Source: Thalia democratica | Lineage: Eukaryota | DNA: 64,000 nucleotides | Direction of reading: 5' to 3' | NCBI GenBank assembly: GCA_965202585.1 | Contig: OZ241826.1 | Span: 35,650,001 to 35,714,000 of the forward strand | Part shown: positions 1-64,000 of the stretch, piece by piece | Layout: each line of letters begins with the position of its first letter | Position numbering within the stretch: the stretch's first letter is position 1 | The notes under the pieces: model-generated | Databases searched by the model: none | Seen by the model: only the letters and a program-made list of their open reading frames with translations | Told to the model about the DNA's origin: nothing | Program-made: the position numbers and the translations under genes

Positions 1-401
1 ATGAACTTCTATTACAAACATTATGATTGTACTTCAAAAAGTTAGAAACTAAGATAATTTAAAAGTCATTTAAAAAAATATTTAATTTGCTGTTCACAAT
101 GCACTTTGGACAACTTATTAGAATAAGTTTTTACTACATATTGTTATGTTTCAACAATATTTAGTTGATTTTTTAACACTTGTTAACAAAAATCAGGTGC
201 ATAACTGTTAAATTTTGTAAATTTTCTTCATAATATAAGACTTGAATAGTTTGTATTTTGTTTTAGGTTGTTCTATTTATAACAACGTATTGTCTTATAT
301 AGTATTTTTTGCTTGATTGTGTAGTTAAAAGGTTTTGAATTTAACCTTAGCACATGAAAAATATATAGTAAAATAATATAATATAAATACTATTTTTACA
401 G

Positions 402-3400
402 GTTTGAAGTTCCTGAAATACCGGTATGTTTATACATTTTTTTTGTAACCTATTGAAAATGCTCAAATAAATAGATCTAATATTAAAAAATCAAATTTCA
501 AGCAGTTAGATATATGATTTAAAGAGATTATAAACTATATAGCTTTTTTTCGCTTTTATACTAAATAATTATTATAATAATAAATGCGAAAGTTTTTAAT
601 AATAGTTTTAACACTTAAGTTTTATAATGTTTTTGACGAAATTTGTCAAAGTTACTATATTATGTCATTCTAGAAGACAGTATTATAGTACAAATTATAC
701 ATACTTTTTGGGTAGTAAAACATAAAATAAGTTCTAATATATAATTTGATAATTTATACACACTAATTTTTTTTTCGATTATCACAATTGTTTCGATAGT
801 TTAAATAGATAAATTTTAAAAAAGTAAAAGTTTAAGCTCATCTGTTTTTTTACATTACTTTCAAAGTTAATATTCTTTTACTTGTTATATTTAACTCCAT
901 CATTTTAATTTTAGCTCCAGAAATTACTCTTCTCAGCCACATTGAGTTCAGACCCGGAGAAGTTGTACAATTTGAATTTGTTCCACCCTCGACTGTTTGC
1001 GGTTAAACACAATGAGTTTGGTGATTGTGATCAGCATCTGACCACTAACTATTCTGTTCCGGTGCTATTGAAGGTTTATTAATAAGTTTCACATGCATTA
1101 TGTATGATATAGAAACAATTTTTTACTATTTTTTTGTATGCACCTTCTTTTTAACTTGTGAGTATAAGTAAAATAAAACTTTGCTATTAATATTTATTCA
1201 ATACACCAGAATAATTTTATTTTTATTCTATAATAAATACTATTATCTGATACCAAGTACTACTTACACAAAACTAAACTACTAAAAAAATAAATCTTTA
1301 GAATTCCTAACTACTTTAATGTTTATACTTCATATATTACTATTTGATAATCAATATGACTCATACAGGAACACATGATGATTTGTGGAGACATGGACAA
1401 ACTGATCAACGCATTACATTTGATTTTATCGTTTGACAAATGTCTCGTGTTCACAGACACTGTTGAGACTTGTAACAAATTGACTGCATTCGTACAACAC
1501 TACATTGAACAATCTAAAGGTTAGTGTTTTCTGCCAAGTTGTAAAAGCATTCAAGTTGTTTTGCTCCAGCTATTATATTTAATAAAATTATATTTTTCGT
1601 GGTTTGTTTTATTTTACCATGAACAATTTTGAAATCAACAATAAGTTTTTTTTTGTTCGATTTAATATTGTATTGTGTTTATTATTGAGAAATTTATCTT
1701 ATTGTTTTTTTTTTAATAATTATACTTGGTTGAACATATGAATAAAACATAGAGATACAGTTTATTTTGTTATACTTGCAAAAATATTCTGAACTAGTTT
1801 TAAAAAGACAATAGTTGACTGAAAACAGTTTTCAGGCTATAACTTGCTATTTGTATTACTATAATCTTTTTTTTTTATTGATAAGTTTAAGTTGCTTAAA
1901 TTTTTTAGTAAGAAATGATAAACTGGTACTTACCTCTTTAAAAAACTTAATTTATGTCACAAATAATTTATGACTTTATATTTTATAATAGAATTTAAAA
2001 TTCATTATCATTTTTTTTGTTATAGGTTGAATTTTTTAGTAGCCAAAATAAATAATAATTTAAAATAGTTTTAAGTGTCTAAATAAAAACACTGCATTTA
2101 AGTTTTTTGTAATAAAAAATAAAATGTTATAGATACCAACCTTGTTGTACAGCAGTTCTCATCATCGATGTCTCAGAAGAACCGAAATCAGACTTTTAAA
2201 AAGTTCAAGAATGGAAAAATAAATGTGTTAGTTGCATTATGAAATAAATAGTTTATGCATATTTTTTTCAAAATTCTTTCGTAGTTGTAGTATAAAATTA
2301 AATATTTGTTAATAACTTTAAATTTGGTATGAACAAACGAAAATAAAAAAAAAAGAATAAACTATATTTTGATAGCATTACAGAAAAAAACTTTGTTATC
2401 AGTTAAGGCATTCATTTTTTGATAAAAAACGTTTCCACCATAAGACTTTTTTTTTACACGACTTTTGAAAACTCAAATTCACAGGTTGATATGCAGTGAC
2501 GCAGCGGCTCGTGGTCTTGACGTAGTAGATGTGGACCACGTCATCTTGTATGACGTACCTTCGCTCGTTGAAACGTACGTGCATAGAATAGGTAGGACTG
2601 CCAGGGCTGGTAAGAAGGGAAATTCTTACACGTTGATGACTTACAAGCAGGTTGGTATCAGTTTTGACAATGGTTTTTACAATGGTCATAGTTATCCATA
2701 TGTAGCTTTATTTTAAGTAAAGATTTTTTCATTGTTTTAAGAGCCAAAATTTCAATGTGTTATAGAAAATATAAACTTGTATTATGAGTGTAGTTTAAAA
2801 ATCTAAAGCAAGCTGTTTTGATAATAATTAAACTTGCAAAAATTGTTTGATATATTTCACTAGTTTTTTTCTAACATTTTATAGTATCGAATCAAGTATA
2901 AAATAAAAATAAAAAACTTTTTTTATGTTACAAAAAACTTCTATCTAAATGGTGCATTTATAAGTTTACAAAGAACATCATTCAAATGTTTAAAAGGTTA
3001 TATCAAATATTTGAAAAAAGTAAATCTTTATTTTAAATAAAATCATAAAGCAATATTGTTTACAAAATTTTTGTTAAGTTTTAGAAATTTAACTAAAATT
3101 TTTATTAGACCAATATACTAGGGTTTTATTGATGCTCATGTTTTCATTTAATACTTAATAAATGTTTGCAATGATTTGTTGTTTGTAAAAAAGACTACTT
3201 GTTTAAAAGTTATTTATAACTATTTAAATAACAGTTGATAGCTAAATTTTTAACCTACTTATAATTCAAACCATTCCAAGTCTTAAAACTATATCTCTTA
3301 GTTTTCCAATAAGAACTATTGTCATAATTTAAAGTCTTTGTGTTTGCGCGTACAAACATTGTAAATACATACAAACTACGTAATAATTCACAAAAAAAGA

Positions 3401-4156
3401 TTCTAATTGTATGGCAACTATGTCTAAAAGCATCATGTTGTTTCTATAAAAAAAAAGTTATAGGTTTTAAAAGTACCTTTTGTTTAAGTATTTTGAAAAA
3501 CATAACATAAAACCAAACACCATTTTTAATTTGGTGATTTTTTTACAAAAAAATACAGTTTATTGAAAACTCTTAATAAGTAATTGAATTGATAAATTTT
3601 ATTTTATTAAGTTTTTTTAACTCAGTTTTAAAGTTTTGCTTAAAAGAATGAAACAAATTTGTCAGTTACAATACTTTAGTAACAGTTAGTTAAAGTTTTA
3701 ATTCTTTAAAAGCTTTTAAAAAACAATTGCAATAATTTTACTTTGTTTTGTATATTTATAATAATGAAAACTATCTACAAGTGTTTTGAAGTTTAGAAAT
3801 TCTTAAATCAAAACAGTTCTTTTAACTATGGCTTTTTTTTCTTTTTCAATAAATTCTACATCTTCATGTTATTTACTTTCATTAAAAAAGTACAGCTTTA
3901 AATACTTTCGTTCGGTGTTGATTATAATTAAACTAATTTTTTTTTTGCTGAAAGATAATTAAAATAACCTTTTCAAATATAGTTTTTTTACCATTTTAAA
4001 ATTACCATTTTAAAAATATCATTTTTTACACAGGTATACTCATTCAAGAAAATGTTGAAGGAAGCAAATTTGTCATTGCCAAAAAAAATGAAAGCGCTTG
4101 AAGATGAAGTGAAGGAAAAATATTTGAAAGCAACTAACAATTTGAACATATGTTAA
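402..4156 (+). CDS. DDX51: DEAD-box RNA helicase DDX51/Dbp6, 3' part (5'-truncated by the window). Exons 402-423, 915-1073, 1369-1519, 2133-2226, 2485-2650, 4034-4156
   Basis: Manual splicing at AG/GT sites gives one open frame with consistent phases: FEVPEIP|LQKLLFSATLSSDPEKLYNLNLFHPRLF...|EHMMICG...KCLVFTDTVETCNKL...|DTNLVVQQFSSSMSQKNRNQTFKKFKNGKINV|LICSDAAARGLDV...YVHRIGRTARAGKKG...|VYSFKKML...NIC* (TAA 4154-4156). Motif III (SAT), motif V (ARGLD) and motif VI (HRIGRTAR) are present. PLQKLLFSATL...PEKL...L.HPRLF is characteristic of DDX51/Dbp6. Confidence 0.9.
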
Positions 4157-4902
4157 ATATTTTTAAACACGTTTTCTTATAAATACTTTTAGGCTTTTTT
4201 ATTGTGCACAAACAATTTTAACTATAGTTTAATATATTTAAATGTTTAAATATGATTTTTTTAGGCTATTTGATTGTACACATATTTTAACTTTAGTATA
4301 GAATTCTTTAACACATAATGTTTTATAATAAAATTGGTTTAGGCTATTTAATTATGATGTTAATTTATTTTAGAGAATGTTCATGTTAGAAAATTTTAGT
4401 AATTTTGAATTATACTTATAATAAATTGTCTTTAAAATCTTTGTCTATAAACTTTTACAGTTGTTTTGCATCCTAAAAAGTAGTATAAATGATTTCATAT
4501 TTAACTTTTCTTTAAAATATGTGCTTCGATTAAAGAAAAAAAAAATAGTTTATCTAAATGGCATCGATTTCACAGAAAATAAAGTTATTAATAATAGGTA
4601 TACAGGTTTTATTACATAGATTAGGTATCAGAAAGGTTTCTATTTAAATTGATGTAAGAGCTCTAAACAAAGCTTCTAAAATAATTAAAATTATAAATGT
4701 CTGTTGTATATTTTGTTCAGTTTTTTATAAGTGAAGTTTGGTAATTTATTGTTTCAAAAATTACAATTCAGCTTATAACTAAAATTTTATTTCTTTAGTT
4801 AATGAAAATAGCTTTGTTCGTGTGTTATTTTAATAAGACATCGTTTTAAGCTTGAAAAAGATAGGATTTAAAACGAAATACTAAGACTACATTTGAAACA
4901 TA

Positions 4903-7900
4903 ATAATAATAATAAGGCCCGCTATCAGCCAAGATCGGCTATGCGTGTTGTGCACAGAGAAAAAAATTACATGTTTAAAAAAAAAAAAAAACAATTAAAT
5001 TCATTCTGCTTCTTATTTCTTTATCTTCTTCTTCGTTTTTCTAAAATATTCCTTTTCTCTTTCTTGCAGTCTTTTGTGTATAGTTGATCTCCATTTGGCA
5101 CGGTCATTTGCAAGCAACTCCCAATCATCAGTTCCAATGTTCAAGCTTTTTAGGTCGCGCTTGCATACATCCTTAAAACGTAATTTAGGACGTCCTCGGT
5201 TTCGTTTGACAACGACCAACTCGCCATACAATAGAAACTTTGTGATCCGCTCAGTATTCATTCTCAGGATATGACCGAGCCAGCAAAGCCTGCGCTGACT
5301 GAGGGTAAAGTACATAGTGGTAAGACCAGTACGTCTCAATACTTCCTCATTGGTGATCTTTGGTATTGATTTTCTTCTCCTGTACGCTAGGTAACGTCCA
5401 TGTCTCGCTACCGTAAAGCAGAGTACTGCAGACACAGGAACGGTAAACGTTAGCCTTTGTTCGAATGCTTAGCTTTTGGTTATCCCAAACTCTTGCAGTC
5501 AAGCGAGCGAAAGTGCCTGATGCTTTGCCAATGCAACTATTTATTTATTTGTCCAATGATGCGTTTGACGCAACACTTGAGCCAAGGTATACAAAGTTAT
5601 CTACATTCTCGATATCCTTACAATTGATCTTGATTGATGGTAAAATATTTGTTCCTTGACTTAGAATTTTAGTCTTCTTAAGGCTTATAGTAAGGCCGAA
5701 ATCCGAGCATGCCGAAGAAAACTGATTCAGCAGTGTCTGCAGGTCTTGGGCGGAGTGAGCCACGAGTGCAGCATCGTCAGCAAATAAAAGATCACGTATG
5801 GTGACTTTCTTCAGATTTCGCTTAGCTCTTAGATTTGAAGGGTTGAAAAGGTGTCCGTCAGTTCTTGTATGAAGCTTGATTCCAGTAGTTAATGAATTAA
5901 AAGCATGCTTTAATAGCATCGAAAAGAAGATTTCAAACAAAGTTGGAGCAAGTACGCAGCCTTGCTTTACCCCACTTTTGATTTCAAATGAATCAGATAC
6001 ACTACCATCATATTGAATGGTTGCCCTTGTGTTTGTATAAAAAAACTTCACAATTTTGAATAATTTTGGAGGACATCCAATTTTCAGCAGTATAGCATAT
6101 AGTCCTTCTCTACTTACCAAGTCAAAGGCTTTAGTGAGGTCAATGAAAGCGATGTACAAAGGCATGTTCTGCTCATTACATTTCTCTGTAACTGACGTAC
6201 AGAAAAAATCATGTCGGTGGTAGATCTTTTAGACCTAAATCCACATTGAGACTCAGGATATACTCTTTCAGCCAGTTTCTGAATACGAGGAAGAACCACT
6301 CTTGCAAAAACTTTACCAGCAAACGCAAGAAGAGAAATTCCCCTGTAACTATTGCAGTCCGATCTGAACCCTTGTTTTTATATAAGACTATGATCTTAGC
6401 ATCACGCATGTCTTGTGGCACTATACCTTCTCTCCAACATTTGGCTAAAATATCATGTAAATGAGGTAACAAGCATGACTTACAATTGCGGACCAAGTCC
6501 GCTGGTATGCCGTCACTACCTGGAGCTTTCCACGGAGCCATCATATTAATGGCTTTACTGAGTTCTTCAGTAGTTGGTACGCTATCCAGGTCATCCATCA
6601 TTGGTAGACTATCCATTTTGTTAAGGGCATCATTAGTAACAATATTCTGTGTAGAATACAGAAGGGAAAAGTGTTGAACCCATCTACTCAACTGTTCATT
6701 CCTACTGTGTAAGATTTCACCAGTCTCAGATAACAAAGGTGATATTGACCTCTTTGTTGGTCCAGCTGCTTTTCTTATTCCTTCGTAGACTGATTTGGTA
6801 TCTCCTCTGTCAGCAGCAGCCTGAATACGGGCACTAGCCTTTAACCAAAACTCAGTAGCACATTTTCTAGCTGCCCTCCAAAAAATTTTTCTGGCTTCAC
6901 GAAGTCTATTAAGACACGTGTTACTTGGGTCACGTTGATAATCAACATGAGCCTGTCGCTTTTTCTTTAAAAGAGGAGATAAAATATTGATATTTTCTTC
7001 GAACCAGTCTTTGTTGGCATGTTTGTTCTTTAGAAAAGTTTCAAAGGCATTCTGATATATACTTTTTTCGATCCTAGACCAAGACTCAGAAGAGATGTGT
7101 CCGACGAAGAGACAGATGGCATCAGAGTTGGGAACTTTTTGATATTTTCCTTTTCCCGCATTGCACCTACATTTAGTCGAACTTTACGAGCTAAATTGTT
7201 TGAATTGTGCATGAACTTTTTTGAGATGTGCATTTTACAGCAGACCAAAGAATGATCGCTGTTGCAGTCTGCGCTTTGATATGATCTAGTTAACAGAACA
7301 TCGTTAATACGATGGCGTCTCACTAAGATAAGGTCTAATTGGTGCCAGTTTTTAGAACGGGGATGTCTCCAAGATACTTTATGCTGCCATTTAGTTTTAA
7401 AAAATGAATTGGTAACACAGAGGTTCTGTTTATGACAAAACTCTAAAAGGCGTTGACCATTAGAATTCATTCTTCCAAAACCAAAATGTCCTAGACAGGG
7501 AGCCCAAGAGTCGTGATCAGATCCAACTCTTGCATTAAAATCACCCAGAATAACAAGTTGGTCGTTTTTTGGCAATTTATTCACTACGAGATTTAACTTT
7601 TCATAAAAAGTATCTTTAATTTGCTCGTCAGTGTATAGCGTAATTTCTTTAATTGAGCCTTGACCAGCAAGGCGCGTTTCTTGAAGAGCTGCAATATCAA
7701 CTTTAAGACGAAGAAGTTCGTTATTTATAATAGCAGTTTTTCTTGCATCATTTATGTTTTCGGGGTCCATACCAGTAGTCATGGTACGAACGTTCCAGCT
7801 TCCCAGTTTAAGAGTGGGTCTCTTTTTATGTTTATGTTTGTCAGGTGACATAGTTTCAGTTTACTTTTCATTTAAAGCTATCCCCATTCACCCAATGAGG

Positions 7901-8771
7901 AAGGTAAACTGTGGCGGAACAACACCTTATTGGCTGAGGGCTGCTCAGCTTAAGGCAGGCGGTGGTTGTTCAGTGGAACTAAAAAATTCCTCCTACCGAC
8001 GAATACGACCCCTGGCGCCCATCCTTTCGCTAAACAGGATTAGGCTTATCACCGGTAACTGCCGTATTCCGTGTTGTGTCTTCGCGAAAAACCTGCGAAG
8101 CTGGAGTAAACCTCTCCAAGCACAAAGCCAGGGTATAACATTGAGATTCCAGCTGTTGCCCATGCAGCAGGATCTCACTCTCCACAGTGAGAAGAGCTCA
8201 GCGAAACAGCAAAGCTGATACAGCCAAGATTCATCATTGTCGCAGGAGCTGCCGGAATGACATTGAATACAAAGTCAGACCGCCTACGTGGCTCCGACTA
8301 CGGTTTTTTGATCAGAGTTTTGCATCTCCTAGAGGAATAGAAGTACAGTTCTTCGGAGTTTCCTCTACCCCCGTGTTTAAGACTTTACCATGTCTGATTT
8401 TTCCTCAGGGTTTACTCCCGAAGCCTTTGCTTAGCCAAAAGCAACCACAAGGCAGTGGTGGTCGGCAAAGGTTTTACAGAGCTAATGCTAAATCAGCTCC
8501 AACCCCAAGGGGAGATCATGAAAGTTCTTCAGGGATCTTCTGTGTCATCTTTGTGATCTTCTGTGTCATCTTTGTGATCATCTGTGTCATCATTGATAAG
8601 TGTCAAATCTTTCTTATTCAATATATTTGAATCAATTAACTTATTCAATATTTTTGAATCAGTTACGATTTAAGTAACACATATACTAAATTCAGAAAAA
8701 TATTCAAGAAAATATCTTTCTACAATTAACAAATAATTTCTTATTCAAATAGAATGAAACATATTTATATA
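4903..8771 (-). mobile_element. RTE-clade non-LTR retrotransposon (LINE), near full length, inactive
   Basis: APE endonuclease plus RT ORF fragments on the minus strand, a GC-rich 5' UTR (~7850-8530) and a 3' (TTA)n tail at ~4903-4916. Bounded by a perfect 12-bp direct repeat ATTTGAAACATA (4891-4902 and 8772-8783). Confidence 0.93.
5013..7851 (-). pseudogene. Disrupted endonuclease/reverse transcriptase ORF of the RTE element
   Basis: APE motifs: LKLGSWNVRTM, DIAALQETR, VILGDFNARVG, NSNGQRLLEFC, WRHPRSKNWHQLD, SADCNSDHSLV. RT motifs: KAPGSDGIP, QCGFR, FIDLTKAFD, GVKQGCVLAP, LLFADD, FVYLGS. C-terminal: LLYGEL...RGRPKLRFKD. Split over at least five ORFs by frameshifts and stops. Confidence 0.92.
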
Positions 8772-8977
8772 ATTTGAAACATATTAAACAATTAAAAAAT
8801 CTAATGCAGATAAAAAACAACAGAGTTTTAAACAATTATATTTTAACAATAACAAAAATTAAGAAATTTTTCTGAGCTTGATCTAGAAACTCTTAAAAAA
8901 TTAGTTTTAACATTACCAGTGCTTAAACAAAAAAACTAGTCAGAAAATTATTTCTTACATTTTCAGGCATGTCAGAC

Positions 8978-9236
8978 TAGAGTTTTCTTAAAGAGGACCA
9001 ATTGCCCCTTTAAGGCATTATAAAACAAACGGGGAATGAGCAGTGAAGGGGTCATAGGGGACCATGAGGTCATAACTTGAAACTTACACTAGATACTCTG
9101 AATTAGATAATGAAGTGCCAAAAAAAGGGCTTAAGCTTTTTTAATGGTAGTTTTTTTTTAATCTCGGTGGAGTGGTCCATAACTTTTTTAATTTCTTTGA
9201 AGTAGGTCTTTCGAATTTTTTTTTTAGGAAATTCTG
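8978..9236 (+). mobile_element. hAT-like MITE, family 1
   Basis: Ends (T/C)AGAGTTTTCTTAAA ... TTTAGGAAATTCTG form imperfect TIRs. The internal motif TGAAACTTACACTAGATA.TCTG..TTAGATAATGAAG recurs at five other sites in the window. Confidence 0.6.
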
Positions 9237-11570
9237 TAATATATTAGGGTTTTCTAAAATAAGCAATGTAACCATTTGAGACAATAGTTTTTGAGAGGAA
9301 AGTAAATGGTAGTTAACCAGTAAAGGGACAATATCTTAAAAGGGGATAGTTATTTTTTTTTCTATTAAATGGACTGTTAATAAAATGTCATCAAAAAACT
9401 GTTTACATTCATACTCTGACTTTTGTAGGCACGCATCTCTTTGAACAAGTTTAGCAATTTAAGTCCTTTCTTTTTGGTATTTTTAAAAGAAATTTAAAGT
9501 GGGCAAAAATTATTCGATGTTGGTCTTTTGGAAAAAAAAAAGTCAAATAAATGTATTTTAAATTACACGGTAAGTTAAGATCTTATGCAGCATCAAGTTT
9601 AACTAGTTTAATTTTTCATCCTTTTGAAAAAAATTTATGCTTTTAATCTTTTTTTAAACTTCAAAATATTCTTTATGAATGTCCACTAATAATCCTGTTT
9701 TAAAATTTTTATTAAGCATCTTCTGGTTTTTTGTGCCTTTTCCATAATCTAAATGTTCTTCAACTCCTAAATTATAATCTTTTAAATATGAACCATAGTG
9801 GTCTGTCAAAAATACTTTGACTGAACTATATAGTTTTACGCCTAAAATGGAAACTTAGTATTCAGTTCTTGAAATAACTTTCTGTGGCTTCATTTATGCA
9901 CATCACATTCCATCTTTAGTTTACACTTAAAGTCTGATATGTTTGTTGAACAACAAAAATATTTAGTTCTATGAGTGGTACACGAAAAAACCTTTCGGTT
10001 ATTATTGATGTGGCTGAATTTTGTGATTCAAGTTTTGTAAAAAAGCTGATCAAAGCAGGTTTTGCTTTTTGATGAGACTAAACAACAGCTGGTGTTGTTG
10101 ATTTGAAAAGTTAAAGTGGTTAAAAGCAGTCTTTAATTTTTGTACAAGTCGTTGTAGAAATTGTACAATATGGTGTGGTGCTAATAACAATAAAATATAG
10201 TCGTATTTACTTCAATGTTAGCAAAAAATATATAAACTAATATTTTGTATAGGTTTAGGTGTTCAAAAGTAAATAAAACAAAATTAAATTTAACAAATTT
10301 TAAATACTTTTTTGAAATAAATCAAGTTTAAATCTGCAGACAAATAAACTAGAAAAAAAGTTACATATGTGTAAGTATTTAGACTAACCTTCGGAATAAA
10401 ACCCCGGTTATTAATTTACCTTACCTAAGTAAATCTCAAAAATATCTTTATTTGTTCAAAGAAGCAGCTTTAAAAATTCTTTTACTTATAGTTAGAAATT
10501 AATACTATTAAAATTTGCAATAAAAGAAGTAGTTAAACTAACTTTAAAAGTAAACCGGACAAAAATTTTCAATGATTATGACCTGCAAATTGTTTTTAAA
10601 ATAAAACTATAGGTGATGGAAAACGTCTTAAAAAATCACTGATAAATTTTGCACTGATAATATTTTTATTTTAACCTTTCGAATACATAAACTTATATCT
10701 CTCTATTATCAATTTTTTTATTATATCTAAATATATAGACTATATTATATAGACTTTAAAATATATAAATTACAAATGTGAAGTTATAAATTATTTTGTT
10801 TTATAAATGCTAACCTTAAAAAAAATTATTGATAAAATATTTTCGTAAACTCTAATTCTAGGTAAATCAGTAAAAACCTTTGCCTGTTTTTTAAGTTATA
10901 TGCGTACTTAAAATTTGTAATGTCTAAATATGTATATGAAAACCTTCTACACTTCAAAAAACTTATACACTCTTAGTTTGGGTTAAGTTGACTACTGATG
11001 TTATTTTATTGTTTTTATTTTCAATAATAAAAGAAATAACAATGTTTATAACAGTGATAGCAGTCCTAAAATCCAGCCTTGCTAATGTTGGTTAAAGCCG
11101 TTAGTATTCATTTTATCAACATGAGTTTTATATTGAACAACGCATTAACAAACCTTACATCATTTTAAGTTCAATAACTTTTTTATTAGTATTTTTATTG
11201 TCTTGTAAAAAAGTTACTTGTTTGTTTTAAAGTTACCCTTAAGCATATAAATGTTTAATTCTGTAGCCGTTTTACCAAGGTTTTGTTAGTAGAAATTATT
11301 CACTACATATTTCCATATAAACTATTTATAAGAGTTATTGTACAAAAGGGTGTTACAATGAAGAAAAAAGTGTAAGTATAATATTCATCGGAAAAGAACT
11401 TGTTTTACAAACAATTTCATCTGGGAAGGTTTGTTTTTATTTTTACAGAACTATTCAATTACACTTTATTGATTTTTTAAGGTCTGTTTTAATATTTTAT
11501 TGTAAAACTTATAAACTCATAGAAAAAACTAAAGTTTTCCGTTATAGTAAAGTTATCTACTTTACTTTTA

Positions 11571-11754
11571 TAGACACGTTCAAAATCCACCGAACCAAAA
11601 TCCGACCAGTCAAATTGGAGAACCGCTTACCGATCGAGGGTAAGGGTTAAGGGTAACAGTGATAGTGAAAAAAAAAACTAATGAAATTAGTTAATAAATG
11701 TAAAAAACAAAAAATAGGGTGGATTTTGAACGGGGTGGATTTTGATAGTATACC
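11571..11754. mobile_element. Mutator-like MITE (CAAAATCC subterminal type)
   Basis: TIR-like CAAAATCC/GGATTTTG repeats and a 9-bp TSD TTACTTTTA/TTACTTTTT (11562-11570, 11755-11763). Absent from the paralogous site at ~52362. Confidence 0.75.
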
Positions 11755-14700
11755 TTACTTTTTATGCACTTAATATTACAAAGCCATTAACAAAAGTAAC
11801 CTTTTTTGTTTTAAACATGACCAAAATTAATTTAAGTTTAAAGATACACTTGTATCATTATAGTAAATTTTATTATACATATAATACTTTTTTCAGTAGT
11901 GTTTGTTATTAAATGTTTTTATTCAAAAAAAATTAGCTATCTATTATATTATCGTTGTTTCGTAATTACAGCGACAAGCTTTAAAAAATATATAATTGCA
12001 AAATAGCACATGTTTTAGTTTAGTGCAATGAAAGTCTCAAAAAGTATATATATTTGTATAGGAGTAGTTAATAAAGTTAAATTTTGTTTATAAAACACTA
12101 GCAGTTATATCCCACTTTTACTTTTTACACTTTTAAAAACTGCAACCATTTGAAGTGTATTTTGTCAGTACCTGTTATTTAGATAATTTATTTATGAAAT
12201 AAAATTTATACTTTACTTAAAAAATTATTTGTTCACCATTAATTTTAGTATTAAAAACTAAACTTTTTTTAATTTTATTTTAAAATAATATATAATATTT
12301 ACATACTTATTTTGATAAAGAAACACTTTTCTTTGATAGGTACAATTATTTTTAAACTGTTATCAAAACAAGTATTTATAATGTTTAATGTTAATAGAAA
12401 ACAAGTAAATTAAAAAACAGTCCTTAATACCAAGGTAAATGGTAAAAATACTTGAAATTTAAACACATTTTTCAACTTAGTTTCAAAAATGTAAAAATTT
12501 ATAAAATCTTAATACTACTTGTCAAATACTTATATAAAAAGTTTAAAAGTAAAACATTTGAGATAAAAGCTAAAATGACGATTCATGCAAAAGTATCGCT
12601 TTATTAAGATTGAATTGTTTTTAATTCAATAAAGTGATTGAGCTCTGAACTTTATGTTTGAAGCTTTATTTAATATAAAATTTAATATAAAAACGCTTAG
12701 GAAAGTTTTTTTTTTTTTACTACAAAAAAAGCATTTTTTCTTGGCCTTTGGTCCCATAAATGTCAACATTCGAAAGATTGTTTAGTTTACAACTCACCTA
12801 TTTTTGGATATAAAAATTGTTCTAATTTTAAACTACATAAAAAGAGAACTTTGTTTTTATGAATAATTTTACTCTCAAACTAGAAATATACTTAATTTAG
12901 AACTGTGATTTCAAAAACACTTTACAAATCTACATCTTACTAAACAGGTAAACTGCTAGAAATAAGAAAATTTGCAACAAATGTGTTTTAAAAACTTGAA
13001 ATAAACAAGTTTTAACTAAAAATTGATGATATCAAAATAAAAAAGTGCTCTTACAAGTACTTTGGGTATCTAATCTATAGCTCATATTTTAAATATAGGT
13101 AGGCTACTACGTGTTTAAAAAACACAATTAAGTTTAACAAAAAAGCAAAAACTCACTTTACAAAGCAAAAAGGAAGTTTAAAGACTTTCCAAAAACATTC
13201 TGAATAGAAGTTAAGCATTTCTCGTATTTAACTGAATAGTCACACACTAAGACAACTTAAAAAAATGTTGATTTATTATTTTTTGCTAGCTTAATACGAT
13301 TTAAACTTTTGTGTTAAGCTATTTAGTTTTCTACAACTATATAAACTATATTACAACAGTTTGACATTCACTTAGCTTTTTTAAACTATTTAAAGTGTCT
13401 TTATAAATCATTTGCATTAGTAAAATCAGTAAAAATTAATGAAATTTAGCTTGACTTCTCATTTCTTTTCTTTACTTTTTCATCAACATAAAAAAGACTA
13501 ATAATTTTATTTCTTCAACTGATTACTTATAATAAATGTATTTTACATCAGCAGCAATTATTTAAAAAAAATATAATAATACTTCAGATAAATAAAAATA
13601 TAAAAGGTTTTATTCTCAAAGTGCTCAAGTAAACTTAAACAACACAAAAAAGATTAAGTTAAAAGGTTAAATAAATCACATAAATATTTTTTTGCAGTGT
13701 ATTTTGTATATGATCTGACTATTTTGTTTCAATTTTAGTTAATAACTTAGTTTAAATATTAACGACCAATTATCTTAGTAGTACTGTGCCTTGATTGAAG
13801 TGTAGATGACAGACTTAATACCCTATTATTAATACTAATATCACAAAGCTAATAAATAGTTCTTGAACACTAACACATATGAGATACTTTACTTATACAA
13901 AAAAAAAAGTGTTTACCTTTTTATAGGACTTAAAGCTTCGAAGAAGTTTAATACATACGCTAAAAAGATCAGTTATTAAAAATTTTGAAGTTAAAGGACC
14001 TTATTTGTTCATGTTAAAGGACTTTATTTAAAAAATTGTTCGGTTATCGAGCTACACAGAACATACCAACTGAACAGTATTTTACGTGTATTTTATAAAA
14101 TAATTTATGGTTAAAAAATCAACAACAAATTTGCATTGTAAATGTGTTGATGGACATCAGTCAATTTATTAGTATACATAAAATAAAGAAATAAAACAAA
14201 TATTTTAAGTTGGAAATTACAAATTTTTTAAACAATTTAACGTTTTAAATAAACCACAGCCTTATCAGAATTCTTTATTTAATACAACATTTGATTAAGA
14301 CAACTTTAAGGTTATTAAATGTTTCTCAATCCTAATAATTGCATAATTAGATAATCTATTAGAAAGTATAAAACTAGGCAGATTCAGTAAAAAAAAATTA
14401 TTTTATCTTATTATTTTTTACTGTTACAATTAATTATTATGTAAAATAGTGTATTTAATCTGGATTTTAGTGAATTTTTTTTAAGATAATTATATAAACA
14501 ACGACATAACCAAATAATTAAAATAAAGTACTTTTTTAAAACCTATGAGTTTTTTTAATATCTTCATTAGGTCTACAAAAATTAAGTTATAAAGTTTAGT
14601 TTAACATTTAAAGCCTAAATTATCAGCGTTTTTTCTTCAGAAAATGCAAGCTAACTAAATGTCAATGCACCTACTATTATGCTCGTTCAACTAATGAAAG

Positions 14701-16689
14701 TTGTCGAATTCGTAAAAAGGCAATATTGTAACAGCCAACAGTATGAACAGTGGTCAGTGTTGTGTGAAGTTTAAAGTATTTTTGTTTGCTTAGTATTTTT
14801 ATTTATTTTTAGAAATAGTAGACCATAGTCCGGACTTCTGAGGTCATGAGTGTTATGTTTTAGTTCACACCTATTTATACTTTCAAAAAAACTATGTAGA
14901 CTAAAGTATCTATGTATGTCAAAAACATTTAGTTTGGTTTTCTAAGGTAGTATGGGTAACAGTTGAATCTTTTGAAAATAATTTAAGATTGATTTGTATT
15001 TTTAGAAATGCAAATTAAACTTTTTAAAACTATGTTTTTTTTTATAAATAATTATAAATCTTCAATAATCATACTATTATGTGATTACCCATCAAAAACT
15101 ATACATAAATTGTTTAAAGTTAATTAAATACTTGGTCTATACTACAAGTTAAAAATCAAAATTATGCAATTGTTTATTGAAGCATTTATTTTGCAAGCTA
15201 TTTTAAGCAATACATGCGAATAAAAAGTTAAAAAAGTTTAACAAAATTCCTATTTTTTTTTAAGAATTAGAACACTTAACATTTGTATATGTTTTAATTA
15301 GCAAAAAAAAAAACTTTTACTGCTTTCTCAGAATATTTATGCTGAAGCTTATTTTAGCTTTTTAAATAACATCAAGGTCCACTCATGACTAAAACAAGTT
15401 AGCATCTTAAATTTGGTTTTTTGTACTATTTAAATAAAATACATTACAAAAACTTTGGTTTTCATCTGCTTTCAAATACCATAACACATAACTTTCATAG
15501 TTAAACATAATTTGTAAGCTACATTTTCATTTGAAGTTCAGTTAAATTTAACTAACTAATGATATAAGTTAGGTATAAAAGTATAAAAAGGTCATGGTAT
15601 ATATTTTGCTCAAAGACTTGCTTCCAAACTTTGTTAAATTAAGCTTATTGAAGTTTCAACATTGTATGTTACTTTGTTACTTAAAAAAAATCCTTTAAAG
15701 TTTTTAGCCTCTCCACCTAGTATTAATTTCCTTAAAAGACTTGATTAGCTTACATTTCTAAGGCCATACTTATAATAATAATAGTATTAAGTTATGAAAA
15801 TGTTTTACTATTTGATACAATAAAAAACTTCACACTTTACTTTAATAAAACTGAAAGAATAGCACACTTACTTTAGTATTGCAAAGTTATATGTTTGTTA
15901 CAAAATACTAAAAGTTTAGTTATGTTTGAATATCAAACTTTTTAAACTTTATTTACATAAACTTAAAGGTATGAAAATTTATAAATACACTTACTTACTG
16001 CATAACTTCAACCCTCATATTTCGACTGCTCGATAACTGAGTTTGAAAAAATAGCTAAGTCCTTAACTTTAAATGTATTAAAATCAAACTTTTATGTGTT
16101 TTATGTTTGTGATTTTTTATGATTGAGCTAATTTATTAACTATTGTTAGGTTTATGAAGCATTTTTTGAGGATAAATTTGTTAAAGATGACTTTGTATAT
16201 AAAAAGATGATATAACTCTTTTATGATGCCACATATATTATTTAAAAGGAGATTTTGTATAAGGGTGTAAGTTGTGTTTATCAAAAACATTTAACTCTAA
16301 AAAATTGTGTAATTTGTCATAACTATTTATTTTGATTGAACATTTCATTTTTATGAGCGGTACTTAACTTTGATAAATATATTAAGTTATAGTTATGGTA
16401 GAACATTTGCACAGCATACAAAATTAGGTAAAAAAGAAAGCGCTATAAATTTTTAATTTTTTTACTGACAAAAAACACGCTCAAAATTTTTGTCCTAGGA
16501 CTTAGTGCACGAAGAACCTTTAAGTTATATTTATTTACATAGTTAAATTGTTAAACATTTAACTTACACTTTAAGTTAAGAAAAATAAGTCTAAATAAAA
16601 CTATATCAATCTTGCTTCTGGTCACTACTCAAGTAGTTTATATACTTTTAGCTGTAACAAAGCTGACCACGGAACAGAAACCTTTAAAC

Positions 16690-16935
16690 TAGGGTTTATT
16701 TTTTTTCCAAAAAGCCCCTTTTTAAGGAAATAAAAAAAAGTTATGACCCCTCAGACAAGAATATCAAAAACTAACTATAAATACACTTAAAACATTTTCT
16801 TTTTTTTTTTGCTTTCCACAATCAAATCCAGAATATCTAGTGTGAGTTTTAAATTATGGCCTAATAGCCCTCATGCAGCCCCTGTGCTGCTTATCGCTCC
16901 CAAAGGGGCCATATTGATCACTTTGGAAAACCCTT
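16690..16935 (-). mobile_element. hAT-like MITE, family 1 (reverse orientation)
   Basis: Contains the reverse complement of the family core (ATCCAGAATATCTAGTGTGAGTTT). Ends TAGGGTTT ... TTTGGAAAACCCT. Flanks CTTTAAAC/CTTTAAGT resemble a decayed 8-bp TSD. Confidence 0.55.
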
Positions 16936-17089
16936 CTTTAAGTCTTTATTTTTAAACACTCTCAAAGTTATTCATTATCAATTAGTATACTGTAAGATTT
17001 GAAGGAGTAAAGTTTTACCACATATAAGTCTTATTTTATTGTCCTATTAGTTTTCTAATGTTAAGCTACTTAAAATAAAACTGTAAACT

Positions 17090-17300
17090 CACGATTCCCA
17101 CCACCCAAATCATTTCCCACACGCAATTTTTTTTAATGTTTCTTTTTTCTTTTACTAATATACTCTTGAATTTTTTTTACTATTACTGTAACCTAACCCT
17201 TACACTTCAACGGTATTTTTTTTTATTGTTTCATATATTTTGTTCATTTTTTGTTTGATCTTTTGGTAGTAATTGTGTGCAAGTTGGAACTAAGTGTATC
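17090..17300. mobile_element. Decayed Mutator-like MITE remnant
   Basis: TTCCCAC subterminal repeats and the core TAACCTAACCCTTAC...CGGTA shared with the other family members. Confidence 0.35.
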
Positions 17301-18588
17301 CTAATACCAATTTGTCTAAAAGTACAACTTTTGTTTGTTTTACTTAATGGAACCAAGAAAGCTTTAATATGCTTTTTATGAGATTTTTTGTTAATTAAAT
17401 CTTCTTACTATTATTCATTCAGTTGAAAAATCATAAATTTTAAAACATTAATTAATGCCTAATAGTATCTCAATTTCATTGTTATCTTAAGAGAGAAAAA
17501 AAACTCTTTTTAAGGTGTAACTATTTTAATAACTTAATGATCAAACAAGTTGTTTATAAATTTAATTGTCTTTCCTAATTATAACAAAATAACCGTTAAC
17601 TAATTAAAAAAATATTACTAAAAAGATTTGTGTTTCTGTAATAATTTAAAAATGAGACAAAAAAAATCTGACAGAAATTATAAAGTTTTAATTATTTTTT
17701 AGGATATCTTTATTTAAATAATTTGTTTTAGTAATAGAAACAAGCATCGAATACTTTTTGTTAAATCTTTTTGTAAACATTAATTAGTTTTTTATTCTTT
17801 CTTTTTTGAATAGAAATCGATTAATTTACAATTTAAAAGTGTAACTCCTATATGTTTGATTATTAATTACCATTATAGTTTTTATTTCATTTACTTTATA
17901 ATTTACAGCACTAAACTTGTACTTATGGAATTATAAAAAAATAACTTCTTCAAGTAAAACAATCTAAAAAGTTAAGGCAAATGAATATTTTTTAAAAGAA
18001 ACAAGAAAGCTTATAGGTTTGAACTAATGTAGATTTTAATTTTTGTTAATGATTATAGTAATTTGTTGAGGAAAATTAACTTGTTGTTTACATAAATTAA
18101 TTAATTAAGACTAAAGTAAAACTATAGCATTGTTCTACTTTTTCATATCACATTGAACAAAGAACTTTTACTTAAAACTATCATATTCTTAGATGAATTA
18201 TTTATGATATAACTACAAGTGTGTAAAATAATGTTACAAAATATTGAAAATACTGTTTTTTATTCGGAAAAAAATGAAGCTTAACTTGTTGATTGATTTT
18301 TTCTAGTTTGATAGTTATCATTTCTACAGTTAAGGTATTAAATTGAGTAATTAGTTACTTAAAGTTTTTTTACAGGTTGACAACTGCTTATTATATAAGT
18401 CTGAAACACTAAAATTGTTTTATGTGTGTTTTTAAAGTAATTAACCTGGTCAAAATAAAATAATTTAATGATGAAAGTCCAATTACTTGTGTTTTAACAC
18501 ATTCAATATACAGTTATACAAAATTCATTCAAAAAAAAAAAAGTGTTTCCAAACAAAAAAAATATTTTTTTTTAAACTGGGAACAATA

Positions 18589-19217
18589 GGTAGGGGTCAA
18601 ATATGTACGAATGCTCACCTTTGCACGAAGACGCTTTTGCATGAAAGGAATTTTTTGCTCAAAGACACTTATGCACGAAACGTCTTTTTTATTTTATTTG
18701 ATTTATTATTTTTTTTTTTTTGTTTAATTTCTTTAACAATCTTTTTTTTTTACTTTTACCGTTACCAGTTAAACTTACCCTCGGTGGGTACCCTTTTTCT
18801 TTTTTTTATTTTTTTATTGATATAATATTTTTATATTGAAAGTTATTTTTTGTTAATAATTTTCATAGTTATTATTTTATTTTTATTTTTTATTTACACT
18901 ATCATTTTTATCTTTTCACCCTTAGACGGTAACTTTTATATTATAGTTATTTTTTTTTGTTTTTGTTGTATATTTTCAAAACACTATTTATTACTTTATT
19001 TAATAACATTTATTTTGTTTTTATTATTTTTATTACCTATCACTATTACCACTTACTCTCGGTGAATAAATTTTCCTTTTATTTTTTATTAATTAATATT
19101 TTTTAATTTATTCTTTCTTTTTACATTTTTTCTTTTAGTATAATTATTATTTTTACTCTTGTAAATAAATTTTCCCCTCGTGCAAAGGTGTCCGTCGTGA
19201 GAAAAAAAAACTGTTCC
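18589..19217. mobile_element. Mutator-like MITE (TGCACGA subterminal type)
   Basis: Starts GGTAGGGGTCAAAT with TTTGCACGAAG repeats, has a T-rich interior with the ACCCTCGGTGGGTA core, and ends with inverted TCGTGCAAA. Right end degenerate. Confidence 0.6.
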
Positions 19218-20401
19218 TTGTAGTACCACAACTGAGCTTTAGTTAAAATTAATTATTATTATTAACTAAATCACAAAGCTTTAAATATTTAAACAAAAAA
19301 TATTTTTTAGTAGTTTTTTTTTGAAAAATACTTTGGGTTTGTAATAAAATGTTTAAAAAGCTATTTTACCGTGTAAAAGAAAATTCTTAAATGCTAAAAA
19401 TTGTCTGTAACATATTAAATTGATTCGTTTATGGTAATCATTCTGTTTTTAATTTTCTTTATTGGTGACATAAATAGATTTTCAAATTTAAAAACTAAAA
19501 TTAAGTGTTTTGAAAATTGATTACACATTAAAAATTGCTATTTCAGTAGGCTTTTTTATTTGACAAATTAAAAGTTTGTATTGGTTCTTACCCTTAGTAT
19601 AAATTACAACCAAACCCTGTACAATTTTATATACCATCCCTTATATGTGCATAAAATGTATAGAAAGTTTAAGTTAATGCTAACATACAATAGAATTTTT
19701 GTTTATTTTAGGAGCGCCATTGAAAGTTCTCAAATAGAATTTAAGCTGATTAAAGCAGTTTTTTTTTTAATTTTAGTACATCATTGATCTCTTTAATAAG
19801 TGAATCAAATATTGTACTTTGATATAACTCTTGATTTAATATACTTTAATTCCTGATTTTTCTAAGGTTGTAAATTATAAAATACATAAAAATCAGTTTT
19901 ACTTGTACTTAAATCAAGTTTCATATTTTGTTTTCTTCTCAGATAGTATATATCTAATTATTTATTTAAGGGATAAAATAGTTAAAATTTTATAAATATT
20001 TTATATGTAATAACTTAAACAATTTTTAAATGCAATGCATTAACTTTTAATACTTTTTTGCATTTTTATCTAAGGCTTTTGTATAATGCAGCGGTCATTA
20101 TGATGTGTACTTGTGCAAAAAAGTGTGCACAGAAACCAGTTTGTTGTATACTAGGAATTTGGTAATAAAAAAAGTACATTTTGTAACAGACATTTTTTGT
20201 TTTTCTTATACAAAGGCTTAATGGAAAAATAAATTAATCGTTTTTCAAGCTTTTTTTATAAGTTAAGCCACTCAAAGTAAAAAAGTACATTACTGTTTAT
20301 AGATATACCCTTGATGTTATCACTTACACTTTGAAAAAAATATTGAGCAAAAAGTTCCAGAAATCATATTTAAAAGTGTGGATTGACAGAAGGTTGACCA
20401 A

Positions 20402-21848
20402 TTAAAATATGACATTAAAGGTAGTGTGTGTCATTTGGCTAACTTTTTTTTTTAGGAGTTTGTGATATGTTTGAAAACTTAATGTCAGAAAAAATTGCCC
20501 ATTTTGCTGAAATTTGATTAAGTAGCTTTGCAAATGCACAACTTGAGGAGAATAATTCCCAGTTTTAGAATAAAAACTAGGGGGTAAATTACTTTGTGGG
20601 GAATTTAAGTTAATATGTGAAGTTTTTGGAGGTGGGTGTTTTTGAGTGAAACAAAGCTTTTTTGAACAAAAATTCAAACTATTGGGTGACATCTTGCGGA
20701 GTCAGATAATTTTTTCATCAGCATTAAGCATATTGTGGCTTGTACTATTCTTTTTGAGTATGCATCTAGGTGTTGGTGCTTTTGTTTAACTTATTTTGCT
20801 GATTGGACAACTGAATGTATCAATGGAAAGTCTAAGTTTGTTTCTTTGCTGCTGTTGCAAAACATCACTTTTTTGTTGGCTGCATTTTCTTGTAAAACTT
20901 CTTGTATCTATGACAGTTTTGTTAACACTTTAGCTTGCTTCCCGCAATTGACCTGTTGAACTGGCAGTTCACCCCTTCTTTGGTATGAGAGTTGCTAATT
21001 TTAACACTTTAAATACTTGTCTAAGAAATTTCTAGAATGTCTGTGCTTATAATTGACCTGTTGAACTGGCAGTTTATTTCTTCTTTGGTATGAAAACTGC
21101 TGATTTTGTTTTGTTTATAGAATATATGTCAAAGAAGTTTTTACGATGTCTTTGTTTATAAAGAACTTTTGGTTCGGCAGTTTTTTTTTTTTGATAAGAG
21201 AACTGCTATTTCTTTGTTTCTGAAATACCTGTCAAATAAGTTTTTAGGATGTCCCTGTCTATAAATAACTAACTGGTCCAGTAGTTTATTTCTTCTTTGG
21301 TATGAGAACTGATGAATTTGTTTATTAAAACACTTACCAAAGAAGTTTCTAGAATTTCATCGCCTATAGTTGACCTGTTTGTCTTGCCGTTAATTTTTCT
21401 TTGGTAAAAAAGACTGATTTCGTTTTTGTTTCTTAAAACAATTGCCTTGTTTTACCCCATAACTTTTCTTGCTCATGTATTCATCACAATTAACATCACA
21501 CATATTTTAACTCCTCTGAACCTAGTCATAGGCTACTAGATATCTTATCATTTAAATGCGTTAGTGCTTTGTTTAAAAAGAAACTTTTTCAACTTTTCCT
21601 TGTCTTCTAAATCAGCAAACCACATTCTGACTTTAACGTTGAGGTTTTGGTCAAGAGTGGTAGTTGTTATTTTGGTATTAAGACAAGTTGTAAAACTACA
21701 TTCAATTCCATTAAAAATGCCAGTATGCTTGTAAAGTTTCTATCTTTATGGTCAGTGCATAATTCTAGGTTCACATGTCTTTGTTTGGCCAAAACTCACG
21801 AATCACAAAGCAGTTTTTGGCCTCTTTAAAAATGATATGGTCAGCCAT
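20402..21848 (-). pseudogene. Decayed intronless ORF of unknown family with five ~35-aa repeats
   Basis: GC-richer island. ATG at 21848 (MADHIIFKEAKNCFVIREFWPNKD), followed by protein-like blocks in shifting frames (VKVRMWFADLEDKEKLKKFLF; QFSYQRRNKL repeats; KAPTPRCILKKNS; the 96-aa ORF 20402-20692). Many stops and frameshifts. Confidence 0.45.
20945..21430. repeat. Tandem array of five ~105-bp units
   Basis: TTGACCTGTTGAACTGGCAGTT at 20948 and 21053. TTCTTTGGTA at 20976, 21081, 21293 and 21397 (spacings 105, 212, 104). Confidence 0.85.
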
Positions 21849-24741
21849 ATATTTCTCAAAAAAAAAAGTTGTTTTGAGTCTTAAATAACAAAAGTAAATT
21901 TTGTAATAATTATTTAATTAATTATAAAACTAATTGTTATGTTATATTTTATTATATGAAATTATTGGTTTGCCATCATGGCACTCTTGATATTTCTTGA
22001 GTTAGTAGGTTCTACTACTGATATATCCTGAGTCAGCTAGAAGGTACAATGTTTAAGTCCAATCACCAGTTATGCCTTAGTTAAAGGATTACTTTGTCTT
22101 TTCAAATACAAACTATTATTTGCTGTCAAATATACATATAACTACAGTAATAGTTGTGCTCAATATTGTCTATTCAACAACGCAAAATAAACTTGCTAAT
22201 CTTGTAAAAACTTATAACAATAAACAATCATAAGAAAACATAAATACTCTCTAGCGCCAAATTTACAAAAAAGTGTGATAAGAAATGGAAATCAAAAGTA
22301 ACAAAGGACATTTTGTTACAACTTTGGGTATTTTCTGACTAAAGGTTGCAAACTTTTTATAATTTAAGAGTATAAAAAAAAATAGTTTTTTTTAAATTAA
22401 TAATTGAGTTTTATTTCAATGCAAAGTGATTGTTTTTCTATTGTGTTATTTTATACTTATAACTAATTACTGTGAAATCACAGCAAAGTTTTTGCTGAGT
22501 TATGATATATGGTGCAAAATTGCTTCAATATTTTTTAAAATAAAAAGAATGAAATAATATTTTTAGTTTGTTTAATGTTTCTGTTTTGAATTTTAGCTCA
22601 TGTAATATAGTTGAAAAATATTTTAAGCTGGTCTCAATTTAATCAATAATGACTTAAAAACAGTAAAACAACTATAGGGTACATTTAACAAATGTATATA
22701 AGTTTTATTCATATCTAAAACTAAAATTGTTTAAAAAAAAAGTTATTAATTATTTACCAAACTGTTTGATTTTTTCGTCATGCTGTATGTTATAAACATT
22801 TAAACAATCTAAATGATTAAATACTGACTAGCTAGAAAAACTAAAATCCTAGATAAATCCCAAATTTAACAATTTAGGTAATAAAAACCTAAAATTCCAA
22901 ACATAATTTACTATAAGATCTAGAAAAACCTTGAATTGTTAAGATTTTATATAATAAGTATTTATCAATTTTGTTATATAACAGAGTATCATAAAATAAA
23001 TGACAAAACACATTTAAAATAGCTTAACAGTATCTTTTTAAACTTACTTCACTATTTAAGACGTGTTTTACTTTAAAGTTGTATTCAAAATGAATCAAAA
23101 CATTTGTTCTTAAAAGAATCGTTAGAAAGTTAGAAAAAATAGAAAAAAAATTTAAAACTTTTAGCAGCCCGGTAAATAAATGATTTTTTTTTCTTTACAG
23201 CATTTTTTTCGAGGTTGTGAAATATTTTATTTGTAATAAACTAAGTACAGTTTTTAATAAAAAAATACACTCAATACTTCGATTACTATATTTTTGGTTG
23301 TAAAACTGTAAACTATTAGAAACCAAAAATTTGATAATCATTAGAAAATTTTTATTTGTTTTGTAAATTTGTTTGTAACATAGCATAAACACAGTTTTGC
23401 TTTTAAAACTACATTTCAAATAAATTTATTTAAAACAAAAGTCAATAAAATATCTTTAACTCGATTTATTTAAAAAATATATTTCAGCTTATTTAAAAAA
23501 AACATATTAAGTAATCGAGATAAACGAAGATAAAGAGCTGCAGGTGTAGACATCGGAACAATCAGTCAACAACAATGTGTTTCTCCTCTCAACTCAAGGC
23601 TTCTTTGAGTTTAGCGGTTAAAAGTTCTATGTTGTTTTGCACTTATTTCTTCAAAACTGGAAGGTGTAAGTATAAGAAAGCATAGCATTTACGACCGCTT
23701 GATTATCAAAACCTCAAAAGTCACAACCCTGCTCACATTAACTACAAAGTGAATATTTACAAAGGTTTGATTAGAGGTTAAACTTTGTTATTCTGTAAGT
23801 CTCTTAATGTATTTCTTTTCTAGAAGAAAAATGACGAACACATGAAACAGTATTGTAAAAACATGAAACTAGTAAATTAAATTACAAATTTCAACAATAA
23901 AACATCACTATACATACAAAATAAATACTTTGAATTATTTATTTTGAAATTGTTTACTTAAAGGAGCTAAAAGTGAGAAATTATTCATAATGGTTTTATT
24001 GCTTTGATATTTAAATTAATTCAAAATAAAATGTTCCTTACCGTTTTCAAGTATTTAACTATTTAAAAAATTCTTTTAAACATTTGATTTTTTAGTTTTT
24101 ATACTTCAAAAAGCTAAAGATATACTTCAGCAAACTATTTTAAGCTGCATGGTTTTAACCACAAAAATAAGTTCAATGATTTGAATAAAAAACTTTTTTT
24201 TATTTTTATGAATTTTTTTATTAAGAACAGTTATAAAAAAATAATTTAATGTTTTTTTTTTAAGGTTTTAACATCTTTAACCATTAGTTAGTTGTTCATA
24301 CTTGGTTAAAAAACTTAAGTTCATAATACTTCATATAAGAATAAAAACTTCATATCTAAGACTTCTGCATTACCAATAATCAATTATCTTTAAAACAACT
24401 ATTTATTTTATCATAACATTTTTAGTTTATAGTAGAAGGAAAACTACTTATTATTGTATATATAAAGCTTTGTTAAATAGAGGCACTTATGTAAGCTTTT
24501 ATTAATTGTTTTTGAAAAGTCTGTATATGAAATTCTTTTTAATCCCTTACATAGGTTAAACAATGATAAAAATTAAAACACTATGCTTTATGTTTTTGTG
24601 TTTTTAAATTGGTTAAAACGTTAACGTTGTAGTAACTAAAAGTTGTTTAATTACAGAGTATTGTAATAATAACAAAAATGTTTTTAATAAAAAAAAAAAA
24701 TTTTACTTACAAAACAGTTATAATTAGATTTTTTCATAATC

Positions 24742-24800
24742 TATAGGAATTTGCATCAAACAATGTTTCCTTCAAACATTGCGTGATGCAAATTCTTATA
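24742..24800. other. 59-nt hairpin (long stem, 5-nt loop)
   Basis: TATAGGAATTTGCATCA-AA-CAATGTTT-CCTTC-AAACATTG-CG-TGATGCAAATTCTTATA: 17 bp (one G-U) plus 8 bp, separated by a 2x2 mismatch. Confidence 0.75.
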
Positions 24801-25280
24801 TCTGTTTACTTATTTTTGATAAGAATATTTTTCTCTAACAATTACATATAAAAATAATTAAATTTAAATATTTTGTTTTGGTTTGGTTCTTATTAAAATA
24901 ATTATTTGTAAATATAAACAGTTAAAACAACAAAACAGCTATCTAAATATTATGAAATAAGTTTTAATTAATTTTTTTTTTTAATTGCATACAAAACTAT
25001 TTACATTGTAGTAACAAGTGAAGTTGCTACTTAAATATACTTTGTTTACTTTAAAAAATTGTATGTTGGATTAAAAAATATTCACTACTTTGAGACAGCT
25101 CATATCAACGCTTTGAATATTTGTTTAATTTTGGCATATAAATTTTTTTTTTTCAATATTTATACTAATACTATAATTTTTATTTTTATTTTATGCATAA
25201 CTAACAATATTTTGTTTCAGAATTATAAAAAATAATATTATAATTAAAACAGGAAATTAATACTCTTTCTATAAATATAA

Positions 25281-26747
25281 ATGTATAATGATATGGTATC
25301 GAAAAAACCTGTAAAGAAGTTAAAGTTTATCTGTATTCAGAAATTATTTAACTTGAATAACTTTGACCGTAATTCATATAACCAACAGTCTTTTGAAACT
25401 GTTTTAAATGTCTTTCAAAACTTTGGTCTTGTTTTTTCTAAGTCTGTTCTTAGAGATGCTTTTACAAAACAGAAAAATTACTTTAATTTTTTTATCTGGT
25501 TTTGTGCTAGTTTCTTATGGTCTGATAGAGTTATACCGTCAATAATGAAAGATTATAATGCAAGTATTTTTACAAAATGGGTTACTAAATTTTGTCAAAA
25601 TCTAGAAGAAAGCAAAATTGCTAGTGTTATATACTACAACAAAATAATTTCCATTGCTTTACCATTAAAGCACTTGCATAGTCAAAAGTTTAAAAATCAA
25701 TTATTTTTTGATCATCTAATGTTTAGTTACAAACCACTGAGAGTTTCTGAAAACGAGAAACATAAATCATTAAAATTGACAGTTTTCAATTGTAATACGG
25801 TATCTAAGATATTTAAGTCACCTACAGTATTTTTTGATTCGGTTAAAGAAGTCACTTTTAGTATTCGGGATGCTTTGAAAACTTTAGGAAATCCTGTAAT
25901 TAAGTGCAATGTTAAGACTTACTACAATTTAATGTTATACTTTTTATCTCATTCTTACACATATTTGTATTTTAACAAAATTCATTCGTCTTTCAAACAA
26001 GATGCTCTTTGTCTCTTCAAATTTGTAAGCAAGAATATGTTAAACAAAACAAACACCAACCTACAGAAAAATGAAAGAAGTTTTAAAACTAAATTAAATG
26101 ATTTAAAATATCTACAAGAAGTTGAACTGAATTTAATTGATGTATCAAACAATGAAAAAAGGTCAATAATAAAAAGCTTGAATCAAGACTTGAAAACTCT
26201 TAAAATTTTTTTTCACCAGCCTATAAACTTCTTAATGTTTGTTGGAAAAAGATTTAAAAAGTTACAAACGTTAGACGTAACAATTAGAAAAAATAGTGAG
26301 GGTTATCAAAGCAATTTTTTTACTCGTTTTAACAAACGAAATGTAGTTGTTTTTGACAGCTTAAGAGAATTAAAACTTAACATCTCTGGTTTTATTGCAA
26401 ACCCACCTAGATTTTTATCAGATACTATTTTAAATATTCTGAGAGGCTGTCGAAACACCTTAACAAAACTCGAATTAGAATTTTACAGTTTCGACAGCAT
26501 CTCAGCGATAGTAAATTTTATTTGCTCGACAAAGATGCCTCTTAAGTTCATAAGTTACACATTTTGCCACAGTTTGACCCACAGACACATTTGGAAAATT
26601 GTAGAATCTTATGGCAATCGTGAGTTGCTTGTAAAAGTATATGACTGTGATAAAATTACAAAAAGAAAGTTAAAATACATATTTGAACATATCAAGAAGA
26701 ATAATCTAAGTATAAAAGTGGAAAACATAATCTTTTCAGTTGATTAG
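25281..26747 (+). CDS. 488-aa single-exon protein, putative BC-box (Elongin BC-binding) plus degenerate leucine-rich repeats
   Basis: A 1467-bp uninterrupted ORF in very AT-rich DNA. N-terminal KLKFICIQKL fits the LxxxCxxxL BC-box pattern. The C-terminal half has LxxLxL-type units (LQEVEL, LKTLKI, LQTLDV, LRELKL, LTKLEL, LKFISY...C..L). A splice acceptor TTTTGTTTCAG at ~25220 suggests a 5' UTR intron. Confidence 0.75.
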   Translation: MYNDMVSKKPVKKLKFICIQKLFNLNNFDRNSYNQQSFETVLNVFQNFGLVFSKSVLRDAFTKQKNYFNFFIWFCASFLWSDRVIPSIMKDYNASIFTKWVTKFCQNLEESKIASVIYYNKIISIALPLKHLHSQKFKNQLFFDHLMFSYKPLRVSENEKHKSLKLTVFNCNTVSKIFKSPTVFFDSVKEVTFSIRDALKTLGNPVIKCNVKTYYNLMLYFLSHSYTYLYFNKIHSSFKQDALCLFKFVSKNMLNKTNTNLQKNERSFKTKLNDLKYLQEVELNLIDVSNNEKRSIIKSLNQDLKTLKIFFHQPINFLMFVGKRFKKLQTLDVTIRKNSEGYQSNFFTRFNKRNVVVFDSLRELKLNISGFIANPPRFLSDTILNILRGCRNTLTKLELEFYSFDSISAIVNFICSTKMPLKFISYTFCHSLTHRHIWKIVESYGNRELLVKVYDCDKITKRKLKYIFEHIKKNNLSIKVENIIFSVD

Positions 26748-28452
26748 GTTAATCATGTACTTCTTTGTATTCTAAAGCTTATAAAATGTCTTTTGAAATC
26801 ATTCTTCTTCTCAGCTGTAATTTTTTTATCTATCTTTGTTATTCTATCTTTGAAATTCATTGAAACATAAACCCTTTAAGTTGAAATTTTCTAAAACTCT
26901 AATTAAGAAGCTTTTAAACTAGTAGACCAGCAGAATTTTTCAAAATATTGCACAACCAGAAAACTCTTAAACAGTAAAACGGTCAAGCTACTGTTGTGTG
27001 TCAAATTTAGATGAAGATATTTAAAAGTTTAACCATAAAGCACTGAATAAAAATCAAACAGATGAAAAAATGTAGCATATTAATGAATCTACGGGTAGAA
27101 GAAAATACAATTGAAATTTTAAACGGACAAATGATAAACATTTTAGCAAAATGGAGTACTAAGCTAAAGAATTATACAAATATTGTAAACTTTTACGAAA
27201 AAACCTAGTAACTTTTTGATGAATTTTTTTGTAAGCTACTATATTTTAATTTATATTTAAAATGTTTTTAAGTGCACTTTTTTAAAATTATTCTTGAATA
27301 TACTGCCCTTAAGGTAACTTAAAGTTTTTTATGTTCAAGTCTATAAGATTTTAGCCTAATTATAGTACTGTCTTAATAAATTTATTTCTAATAATATATA
27401 AAAATGTTGTTTTTTTGTTTATATTATTTTTTTTAAACATTAATTAATGCATGAAGCACAACCTATTTTGTTTAAGTAATGAAATATAATTTTACTTTGT
27501 ATTTAAAATCAAAGTAATTTTTAAAAAGATATGAAACTTAAAATTTATCAATCAATTATATAAAACTTTAAAATATTTTTAAAATATTATATAGAGTTAA
27601 CTAGTTTTTTGACGTCTTTATTGTTTATATGGACTTGGTAAGTTTAAAAGTACAAACCTTTTGAATTAAACAGAAAGAAAGTTAACTTAAATAACTTAGA
27701 CTTTTTGAATTTATGGAAAATAAAACTAAAAAAACTCCAATAAAATTTGGTAACAAATTGAAACTGATACTAGTATAGCACAAACTAAAACTTAAAGTAA
27801 TTAAAAAATATTTATAAGTTTTCTATAAAATCCAATCAGAAAAACGGGAATCAATCATAATTATAAAAAACGTTTACTGTACAAACTAATTAACAAAAAT
27901 AATTATAATATTAAAATTATTTATTTATATTTCAAATGCTTAAAATACTTTATTAAAAAAGTATAACTGCTAGTGAATAAATTTTTTAGGTTTCAGTGAA
28001 TTACAAATATGTGTAGTTTTAGTTTTAGATGATGGTTACTTTGCCACAAACACAATGAAGAAAGAATAGACTGATGGAGCTACAACAATTCTAAATGATA
28101 AGTAAGAAAGTTTAGTAAAATTATAAAGTACATTTTTCTTTTAATTTTCAAGTATAACATTTTAGATTTACATTTAAAATTTTTCTCAAAACAAAACTTT
28201 CAGCGTTTAAAGTTAAACAATTTTAGTATTAAAAAATATGAATTAAAAATTAACAATAATTTTTTTTCTCCTTTTCAGTGATTATGTTTTTTTTATAAGA
28301 CATTTTACTTTTACAATTTAACATTATTAAACATAAACAAATCTAAAATATTAGACCATACTAATTTCAACAAAGTGAAATTCAAATAAAAAAGCTGACT
28401 ATAAAAAAATTTTAGACCTTATACGTATTCTATGCGTTTTCGCACACCTTTA

Positions 28453-28481
28453 TGACGTCATCAAGAGTTATAATGACGTCA
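28453..28481. promoter_or_regulatory. Tandem full CRE palindromes (TGACGTCA x2, 21 bp apart)
   Basis: TGACGTCA at 28453-28460 and 28474-28481 inside a locally CpG-rich patch. Confidence 0.45.
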
Positions 28482-29342
28482 TCGTGGTATCCCGAGTTGT
28501 GACTGGTCTCCACCTTCCAGATTATTTTCGGACAGAATGAGATGAGCAACTTAATTTGCTTCCTAGGTTTGAAAAAATTGTAATTTAGTAAAAAAATACT
28601 TTTTTATATATATGATGGCTATTTAGTTACCATGTTTAGTTCACTTACTTTTGATTTTGTTATAAAAGTTTTCAATAAAGTTAGATGATTTAAGTAATAT
28701 CTTAAATTAATAATTTAATGTCCTGGACAAGACATTATTCTGTGTCCATAATTTTGGATGACTAAAAAACAAATGGTTTTTTTCTGTATAAAAGATCCTT
28801 AGATTTGATATTTTAAGATATTTTTGTAGTTTATCTTGAGTTTAATGTCTTAATGTTTGGCTTAAATTTAAAAATCTTAGTGGTTGTGATGATACTTACA
28901 TTAAGTTTTATTTCAATTTTAACTATTTATATGAAGTATGTTAAAAGTTTAATAATAAATAATAGAAGTATAACAAAAAAAACTACACATATATTAAAAA
29001 TGAAGAAGACTATGTTGTTGGGATAGGCATCTTAAAACCTAAAGGCCAGACACAGGCCAGCCAGCAAATATCTTTTGTAATCGAGGAATTCTCTTGAATC
29101 GAAAATAAGTTTTTTGAAATGAAGTACAACTTCGTTTTTTGATAAATTATTCTAATTTGCTGTGTTTAAGTTTTAGTAGAGATACACATGTTAAATTTAA
29201 CTTCTACTTAGTACATGTTAAACTTACTGAAATTTTGTGTATATTTTACTAAAAAGTTGTAACAAGGTTTTAAAACTTGTTTGGACTTATTTATAAAATC
29301 TGGCTCAAAGCATTTTTAGCAAACAAACCTGGCCGAAAACAA

Positions 29343-29452
29343 AAAAATCCCCTATTACCCGGCTGTTCTTTTTTAGTTTCAGCTACAAATCGGGATTTTT
29401 AGAGGAAAATTCCCAACTCCACCGACATGCACGCCATGACCGTGTTACGTCA
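29343..29452. promoter_or_regulatory. Cluster of three kB-like sites plus TTACGTCA
   Basis: AAAAATCCCC (29343-29352, rc GGGGATTTTT), GGGATTTTT (29392-29400), GGAAAATTCCC (29404-29414), TTACGTCA (29445-29452). Confidence 0.35.
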
Positions 29453-32400
29453 CAATCAATTATGAAGGAGAGTTCTCAAAGACAGCAGTTTCATTGCAAT
29501 CATGACTACAATTTTAAGTTGTTTATAAGTACCTGTATGTTTTATGTAACAAAAAAAAATAGTAATTTTATGCAAGAAAACATATTTTAAAATTTTAAAA
29601 TAAAAAATACTTTGATTCTTATCCATCTATATTGTGAACAAATAGTTAAACTTTTTTATAACAATTTGTAATAATGTATAAAAATAATGATGACAAACTG
29701 TATAATCTTTTTTGCTATAAAAACTATGTTTACCAGTTATTAGAAAAAAATAGTATATTGATTCAAAAAAATATAAAAAAACTGCTTATCTAAGAGATTA
29801 TAAAGTTTTTCTTAACACTAACGTATTTATTATTAAAATAATACAGACAAACTTAATTTTTGAGTTTAATACGCTTTTAAGTTTGATAATATTTTCGAAG
29901 TATATCAGTGCAAGTTGCAACGTTTTAAACTTAGTAACACAGTCATGTTTTTTTTTTTCTGTGGATTAAAGCTTTGTAAGTAATAATAATATGTTTGTCT
30001 ATATTCGTTACTAAATGCAAATAATAAAGTTTAATTATTTTCAGGTTATTTCAGTGGAGAACTACCCGATCGAAAATAAGCTTTGTTTAATTTAATTTAA
30101 ATAAGTTTAAAGTTGTAAAAAAGTTATAATATATATCTTTTTAATTTTAGAGATTTTATTCTTTTTCTTTACACTATCTATATTCAATCATAAGTATTTT
30201 TTTAAACACAAGTTTTTATAATCTAACTTTTTAAAATAACTTGAAATTTATATTGTTAAAGTTGTATAAAATTTACGCCATACATTCTTTTTTACATTTC
30301 TTTAGCTATTTTGCTTCTTCTTTTTTAATTTATACTGATGACTTTTAAAATTCAATAATGCTTCAAATTTTTTTAAAGTGCACAAATTAGAACACTGAAT
30401 AAAACATCCCCTGTTTTATAACTGTTAAGACATAAATATCCTAATTTATAAAGAAAAAGAACAACTTGGTTTTTTTGATTATTATTATTTTCAAAACGTT
30501 TATTAGATTACAAGCTATTTTGTTGTCAGATAGTTGTGTCTTTTTTCTTTTTGATATTTGAAATAATAGCAACTTTTTTTTTTGTTAAATAGCAAGGTCA
30601 AACATCAATATTAATTTATAAGTAATGTCACTTGAAGTTTTTTTACAATATTTATCCTACATGTTTCTGTTAGAATTTTTAGATTTTTTTTAAATGTTCT
30701 TGATCTTAAATGAAAAAATAAAACCTTACTGTTTTAGTAATATTGACAACCATTTAATACTGCTTATATTACTGACATACACCATACTCAAATAACAAGA
30801 AAAAAAGAAAATATGTTGCAAAAGTTCATAAAACTTTTATGCTTAAGTGGTAACCTTTTTAAAAATATTTAAGAAAAAAAAACATTATTAGACTATATTT
30901 TTAAATTGTACATCAAATATTTAGCTAACAAAACTTTTGTAAAAGTTTAAACTGATTTTTTAAAATTTTTCATGAGTTTTCAATAACTGTTTTTAACTGT
31001 CTACTATTATTAAAGTAAAGTTAATTAAAATTTTTCACTTTAAAACTTCTGAATTCAGGATTTCAAAAGTTGTGGCATTTCATAAATTTAAGGTGCTTCA
31101 ATATGGCCAAAGGGTGGGCCTTGAGTAATAAAGGGTTAATAATTTGAAATTTACATTAGACATTCTTGAGTTGATGAAAAAAATCAAAATAAAAGTCTTA
31201 GGCTTATTTAACACTAGTTTATTGAGAAGTTTTGATTGAGGGGGCCATAGTTTTTTTTCAATTTCTTCAAAGAGGGCCTAATGAAAAATTTTGGAAAACT
31301 TTGGTCTAAATCATAGATATGTATAAATTAGAAATAATGTTAGCTTATTTATTATTTATTAGGCAAGTTTTCATACTGATTTTGAAATTAAAACCAACCA
31401 AACTAAGTCATTTGTAATTTTGTGTATACAAAGAATCATAAATACCTCTCTGTCAAAAGGTTCAGAAAAAATCATCTAATTAAGTTACAACCATTAATAG
31501 TATTTTTCAATAGTTTATTATACAGAGTTAGGAATAAACATGTAAAATAAATTTTAACAAACTATTAGGAATGCTAAATTTTTTAATATGAACTAAACTT
31601 ATGTTTAAAGAAGTCAATTTAGTTTGAAATTTTATTAGAAATTTGGAAAAAGGGTTAAAGAATTAGCAAAAATTTTAAGGTAATTTTTTGTATTGGTTAT
31701 AACAACTATAAGTTTTAATTTATTTTCACACTGTTAAAACTTAAATGGTTGTCATTTATGCATAAAATCTTTTCCAAAAATATCGCAAAGCTAATTTACT
31801 TTTATTTTGATTAGTTTACAATGCATTATGTTTATGAGTAACAGCTGGCTCTAACAAAAACAAAATTTGTTGTTTAAACACTAGATTTGTTTTCGGATTG
31901 TAAAAACTTGAATGGTTATCATTTATGCGTGAAAGTTTTTCTGAAAAATTTATCTATTTTACATTTGTTCCTTACTAAGTGGCAATGCTGTGTGTGTAAG
32001 GTTGTAATAAATACCTATTTATTAATCAGTAAAAGTCAGAATTTGTTGTTCAAAATGTAAAAAAAAAATTTGAAAATTTTCTTTATGTGTGAACGGTAAT
32101 AGATAAATATGTATAATGTTTTACATTTGAAAGTGTCAAGTAATACTTTCTAATGCTTACCATATGCAAAGCAAAAAACTTACAAAGAGAACCTTAATGT
32201 ATGACCGAAAATATAAAATAATAATAAAAATGAGTTTTTACTTATATTTTTTATTAATAATACATGTGCAGTTAATTATAATTTGTATTTCTAATTATTC
32301 TTTTTATGTCAAACATAGAGAGGAATATAGTTATTATTCTTTTTACATTCTGCTTTAGACTTACTTGGACATATAAAAAAAAGTTGCAATTTATATTTTG

Positions 32401-32720
32401 TATAAACAGCTTTTGTAGGTTTATTTTGTTTTAGAAAAGTTGAAACTATTTTATTAAAAATATTCCAAGTAGTTAGTTAGTAACAAAACAAAAATAGCTT
32501 TCATTTTTAGTAGATGGGATAAATACAAGTTTTGTACCATATTAAAGTATTTAAACTGTAATACTTTCAATTAATGTAAAAAACATTAAATTATATATAT
32601 ACATATAGATTTCTTTAAATACAAAACTCTAATACTATGAACAAGAAAAAATCAATGAAGTAAAGCTCCACTTAAAGATTGCAGCTATTTAACTGCTTGT
32701 AGTTTTATATGGCTTTAAAC

Positions 32721-33140
32721 CAGGGTTTTCCCAAACGTTTTTTCGTTAGCCCTCTTTAAAGCAAAAAAATAGCTGTGGCCCATTTTGACAAGACATATCA
32801 AAAATACTACTATTATATACACCTGAGACCTTTTTTTTTTGTTTTCATCATTAACTCTAGAGTTTCAAGTATAACTTTTGAATTATGGCCTTATGGCTCT
32901 CCCTTTTACAACTTATGACCTTTAAATTTCTGAAATGTTCCCATAATATATAGTATGAGTTTCAAAACTACCTTTAAATACTCCTGAGACCTTTGGTTGT
33001 TCTTCATCATTAACTCTAGAATAACTAGTATAAGTTTCAGATTATAGCCTCATGGCTCCTTTGTGGTCCTTTTGATGCTTATGGGATTATGATGCTAATT
33101 TTCTGTAATAACCCACTTCAAAAAAGCTTTGAAAAACCTT
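32721..33140 (-). mobile_element. hAT-like MITE, family 1, with internal tandem duplication
   Basis: Starts CAGGGTTTTCCCAAA and ends TTTGAAAAACC. Two reverse copies of the family core (TTCATCATTAACTCTAGA...) at ~32843 and ~33002. Confidence 0.55.
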
Positions 33141-33425
33141 TCTTCAAAAATTTTAAACTAGATAACTTGATTTTTATTTTCCACGTTTTATTAAAGTTAT
33201 TCTTACCCATACAATTTAAAAAAAAAACTGGTTTTATATTGAAAATTACAGCAGTCCAAATCAAAATTGTATTTATTATTTAATAATTATTAGAACGTAA
33301 ATTACTAATGATCACTTATTGTTATTATCTTTTTAATATCTTTCTAAGCTATAATTTAACTATTTTCCATCGAATAAGAAGTTCTAAAGTACTTTTACAA
33401 AAACATGAGTTTTGCTTGTATTAAG

Positions 33426-33748
33426 CAGGGGTCAGCAATCTTTAATGAGAAACAAATTAATTTTAGCGTAAAAACTTCTTATGCGTTTAAAGGGAAAACT
33501 TAATTCGCAGGCCTCAACTTTTTTCTAAAGAATTCCACATACAAAAACTTTGTACAAAATCAGAAGTGTAATAAGAGTTATACAAAATAGATATCACAGT
33601 TAGTTATCAACAAAAAAGACATACTTATAAAGTTTTATTTAAAACAGAAAGTTCATATAAGTTTTTTTAGCTAAAAGTACTTCGTTGGCATTTTTTTTTT
33701 ACTTGGGGAGTCACATTTGATCAACGGGCAACAGTTTGCTAACGTCTG
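33426..33748. mobile_element. hAT (Charlie-like) MITE
   Basis: TIRs CAGGGGTCAGCAA ... TTGCTAACGTCTG. Flanks GTATTAAG/TTATAAAG (6/8) resemble an 8-bp TSD. Confidence 0.7.
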
Positions 33749-34454
33749 TTATAAAGTACTATTTGTCTACTCATAACCTAGCCAAAAATGAGCTAAACAT
33801 TTTTTATCAATTTACCAGGCTAAATGCTCGTATGGGTATTTTAGCATTAAAAAAATATTTTAAAAACTTAATGTAAAAGTGGTAATTACTTATGATTTTT
33901 GTTATAGTAAAACAGTATACATCTGAACAAATTTCAAAATTAAAATAGCATAAAAAACTTTCTAATTAGTTCTAAGAATAAAATGTACTTAAATATAAAA
34001 GTATAGTTTAAAGTTGTTAAGCGCATATTTATAGACTTAGAAAATTAAACAGTCCTGAAATCTAAATATAAATATCTTGATAAGTTTAGTGTTTAAGTTG
34101 TTTCTTAAAACTTTTAAAAAAGTACTAATTTTAAAATGAGGTAACTTAAAAATCAGTCAACTTTGTAAAGATCTCAATGATAGCAGCCTTTTAACCTTAA
34201 CAAAGTAGTTCAAGCTGTTTGTTTAAATTGTTTGTTTTATAGTTTATTAAAAAATCAACGGAGTTATTTTTATTCTTTTGTTTTACTTAGCTTAGTTTGA
34301 CAGTATTGCTTTTCCACAGTAAGATAAAAAAGAAACATTTAGATTAATTGTTGGCTATTTGTTAACTGATTTTCGGATGTATTTAAGCATAGATAACTAG
34401 CTACAATATTAACTACTTAAGTGGTTAAAAAAAAGTTTAAACTTTTGTATTGTT

Positions 34455-35025
34455 ATCTAATAATAAATAATGAACTTTAACGACAACAGAATCCAAGATA
34501 ACCTACGACCGGTTTCGTCCTTGTTAGGACTCATCAGGACTCATAAATGCGAGAAACCGCTGTTATGATCTTACAAAGCGGGGTTAGGTAAAAAGTACTG
34601 AAGCGACCGTTTGTGAGTAAAGTTGAAAAAATTAACACAGCTAAATCATTTACAGCCCAACGTCTCAGACATTGTCAGCTTATTGTAGATGGCGCGAACA
34701 TCTTCACTTAGTTAATGATGAGCAAAATAGATAACAGATCAAACGAGCACAGACTATAATCTCACAATAAGCTGACAGTGTCCGAGACGTTAGGCTGTAA
34801 ATGATTTAGCTGTGTTAATTTTTTCAACTTTACTCAAAAACGGTCGCTTCAGTACTTTGTACTTAAGCCCGCTTGGTAAGATCACAACAGCGGTTTCTCG
34901 CAAATATGCTTGATGAGTATTAATAAGATTGTCTCGGATGCTGCTGTTGTTGGTCGTGTGAAGTTCATTAGTTATTGTTGATGGCGCATACATCTTTACT
35001 TTGTTTATGACGGCCGAAATAGATA
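34455..35025. mobile_element. Penelope-like element remnant (inverted pseudo-LTR arms)
   Basis: Near-perfect ~140-bp inverted repeat (34546-34686 vs 34764-34901), extending degenerately to ~34455 and ~34985, around a 77-nt spacer. A ~46-bp direct repeat (34688 vs 34980). Contains a hammerhead core of the type known from Penelope-like elements. Confidence 0.75.
34497..34546 (-). ncRNA. Minimal type I hammerhead ribozyme motif (stem I disrupted)
   Basis: Minus strand reads CUGAUGA-GUCCU-AACA-AGGAC-GAAA-CCG-GUC: invariant CUGAUGA and GAAA, 5-bp stem II, palindromic ACCGGU stem III, and a GUC cleavage triplet (34509-34507). Confidence 0.8.
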
Positions 35026-38000
35026 TTGGTACTGTTATCTAGATTTTTTTTATCCATAGTAACTTTTTTAGATAGTTTTCATCTTTCACAGAAAACATTT
35101 ACAAGAACAAAAGTCTAAGACTCTATGATATTACTATATGCAACATTTAACTTATTACAATTTATCTTCGTCTTTCAGCCAGTTCTAACTATTTATATAA
35201 AATCTTAGTTTTTACAATTAGTTTTAAGGGAAAAAATATCTAATGTTAACTCCTTTTAGAGGTTATATCTAAAGGTTTCACTGAAATAAAGTATGAATAT
35301 ATTGCTTTAAGTTAATAACTTCGTCTTGTAACTAAAAAAAGTTCCACATAAAAAAAAGAATAAATTGATAATAACTCGAAAAGAAGCTATAAAAGTTTTA
35401 AAATAAAGGAAATCACTTAAACATTTTACACATCTAACTTTTTTGAAATTTTTATAACATTTCAAAACACTAATATTTAATCAGTTTTCATCCTCTACAG
35501 CTATTTGCAGCTTAAGAAAGTTAAATGTTGCTTTTCTAGAAGTACCTATGAACTTAAAAAGAAGTAGTATGTTGTACAAAAGAGCTAGAAATGTTGTAAA
35601 ATATATAAATAATAAAAATCTTAAGGTTGTACTAAAAATAAATAAAATAAATTTTTTTCATTTTTCTATATAATGTTTATTAAACAATTCAAAATAAACT
35701 TTTCTGTGTTCTTTAAAATATATTTGACAGCTTCGTTTGTATTATACTAGAATAATCTGTAGTACTACGTCTAACCTTTTTTATATTATACTAGAATAAT
35801 TTTTAGTGACACGTCATGATTAAGTATCGTGTATTAACTAAAACCAATTACTAATTTTTTAGGTGTTTTTAATATATATATTTTATTTGTACTGTACCCT
35901 AACATTCTGCTTGTAAGCTATCTAAAACTTTAATTGCTCATCATGCTAAAAAAACGTTTTACTCTAAACGAGGTATATTAAACAATTTTTTTAGTTTGTT
36001 TTATTTTAGTAGTTTCTATTTTAGAAAAAACTACTTTTCAACATTTTTCTAATGTAAATTATTAACTATTTTTGTTAATAAATTATTAACCAGCTTAAAC
36101 ATTACAGATTACAGTATATCGTTGAAAAAACTTTTTATACCTTTGCTAGCTTAAAATGTGTATTTAAGTATATAAGTAGTTAAAGTATCTTATCTATTTT
36201 AATTGTGCAATTTTTTATATTTTTTTCTTCGCACGTTTTTAAACAGTTTTGAAGTATTTAATCTTACAGTTTAATCTTGATTTGTTTAATTTATTGAATC
36301 TTTTACGTACATCTGGTTTTATTTGTTTTAAATAATTTATTTGTAATACATATATGCTTTTTTTCTTGGTAAAGCCGATGAAAAATTAAAAACAAAAATT
36401 GAAACTGAGATTTAATAGAAATAAAATTCCCCATATGTATAATATGTAGTCTAATACGTTTTTTTTTAGAAATTGTATTTTAAGTAGTTCTTTCGAATTG
36501 AATTTTGTCGTTTTGTCTATAGTTAATTACAAGTAGAATATCATATTATAAAATTTTAAAACATTTAATTGTAACAGACAAAACAAGCTACACAGCTAGA
36601 AACTATGCTATCTAAAACAAAATTAACAAGCGGTTTAGGTTTTTCATACTTTTCTTATATCACTACTACGAATAAAAAAAACCCGGATAAAATAAAACCT
36701 AGGGTAAATTCTATCTTAGAAAATACCATATATAAATATGAGTTGCCGTTTAGATTTTAATTTTTGTATAAGTTTTTTTGCAATCTTTGTAGTACGTAAA
36801 CAAATAAATTCATTACGTGTTTTACTTAATACAACTTTTTTTTAAACTTTAAACAAACTTTTGTTAGAAATTTTAAATATTTTAAGAGAAACTTCTAAAA
36901 CTTTGATACTATATTAATAAAATATTTATATAAAATTTAAATAATTTATAACATGAATGTTTTTTTCTTTTTAATAATATTGATATAATTTTTTCAGTGT
37001 TAAACTTGGTTATATTTAAAGAGTAATTTTTAAACACAAGTTTAACCTTACTTAAACTTATTTCGATTTGTGTTGTTAGAAATCTATACAAAATGTTATA
37101 AAGTTAGCTTGATTAAAACATAAAGCAGTTGTTTGTAAAAACTTTTTAAGATTCTTAAATCATTTAACTGTTACAAAACTTTAGTTATTTACAACCAAAG
37201 AAAAATAGGACTGATATATATTTTACTTATAATGCTAGTCAGAAGCAATTTTTTTAACTTAAGTTCTTGAAATTCGAAGACATTTGTTATATTTGTAACT
37301 TTAGCATACAAACTATATCAAACTAATTAATATCGTTATGGGTATATCAAATTGTTGGTTACAAAAACTATAATTGAACATAAGTTGATATAAATTAAAG
37401 ATCAATGATCTTGTCTTAACTGAAGACTAATTTTTTCTAGATGTTTATTTGAAAATAAAATCAAAAATTTAGTTAAGATGACACGTTTGCTTCAACTTAA
37501 ACTAGCTACAACAACTGGAAAATGTTTTTATCATCTTTTTGAAAAATGAAAAATCCAGAAAGTCTGAAATTATAAAAAAAAAAGCATGTTAGTTATATTT
37601 GTTTTTGTACATTTACAGTTTTAAAGAGACATAATTAAGTCAATTTTTGCATCGTTCATTTTTTTTCGATAATTAATCATTGCGATTGAATTTAGAGAAA
37701 TAAAAGTTTTTATTGAGTAATTTTTTGTTGAATTTTATCTTATTTTTTACACTAGTATTTTCGTTAAATAACTATTTTAGACTAGTTTTTAGTAAAGAAA
37801 ACTTTTACATAAACTCTACTAACAATTTTAAATAAAGCAAGTTTGATTCCTGGTTAAGAATTGTCTTTTGAAACTATTTTATTATTAAAACTTTTACTAG
37901 TTTTGTTGACCTAGTTATATACTATGAACTGTTTGGCTTATGCTAAAGATAGCTTTATTAACATTAATGACGTTATATAAAAATTGATATTCCTAATATT

Positions 38001-39315
38001 ATTTTTTTAACTAGGTTTTACTAGTAATTTTACAAAATATACAAAGTAGAAGTTGCCTAAAAATTATAATTCGTTCTAAGATTTAAGCTACCGGAATAAC
38101 AACTTGGATCTCAGTTAGAAAACTTTGTCGACACTTTTTTATACATCTAGGTGCAGAATTTTATTGGCAAAAAAACACACTTTTTACTTTATCATATTCT
38201 CATTTTTTAAAAATTAAAATCCTAAAATAAACTTTAGTGTATGTTGTTTTACTATCAGAGAATAGTATTTTGAAACCTCACATTATATAACTTTGTTATA
38301 CTTAGTACAATGATTTCCATGACTTACCATGATTAGAGTTTTTGTAAACCTAGCAGTTGCATTTGATGTACGTTCTTACACAGTGATTATCGTACGTTTA
38401 AGTCAACCAAATATTTGTTGAAACTGTAACTCATGTGATTCAATCAGTTGTAAGATGTAAAACTTGTGACGTAATTGTTTATCAGTAGCCACATGACGAT
38501 CTAAGTTTAAGACATTTCCGCAGCTATATTTACATTATATGTTTAAAACTAAACTTAAAACTGGCAAATAACTAACCGTAAAAAATTTAGAAACAAGCCT
38601 GATGTACTAAAACACTTTTATCAAAAGTAACTTACAGTTCAAAATTAAAACAATTTTTAGTAAAAATAGTTTTTAAAACTTCTTCATTACGTAAAAAAAT
38701 CATTATTAAGAGATTTAGTGAGTCTTGTTTTAAAATAAGTTTGTATTACATTTATCTTTCACAAGCAAATTTGTTAAAACTGACTTCAGGCCGGGATTTT
38801 AGTTGATTGTTCAATTCATAGCTTGATGATCCGTATTGAAAGTTGGTATAATACTACCAAATAAAAAAAATTAAGAACAAATTTAAAGAACAACCAGACT
38901 TGTACACGAAACAAATAATGTTTTATTATAAACATCCACTACTACCATTTAAAAGAAGACAAACAAGTTCATACTAAGTAAAACATACTTATAAATACTA
39001 TAAATCAAAAGCTATAACAAAAAACACAATTGCAGGTCAAAACCTGCTAAATGAAAAATTCATTAAAAATATAGTTTTACAAAATTTCAAAACAAGAGAT
39101 ACTACTTTACCTATTACTTTATACCTCCTACCTAGTTTTTTTAAATTAAACCAAATGTTTAAATAAAACAACTTACATAAGTCTATCGGTTCAATGTAGT
39201 TTGTTTTTTCATAGTTTATTCATATCTTTAGTTTAATGAAATGTTAAGTATTAAAATAAATACAAACTAGAACCGAGTGATTTTGATATTTTCGTTTTGC
39301 TAGTCTACGTTGATC

Positions 39316-40055
39316 GAACATACAGTAGCAAGCTAGGAAGAAGCATACAGTAGCAACTATGAACGAATATACAATAGCAAGCTAGGAACGAGCATACAGT
39401 AGCAACTATAAACCAACATACAGTAGCAAGCTATGAACGAGTATAGAGTAACTGTACACGGGTCATATTCGCTCGAAGACGAAATTACACAAGGGCACTA
39501 AATTGCACGTGGGCGCAAAATTGCACGAAGACAAACTTGCAAGAGTGGACTAAATTGCACGAAGACCATTTTGCACCAAGAGTTAATTTTGCAAGATTTA
39601 CATTTTTGGACGAGAGTAAAAATATTAATAACAAAAATATATTAATAAAAAAAAAGAATATACAAAAATAAATCAACTAAAATAAAAAAATGCTACCGAC
39701 CGAGGGTAATGATTAGAGGTAACAGTGAAAGTAAAAAAAATAACTAATCAAAAAAAAGAGTTACCGACCGCGAGTAAGAGTTAGGGATAACTGTGACAGC
39801 AAAAAAAAAATACAAAATATATATAAGATACAACTTATTAAAAAAATTAAAAAAAGAAATTCAACCCCTGAAAAAATATCTCCGTGCAAAATTGTCTGCT
39901 CGTCCATAAGTTTCTTCGTCAATTTTGTGCCCTCGTGCAATTTTGTACGCAAGTGCAAATTTGACAGCTACCGACAATAACTATCTTTGAACGAGCGTAC
40001 AATGGTAAGCTATGAACGAGTATATAATAAGTAATAACAAGCTTTGAACGAGCTT
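39316..40055. repeat. 24/25-bp alternating minisatellite (49-bp dimer), interrupted by a MITE
   Basis: GAACGAGCATACAGTAGCAACTAT (24) alternates with GAACGAATATACAATAGCAAGCTAG (25). About six units at 39316-39453 and about three decayed units after 39973. Confidence 0.85.
39454..39972. mobile_element. Mutator-like MITE (TGCACGA subterminal type) inserted in the minisatellite
   Basis: AAATTGCACGA repeats on the left and TCGTGCAATTT on the right. End GTGCAAATTTGACAGCTACC. TACCGACCGAGGGTAA core. Confidence 0.75.
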
Positions 40056-42093
40056 GCACTTGCTAGCTTATACCATGTGACTTCACGCTTGAGTAAACAT
40101 CAATGCTCAATTTTTGTAGCGTTCGAGTAAAATTTTGCTTTGTAAACTGACCAAACAAAGTATTTAAACGAGCACTTTCAAGCTGCATGGCAGAATGTTT
40201 AACGCTTGAGTGCACATCGTTAGTAATACATAGTGATATGCAGTTATCCTTACATCCCCTTGCGGACATTATTATGAATGGTAAATAGTCTACAAGCATT
40301 GATGCTTTAACTATTAAAGTTTATCATTTGAAAGCTGTAAGTTTTGTTGACAAATCACTACTTTATAAACCTTGTTTGACTATTCGCTTAAAAGACTTTT
40401 AAGTTTCATATGAAATTTAAAGAAGTTAAGTCTAAGCCAGAGTTTTCAAAAGTTGGCAATAACTATTAAAGCGGCGAAAAATTAAACGAACAATGAACTA
40501 GTAAGTGGACGTAATCTAATAAATGGGGCAATTATTTCTTAATTTAAGCCAAGGGGTCGTTTATGAAAATAAGTTAAGGAGATCCTTGTAACTTTGTTAG
40601 TAAAAATACGGCAAAGTAAAAATATGGCTTAAACTATGTAAAATATAACTGCATTGATTGTGTTTCTATTCATTATCAGTTTTTTTAACAGATATAAATA
40701 ATCAAAGGAATTTTTTTAATATAAGAGTTGACTTTCGTGTTTCAAAAACATTACTTAATTAAGCTTTAAGTAGTTTAATTACATTTTGTTTAACTAGTTT
40801 TACTACTTATGTCAAATGCTTTTAGTTCTAGTCATCTATGTTTATATTTTATATTTTGAAATGTAAATTTATTAATTTTAAAAAAAATTTTTAGCCAACA
40901 ATTTGATTAACTTAGATTTATTAATATATGAACTTTTTTTACTTTTTGGTTTCTTTAAAAATGCTGTAGTAATAAAATAAAGGAGTATATAAAAATATTT
41001 TCACAATAATTTGTTTGCTCCCATTGAATTTTATTAAACTTATGGGAATTCTTTATAGGTGTATATATTTTTAGCTAAAATATTACAAAATACATAGTTA
41101 TGTAAACTATTTTATGTCTAAGTAAGTTATTTTTAATAAAAGGAAATTAAATATCTAACCTAAGTCATATTTGAAGTCTAAGTTATAAATTTGAAATCTT
41201 TCCGTATTCTTTTATTCTTTTTGTTTTAAACTATACACAAATTAGCTATAAAATCTTTAAAACAAAAAAAAATAGTTAAATTACATAGACAAATCAACAT
41301 AACTATCTAAACAAGTTACAAGTAATAAATATCCCGAAAAAACACGATGCTAATAAAACTTAGTTTCATTTTTTAATTGTTATTCTTTTTTTTTTTATTG
41401 TACTTCTTTAGAATTTAATACGGTTTTTATATTCATATTACTACTACAACAAATAGTATGTTTTAAAGCGGTTAGCTTTAATTTTAGCACATATTATGAA
41501 TTAAAATCTAGTTAAAAAATTTCTTAGTTAATATTTCAAACCACTCTGAAAGTTCTGATGTTTTTTAGCTATCAGTTATTTACGGAATCCACAACCGAAA
41601 CCATCATCTAAAGTCAATATTCTAAAATAAAAAAATGTTTTTGTCAAAGTATAAGTCGAGTGAAAATTAATGCTCAATAAATGGTCAAACTGATTGTGAA
41701 AATAAATATTTTTTATATATTACCGGTATGATTGTCATACTTATTTGTCAAGAACCTTCTGGTGCTAAACAAATGGTCAAGCTGAATTAACTTAAGTGAT
41801 GTTCTAAATTTTGAATCAAACAAAATTTGAATATCATTAAATTTTAAATGATATGGTAAAAAAAAGGTTGTCTAGCCCAGAGTTGGTAAAATGCTAATAG
41901 TTACTATGGTAATTCAGCAATGAAGCGTATAAACTTTGGTTTGTTTTAAGTTAGTAATTTCACGCTCGAGTAAACAAAGCAGAGCTTTTTAACATGTCTG
42001 GTCTAGCCGAAATAAACTGATTGCTGATGCTTAAGAAATTGTAAAACAGAAAATTCTTTAAGTGAAGCTTTAAATACTGAACACAACAAAAGT

Positions 42094-42490
42094 GGGTAGA
42101 TGTCAAATTTGCACGGGCTACAGAATTGCACGAGCGCACAAAAGTGCACGAAGATACTTTTGCATGAGCAAACAATTTTGCGCAAAGACTTTTTTTACAT
42201 GGGTTAAATTTTTAATTATATATTTTTTTTAATTGAACTATTTTTTACTATTGCTGTTACTCAACCCTTACCCGCGGTCAGTAATTTTTTTTCTTTTTTT
42301 TTAGTTTTTTGTTTTTGTATTTTTTATTCTCGTGTAAAATTAACCCTTGGTGCAAAGTTTTTTTCGTGTAATTTTGTTCCCTCGTGCAGTTTTGTGCCCT
42401 CGTGCAAATTTTGTTCTGTCGCAATTTAGTCATTCGTGTAATTTAGTAACCTCGTGGAGTTTTGTCTTTGTACAATTTAGACCCGTTCCC
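42094..42490. mobile_element. Mutator-like MITE (TGCACGA subterminal type)
   Basis: GGGTAGATGTCAAATTTGCAC ... TTTAGACCCGTTCCC, with a 9-bp TSD AACAAAAGT/AACAAAATT (42085-42093, 42491-42499). Confidence 0.8.
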
Positions 42491-42574
42491 AACAAAATTG
42501 CCTGTTCTGCTGTAGCTCACTACATTCAAAGTTACATCCAATGACTGATTAACTTTGGTTCGTTATGACCAAGC

Positions 42575-44260
42575 TTCTTCAAGCAGTGTCACACAAATGA
42601 ATAAGGTAGTTTAAGTTTGCCGCAATGTATGCGGATTTAAATATTCAGAATAATGCTAGAGTTTTGTGAAAAATACAATTTACTTGACGTAAACTATCTC
42701 AACCAGTGATGCGTTTGTTTGTGAGTTATGATGTAATTATTTATTACTTAAAGATTATTAAATTATGACGTCACTTTCTGAGAATACTGGCAGTGGTGTT
42801 TAGCTCACATATTAACTTTTGATACTTCTAATTTTTCATTAGATAATAGTCTAAAAGCCATTTTCAAAGTCCTGAAAATGCTTCATACAAAACTAAATAC
42901 TTAAAGATCTTGATGTACTTTAAAGTTGTTTAGATAAAAAAACAGCTCGTTAGTTTAATGTTTTTAAATTTAAATTGTTTAACACCAAAAGTTTTAGAAA
43001 ACTTCAACAAGTACAAAATATATAAACACTTATTTAATTTTTTTACAGGACGTGTTTTTGAGCTGAAGAAAAAACGAATTTTATTATAAATTTTTAATTT
43101 TTATGATTTAAAAAGTAAAAAAAAAACAGATGTCTTTGTAAAAGTCAGTTGGTTATTGATTCTTAAAATATAGTAAAACTGATTCAAAAAATATATACTT
43201 TAGAATGTTTCTCCATTGTTACTCTCTAGTCATTGAGCATTTAAAGTATAAAATAATGTTTTCACAGGACCTTCTGGTATATATAACGAGGAATGTTGAA
43301 AAACTCGGAAAGGGAAAAAGTTCAACAACCTAGCCAAAGAGATTCAGATCTCAAAGACTATAAAAAACCATTGCCCTTTTAATTGAGTGGAATTAACAGG
43401 TGACATAGTATAAGTCAATCGGTTGCTGGTAATTAACAAATGGTTAAGCTACATTAAATTTGAATGCATAGTTCTGTATTTTGAACTAAAAAAATTCAGT
43501 GATGTTTTAACTCACTAAATCCGACTTAACTTCCAATACCTGCATTGCTTCGTTTTTGAAAACAAAACCGCTTCAAGGATGGTGGCACTAAAGGTGCGAA
43601 GTAGTAATTAGTTCAAGATAGCCGCAGAGTATGCAGCTGTAAAAATTCGGATTCAACTGAATCTTGCTCGATCAGCTCAGATGTACAACTTTCACAGATT
43701 TCTCAATTTATTTTTATTAGTGACGCGTTTGTTTGTGGGTTATGACGTCATCATCAATTAATTAAAGATAATTAGATTATGACGTCACTTTCTGAGAACA
43801 TTGTCAGTAGTGTTGAGGTTACTTACTGCTGATGTTACAGCTTTTAACATACAATATTCTAAAAACTATAGAGTTTGAACTAATTCTTCACATAAATTTA
43901 AATTTTTTTTTTATCAAGTTGTAATTTAGACAGATCTAGACAAAAAATAACAACTCGTTAGTTCAATGTTTGTAAAATATTAAGCACAACAAGTTTAAGA
44001 AAACATCAGTAATACGAAACTTCAACTGTATACGAAAATTCTTGTTTGATATTGTTACAGGAGTCGTATTTGAAAGAAACAAAATTCGGATATCATTGTT
44101 AGGCTTCAAATTAAATGAAAAAAAATCAGGTGTCTAAACGTAAGTCCACTAGTAAATTGGTGGTTTATGAACAACTAAACTTTCGCAGAAATTAATATTT
44201 TGGTTTCTTTTACCAGCATAATTCTTTAGACATTGAAAGAAAACGTTCAAATTTATTTTA
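42575..44260 (+). repeat. ~1-kb-period tandem duplication carrying CRE+STAT-like motifs
   Basis: Colinear blocks GCCGCA..GTATGC (42619/43621), GCGTTTGTTTGTG.GTTATGA (42711/43725), ATTATGACGTCACTTTCTGAGAA (42762/43776) and CTCGTTAGTT (42948/43954). Confidence 0.75.
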
Positions 44261-47200
44261 GCACATTCCCTTCTGATGCTTGTAACGAAGATGTTTAAAA
44301 GTTTCTATCTTATCTAGAAGATTCATATCTCATCGACTAAAAAGTGAACTAAATACCTTTAAAGTATCTTAAGATTTCCAAAGTTAATATTTTTTTCTTT
44401 AAAAAACTCCAACTAGATAAATTACACAATATATATAATATTAGACTTTAGTCAATAAATAAAACAATTAAAAAAAACATTTGTTTGTTAATTTATAAAG
44501 TCTTATAAACTTTTAAAACTAACACAAATTGTTCTAGATATATAAAGCAACAAAATATTAGTCTTAGGACTTTTTATGTAGGTTTTTATACACAATTTCA
44601 GTATATATGATACAAATGTTTGCTATTAAAGAGTCTTTTTATAACAGAAATTGTTTTAGTTTAGCAAGCACTAAACTCCGCTTAATTTGAGATAATTTTT
44701 TATATAGTATATATTTAATTTTAAAATAGCATATGACTTAAATTACATTTTAAACCTTATTAATGTTTTAAAAATGTACAAGGTTTAAGGTGAAGTATTT
44801 ACTCTAACATGAATAAACTCCACTATTTTTAAAGTTTAGCTATGTATACAAAACATTTTTGTACTTAGAATATGAAAAACGAATTCACAATTAGTAAATA
44901 AAAGTGTTAAGTTTGAAAATTGTATATATTTTGTACACAATTGATAACAAATGTAGCTTGTTTTGGTCGTTTTTATAATCTGCGTAAGATTAAAACATTG
45001 TATGATGCTTTTTACGGTTTTAAAAAACAAACAATAAAGTTTTCGAAGTACTTTAAGAATTAACTTATAACAAAACTAAAATATGTAGAACTAAGCAACG
45101 CATATAAAATTTTTTTACTTACTTAACTTTTAACAAAAAACCGTCCTTAATATTCTGTATAAACTACGTATATACTAAACCACTAGTAAGATTTTTGCTT
45201 AATAAAAGAGGTATACTCTTAAGATTATTGTAACTTTAGACAAGACAAAATAATTTTTTAGCTTCAATCAATTATGGTATCGTGTGATTAACAGCTTGTA
45301 TGATATCATATTTGTAAACAAGCTGAGATATATAATTGGTCTAGTATGTAAAACTTATTTGTGCTATTGCATACGTATTAGTAAATATGTGTATTAGTAT
45401 CAAATTTTCTACTACTGAATACGTGAAGTAAGTATATAAAAGCTTCTTAGGCAAGGTAGCAAAAAGTATTTTGTTCAAAAAAGCAGCTCTTAGCCATCTG
45501 ACTTTAACTAGTTGTTTGTTTTTTAATTATTTTTTGAAAAGCAAAAAGTATAGCAAAAAACAAAGGCTTGTTATAAAAATTTAAATAAAACGCTGTTGAA
45601 ACAAATATAAGTAACAAAATCGAAGACATATTTATAAATTAAAACAAATAGATTTTTTTTACATAATATGATTGTTATTATTTTGATTAGTAGATATGCA
45701 TTGGCATATTGCAATATGAAAAGAATAATCAGTAAGTACTTTTTACTCAAGTTGTTTATCATTGAATATTTACTTATATCATGGATATATTGTAAACAGA
45801 AAAACGTAATTGTTTTGACAAAAGTTGTTTAGATATTTTCTTGACTTAGTTTCATGTATAATTACGAAATAACGAACTTGTTTACTTTATATCTTTATCA
45901 TCTTAAAAATAATAAAAGGCTTTATTACAGTACATAAAACATTTTTTTAATAGTTCTGTAGTTTATCTAAACAAAAAACATTACTTGATATACTTATACC
46001 ACACCATTGAGTTAACTACTTTTGAACTTATCAATTAACTGATAAACTTATGAAAATAACTGTAAATTTTCAAATTAAATTAATTTTCATGAAATGTAAT
46101 AATACTTTGAATAATAACTCTAGCCATTTTAATTATAACTAATTTTAAAATGAAACTTTGATAAAATGGTACATAACAATCGTTATATGTAATTCTAAGT
46201 TACAGTTTAAATAAGTTAATAAACACAGTTTTGATACCTTATTTTATAAACTAGTCGTCCTTTTTAAACACATTTTGATATTAGGCTTAGATTGTTCTAG
46301 GTCTTTTAGTTTAAAAAATACCATAAACCTTAAGTAACGAACAAATATGTTTTAATAAAAGACAACACGTATTTATTGTCGAAAAGTTAAAAATTTTGAC
46401 GGGTTTTTTAGAGGCTATGGTTAAAACTAAAATGTATACGTTTTTGGTTGCCTTATTATATATTAGTTTAATTGTTAAATAATATATTTTAAATTTTGTA
46501 TATTAATTCAATTCACACTTTAGTTTAGTTATTACAAAGGGTTAACATAAAAACCAATGCTTTTAAGTAGATGTAAAAAATTTTTGAATTAAAAAAAGTT
46601 ACTTTTTGTTAGTAACTTACTAATTTGCAATAAAAAAACTACCACTTTATAGATATTTAGGAATTTGTATAATAAAACAGCTTTAATTCGAAAATAACTA
46701 TGAATAAATTCGTTATTTCAACAACAATGCATTTTTGTCATTCTAGAAAAAAGCTTTTTTTTGAATAAAAAAGAAATGTCTTATTTGTAATATTTGTAAC
46801 AAGACACACTTTTTCGTTTATTGTTTATTGTAAGTGGTTGTAAAATATTTACCGAGTTGCCGACTAAAATAGTCTGCTGTAAAAAGTACAATTTATTCAG
46901 TAAACCGACTTTTTGACCTATGAAATTATGTTTTTTATTTAAGTTTTACAAATCAAATCGTAGACGAAAATGTTTAATGTTATATATTAATTTTCATGTT
47001 AATAAAATATGAATTTTAATCTCTGCACAATTTAAAGTAATTTATTTTGTTTAAACTTGAATATGTATTATTTAAAAAAAAATATTTTAAAGCTTTACAT
47101 ATCAATTTGTTTTTTCATTGTTTTTTTTGTACATAATACTTATTTCAACTTAAACTTTTTACAAATGCATCTTTAAACTCTGTCAGATTAATTATAGTTC

Positions 47201-47725
47201 ATTTTGTGTACTTTACTTTAGTCAATTACAATTTTAAAAAAATTTAGAAAGAAAATTCTTCGTAGACGTAAAAATTGGTAGTACTAAATTTACTTATTAA
47301 CATCTTAAACAAAAGCTAATAAAAAAATTACTATTTTATGTTGTCATTACAGTACTGTTTAGTAGTTTTTGAGTAAAAGTTGTGTTAGTTTTATTGAATT
47401 TCTACACGAGAAGCTTACGACATTCATAGATTTTTAGTAATTACATTTTTATTGTTATGAAATGATAAATAAAATTTATAAAACCTTTCTTCCGCATTTG
47501 TTGTTACTAAATAATTAAAATTTCTAAAATCGGTTATATTCAACGAACTTCTAAACTAAAATTAAAATGGTATTTAGTATTGAAAAAACTAATTAAATTT
47601 GAGGCTTTTCTCCTTTTAGCTTAACCATCTTATAAGCAGTGACAAGACTTTAAAACAAATATTCGCATAGAGTTGCGTGAGCTAGTTAACAAAACACTGT
47701 TTTAAAACTTAAAATTACTGTTTTG

Positions 47726-48604
47726 ATGTCAGAACAACGTTTCATAGTAGTAAACAAGTTAAAACCTTTCAAAGAAGCCATTGACGAATGTAAACACTTA
47801 CAGTCTTTTCTTGGTACTGACTTTACAGTTCAAAATGGTAAAATTGAGAACAAAATTTTAAATAAAAGTTTGCCGTTTAAGTTCTATCGTATTGGATTGA
47901 GCTTCAACAACAGCATAGGTACTTGGGCAAACAACGTAACTTATGACGAGAAAGTTAGGGAGAAAGTGAGAACTTTCACAGACAGATCAGGATACAAAGA
48001 AGTTGTTGTTTCTCGCGACGACAAGCATCTGTATTTAACTTCGGCTGAGAAAAAGTACGGGTTCATATGTGAGAAAAATAACGAATTCAGTACCTCTCGT
48101 CTTAACACCACCAATACAAATAAAATAAATACCAGTGCTAGCAATCTGACTTGGTTGTTTTTACTTCTGCCTGTTTTGGTAGTAGCAGTAGTTGCAACAA
48201 TCTTTATTGTAAAAAAAAATAGGAGAAAGAAAAAAGTGCGAAGTCAATTGGAGCATTACAGAGAAGCAGGGTTGAAAAACTCAATGAGCAATCCAACGTA
48301 CATGTCAATCGAACTTTTGCACGGTGAATCTCCTACATACGAAACCATTCAAGAACCTTTCAACAAATTCCCCACGTATGAAAATGTTGGAGAACCTTTG
48401 AACGAATTTCCTTCATTTGAAATTGTTGGAGAACGTTCTAACGATCGTAGGTCTTCCTTGATGGCTGAAACGAATTTAGCTTTGAATTTCAGGGCTGAAA
48501 GTAAAGATTCGTCATTAGTACCAAGTACGGTTAACTGTGGCGATAAACACAAGGAAATTGAGGATTTGTATTCAGTTGTTAACAAACCCAAAAAGAAGCA
48601 GTGA
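47726..48604 (+). CDS. Single-pass membrane protein: divergent C-type-lectin-like domain, Asn/Thr-rich stalk, TM helix, tyrosine-motif-rich cytoplasmic tail
   Basis: CTLD hallmarks: F..A..EC......L, YRIGL (WIGL-like), terminal FICEK. Six N-glycosylation sequons before the TM segment WLFLLLPVLVVAVVATIFIV, followed by a basic KKNRRKKK stop-transfer. Tail contains NPTY, YMSI, YETI, YENV and YSVV. No signal peptide in this ORF. Confidence 0.8.
   Translation: MSEQRFIVVNKLKPFKEAIDECKHLQSFLGTDFTVQNGKIENKILNKSLPFKFYRIGLSFNNSIGTWANNVTYDEKVREKVRTFTDRSGYKEVVVSRDDKHLYLTSAEKKYGFICEKNNEFSTSRLNTTNTNKINTSASNLTWLFLLLPVLVVAVVATIFIVKKNRRKKKVRSQLEHYREAGLKNSMSNPTYMSIELLHGESPTYETIQEPFNKFPTYENVGEPLNEFPSFEIVGERSNDRRSSLMAETNLALNFRAESKDSSLVPSTVNCGDKHKEIEDLYSVVNKPKKKQ
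48329..48445 (+). repeat. 39-bp coding tandem repeat x3
   Basis: SPTYETIQEPFNK / FPTYENVGEPLNE / FPSFEIVGERSND. Confidence 0.85.
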
Positions 48605-49965
48605 ATTTGTGTAATTAAGCTGTATATGTCTATTTTTTATAAACACTTGCAGTAAATAATTTTTAGATTTTAAAGGTAAAATATTTCCATGTAATACTAG
48701 TTCGAGTTATATTTTGTTTTATTAACTACAAAAAGTTATTTTAAAAAAACTGTTTTGTCAACATGAAATTATTATTTTACTCTTAAAATATAAATACTTT
48801 GTAAACTAAATTGATATATTAGTTACAAATAAGCTTTTTTTTTTAGTGTTTAAATTTTTCAATCAAACTTAAATAAAGTAAGAAAAGAAATATTTTTTAT
48901 TTTTTATATGTGCAGTTTTTTATTACACACTTGTTTTTAACTGATACTTATAACGAAATACTGGTTATTACTTTATTCCTAAAAAAAGTTATTTGATATT
49001 TCGAATTTAGGAATGCTTTTATAAAACATAGCGATTATAATTTCAATATAAAAGACTTATCTTTATAAAACTATTAGTTAATGGTTATTATATATACGTA
49101 AAGGAATTGAATTTTTAAATTCTTAAACTATATAATGTTACCTAAAATTTGCTAATTGCTTTCATTTAAAACTGTTGGTTATGTAAACTTAAATGAAGTA
49201 GTAAAATTAAACTTTAAAATAAATTTTTAACTTTAAAACTCGAATCTTTTTACTAATTTAAAAACAAAAAAATGCAATGTGAAAAATATATTAAACATAG
49301 ATTAACTTTACTAGAGGAGTTTGAAAAAATTTTGACAGATCAATAAATGTTATATTTGTAAGAAAAATTAATTACAATAATGAATACAAATATATTATAA
49401 TAAAGAAGTTGTTTTCCACTTCTGTACAAACGTCTTATATTTAACAAGTATTTTTTTATAATTTTATATTAAATTAAATTTATTTTAAGACCATGTATCT
49501 CAAAACTAAAGCTCATTATTTATTGCACTTAAAGCTCTGTGAATTATAAATAAACTGAATAAGCTACATATTTAGCGTTGTTTCGTTTTCAATTTTTTTT
49601 TTGTTATAAAACAAACTTTAGTATTAAATATAAAACTAACTAAACAAATTAGTTCATCACTAAAATTTTATTTGTATTATTTATAAAAATAGTTTTGTTT
49701 GTGTGTTATTTTAATAAGACATCGTTCTAAAATTAAATAAGAGAGTATTTAAAATCAAATATTAAGACTATAGTAGAAACATATTAAACAATTAAAAAGC
49801 TAATGCAGTTAAAAACTACAGAGTTTTTAACAACCACAAAAATTAATAAATTTTTCTGAGCTTGAATGTAAACTCAATAAAAATTGTTTTAACATTACCA
49901 GTGCTTTAACAAAAATAACTTGTCATGAAATTATTTCTTACATTTTCAGGCATATCAGACTAGAT

Positions 49966-50212
49966 CAGAGTTTTCTTAAATGGGCCAACTGACCCCTTGG
50001 TGCCATTGTATAATAAAGGGGGTCATAAGCAGTGAAGGGGCCATGAGGTCATAACTTAAAACTTACACTAGATATTCTGGATTAGATAATGAAGTGCCAA
50101 AAAAAGTCTAAGGTGTTTTAATGTTAGTTCTTTTTAACCTTTGTGGAGTGAGCCATAACTTTTTTAAATTCTTTAAAGTAGGTCTTTCGAATTTTTTTTT
50201 TTGGATATTCTG
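49966..50212 (+). mobile_element. hAT-like MITE, family 1 (paralogue of 8978-9236, so it predates the duplication)
   Basis: Same position within copy B as the 8978 element within copy A. CAGAGTTTTCTTAAA ... GATATTCTG. Confidence 0.6.
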
Positions 50213-53200
50213 TAATAGGTATAGGGTTTTATAAAATAAGCGATGTCGCTACTTGAGGCAATAATTTTTGAGAGGAAAGTAAATAGTAATTAACAAGTAA
50301 AGGGGCAATATCTTATAAGGGGATAGTTTTTTTTTTCTATTAAATGGACTGTTAATAAAATGTGTTCAATAAACTGATTAGATTCGTCATCAGACTTTTA
50401 TAGGCACGCGTCCCTTTGAACTTTAGCAAGTTAAGTTCTTGGTATTCTTTGGTATTTTTAAAAGAAATTTAAAGTCCTCTTCTTTAAAGAACCCCAATTA
50501 AGCTGGTCAAACATTATTCGATTTCGGTCTTTTAGAAAAAAAAGTCAAACAAATGTATTTAAAATTACACGGTAAGTTAAGATCTTATGTAGCATCAAAT
50601 TTAACTCTTTTAATTTTTCTTCCTCTATAAAAAAATTCAAGCTCATAATCTTTCTTTTAACTTCAAAATGTTCTCCATGGATGTCCTGTTTTAAGATTTT
50701 TGCTTAGCATCTTCAGGTTTTTGTGCTATATTCATAATCATTAAATAATATAAATGTTCTTTAACTCCTAAAATATAACTTTTAAAGTATGAACGATAAA
50801 ATTCTGTCAAAAATACTTTTACTGTACTGCATAGTTTTACGCCTATAAAGGAAATTTGTTATTCAGTGTTTGAAATGACTTTTTGTTACTTTAAGTTTCA
50901 TTTATGCACATTACCTGTCATGTTTTTTAAACACTTTAAGTCTGAATTGACTAAATTTTGTGATTCAATTTTTGTAAAACAGTTGTTTAATGCAGGTTTT
51001 ACTTTTTAATAAGACACAAAAAAAGGTAATGCTGTTGATTTTAATAACTAAAGTAATAAATAAAGTCAGACTAATTTAAAATGTGCAAGTTGTTTAAGTA
51101 TTAATAACAACAAACTATAATCGTTTCTTACTCAATATACTGCACTTTTACAAAAAACTAGTATTTTAATATGTTTAGCTGTTTAAAAGTAAACAAAAGT
51201 TTAATGTAAACTACTATTAATTAACAAATGTGAAATATACTTTTGAAATAAATAAAGTTTAATTCTGTAGAAAAATAAGCTAAAAAAAAAAGTTATGTAT
51301 AAATAAAAACTTTTTGAATAAAACCCCAGTAGTTATTTTAACCTACTTACTGAATATAAAACTTGTCTTTATTTGTCCACAGAAACAGCTTAAAATATTA
51401 TAAAAATCTTCGATTTCTGCTAAAAAATCAATACTACGAAAGTTTGCAGCTAAAAAACTTATTAATCAAACTTTAAAAATAAATCAGATAAAACGTTTTC
51501 TAAAGTATTTTAACCTGCAAAACTTTCCTAAACAAATTTAAGTGTTGGAAAGGGTCTTTAGAAAGCACGGCATAATTTTTGCTCTGATAATAATTTTATT
51601 AAAAGCTCTAAGTTTCATTAACTTATGTCTCTCCAGCAACAAAACTATAGATTTTATATGTTAAATTTTTGATAAGTGTAAAGTTTTAAACCTTATTTAT
51701 AAGTTTTAACTTAAAGAACTTTTTATTAAAACTCTTTTTAAAACTACAATTTTGGGTACTTAAGTAGAAATGTGTATGTATTTTTTAAAAGTTATGTGCA
51801 TATTAAAAAAGGTATTGTTTTAACATTAAAAATGTTTATGAAGACTTTGAACAAAAAACTCATATACATTTAGTTTGGGTTAAGTTGACTACTTATGTAT
51901 TTTACTGTTTTCCTTTTTAATAAAAAAAGAAAAAAAAAACTACAATTTTTAACAGTGTAATAACAATCTTAAAATCAAGCCTTGTTTATACTGGTTAAAG
52001 CCGCTATTGTTTTTTTTTATTAATGATAAGTTTTATATCTAACGAAGCGTAAACAAACCTTGTAATCTTTTTACTAAACTTTAATTAGTAAATCTGTTTA
52101 CTTTACATTTCCATGTAAGTTACTTACAAGAATAAACTATACAAAATAGTTTAGAATTTAGAAAAAATGTTTAAGTAAAATATTAAACGGTTAACAATTT
52201 GTTTTATTAACAAGTTTAGCTGGAAAGGTTTTTCTTGTTTTTAGTTTTACAGAACTATGTAACTATACTGTTTTGATTTTAAGATCGGTTTTGATATTTT
52301 TTGAAAAATTTAAATAGTTATAGATAAAATTGAAACTCTGCGTTATAGTAAAGCTACCTACTTTACTTTTTTTGCGCTAATTTTCACAAAGCCTACCAAC
52401 AAAAATAAACTAATCTTTTTTTTAAATGATTAAAACTAGTTTAACGGTTTTAGATACTTTTGTATTATTATAAAACTTTTTTTTATATTCAATATTTTTT
52501 TTTAAATAATGCCTTTAACCAAATATTTTTAATAAATAAAGAATTTAGCTATATATTTAACTAATTTTAGATGTGTTTTAATTACAGCAAGAAGCTTTAG
52601 AAATGTATATAATTGCAAAATAGCAAAAGTTTTTAGTTTAATACAATGGAACTCTACAAAACTATGGAGGTTTATATAGGAGTAATAATTAAAACTAAAT
52701 TTTGTTAATAAAACAATAACAGTTATATCTTACTTTTACTTTTTTACACTTTTAAAAGTTGTATCAGTACGTGTTTTATAACTAATTTTATTTATAAAGT
52801 CAAATTTATACTTAATTTAAAATGATTTTTTTCTATCACCTACCTTGGTATTTAAGACCAAACATTGTTTGATTTTAATTTCTATTAAGATAAAACACTA
52901 TACATACTTATTTTCATAAATAAATCTTTTCTTAACTGGGTATATTTTTTTAAAACTATTTATCATAACAAATATTTATTATGATTTGTGTTAATTTAAC
53001 AAAATATATAAAAAAATAGTCTTTAATACCAAGGTAGAAAGTATATGGTAGAAAGAAATTAAATTTGAACAAAATTTATAGTTTAATTCAAAAATGTAAA
53101 ATTTAATAAGAACTTAATACCACTTGTTAATTATTATATCTAAATGTTTAAAAAGAAAATATATTCAGCAAAATAAAAATTAACAACTCATGCAAAACTT

Positions 53201-54784
53201 ATGCAGCAAAATAGATGATTTATTCTGTTTGAACTGTTTGTGAATCAAACAAAGTAACTGAACTCTGTATCTTATGTTTATAGTTTATTAAATATAAAAT
53301 CGAATATAAAACAATAAGCAATGTTTACTTTTTTTACTACAAAAAATATTTTGCTTGGCTTTTTATCCAATAAATCTTAATCTATGAACATATCGTTTAG
53401 TTTACAACTCACCTATTTTAATTATAAAAATTGTTTTACTTTCTAACTTAATGAAAAAAAAATTACGAATATTTGCTTTTTCAAAGTAAAAGTATTCTTA
53501 ATTTGAAACTTTTATATAGTAACGCCTTTACCATTTACTTTATACTAAACAGATAGGTAACAAGAAATAAGAAAAACTGAAACAATAAACTTTAGATACT
53601 TAAATTTTAAAACTAATATTGCATGTACTTTGGATATATAATGTACAGCTTAAGTTTTTTTATGAAAGACAAGTTATTATGTGTTTAAAAAATAAATAGT
53701 TAAAACAAAAACAATAATTGATTCAATATAATTAAGTTATTAATATAACTATAAAAAAACCGATAACTCAATTTAATTCAAAAAACATCCTGGATGGAAA
53801 ATAAGCCTTTTTTTTGCATTTTACAAAACAGCCATATTGCTTTTAAAAAAAAGCTGATTTGTTATCTATTTTAATTAAGACGCTTTAATATTTATTTGAA
53901 TACTTAAAAATCTATTGTGTAGAGTTGTATAGTTTTTGAGAACTAACTAATAACTGTTTTACAACAGTTGGACATTCACTTAGTTTTGTTTAAAGTATTA
54001 AATGCGTGTTATAGATACATTGTTATAATAAAACTCAGTTAACGTATAAATGAATAAGATTTACTAATTATCTATGCTTTTTTATACTTAAGTTTTTTCT
54101 TTAGTATCTTTTCTTTTACTTTATATGAAAAAACTGCTTAAACTATTACTTACAATGAGTGGATTTTACTTTGACATCAACTAATTTGATCATTACTGAG
54201 ACAGTTCTACTTTAAATAACTTAAGTTTAAAGCTAAAAACATAAAAATATAAGCATTATTGTAAATTTTATAAAGGCAGTACAAAAAAGTTTATAAAAAA
54301 TGTGAAACAAAACACAACGACATGTTTGCTGCAAACTACTTTGTATATTGCATTTGTTCGGGTGAAGTTGAAGTAGGATATTGTTGTTCTCTTTTCGGAA
54401 GCACCGGAATTATAAATTTTGTGTCATAATTTTTGTGTTTTTATGTTAGTTTTTAAACTTTAATTAGTTAAACTAAGTTTTTTTTTAAATTTTTAATGTA
54501 CAATTTTGGTTTATTTTTGTCTTTTTGTTGTATGTCTTTATGTATAAGTGGCCTAGGTTTTGATGCCTGGGTCCTTCGTATGACAATAAACTTACAAACT
54601 TACAATAATATGACAAGTTTTTTGAATTAAACTCTAATTTCTATCTTATTTGATATTTTCACGACCAGTTTCTTGGACAAGACGTTTAAAGGTATCCGTG
54701 GTATGCGACTCGACAACCGAAAGGTTCTTCTTGCACCAGATCCTAGGAACAAATATTTTGAGCATTTTTTGTCTTTCAATAAGT

Positions 54785-54786
54785 TA

Positions 54787-54826
<40 letters not shown>
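54785..54826. repeat. (TA)n microsatellite
   Basis: About 20 TA units with one G interruption. Confidence 0.95.
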
Positions 54827-54830
<4 letters not shown>

Positions 54831-57800
54831 AACATATAGCAGTGATCACATGAAAGAATTGTTGGTCTGATTTTTTTTTTGTAGCACTGGTGAACACATG
54901 CTTAGGGATTTGAGCTTCATGATTTTCCCACACTTTGTGGTTTTTAATGTAGAGATTTAAGCCTTGTGAGTTTTCTCCAAATGGTGTGTTGCCAAGGGTT
55001 TTTTATTCGCTTAAAATATAGTTTTTGTTTGTTTTATTTTTGGATAAAGTATAGTAGTAGGCAGGTAAAATTGTACATGGTGTGACATACTCACTTTTAC
55101 CTAAAAAACGTTTGTCGTTAAAAGGGGTAAAGTTTGAGACTGAGGGTTTTTTACTTTCAAAACTACAGACTACAACTACAGTAGAACAAAGATCTGACTT
55201 CAGGAAAAAATTACTACGAAACGCTGTTAATAATACTATTAGTATTGTACTAATATTTCTTGAACACTAACAAATATGAGATATTTCTGCTTAAGTAAAA
55301 AAAAATATTAACATTAAAAAAAACTTTGGAAAAGATATTGAACTCGATAAAAATAAAACAATTCTGAGAAATGTTGGTTTTAAAAAATTTGATGTAAAAA
55401 AGACGGTCGGTCATTGAGCTGTAAACACAACAAGTTAAAATTATTTTTCGTTTAATTTATTTCATCAATTTATTTATAAAACGATTTAAGATTTAGAATA
55501 TATGAAAATAAAATTCAACTTTTTCATTCGAAAAAAAAGCTTTTATAAAAGTTATAGTTTTATAAAACTAAATACTTGATGTTATAAGTAAGTACTAAAA
55601 AATTGTTATAAGTTATTGTTTTTTTTTATAATACAATGTTTTGTTTAGTAAAGTACCCACATAATAATAAAAGTACTTCATACAATAAGTGATTAAAACA
55701 GTTTTAAGTTTGTATAGTTTTCTAACAATCACAACGTTGGAATAGTTTAACTATAGTTTAAACTGTTTAAGCTAAGTATAAAACTATACAAGTTTATCAA
55801 ATAATAATATACTATAGCCTTACGTTTTATGTTGATGCAATTAAATTCTATAAGGTGTTTATGGTAACTTTACGTCTTATTATAAATATATATATAAATA
55901 TATATACATAGGTAAAAACAACTTTTTAAGCCATAGTTTTTAAATTAAAAACATTTTTGTTTTAAAAACGTACTTACTAGATCTTCTTAAAATAAAGTTC
56001 TGATTATAATTAAATATATAATATTTGTATTACCTGCGTTTTGACTAGAGAAATACAATTTGCCCGCATCACAACGTACCTACTATTATGCTCGTTTTAC
56101 TAATGAAATAGTCGAATTCGTAAAAAGGCAATCTCGTACTAACTAACAATATGAAATGTGGACAATGTGTTTGTGAAGTTCAAAATTTATTTGTTTACTT
56201 TATACTTTAGTTTGTTTTTAACTATATAATCTTGAGAGAGTTACTTTACACATAACACATTAAGATATTCAAAAGTTGAGAAATCAAAACTTAAGTTTAC
56301 AAGCTAATTTTTATTTATTTTACAAGAGTATTTTCATCTGGTTGTATTAGTTAGTGTAAAAGTTTTATTTAAAAACTTACCTGTTTTTTTATGTGTATTA
56401 AATATCTTTAAACAAATTAAAGGTAATTTTGATTTGATTCAGAACAAAACTTAGAATAAGTTTAGTTTTTCTATGTTTATCCCTATGTGTTACACACAAA
56501 ACTCTTGATTTATGTACTTTTTGCTTATAAATAACAAAAGTAAGTTCATAATAAATTACATACTTTAAATACAAAAACAAAAACTATATTTTAAGATTTA
56601 GATTTACTACTGTTTTGAAAACAAAAACGTTTTTTTTAAACAAAATAAGTGTCAATTTCAGATATTGGAGCTTCATCTTTGAATCACAACACAAACATTT
56701 TTTAATACTAAACATTTATATTAAAGTAACCGCTTAGTTTAAAGTAAACTTAATTAATTGTTGATTATGTTTTGTACAAGTTTTAAAAATTATATTTTGT
56801 AAACTTTAAACATCACATATACACTAATTATATATATTTTTGCAAATTTATACTCATTTTTAATAGAAACAAATTAATAAAAATAAAAATATCCTTAACT
56901 CTAAATCAATATTTGTTGTGATCAACTTGTACTGAATTTTGATACCAACTATGCTCATGAGCATATAGGAATAATTATTTCATTTTTATATTTTACAGTT
57001 TTACAACATTCATTTTTTCACAATCAATATTTTGATTTTTTTTTTCCTTTCCAACAACTAATTCTCCTTTTAAAGCTTTTTTTACATATGTTTAAGATGG
57101 TTAATGTAGTTCCAAATGGCTGTTGCACTACATATAACCAAATGTATACTTTTACCACATACTTGACTGTATCACAACTTAACCTAAAAAATTTTTATCA
57201 TGCTATTGAACCAAACTATACTTTTTTGTACAGAAGGGACATCTATAAAATACGCATATTGAATCTAAGCAAAAGGCATACCTTAAGTGAAATTTTTAAC
57301 TTACAATTCAAATCAAGTTTTACTTACAAGTTTTTAGTTAACAACTTAGAACAGTTTATACTAAACTATTTGTACTTTACAAATATATTAATTCTAGTTT
57401 AAGTTAAAGTTTTTATTTTTCAAGAAAATATTGTCTTTTACTTTGATTATCAATGTTGAGGTCGTATAATTGTTTATATGACTTCATTGTTTCAATAAAT
57501 TCTCATGTATTGTTTTTATCTCACTATTTTATGATGTTTAGTGGTACCTCTTAAAGTGCGTACCTTACTGATGGTGTTATAATGTAATTTTTTGTTTTAA
57601 GTTGTTCTAGTAATTTCCAATGTATTAAAAGGTATTGCTAACTTTCTTAAATTAGTAAGGAAACAAATGGTTATAGGCAATTAATTTTCACAAAAGTAAA
57701 ATATGTTGCCCGTTGTAGAAAAACTTATCTGTTAATTAAAAAAAGATATTTCAAAAACGTACTTATTAATCATTTTATTATAAGTACTATAATATTAATG

Positions 57801-58258
57801 ATATCTTGTTCATATTTATAAATAGTAATCATTTTGAAAACAAATCAAAAGTGGTGGTACTTCTATTTATTTTTTTTATCCAGTCTTTTTACTTTTGGCC
57901 TAGCTTAGAATTTATTGTTACAACGTTTTACTTAAAACTTAAGTAGTAATAAATGGTTAAAAGTACAAATTAAAATTTGCTACAAAACACTGTTATACTA
58001 GTTCAATTTTCTTTTAAGCTAGAAAAAAGGTGTTTGCCAAACTCATGATAACTTCAATGAAAATTAGTAAGTAATTATTTTTCTCTCAAACACCAATTAA
58101 AAAAAAAAATTATAAGCTTATAAAACTAGAATAATTCGACTTCATTTCAATAACAAAATGGTATGATAAATTTTTTTTTGTTAATTTAAGCTTGTAAATT
58201 ACAGCGTATGTAAGTTCAGTCTTAATTTATATTATTTGTCTTGGACATGACGTTAAAC

Positions 58259-58660
58259 TAGAGTTTTCTAAGCTAGGCCAGGTGGCCCTCTTGGAGACCA
58301 TAATAGAAATTTAGGAGACTATGAGTAGCAGAGGGGCCATCAGGTGCAGGAGGTCATAAATTGAAACTTACACTAAATATTCTAGAGCTGATAATGAAGA
58401 ACACAAAAAAGTCTTAAGCGTTGTAATGGGAGTTTAAAAGTTTCTACTAGGTTTTGTGGAAAAATTTAGGAAATTCAGGGTGCCACATGCCGTAAAAGGG
58501 GTAGCCACACGGTCATTATTTTAAACTTACACAAGATATTCTGAAGTTATTGTTGAAGAGCAAAAAAAAGGTTTGACAGTTTCAGTGTAGATTTTTGAGA
58601 ACTCTTATTGTAGGGCCCATAGCTTTTTTTATTTTTTTAAAGGGGACTTCCTTGTGTTAA
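58259..58660 (+). mobile_element. hAT-like MITE, family 1, two tandem partial copies
   Basis: TAGAGTTTTCTAA start. AAACTTACAC.A.ATATTCT core at ~58363 and ~58522. Confidence 0.55.
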
Positions 58661-59974
58661 ATTGTATCCAAGTGGTGGATTCATAACCGATTCATTAAGG
58701 TTGTTTTCGTTCACAAGGTTCTAGGACCACACATTTTGAACGCTTTTATATTTTTTATCATTCAATTAAAAAATATGTTAGACTTTCACGAATATTATCT
58801 TTAATTGAAATAAAAATTTAAAAAGTTTAAAAAAATCATAAGTAATTTCTTTCTCTTTTATTATGCTACTAATTAAAAACTTGAATGAATAAAAATTTTT
58901 TACTCCTTTTAAGAATTAAAAAAGATTTCATTTAATGAAAATTTTGTAAAATCTAAGAACTTAATACCATAATTTAAGAATGAAAAGTTTAAATGCAGAA
59001 AAACTAATTTTTGTACTTATTGACTACTAGTATGAAAATAATAACTAAAATCTATCTTTTTATAACTATGGGGTTGATGAAAAAACTGTTTTCTTATTAT
59101 TAATCTAAATTAGTAGAAAAAAAAAATTAGTTATCTTTAATTCTTTAACCTAGTTGAATGTAAACTAATGATAACAGTTTTACTGTTAAAACTAATTTGT
59201 TTGTCTTACATTTTACTATACCCGTGTGTGGACTGATCAACTGGGGCTCCCAATGATAAATTTAAAACTCATTGTAAAAACAAAACCTAGTTGCAAACAA
59301 ATGTTCAAAAATCACACTGAAATATTATTAAAAATTTTTAAAGAGTTAATTACTATTTAAAAGTTTTTCTATATATAAAAAACAATGTCATTAATTCAAT
59401 TTTATAACTGGTTTTAGTAACCAACTGATTACTTAAATTGTTTTAGTGTGTTACCCTGTTGTTAGAATTCATTATAGAATAAAAAAAAACTTTATTTTTA
59501 AATTGTAAATATGAAAGTTCTGCTACTTGCAAATTTTGCAAATTTAAACTTGTCTTAAGTAGTTTTATTATACAACTTCTATAATTTTCTGCACTAGATT
59601 TATTTTAAAATACAAATGGAGTTATGAATAGAGTTTATCTTGTTTTGGAAGAAGAACAAGCTAAAGAACCCAGACAAGGGAAGATACAGTCAAAACAACT
59701 CAGCATGATAGTTCAAACTAGGTAAACTTTTAATTTACTGGTTACTGTTATAAATACTTGAAACACTATATTATTACATATTTAACTAGTTTATATAGTT
59801 TATTGTAATATAATAGTGCTTTACTGTCTTATACACAGTTGATTTATGCTTCTTCAATTGAAAAAATATGTATATGCTAAATTAGTTTTAGTTTAACTAT
59901 TAGTCTGTAATAATATAACTTCTAAAAAAATATTTAAAAATTAAAAAAAAAAACAACAAGCAAATTTGTTAATA

Positions 59975-61920
59975 TTTTTATGGTTTGATCATCATAGTTT
60001 TAAAGGCTTAACTTACATTAATTTTGGTAAATATTTTTTATACTATTCCTTTATTCCCCGTTTATATATTTACTTTTTAAGATTGAAATACTAAAACTGA
60101 ATTTTTTATTTTATGTATAACACAAGTATAAGAGAAAAATTTTAGTCCACTTTACTATGTTTACACTATGGTTCAAAACATAGAGAGAATTTTGTACTTA
60201 ACCAGTATAGGTTAACTCATGCACAAACAAGTTTAGTGTTCACAAGCAAAATTTTAAATTTATGTTTAATGATTAGTATACAATATTACTAATATACTAT
60301 TTTAAACAAAATTAAACTATTCTTTAGTACTATTTATAATCAGAAAAATGTTTATTTGAAAATTAGGTAGTAACTCAGTTTCACCGATGAACGGATAATA
60401 AAACTGTTTTAAGAAATTAATAAATTATCATAATTAAAAATTATGGAAAAGTTTATAGTTTAAGTATTGATAAATTTTAAACAAAAATGACATTTAAATA
60501 GTTAATTTGTTGCACAATAACAGTTTGACTATCTGTTTAGCAGTTTAACTGAGTAACAGCATAATTTTGATTACAAATACTACTAATAAATAGCTCAATT
60601 TTTATTCATTATTTTCATAACTGAATACTTAACGTTATTCCTGTGTTGTATTATGTTTTAATTATATAGAACAAATTATATTTACAAAAACGTGTTTAAA
60701 ATTTTTAAGATAGTTTGGTTTCAAAATTTTATACTAATTTTATATTTACTAGTAGTAAATAACTGTAACACTAAAATAAAATAAAGTTGTTTGTTTTTTC
60801 CCTACCAAATTTTAATTTTGCTAAATCACTGAATATAAAAAAAAAAACGTTTTAAAATCAATCTAAAAACTATAACCAAGTTTGTACTTAAACAAAAAGT
60901 TACCGAAACCATAGAATAACTTGTAAGTATGTATTCTAACAAACAAATTGTTTTCTTTTAATTTTTTTGTAAGCACTTTATTTATGTAAAAATGTACTTA
61001 TAAAATTACTTGTACTTAAACAGTCATTTTTTATTGCAACTAAACACGTATTTGTAAAAGAAATATGTTTTATAAAGTTATAATTAAAACAGATTTAACT
61101 TAGGATTAACTTTGAGTTAAGCACCCAGTTATGAAAATTTATGAACCAAAAACAAGCTTTTCTTTAGTAGTATTTATAACCAAAATATATGTTTATTACA
61201 AAATCAAGTAGTTACTTAGTTTCACCAATATACGGACAATCAAACTGTTATTATGCAATTGATAAACTATTAAAGTGTTTTTTTTTTTCTAAAATTTATC
61301 AATAATTTAACTATAAATTCTCCATAATTTATAATTTTAATAACTTGTTATTTTGTTTATGGAATGAAAAAAAAAGCGCTCAAATATTTGATCTAAGGAC
61401 CTGGTGTACGAGAAAACCTTTCTGTTATTGAATCATACACTAGTATACAGTTTTTAGTCATGCCCAGGAAGTTATTAATTGCAAATAACAGTTTTATAAT
61501 CCGTTCTTCATGGGTAAAAATTAGTATTTACCTGCTTTTCAAATAAACATACTTTTTGATTATAAGTGCTACTTAAGAATAGCTTGAGCTTGTTTAAGAG
61601 TCAGTAAGTAGTATTATGTACTAAAAAGTATACATAAATTTAAAATTTTGCTAGTGAGCACTAAACTTATTTGTGCATGAATAAACTAATACTAGTAAGT
61701 ACAAAAATTTTAAACTAAGTTTTGAATCATATTGTAAATATAGTGGACTAAAATTTTTCTCTTATTTTTGTGTTACACATAAAATAAAAAATAAAGTTTT
61801 AGTTTTCCTATCTTAAAAGATTAACAATTAAACAGAGAATAAAGGAATTGTAAAAAATTTTTTACACTCAATTTAATGTAAGCTAAGCTTTAAAAACGAC
61901 GATGATCGAACCATAAAAAA
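59975..61920. mobile_element. Putative long-TIR DNA element or inverted duplication (~310-bp arms, ~1.3-kb spacer)
   Basis: 59975-60290 matches the reverse complement of 61609-61920, e.g. AGAGAAAAATTTTAGTCCAC (60131) / GTGGACTAAAATTTTTCTCT (61743) and CAAAATTTTAAATTTATGT (60247) / ACATAAATTTAAAATTTTG (61632). No transposase and no clear TSD seen. Confidence 0.6.
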
Positions 61921-64000
61921 TGAATAAGTTAACTTTATATATTGATCTTTGAAATATTGCGTAGATCTTTATATTTAAAATATATTTTATTTTAATTGAA
62001 ATTTTCAAAAAGTAACAAACAAAATGTGCTTTTTGTAAGTTTATAGTTGTAGTAAAAATATTCATTGATTTTTTTTGTCAAACTAAAAGTTTGCATTTTT
62101 TCTATCTGTAAAGTGCTACCAAACAAAAATTTTATTCAATTTAATTTTATAATTTTCATTTCAGGTATCTTTTTTTTAAGTTTTTACATCACAAATGTTT
62201 TAACAATACCTTATTTTTACTTTATGATTTAATTAACAACTAATGGAAAAAGTGTAATTGTAATTAAACAAGGATAAAAGTATTTTAATTAAAATTACTA
62301 CACAAGTCTACAATCTGTTTAAAATAAGTTTACTAAAAGATTACAAAAAAACTTTTTCTTATTGTTGAAAAATAAAAAATAAATAAAATAAGCTGTGTAA
62401 GTTTAAGCTGTTGAAACTTGTTCGGATTTTAATAAATTCATATTAACAAATCATTATTATTATGATTAAATTATTTAAATTATTAATAAATTTTTCGCTC
62501 AATAACAAACGGTAAAAAAATTTTGTCTACATACACAAACGTGTAATTGATTTTGTTAAAAATTATTATACAGTCTTTAAAATAGCTGTTTTTTTGGTCT
62601 CATTGTTGTTTTCTTAATTTTTACTATAAAATCAAACAAAATATAGCAGGATGCCACATACTCAAAATACCCAATACACGCAGTAAGACTCTGCATATTT
62701 CGAATTATGTTAACTTTAGCCTGACTTAGGACAATTTTTTTATATAAAAGTCTCAGTATATATATTTTTTTATTTAAAAGGCAAATGTTTTAGATCTTAA
62801 ATGAAATTTAGTTGATCTATTCTCAATATTTTCTCTTCAGATATTTCAGAAAATTCAGATTAACACAGCTTAAGATCACTTGGGAAAGTTTTTTGTCACT
62901 CAAGGCAGTTATTTTTAATTAAACAGTAGCAAGCATGATGTAGTTACAATTTCTATTGTAGTGATTTTTAATCCCCTTAAAAAGTTCTATTCTAATATTT
63001 AAAAGCTAAATTAAATAAGATAAGTGTGATGTTTGCTGGATTTATGAGTCCATATGGTTTAGACGTGGTTTTGCTTCATTAAGATGAATCTAAAAAAAAT
63101 AAAAATTCCAAAAAAAGTATGCCGCCCGAAAAACTTATTTTAACCCTAAAAATCATATGTTTTTCGATGTTATGACTTAAACAGTAATAAAATCACTTAA
63201 CATGTCCTAGACTTATAATTTATATCTAATTGAAAACCTTTACTTATTGACATATATTTAAAGACATATTAACTGCTTTTGATGTATTATGATGTCATAA
63301 TCACTCTCGATATGCAAATTTTGTCTGGAAAATTATGTTTTTTCAAAAACTAAAAAGCATGGTTTGTTACTAATTTTAAGATAATAACTTATACAGTGAA
63401 AATGCAATTAAGGTAATTAAAAATAAAGCAAAAAGTAATTAACAATACATAAGTACTTCAACTACAATACAACTAAAAAAATAACAAAACAGAACAACAA
63501 CTTATAAAAAAAAAATAAGAAAACAACGAAACAGTATAATCAAAATCTTTTTATTTACATAGATTACATGATAAAAAAGTATTGATAAATTTTGTAAGAG
63601 TTATAAGAAAACTAAATATATTAGAGTAATAAATGCTTCAAAAAGATCTGCTATTGCTGAACACTTAGTAAATAACCTTGAATGTGCTAGTAATTATAAT
63701 TTAAAAAGATTTAAAGTTGTTTAAAATTGTTTTCACATTTCGGATTTAATTAAACTTGAAGCTATTTGTATTTTGTTAAGAATACCTAAGTTATGTAAAC
63801 ATAAAGATTTTGATTATACTGTTGTACTTCGTTGTTTTCTTAAATTATTTTATAAGCTGTTGCTCTGTTTTATAAAATTTTTAGTTACATTGTAATTAGA
63901 AGTACTTATGTATTGTTAGTTACTCTTTGCTTTATTAATAATAATTTATTGTAAAACAAAACTTTAAAGGTATACTTGTTACCTTAAAAAAAGGTGATAT

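Follow-up and report, generated by a model that had tools for sequence, protein, structure and literature searches.

An intact single-exon gene of Thalia democratica encoding a predicted single-pass membrane protein with a divergent C-type-lectin-like domain and a tyrosine-motif tail

Introduction

The C-type-lectin-like domain (CTLD) receptors of NK and myeloid cells (CLEC5A, KLRG1, CD69, NKR-P1, Dectin-1, DCIR) signal through tyrosines in their tails (hemITAM, ITIM), lack Ca2+/sugar motifs, probably bind non-sugar ligands, and belong to large, clustered, fast-evolving gene families. They are type II proteins (tail, transmembrane segment, stalk, CTLD) with two or three disulfides, and we group with them the CD94/NKR-P1-like receptors of the tunicates Botryllus and Ciona (PMC5465252). 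The same paper cites a haemocyte receptor of the tunicate Halocynthia roretzi as a membrane glycoprotein that uses paired cytoplasmic YxxL/I motifs for signalling; its ectodomain, as cited there, is of another kind, with no mention of a CTLD. Layilin and chondrolectin have a single N-terminal CTLD, one transmembrane (TM) segment, and a tail of ~120–130 aa with repeated short motifs and YxxPhi (PMC2132847); layilin also has a cleavable signal sequence, as well as LH2/LH3 repeats of the form ESG[FW]V / N[DE]IY. Finally, type I signal-anchor (type III) proteins such as the synaptotagmins have no cleavable signal peptide, lie N-out/C-in and carry a positive cluster after the hydrophobic segment; signal-anchors with such downstream charges translocate N-terminal domains (PMC3784385).

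The gene described here lies in a 64,000-bp window of the Thalia democratica genome (the whole stretch of DNA analysed: GenBank assembly GCA_965202585.1, contig OZ241826.1, positions 35,650,001–35,714,000, forward strand). No living animals are closer to the vertebrates than the tunicates, and to our knowledge almost nothing is known of the recognition receptors of pelagic tunicates. An original prediction, made from the letters of the window, placed here a candidate immunoreceptor with a divergent CTLD and a tandemly amplified tyrosine-motif tail; what it observed in the sequence was confirmed, apart from the details corrected below, and its interpretation as an immunoreceptor is partly supported.

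The NK/myeloid receptors are the best structural matches of the predicted protein (TM by target 0.64–0.74) and share its lack of Ca2+/sugar motifs and its probable preference for non-sugar ligands, but its predicted orientation is opposite to theirs, it has one disulfide, it does not follow the strict ITAM/ITIM/hemITAM rules, and its identity to them is only 14–21%. The paired tyrosine motifs of its family are spaced x9–x14 rather than the canonical x6–8. Its layout is that of layilin, but it has neither the signal sequence nor the LH2/LH3 repeats, and by the sequence and fold matches listed it is no nearer layilin than other CTLDs.

Gene Model and Gene Family

The gene model and the duplication in which it lies comprise the following features (window coordinates).

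36016–49639, no strand assigned: ~13.6-kb segmental duplication (blastn), colinear with C1:35733564-35748687, which bears the paralogue
47610–47619, + strand: candidate 3' splice or trans-splice acceptor, ctccttttag (sequence)
47620–47725, + strand: putative 5' UTR, closed in all frames and without an ATG (sequence)
47726–48604, + strand: single-exon coding sequence, complete, with 292 codons and a TGA stop (ORF scan)
48872–48877, + strand: candidate poly(A) signal, the sole AATAAA/ATTAAA within 600 nt 3' of the stop

At the local base composition the 292 codons of 47726–48604 would be stop-free by chance with P ~3e-12, and the GC content is 36.4% inside the reading frame and 22–24% in its flanks. 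This one uninterrupted frame encodes CTLD, stalk, TM segment and tail, in agreement with the original prediction that all four lie in one exon. The start given there, 47620, did not hold: coding begins at the ATG at 47726, 47620–47725 is closed in all frames, and 47620 is merely the base next to the candidate acceptor ttttag. Relatives of the gene also have a polypyrimidine-AG, 13–35 nt 5' of their ATG, and the AG of the acceptor at 47610–47619 is missing in the paralogue, so the 5' exon boundary of the gene stays provisional. We read the gene as intact, intron-free and maintained by selection, and its product as a predicted single-pass membrane protein.

A full-length paralogue (L002) lies 49 kb downstream, in the second copy of the segmental duplication, whose colinear blocks are 65–88% identical (blastn). 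The wider family has at least 108 single-ORF copies in tandem clusters in this very AT-rich genome, most of the members sampled lack a signal peptide, and matches to it are confined to this genome and to marine metagenome ORFs, the homologues coming from Tara Oceans marine samples; the search for paralogues that the original prediction had proposed thus bears out its idea of a lineage-specific gene. A word-index protein search gave no match with the window protein as query, and only P0003 and P0014 with a profile of its subfamily. An exact look-up of public protein records for five ORFs of this genome returned none, JGI metagenome scans for the family gave no match, and a full-text literature search found no description of it.

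A Divergent C-Type-Lectin-Like Domain

The head of the protein contains three features.

47741–48076, + strand: divergent CTLD, residues 6–117 (Pfam Lectin_C, AF2, Foldseek)
47789–47791, + strand: Cys22, one of two ectodomain cysteines
48068–48070, + strand: Cys115, the other ectodomain cysteine

Pfam Lectin_C (PF00059) matches the whole protein at 18.2 bits (E = 4.5e-3, profile positions 3–107 of 107) and the CTLD alone at 20.4 bits (E = 8.7e-4), below the gathering score of 22.6 bits; it matches nine of ten family members, with a best E of 2e-7 and 26.8 bits for L004. A search of PDB sequences with the single window protein gave no match, and a family profile matched the CTLDs of PLA2R, DEC-205 and snaclecs, the first two best. 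The CTLD fold was recovered solely with a 10-sequence family alignment, which gave an AF2 model with pLDDT 74.6 and pTM 0.70. Foldseek found 213 PDB matches to this model at E <= 1e-3, and all 50 listed are CTLDs at probability 1.00 (TM by target 0.51–0.74; led by CLEC5A, KLRG1, CD69 and Dectin-1); all matches among Swiss-Prot AlphaFold models are CTLDs, and those among AFDB clusters are mostly named CTLD proteins. Family profile and predicted structure, the route by which the original prediction had suggested checking its fold assignment, therefore agree that the head is a CTLD.

As predicted, this CTLD keeps only the outer cysteine pair and has no EPN, QPD or WND triplet. The outer disulfide Cys22/Cys115 (C1–C4) is invariant across the family, and YRIGL aligns with the WIGL core motif. 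The wider family has six conserved ectodomain cysteines, and most of it has the inner disulfide (C2–C3; s-C-YEVIV ... x-C-G). At these cysteine positions the window protein, its paralogue, L003, P0003 and P0014 have Gly and Ala; this subfamily lacks two of the three disulfides found elsewhere. The canonical combination of EPN/QPD with WND occurs in none of 35 family proteins scanned, five of which have an isolated WSD/WND, an EPK, or an EPN in the stalk. With its inner disulfide lost, along with every Ca2+/sugar motif, the head is more likely to bind protein, or some other ligand that is not a sugar.

Transmembrane Segment and Predicted Topology

Three features follow the CTLD.

48077–48145, + strand: short stalk, residues 118–140, with sequons NTT, NTS and NLT (sequence)
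48146–48211, + strand: TM helix, residues 141–162 (hydropathy 3.16)
48212–48241, + strand: KKNRRKKKVR, a Lys/Arg cluster directly C-terminal to the TM helix (sequence)

The net charge of the TM flanks is +8 on the C side and +1 on the N side, and the C flank is net positive in 17 of 17 family members tested; the Lys/Arg cluster is predicted to set an N-out/C-in topology. A full-length AF2 model from a 5-sequence alignment had pLDDT 36.7, and its only confident element is the TM helix (H139-185), so it says little about disorder in the tail. The window protein has six N-glycan sequons in its ectodomain (2.6 expected) and none in its tail; we rejected sequon enrichment as a topology test, as the family-wide excess in ectodomains (54 observed, 47.6 expected) is not significant.

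Tyrosine Motifs and the 39-bp Repeat of the Tail

The 130-aa tail has no predicted secondary structure and contains the following features.

48290–48310, + strand: NPTYMSI, residues 189–195; N, Y, S and I invariant in the subfamily
48329–48445, + strand: three tandem 39-bp (13-aa) units, residues 202–240 (TRF)
48338–48349, + strand: YETI, repeat unit 1 (sequence)
48377–48388, + strand: YENV, repeat unit 2 (sequence)
48416–48427, + strand: FEIV, repeat unit 3, Phe in place of Tyr (sequence)
48446–48457, + strand: RRSS, basophilic-kinase-type site; Ser243 invariant in the subfamily
48569–48595, + strand: terminal YSVVNKPKK, one instance of a family-wide module (YSVV, residues 282–285)

All the tail motifs named in the original prediction (NPTY, YMSI, three 13-aa repeats and YSVV) are present, but the first two are not separate sites, NPTY (residues 189–192) and YMSI (192–195) sharing Tyr192. 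In a tail alignment of five sequences 37–42% identical, with relatives from at least two further sources (Tara Oceans metagenomes included), the invariant residues are N189, Y192, S194 and I195; T204-Y205-E206-T207; and Y282, V285 and K287. These define three conserved motifs, N-x-x-Y-x-S-I, T-Y-E-T-[IV] and Y-x-x-V-[ND]-K. The prediction's expectation of conserved tyrosine motifs in homologues thus stands for three tail tyrosines but fails for NPxY and YxN: NPxY occurs in the gene and its paralogue, relatives having NVAY, so that N-x-x-Y alone is conserved, and the YxN site YENV is private to the same pair. The RRSS sequence would be a kinase site; its Ser244 varies, being Ala in P0014.

TRF reports 2.1 copies of the repeat at 81% over 48352–48434 (score 110), and pairwise the three 39-bp units agree at 27/39, 29/39 and 25/39 positions (64–74%). 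All three are present in the paralogue, and units 2 and 3 occur only in the gene and this paralogue; TYET is invariant in the relatives, and TYETV occurs just once in each of L003, P0003 and P0014. As YENV and FEIV are private to the gene pair, the 39-bp duplication did add these units, and the idea that it raised the number of potential docking sites is upheld. The terminal module, [AVD][VLIM]-Y-[TSA]-x-[VI]-[ND]-K-x-K, has 26 instances in 13 proteins (the window protein included), with one to three copies per tail across the family.

The original prediction was right that the strict ITAM and ITIM consensus is not matched, but a relaxed ITAM-like pattern does fit: YMSI-x9-YETI and YETI-x9-YENV conform to Yxx[LIV]-x(6-12)-Yxx[LIV], and their spacing of 9 lies outside the strict Yxx[LI]-x(6-8)-Yxx[LI]. 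The spacing is x10 in P0014, x14 in L003 and x9 in the distant members P0002 and P0012, which have a Yxx[IV]-x9-TYxE[IV] pair with identical spacing. The ITIM [SIVL]-x-Y-x-x-[IVL] is not matched by the terminal D-L-Y-S-V-V, whose –2 residue is Asp; family-wide this position is usually occupied by A, D, E or H, and in a few members by V. A reading of the C-terminal ...KKKQ as a KKxx ER-retrieval signal was rejected, relatives having other C-termini.

A Proposed Signalling Receptor and Its Alternatives

Our best explanation, to which we give roughly an even chance, is an intact single-pass receptor with a non-sugar CTLD head outside the cell and a tyrosine-motif signalling tail inside. The ORF has no signal peptide (its N-terminus is MSEQRF...), and the TM segment with its positive C flank is therefore proposed as a type I signal-anchor that would translocate the N-terminal head into the ER. 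The first 140 residues, with the divergent CTLD, would then be exposed at the surface and the 130-residue tail would lie inside, where ligand binding or clustering would lead to phosphorylation of tail tyrosines, most likely by a Src-type kinase, to be read by SH2/PTB proteins, in a putative immune role; the 39-bp duplication would have contributed a Grb2-type site (YENV) and a third unit with Phe for Tyr. The genome has candidate readers, with at least 29 SH2 exon matches, several SH2-kinase loci and an SHP-like locus (C1:38016927-38031407) in which two SH2 starts are followed by tyrosine-phosphatase exons; a Syk-type tandem-SH2 kinase was not identified among these SH2 matches.

Such a clustered CTLD family with conserved tyrosine modules would provide candidates for self/non-self, microbe or prey-particle recognition, and a ready-made set of genes that differ, through tandem duplication, in how many docking or sorting sites they carry. 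We consider it unlikely, if worth stating, that the family is a chordate-lineage innate recognition system with an origin separate from that of the vertebrate NK-type lectin receptors. Its leaderless receptors would enter the membrane head-first, each by means of its own TM segment, and would have two tail classes, one with tyrosines (an ITAM-like pair plus one to three VYxxVNK modules) and one ending in SFW[IV]HV-E, as opposing partners (e.g., activating and inhibitory); tandem duplication of tail modules, as in the window gene, would tune signal strength.

A possible, though doubtful, alternative is an endocytic or scavenger (cargo) receptor, in which the head captures ligand and the unphosphorylated tyrosines are sorting signals (YxxPhi for AP-2 mu2; NPxY/NxxY for Dab2/ARH-type PTB adaptors), repetition boosting internalisation as in receptors of the mannose-receptor/DEC-205 and LDL-receptor types. 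YMSI, YETI, YENV and YSVV all fit YxxPhi and NPTY fits NPxY; layilin, the closest analogue in layout, has YxxPhi motifs proposed as AP-2 signals (PMC2132847); the best PDB sequence matches of the family profile, PLA2R and DEC-205, are endocytic; and mannose-receptor-like and layilin clusters are the language-model look-alikes (0.88–0.89, scores below 0.9 being leads only). However, conservation extends beyond YxxPhi, to T-Y-E-T and to [ND]-K-x-K after the last motif, neither of which AP-2 needs, and NPxY is not conserved. The same motifs fit sorting and signalling, which are not mutually exclusive.

The missing signal peptide, on which the original prediction did not remark, is a problem for a surface receptor. 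It would vanish if the gene model were incomplete and an upstream signal-peptide exon were spliced into the AG at 47731–47732, shortly 3' of the ATG, to give an ordinary type I protein. Both paralogues retain ATG-N-CAG at the start, and L046 and L047 (C4 31-Mb cluster) have a hydrophobic N-terminal extension in frame ahead of the domain, so that the family does include forms with a leader. Yet the ATG falls exactly at the first CTLD profile position in all ten of an initial set of paralogues and in the majority of 20 others, which have stops a few codons upstream and no common acceptor, and the implied intron phases differ between subfamilies. Most of the top metagenome homologues likewise begin at profile position 1, and the one hydrophobic ATG-exon found in a 6.7-kb upstream scan, which has a phase-1 donor, would create a stop codon when joined. 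We consider a missing exon improbable on these grounds. In tblastx comparison with a C7 paralogue locus, conservation is limited to the CTLD; at the paralogue and Tara loci, similarity is so high along the whole length that exon islands do not stand out.

The N-terminal domains of signal-anchor proteins are usually short, whereas the head proposed to be translocated here, 140 aa with disulfide-forming cysteines, is long for such a protein, and in paralogues up to ~350 aa precede the TM helix. The apparently leaderless, cysteine-bearing lectin-fold ectodomain would allow the translocation of a long N-terminus by a signal-anchor to be put to the test.

We think it quite improbable that the protein is a layilin-type adhesion/cytoskeleton linker whose NxxY and repeat units bind FERM/PTB-like domains (e.g., talin) rather than SH2. 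The layout does match (CTLD of ~130 aa, TM segment, ~120-aa tail with repeated short motifs and YxxPhi; PMC2132847), N-x-x-Y is invariant, and layilin clusters rank 2–3 among the language-model look-alikes. Against this, the tail lacks the ESG[FW]V and N[DE]IY motifs through which layilin binds talin, layilin has a signal sequence, and it is absent among the fold or sequence matches listed.

It is less probable still that the gene is a silent or decaying duplicate, a recent copy in a large family that has gone out of use. A search for sequencing runs containing the locus matched DNA runs with no RNA run among them (three of the DNA runs are contigs that span intergenic DNA as well), Tyr is gone from the third repeat unit, two of the wider family's three disulfides are absent from the subfamily, and the upstream acceptor is not the same in both copies. 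But both copies keep 292–293 open codons where such DNA is expected to have a stop every 11–12 codons, and the motifs are conserved across sources. Because reads cross-map between the paralogues (14 of the 20 best-supported read variants are the paralogue's letters, at 85% likeness), the locus gives no clean allele data. Finally, a virus or mobile-element origin was rejected, because no other ORF of at least 90 aa lies within ~8 kb on either side and family members occupy ordinary tandem clusters. The two copies have been under purifying selection since the duplication, the tail included: dN/dS between them is 0.33 overall (Fisher p = 2.7e-6) and 0.29 in the tail (p = 1e-3).

Open reading frame and protein layout

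The gene occupies a single open reading frame at 47726-48604 on the forward strand of the window (292 codons plus TGA), a stop-free run with a chance probability of ~3e-12 at the window's base composition, and its GC content is 36.4% vs 22-24% in the 5 kb on each side. The original prediction had the C-type-lectin-like domain (CTLD), stalk, transmembrane (TM) helix and tail in one exon beginning at 47620; the single frame agrees with this layout, but coding begins at the ATG at 47726, and since all three frames contain stops between these positions, 47620 could at most directly follow a candidate acceptor. The features read from the sequence are:

47610-47619 (+), candidate acceptor ctccttttag
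Between this acceptor and the open frame, 106 nt leader without an ATG
Residues 6-117, lectin-like domain whose only cysteines are Cys22 and Cys115
Stalk of 23 residues with three N-x-S/T sequons
Residues 141-162, hydrophobic (TM) helix
Directly C-terminal of the helix, KKNRRKKKVR
Tail of 130 residues
In the tail, NPTYMSI, with Tyr192 common to NPTY and YMSI
Residues 202-240, three 13-aa units with YETI, YENV and FEIV
Between these units and the terminal module, RRSS
C-terminal module, YSVVNKPKK

As predicted, the outer cysteine pair is the only one in the ectodomain, and EPN, QPD and WND are all absent. The predicted NPTY, YMSI, three 13-aa units and YSVV are likewise present, with the correction that NPTY and YMSI share Tyr192. 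Tandem Repeats Finder (TRF) reports a 39-bp period in the gene (2.1 copies, 81%, score 110), and the three 39-bp units are 64-74% identical in DNA. None of the tail motifs obeys strict ITAM or ITIM rules, as had been stated; YMSI-x9-YETI and YETI-x9-YENV do match the relaxed ITAM-like pattern Yxx[LIV]-x(6-12)-Yxx[LIV], although not the strict x6-8 spacing.

Identity of the head

The predicted CTLD identity held up in both profile and structural comparisons. Pfam Lectin_C covers 105 of its 107 profile positions in the protein, with scores (18.2 bits for the whole protein, 20.4 bits for the domain alone) under the gathering cut-off of 22.6 bits; nine of ten paralogues match it (best E = 2e-7), and one of the family loci, L004, exceeds the cut-off at 26.8 bits. 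A profile of ten ectodomains matches the solved CTLDs of PLA2R, DEC-205, snake-venom lectins, CLEC4F and NKR-P1. The AlphaFold2 model of the head built on that ten-ectodomain alignment (pLDDT 74.6, pTM 0.70) gave 213 Foldseek matches in the PDB at E ≤ 1e-3, and all among the matches listed are CTLDs, the top ones being CLEC5A, KLRG1, langerin, CD69 and Dectin-1 (TM by target 0.64-0.74, identity 14-21%); Foldseek searches of two AlphaFold DB libraries agree. The full-length model, made from only five sequences, has a pLDDT of 36.7 and is confident only in the TM helix. Six ectodomain cysteines are kept in the wider family; two pairs of them, one in the N-terminal hairpin and the other the inner pair, have been lost from the window gene and from its three closest relatives.

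Structurally, the head most resembles NK/myeloid CTLDs, but these are type II proteins and the window protein is predicted to be inserted the other way round. In layout, the best counterpart is layilin, whose CTLD and TM helix are followed by a ~120-aa tail with YxxPhi and internal repeats (PMC2132847), but the window protein lacks the signal sequence of layilin as well as its ESG[FW]V and N[DE]IY repeats. Language-model look-alikes, which serve as a lead only, are layilin and mannose-receptor-like clusters (scores 0.88-0.89). We file the protein as a CTLD-superfamily member belonging to neither named receptor family.

A large gene family and a second copy

A genome profile search found at least 108 family copies at E ≤ 1e-8. 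In nearly all of them the entire domain falls within a single open frame (150-540 codons), unlike the canonical CTLDs of the same genome, which are mostly spread across several exons. The copies form tandem clusters, of which five are given as examples:

C2:72452668-72521836 (72.45-72.52 Mb)
C4:30943494-32190085 (30.9-32.2 Mb)
C4:100529888-100560026 (100.53-100.56 Mb)
C7:31303616-31423427 (31.30-31.42 Mb)
C9:8049582-8099687 (8.05-8.10 Mb)

The 31-Mb cluster on C4 alone accounts for about 30 copies, which have short tails and open frames of ~235-285 codons. We found no description of the family in the literature searched; the window gene is one member of a large, apparently undescribed family, and a variant of a known receptor kind.

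The search for paralogues proposed with the original prediction yielded a second full-length copy 49 kb downstream (C1:35746782-35747660, 83% aa identity), within a colinear segmental duplication of ~13.6 kb. The pair differs by dS = 0.245 and dN = 0.081. Over the whole ORF dN/dS is 0.33 (Fisher p = 2.7e-6), against 0.29 for the tail (Fisher p = 1e-3) and 0.39 for the CTLD. The window gene is real and probably functional. Among indexed sequencing runs, no RNA run contains the locus; the three that do are DNA, and their contigs span intergenic DNA too. The allelic polymorphism also proposed for search did not emerge, since the variant letters within the ORF in these runs are mostly those of the paralogue.

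Start site and predicted membrane orientation

The ATG lies exactly at domain position 1 in all ten paralogues first examined and in most of 20 more, and profile position 1 is likewise where most top-ranking metagenome ORFs begin. The wider family opens with M-x-C, preceded within a few codons by stops and sharing no acceptor; for these reasons we take translation to begin at the ATG at 47726. Several members have a polypyrimidine-AG 13-106 nt before the ATG, as would be expected for a spliced leader or an untranslated first exon. The C-terminal flank of the TM helix is net-positive in 17 of 17 members tested, and type I signal-anchors, whose N-terminal domain is translocated, have a positive C-terminal flank (PMC3784385); by analogy, the window protein would be such a signal-anchor.

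Less probably, an upstream exon supplies a leader; two C4-cluster members carry an in-frame hydrophobic stretch ahead of the domain:

C4:31408271-31410471 (-), L046
C4:31207347-31209547 (-), L047

A scan of 6.7 kb upstream of the window ORF gave one candidate leader exon, whose splicing to the ORF would introduce a stop codon. In L046 and L047 the stretch is 16-21 residues long (a possible signal peptide) and is followed by M-W-Y-K-N-P-[ST]-C, at whose Met most other members start.

Tail motifs and proposed action

A third subfamily member, L003 on C7 (339 aa), has a CTLD 47% identical to that of the window protein. A search of a library with 1.84 billion representative proteins returned 223 matches, the best being ORFs of the same layout on ENA marine metagenome contigs, including records from Tara Oceans samples. 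One library protein, P0003, is the counterpart of L003 (93% nt identity across 3.3 kb), and another, P0014, is a further subfamily member found in four samples, with 36% full-length identity to the window protein. Four independently assembled marine metagenome contigs with P0014 (L026, L028, L029 and, 10 nt shorter, L027) share an end point ~123 nt upstream of the ATG beside a T-run, probably a low-complexity assembly break.

The original prediction was to be refuted if its tyrosine motifs were not conserved in homologues; it is not refuted on this count, as three are invariant in a five-way alignment whose three non-paralogue rows are 37-42% identical to the window protein: N189, Y192, S194 and I195; T204, Y205, E206 and T207; and Y282, V285 and K287. 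The rest of the tail is poorly conserved. The Pro of NPTY and the YENV and FEIV units are restricted to the C1 pair, other relatives having NVAY and one TYETV, so the 39-bp duplication arose after the C7 lineage had split off and before the segmental duplication. The predicted expansion of docking sites amounts to one extra tyrosine site, pY-x-N of the Grb2 type, and one unit in which Phe is now found.

Across the family, the tyrosine tail class has Yx[ST][IV]-x9/10-TYxE[IV] plus one to three [AVD][VLIM]-Y-[TSA]-x-[VI]-[ND]-K-x-K modules (26 instances in 13 proteins, among them the window's EDLYSVVNKPKK), which makes module multiplication a family habit; the window gene multiplied a different module. 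Many tails of this class end in [DEKS]-x-I-V, resembling a PDZ-ligand ending (loci L039, L040, L044, L045; library proteins P0002, P0010); the window protein, which terminates just past its last Tyr module, has no such ending. A second class has few tyrosines and the conserved C-terminus SFW[IV]HV-[SED]-E(C) (loci L004, L006, L009, L031, L033, L034; library proteins P0005, P0009, P0011, P0021). We know of no motif corresponding to this ending, and the class may be a functional counterpart of the tyrosine class.

The head would lie outside the cell and, because Ca2+/sugar residues are absent, probably bind a non-sugar ligand, with the tail acting through its short motifs; membrane insertion is likewise a prediction, and an immune role a hypothesis. 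We put the chance that the motifs serve phosphotyrosine signalling at about even, favouring it because their conservation reaches beyond bare YxxPhi and because the genome encodes SH2 readers (several SH2-kinase loci and one SHP-like locus). A mainly endocytic use of the same motifs seems less likely, and the two roles are not mutually exclusive. No Syk-type kinase was identified among the SH2 loci found in the genome. The SHP (PTPN6/11)-like locus, ~2.3 Mb beyond the window (C1:38016927-38031407, minus strand), has two SH2 exon starts and, after them, four tyrosine-phosphatase exon matches; its product might read the tail motifs.

Other features of the window

GC content in the window is 21-39%, mostly 22-26%, consistent with the 25.3% reported for Thalia democratica (PMC13746493); with the marine origin of the homologues, this makes a thaliacean tunicate the likely source. 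Three further features were noted:

25281-26747 (+), Asn/Lys/Phe-rich open frame of 488 codons
34455-35025, reported hammerhead ribozyme in a Penelope-like fold-back, just outside the duplicated block 36016-49639
5013-7851 (-), non-LTR retrotransposon remains with fragmented endonuclease and reverse-transcriptase ORFs

The 488-codon frame matches nothing in Pfam and has no exact counterpart among public records, and at the window's composition it is far too long for chance. The retrotransposon stretch has 32-39% GC, far above its surroundings.
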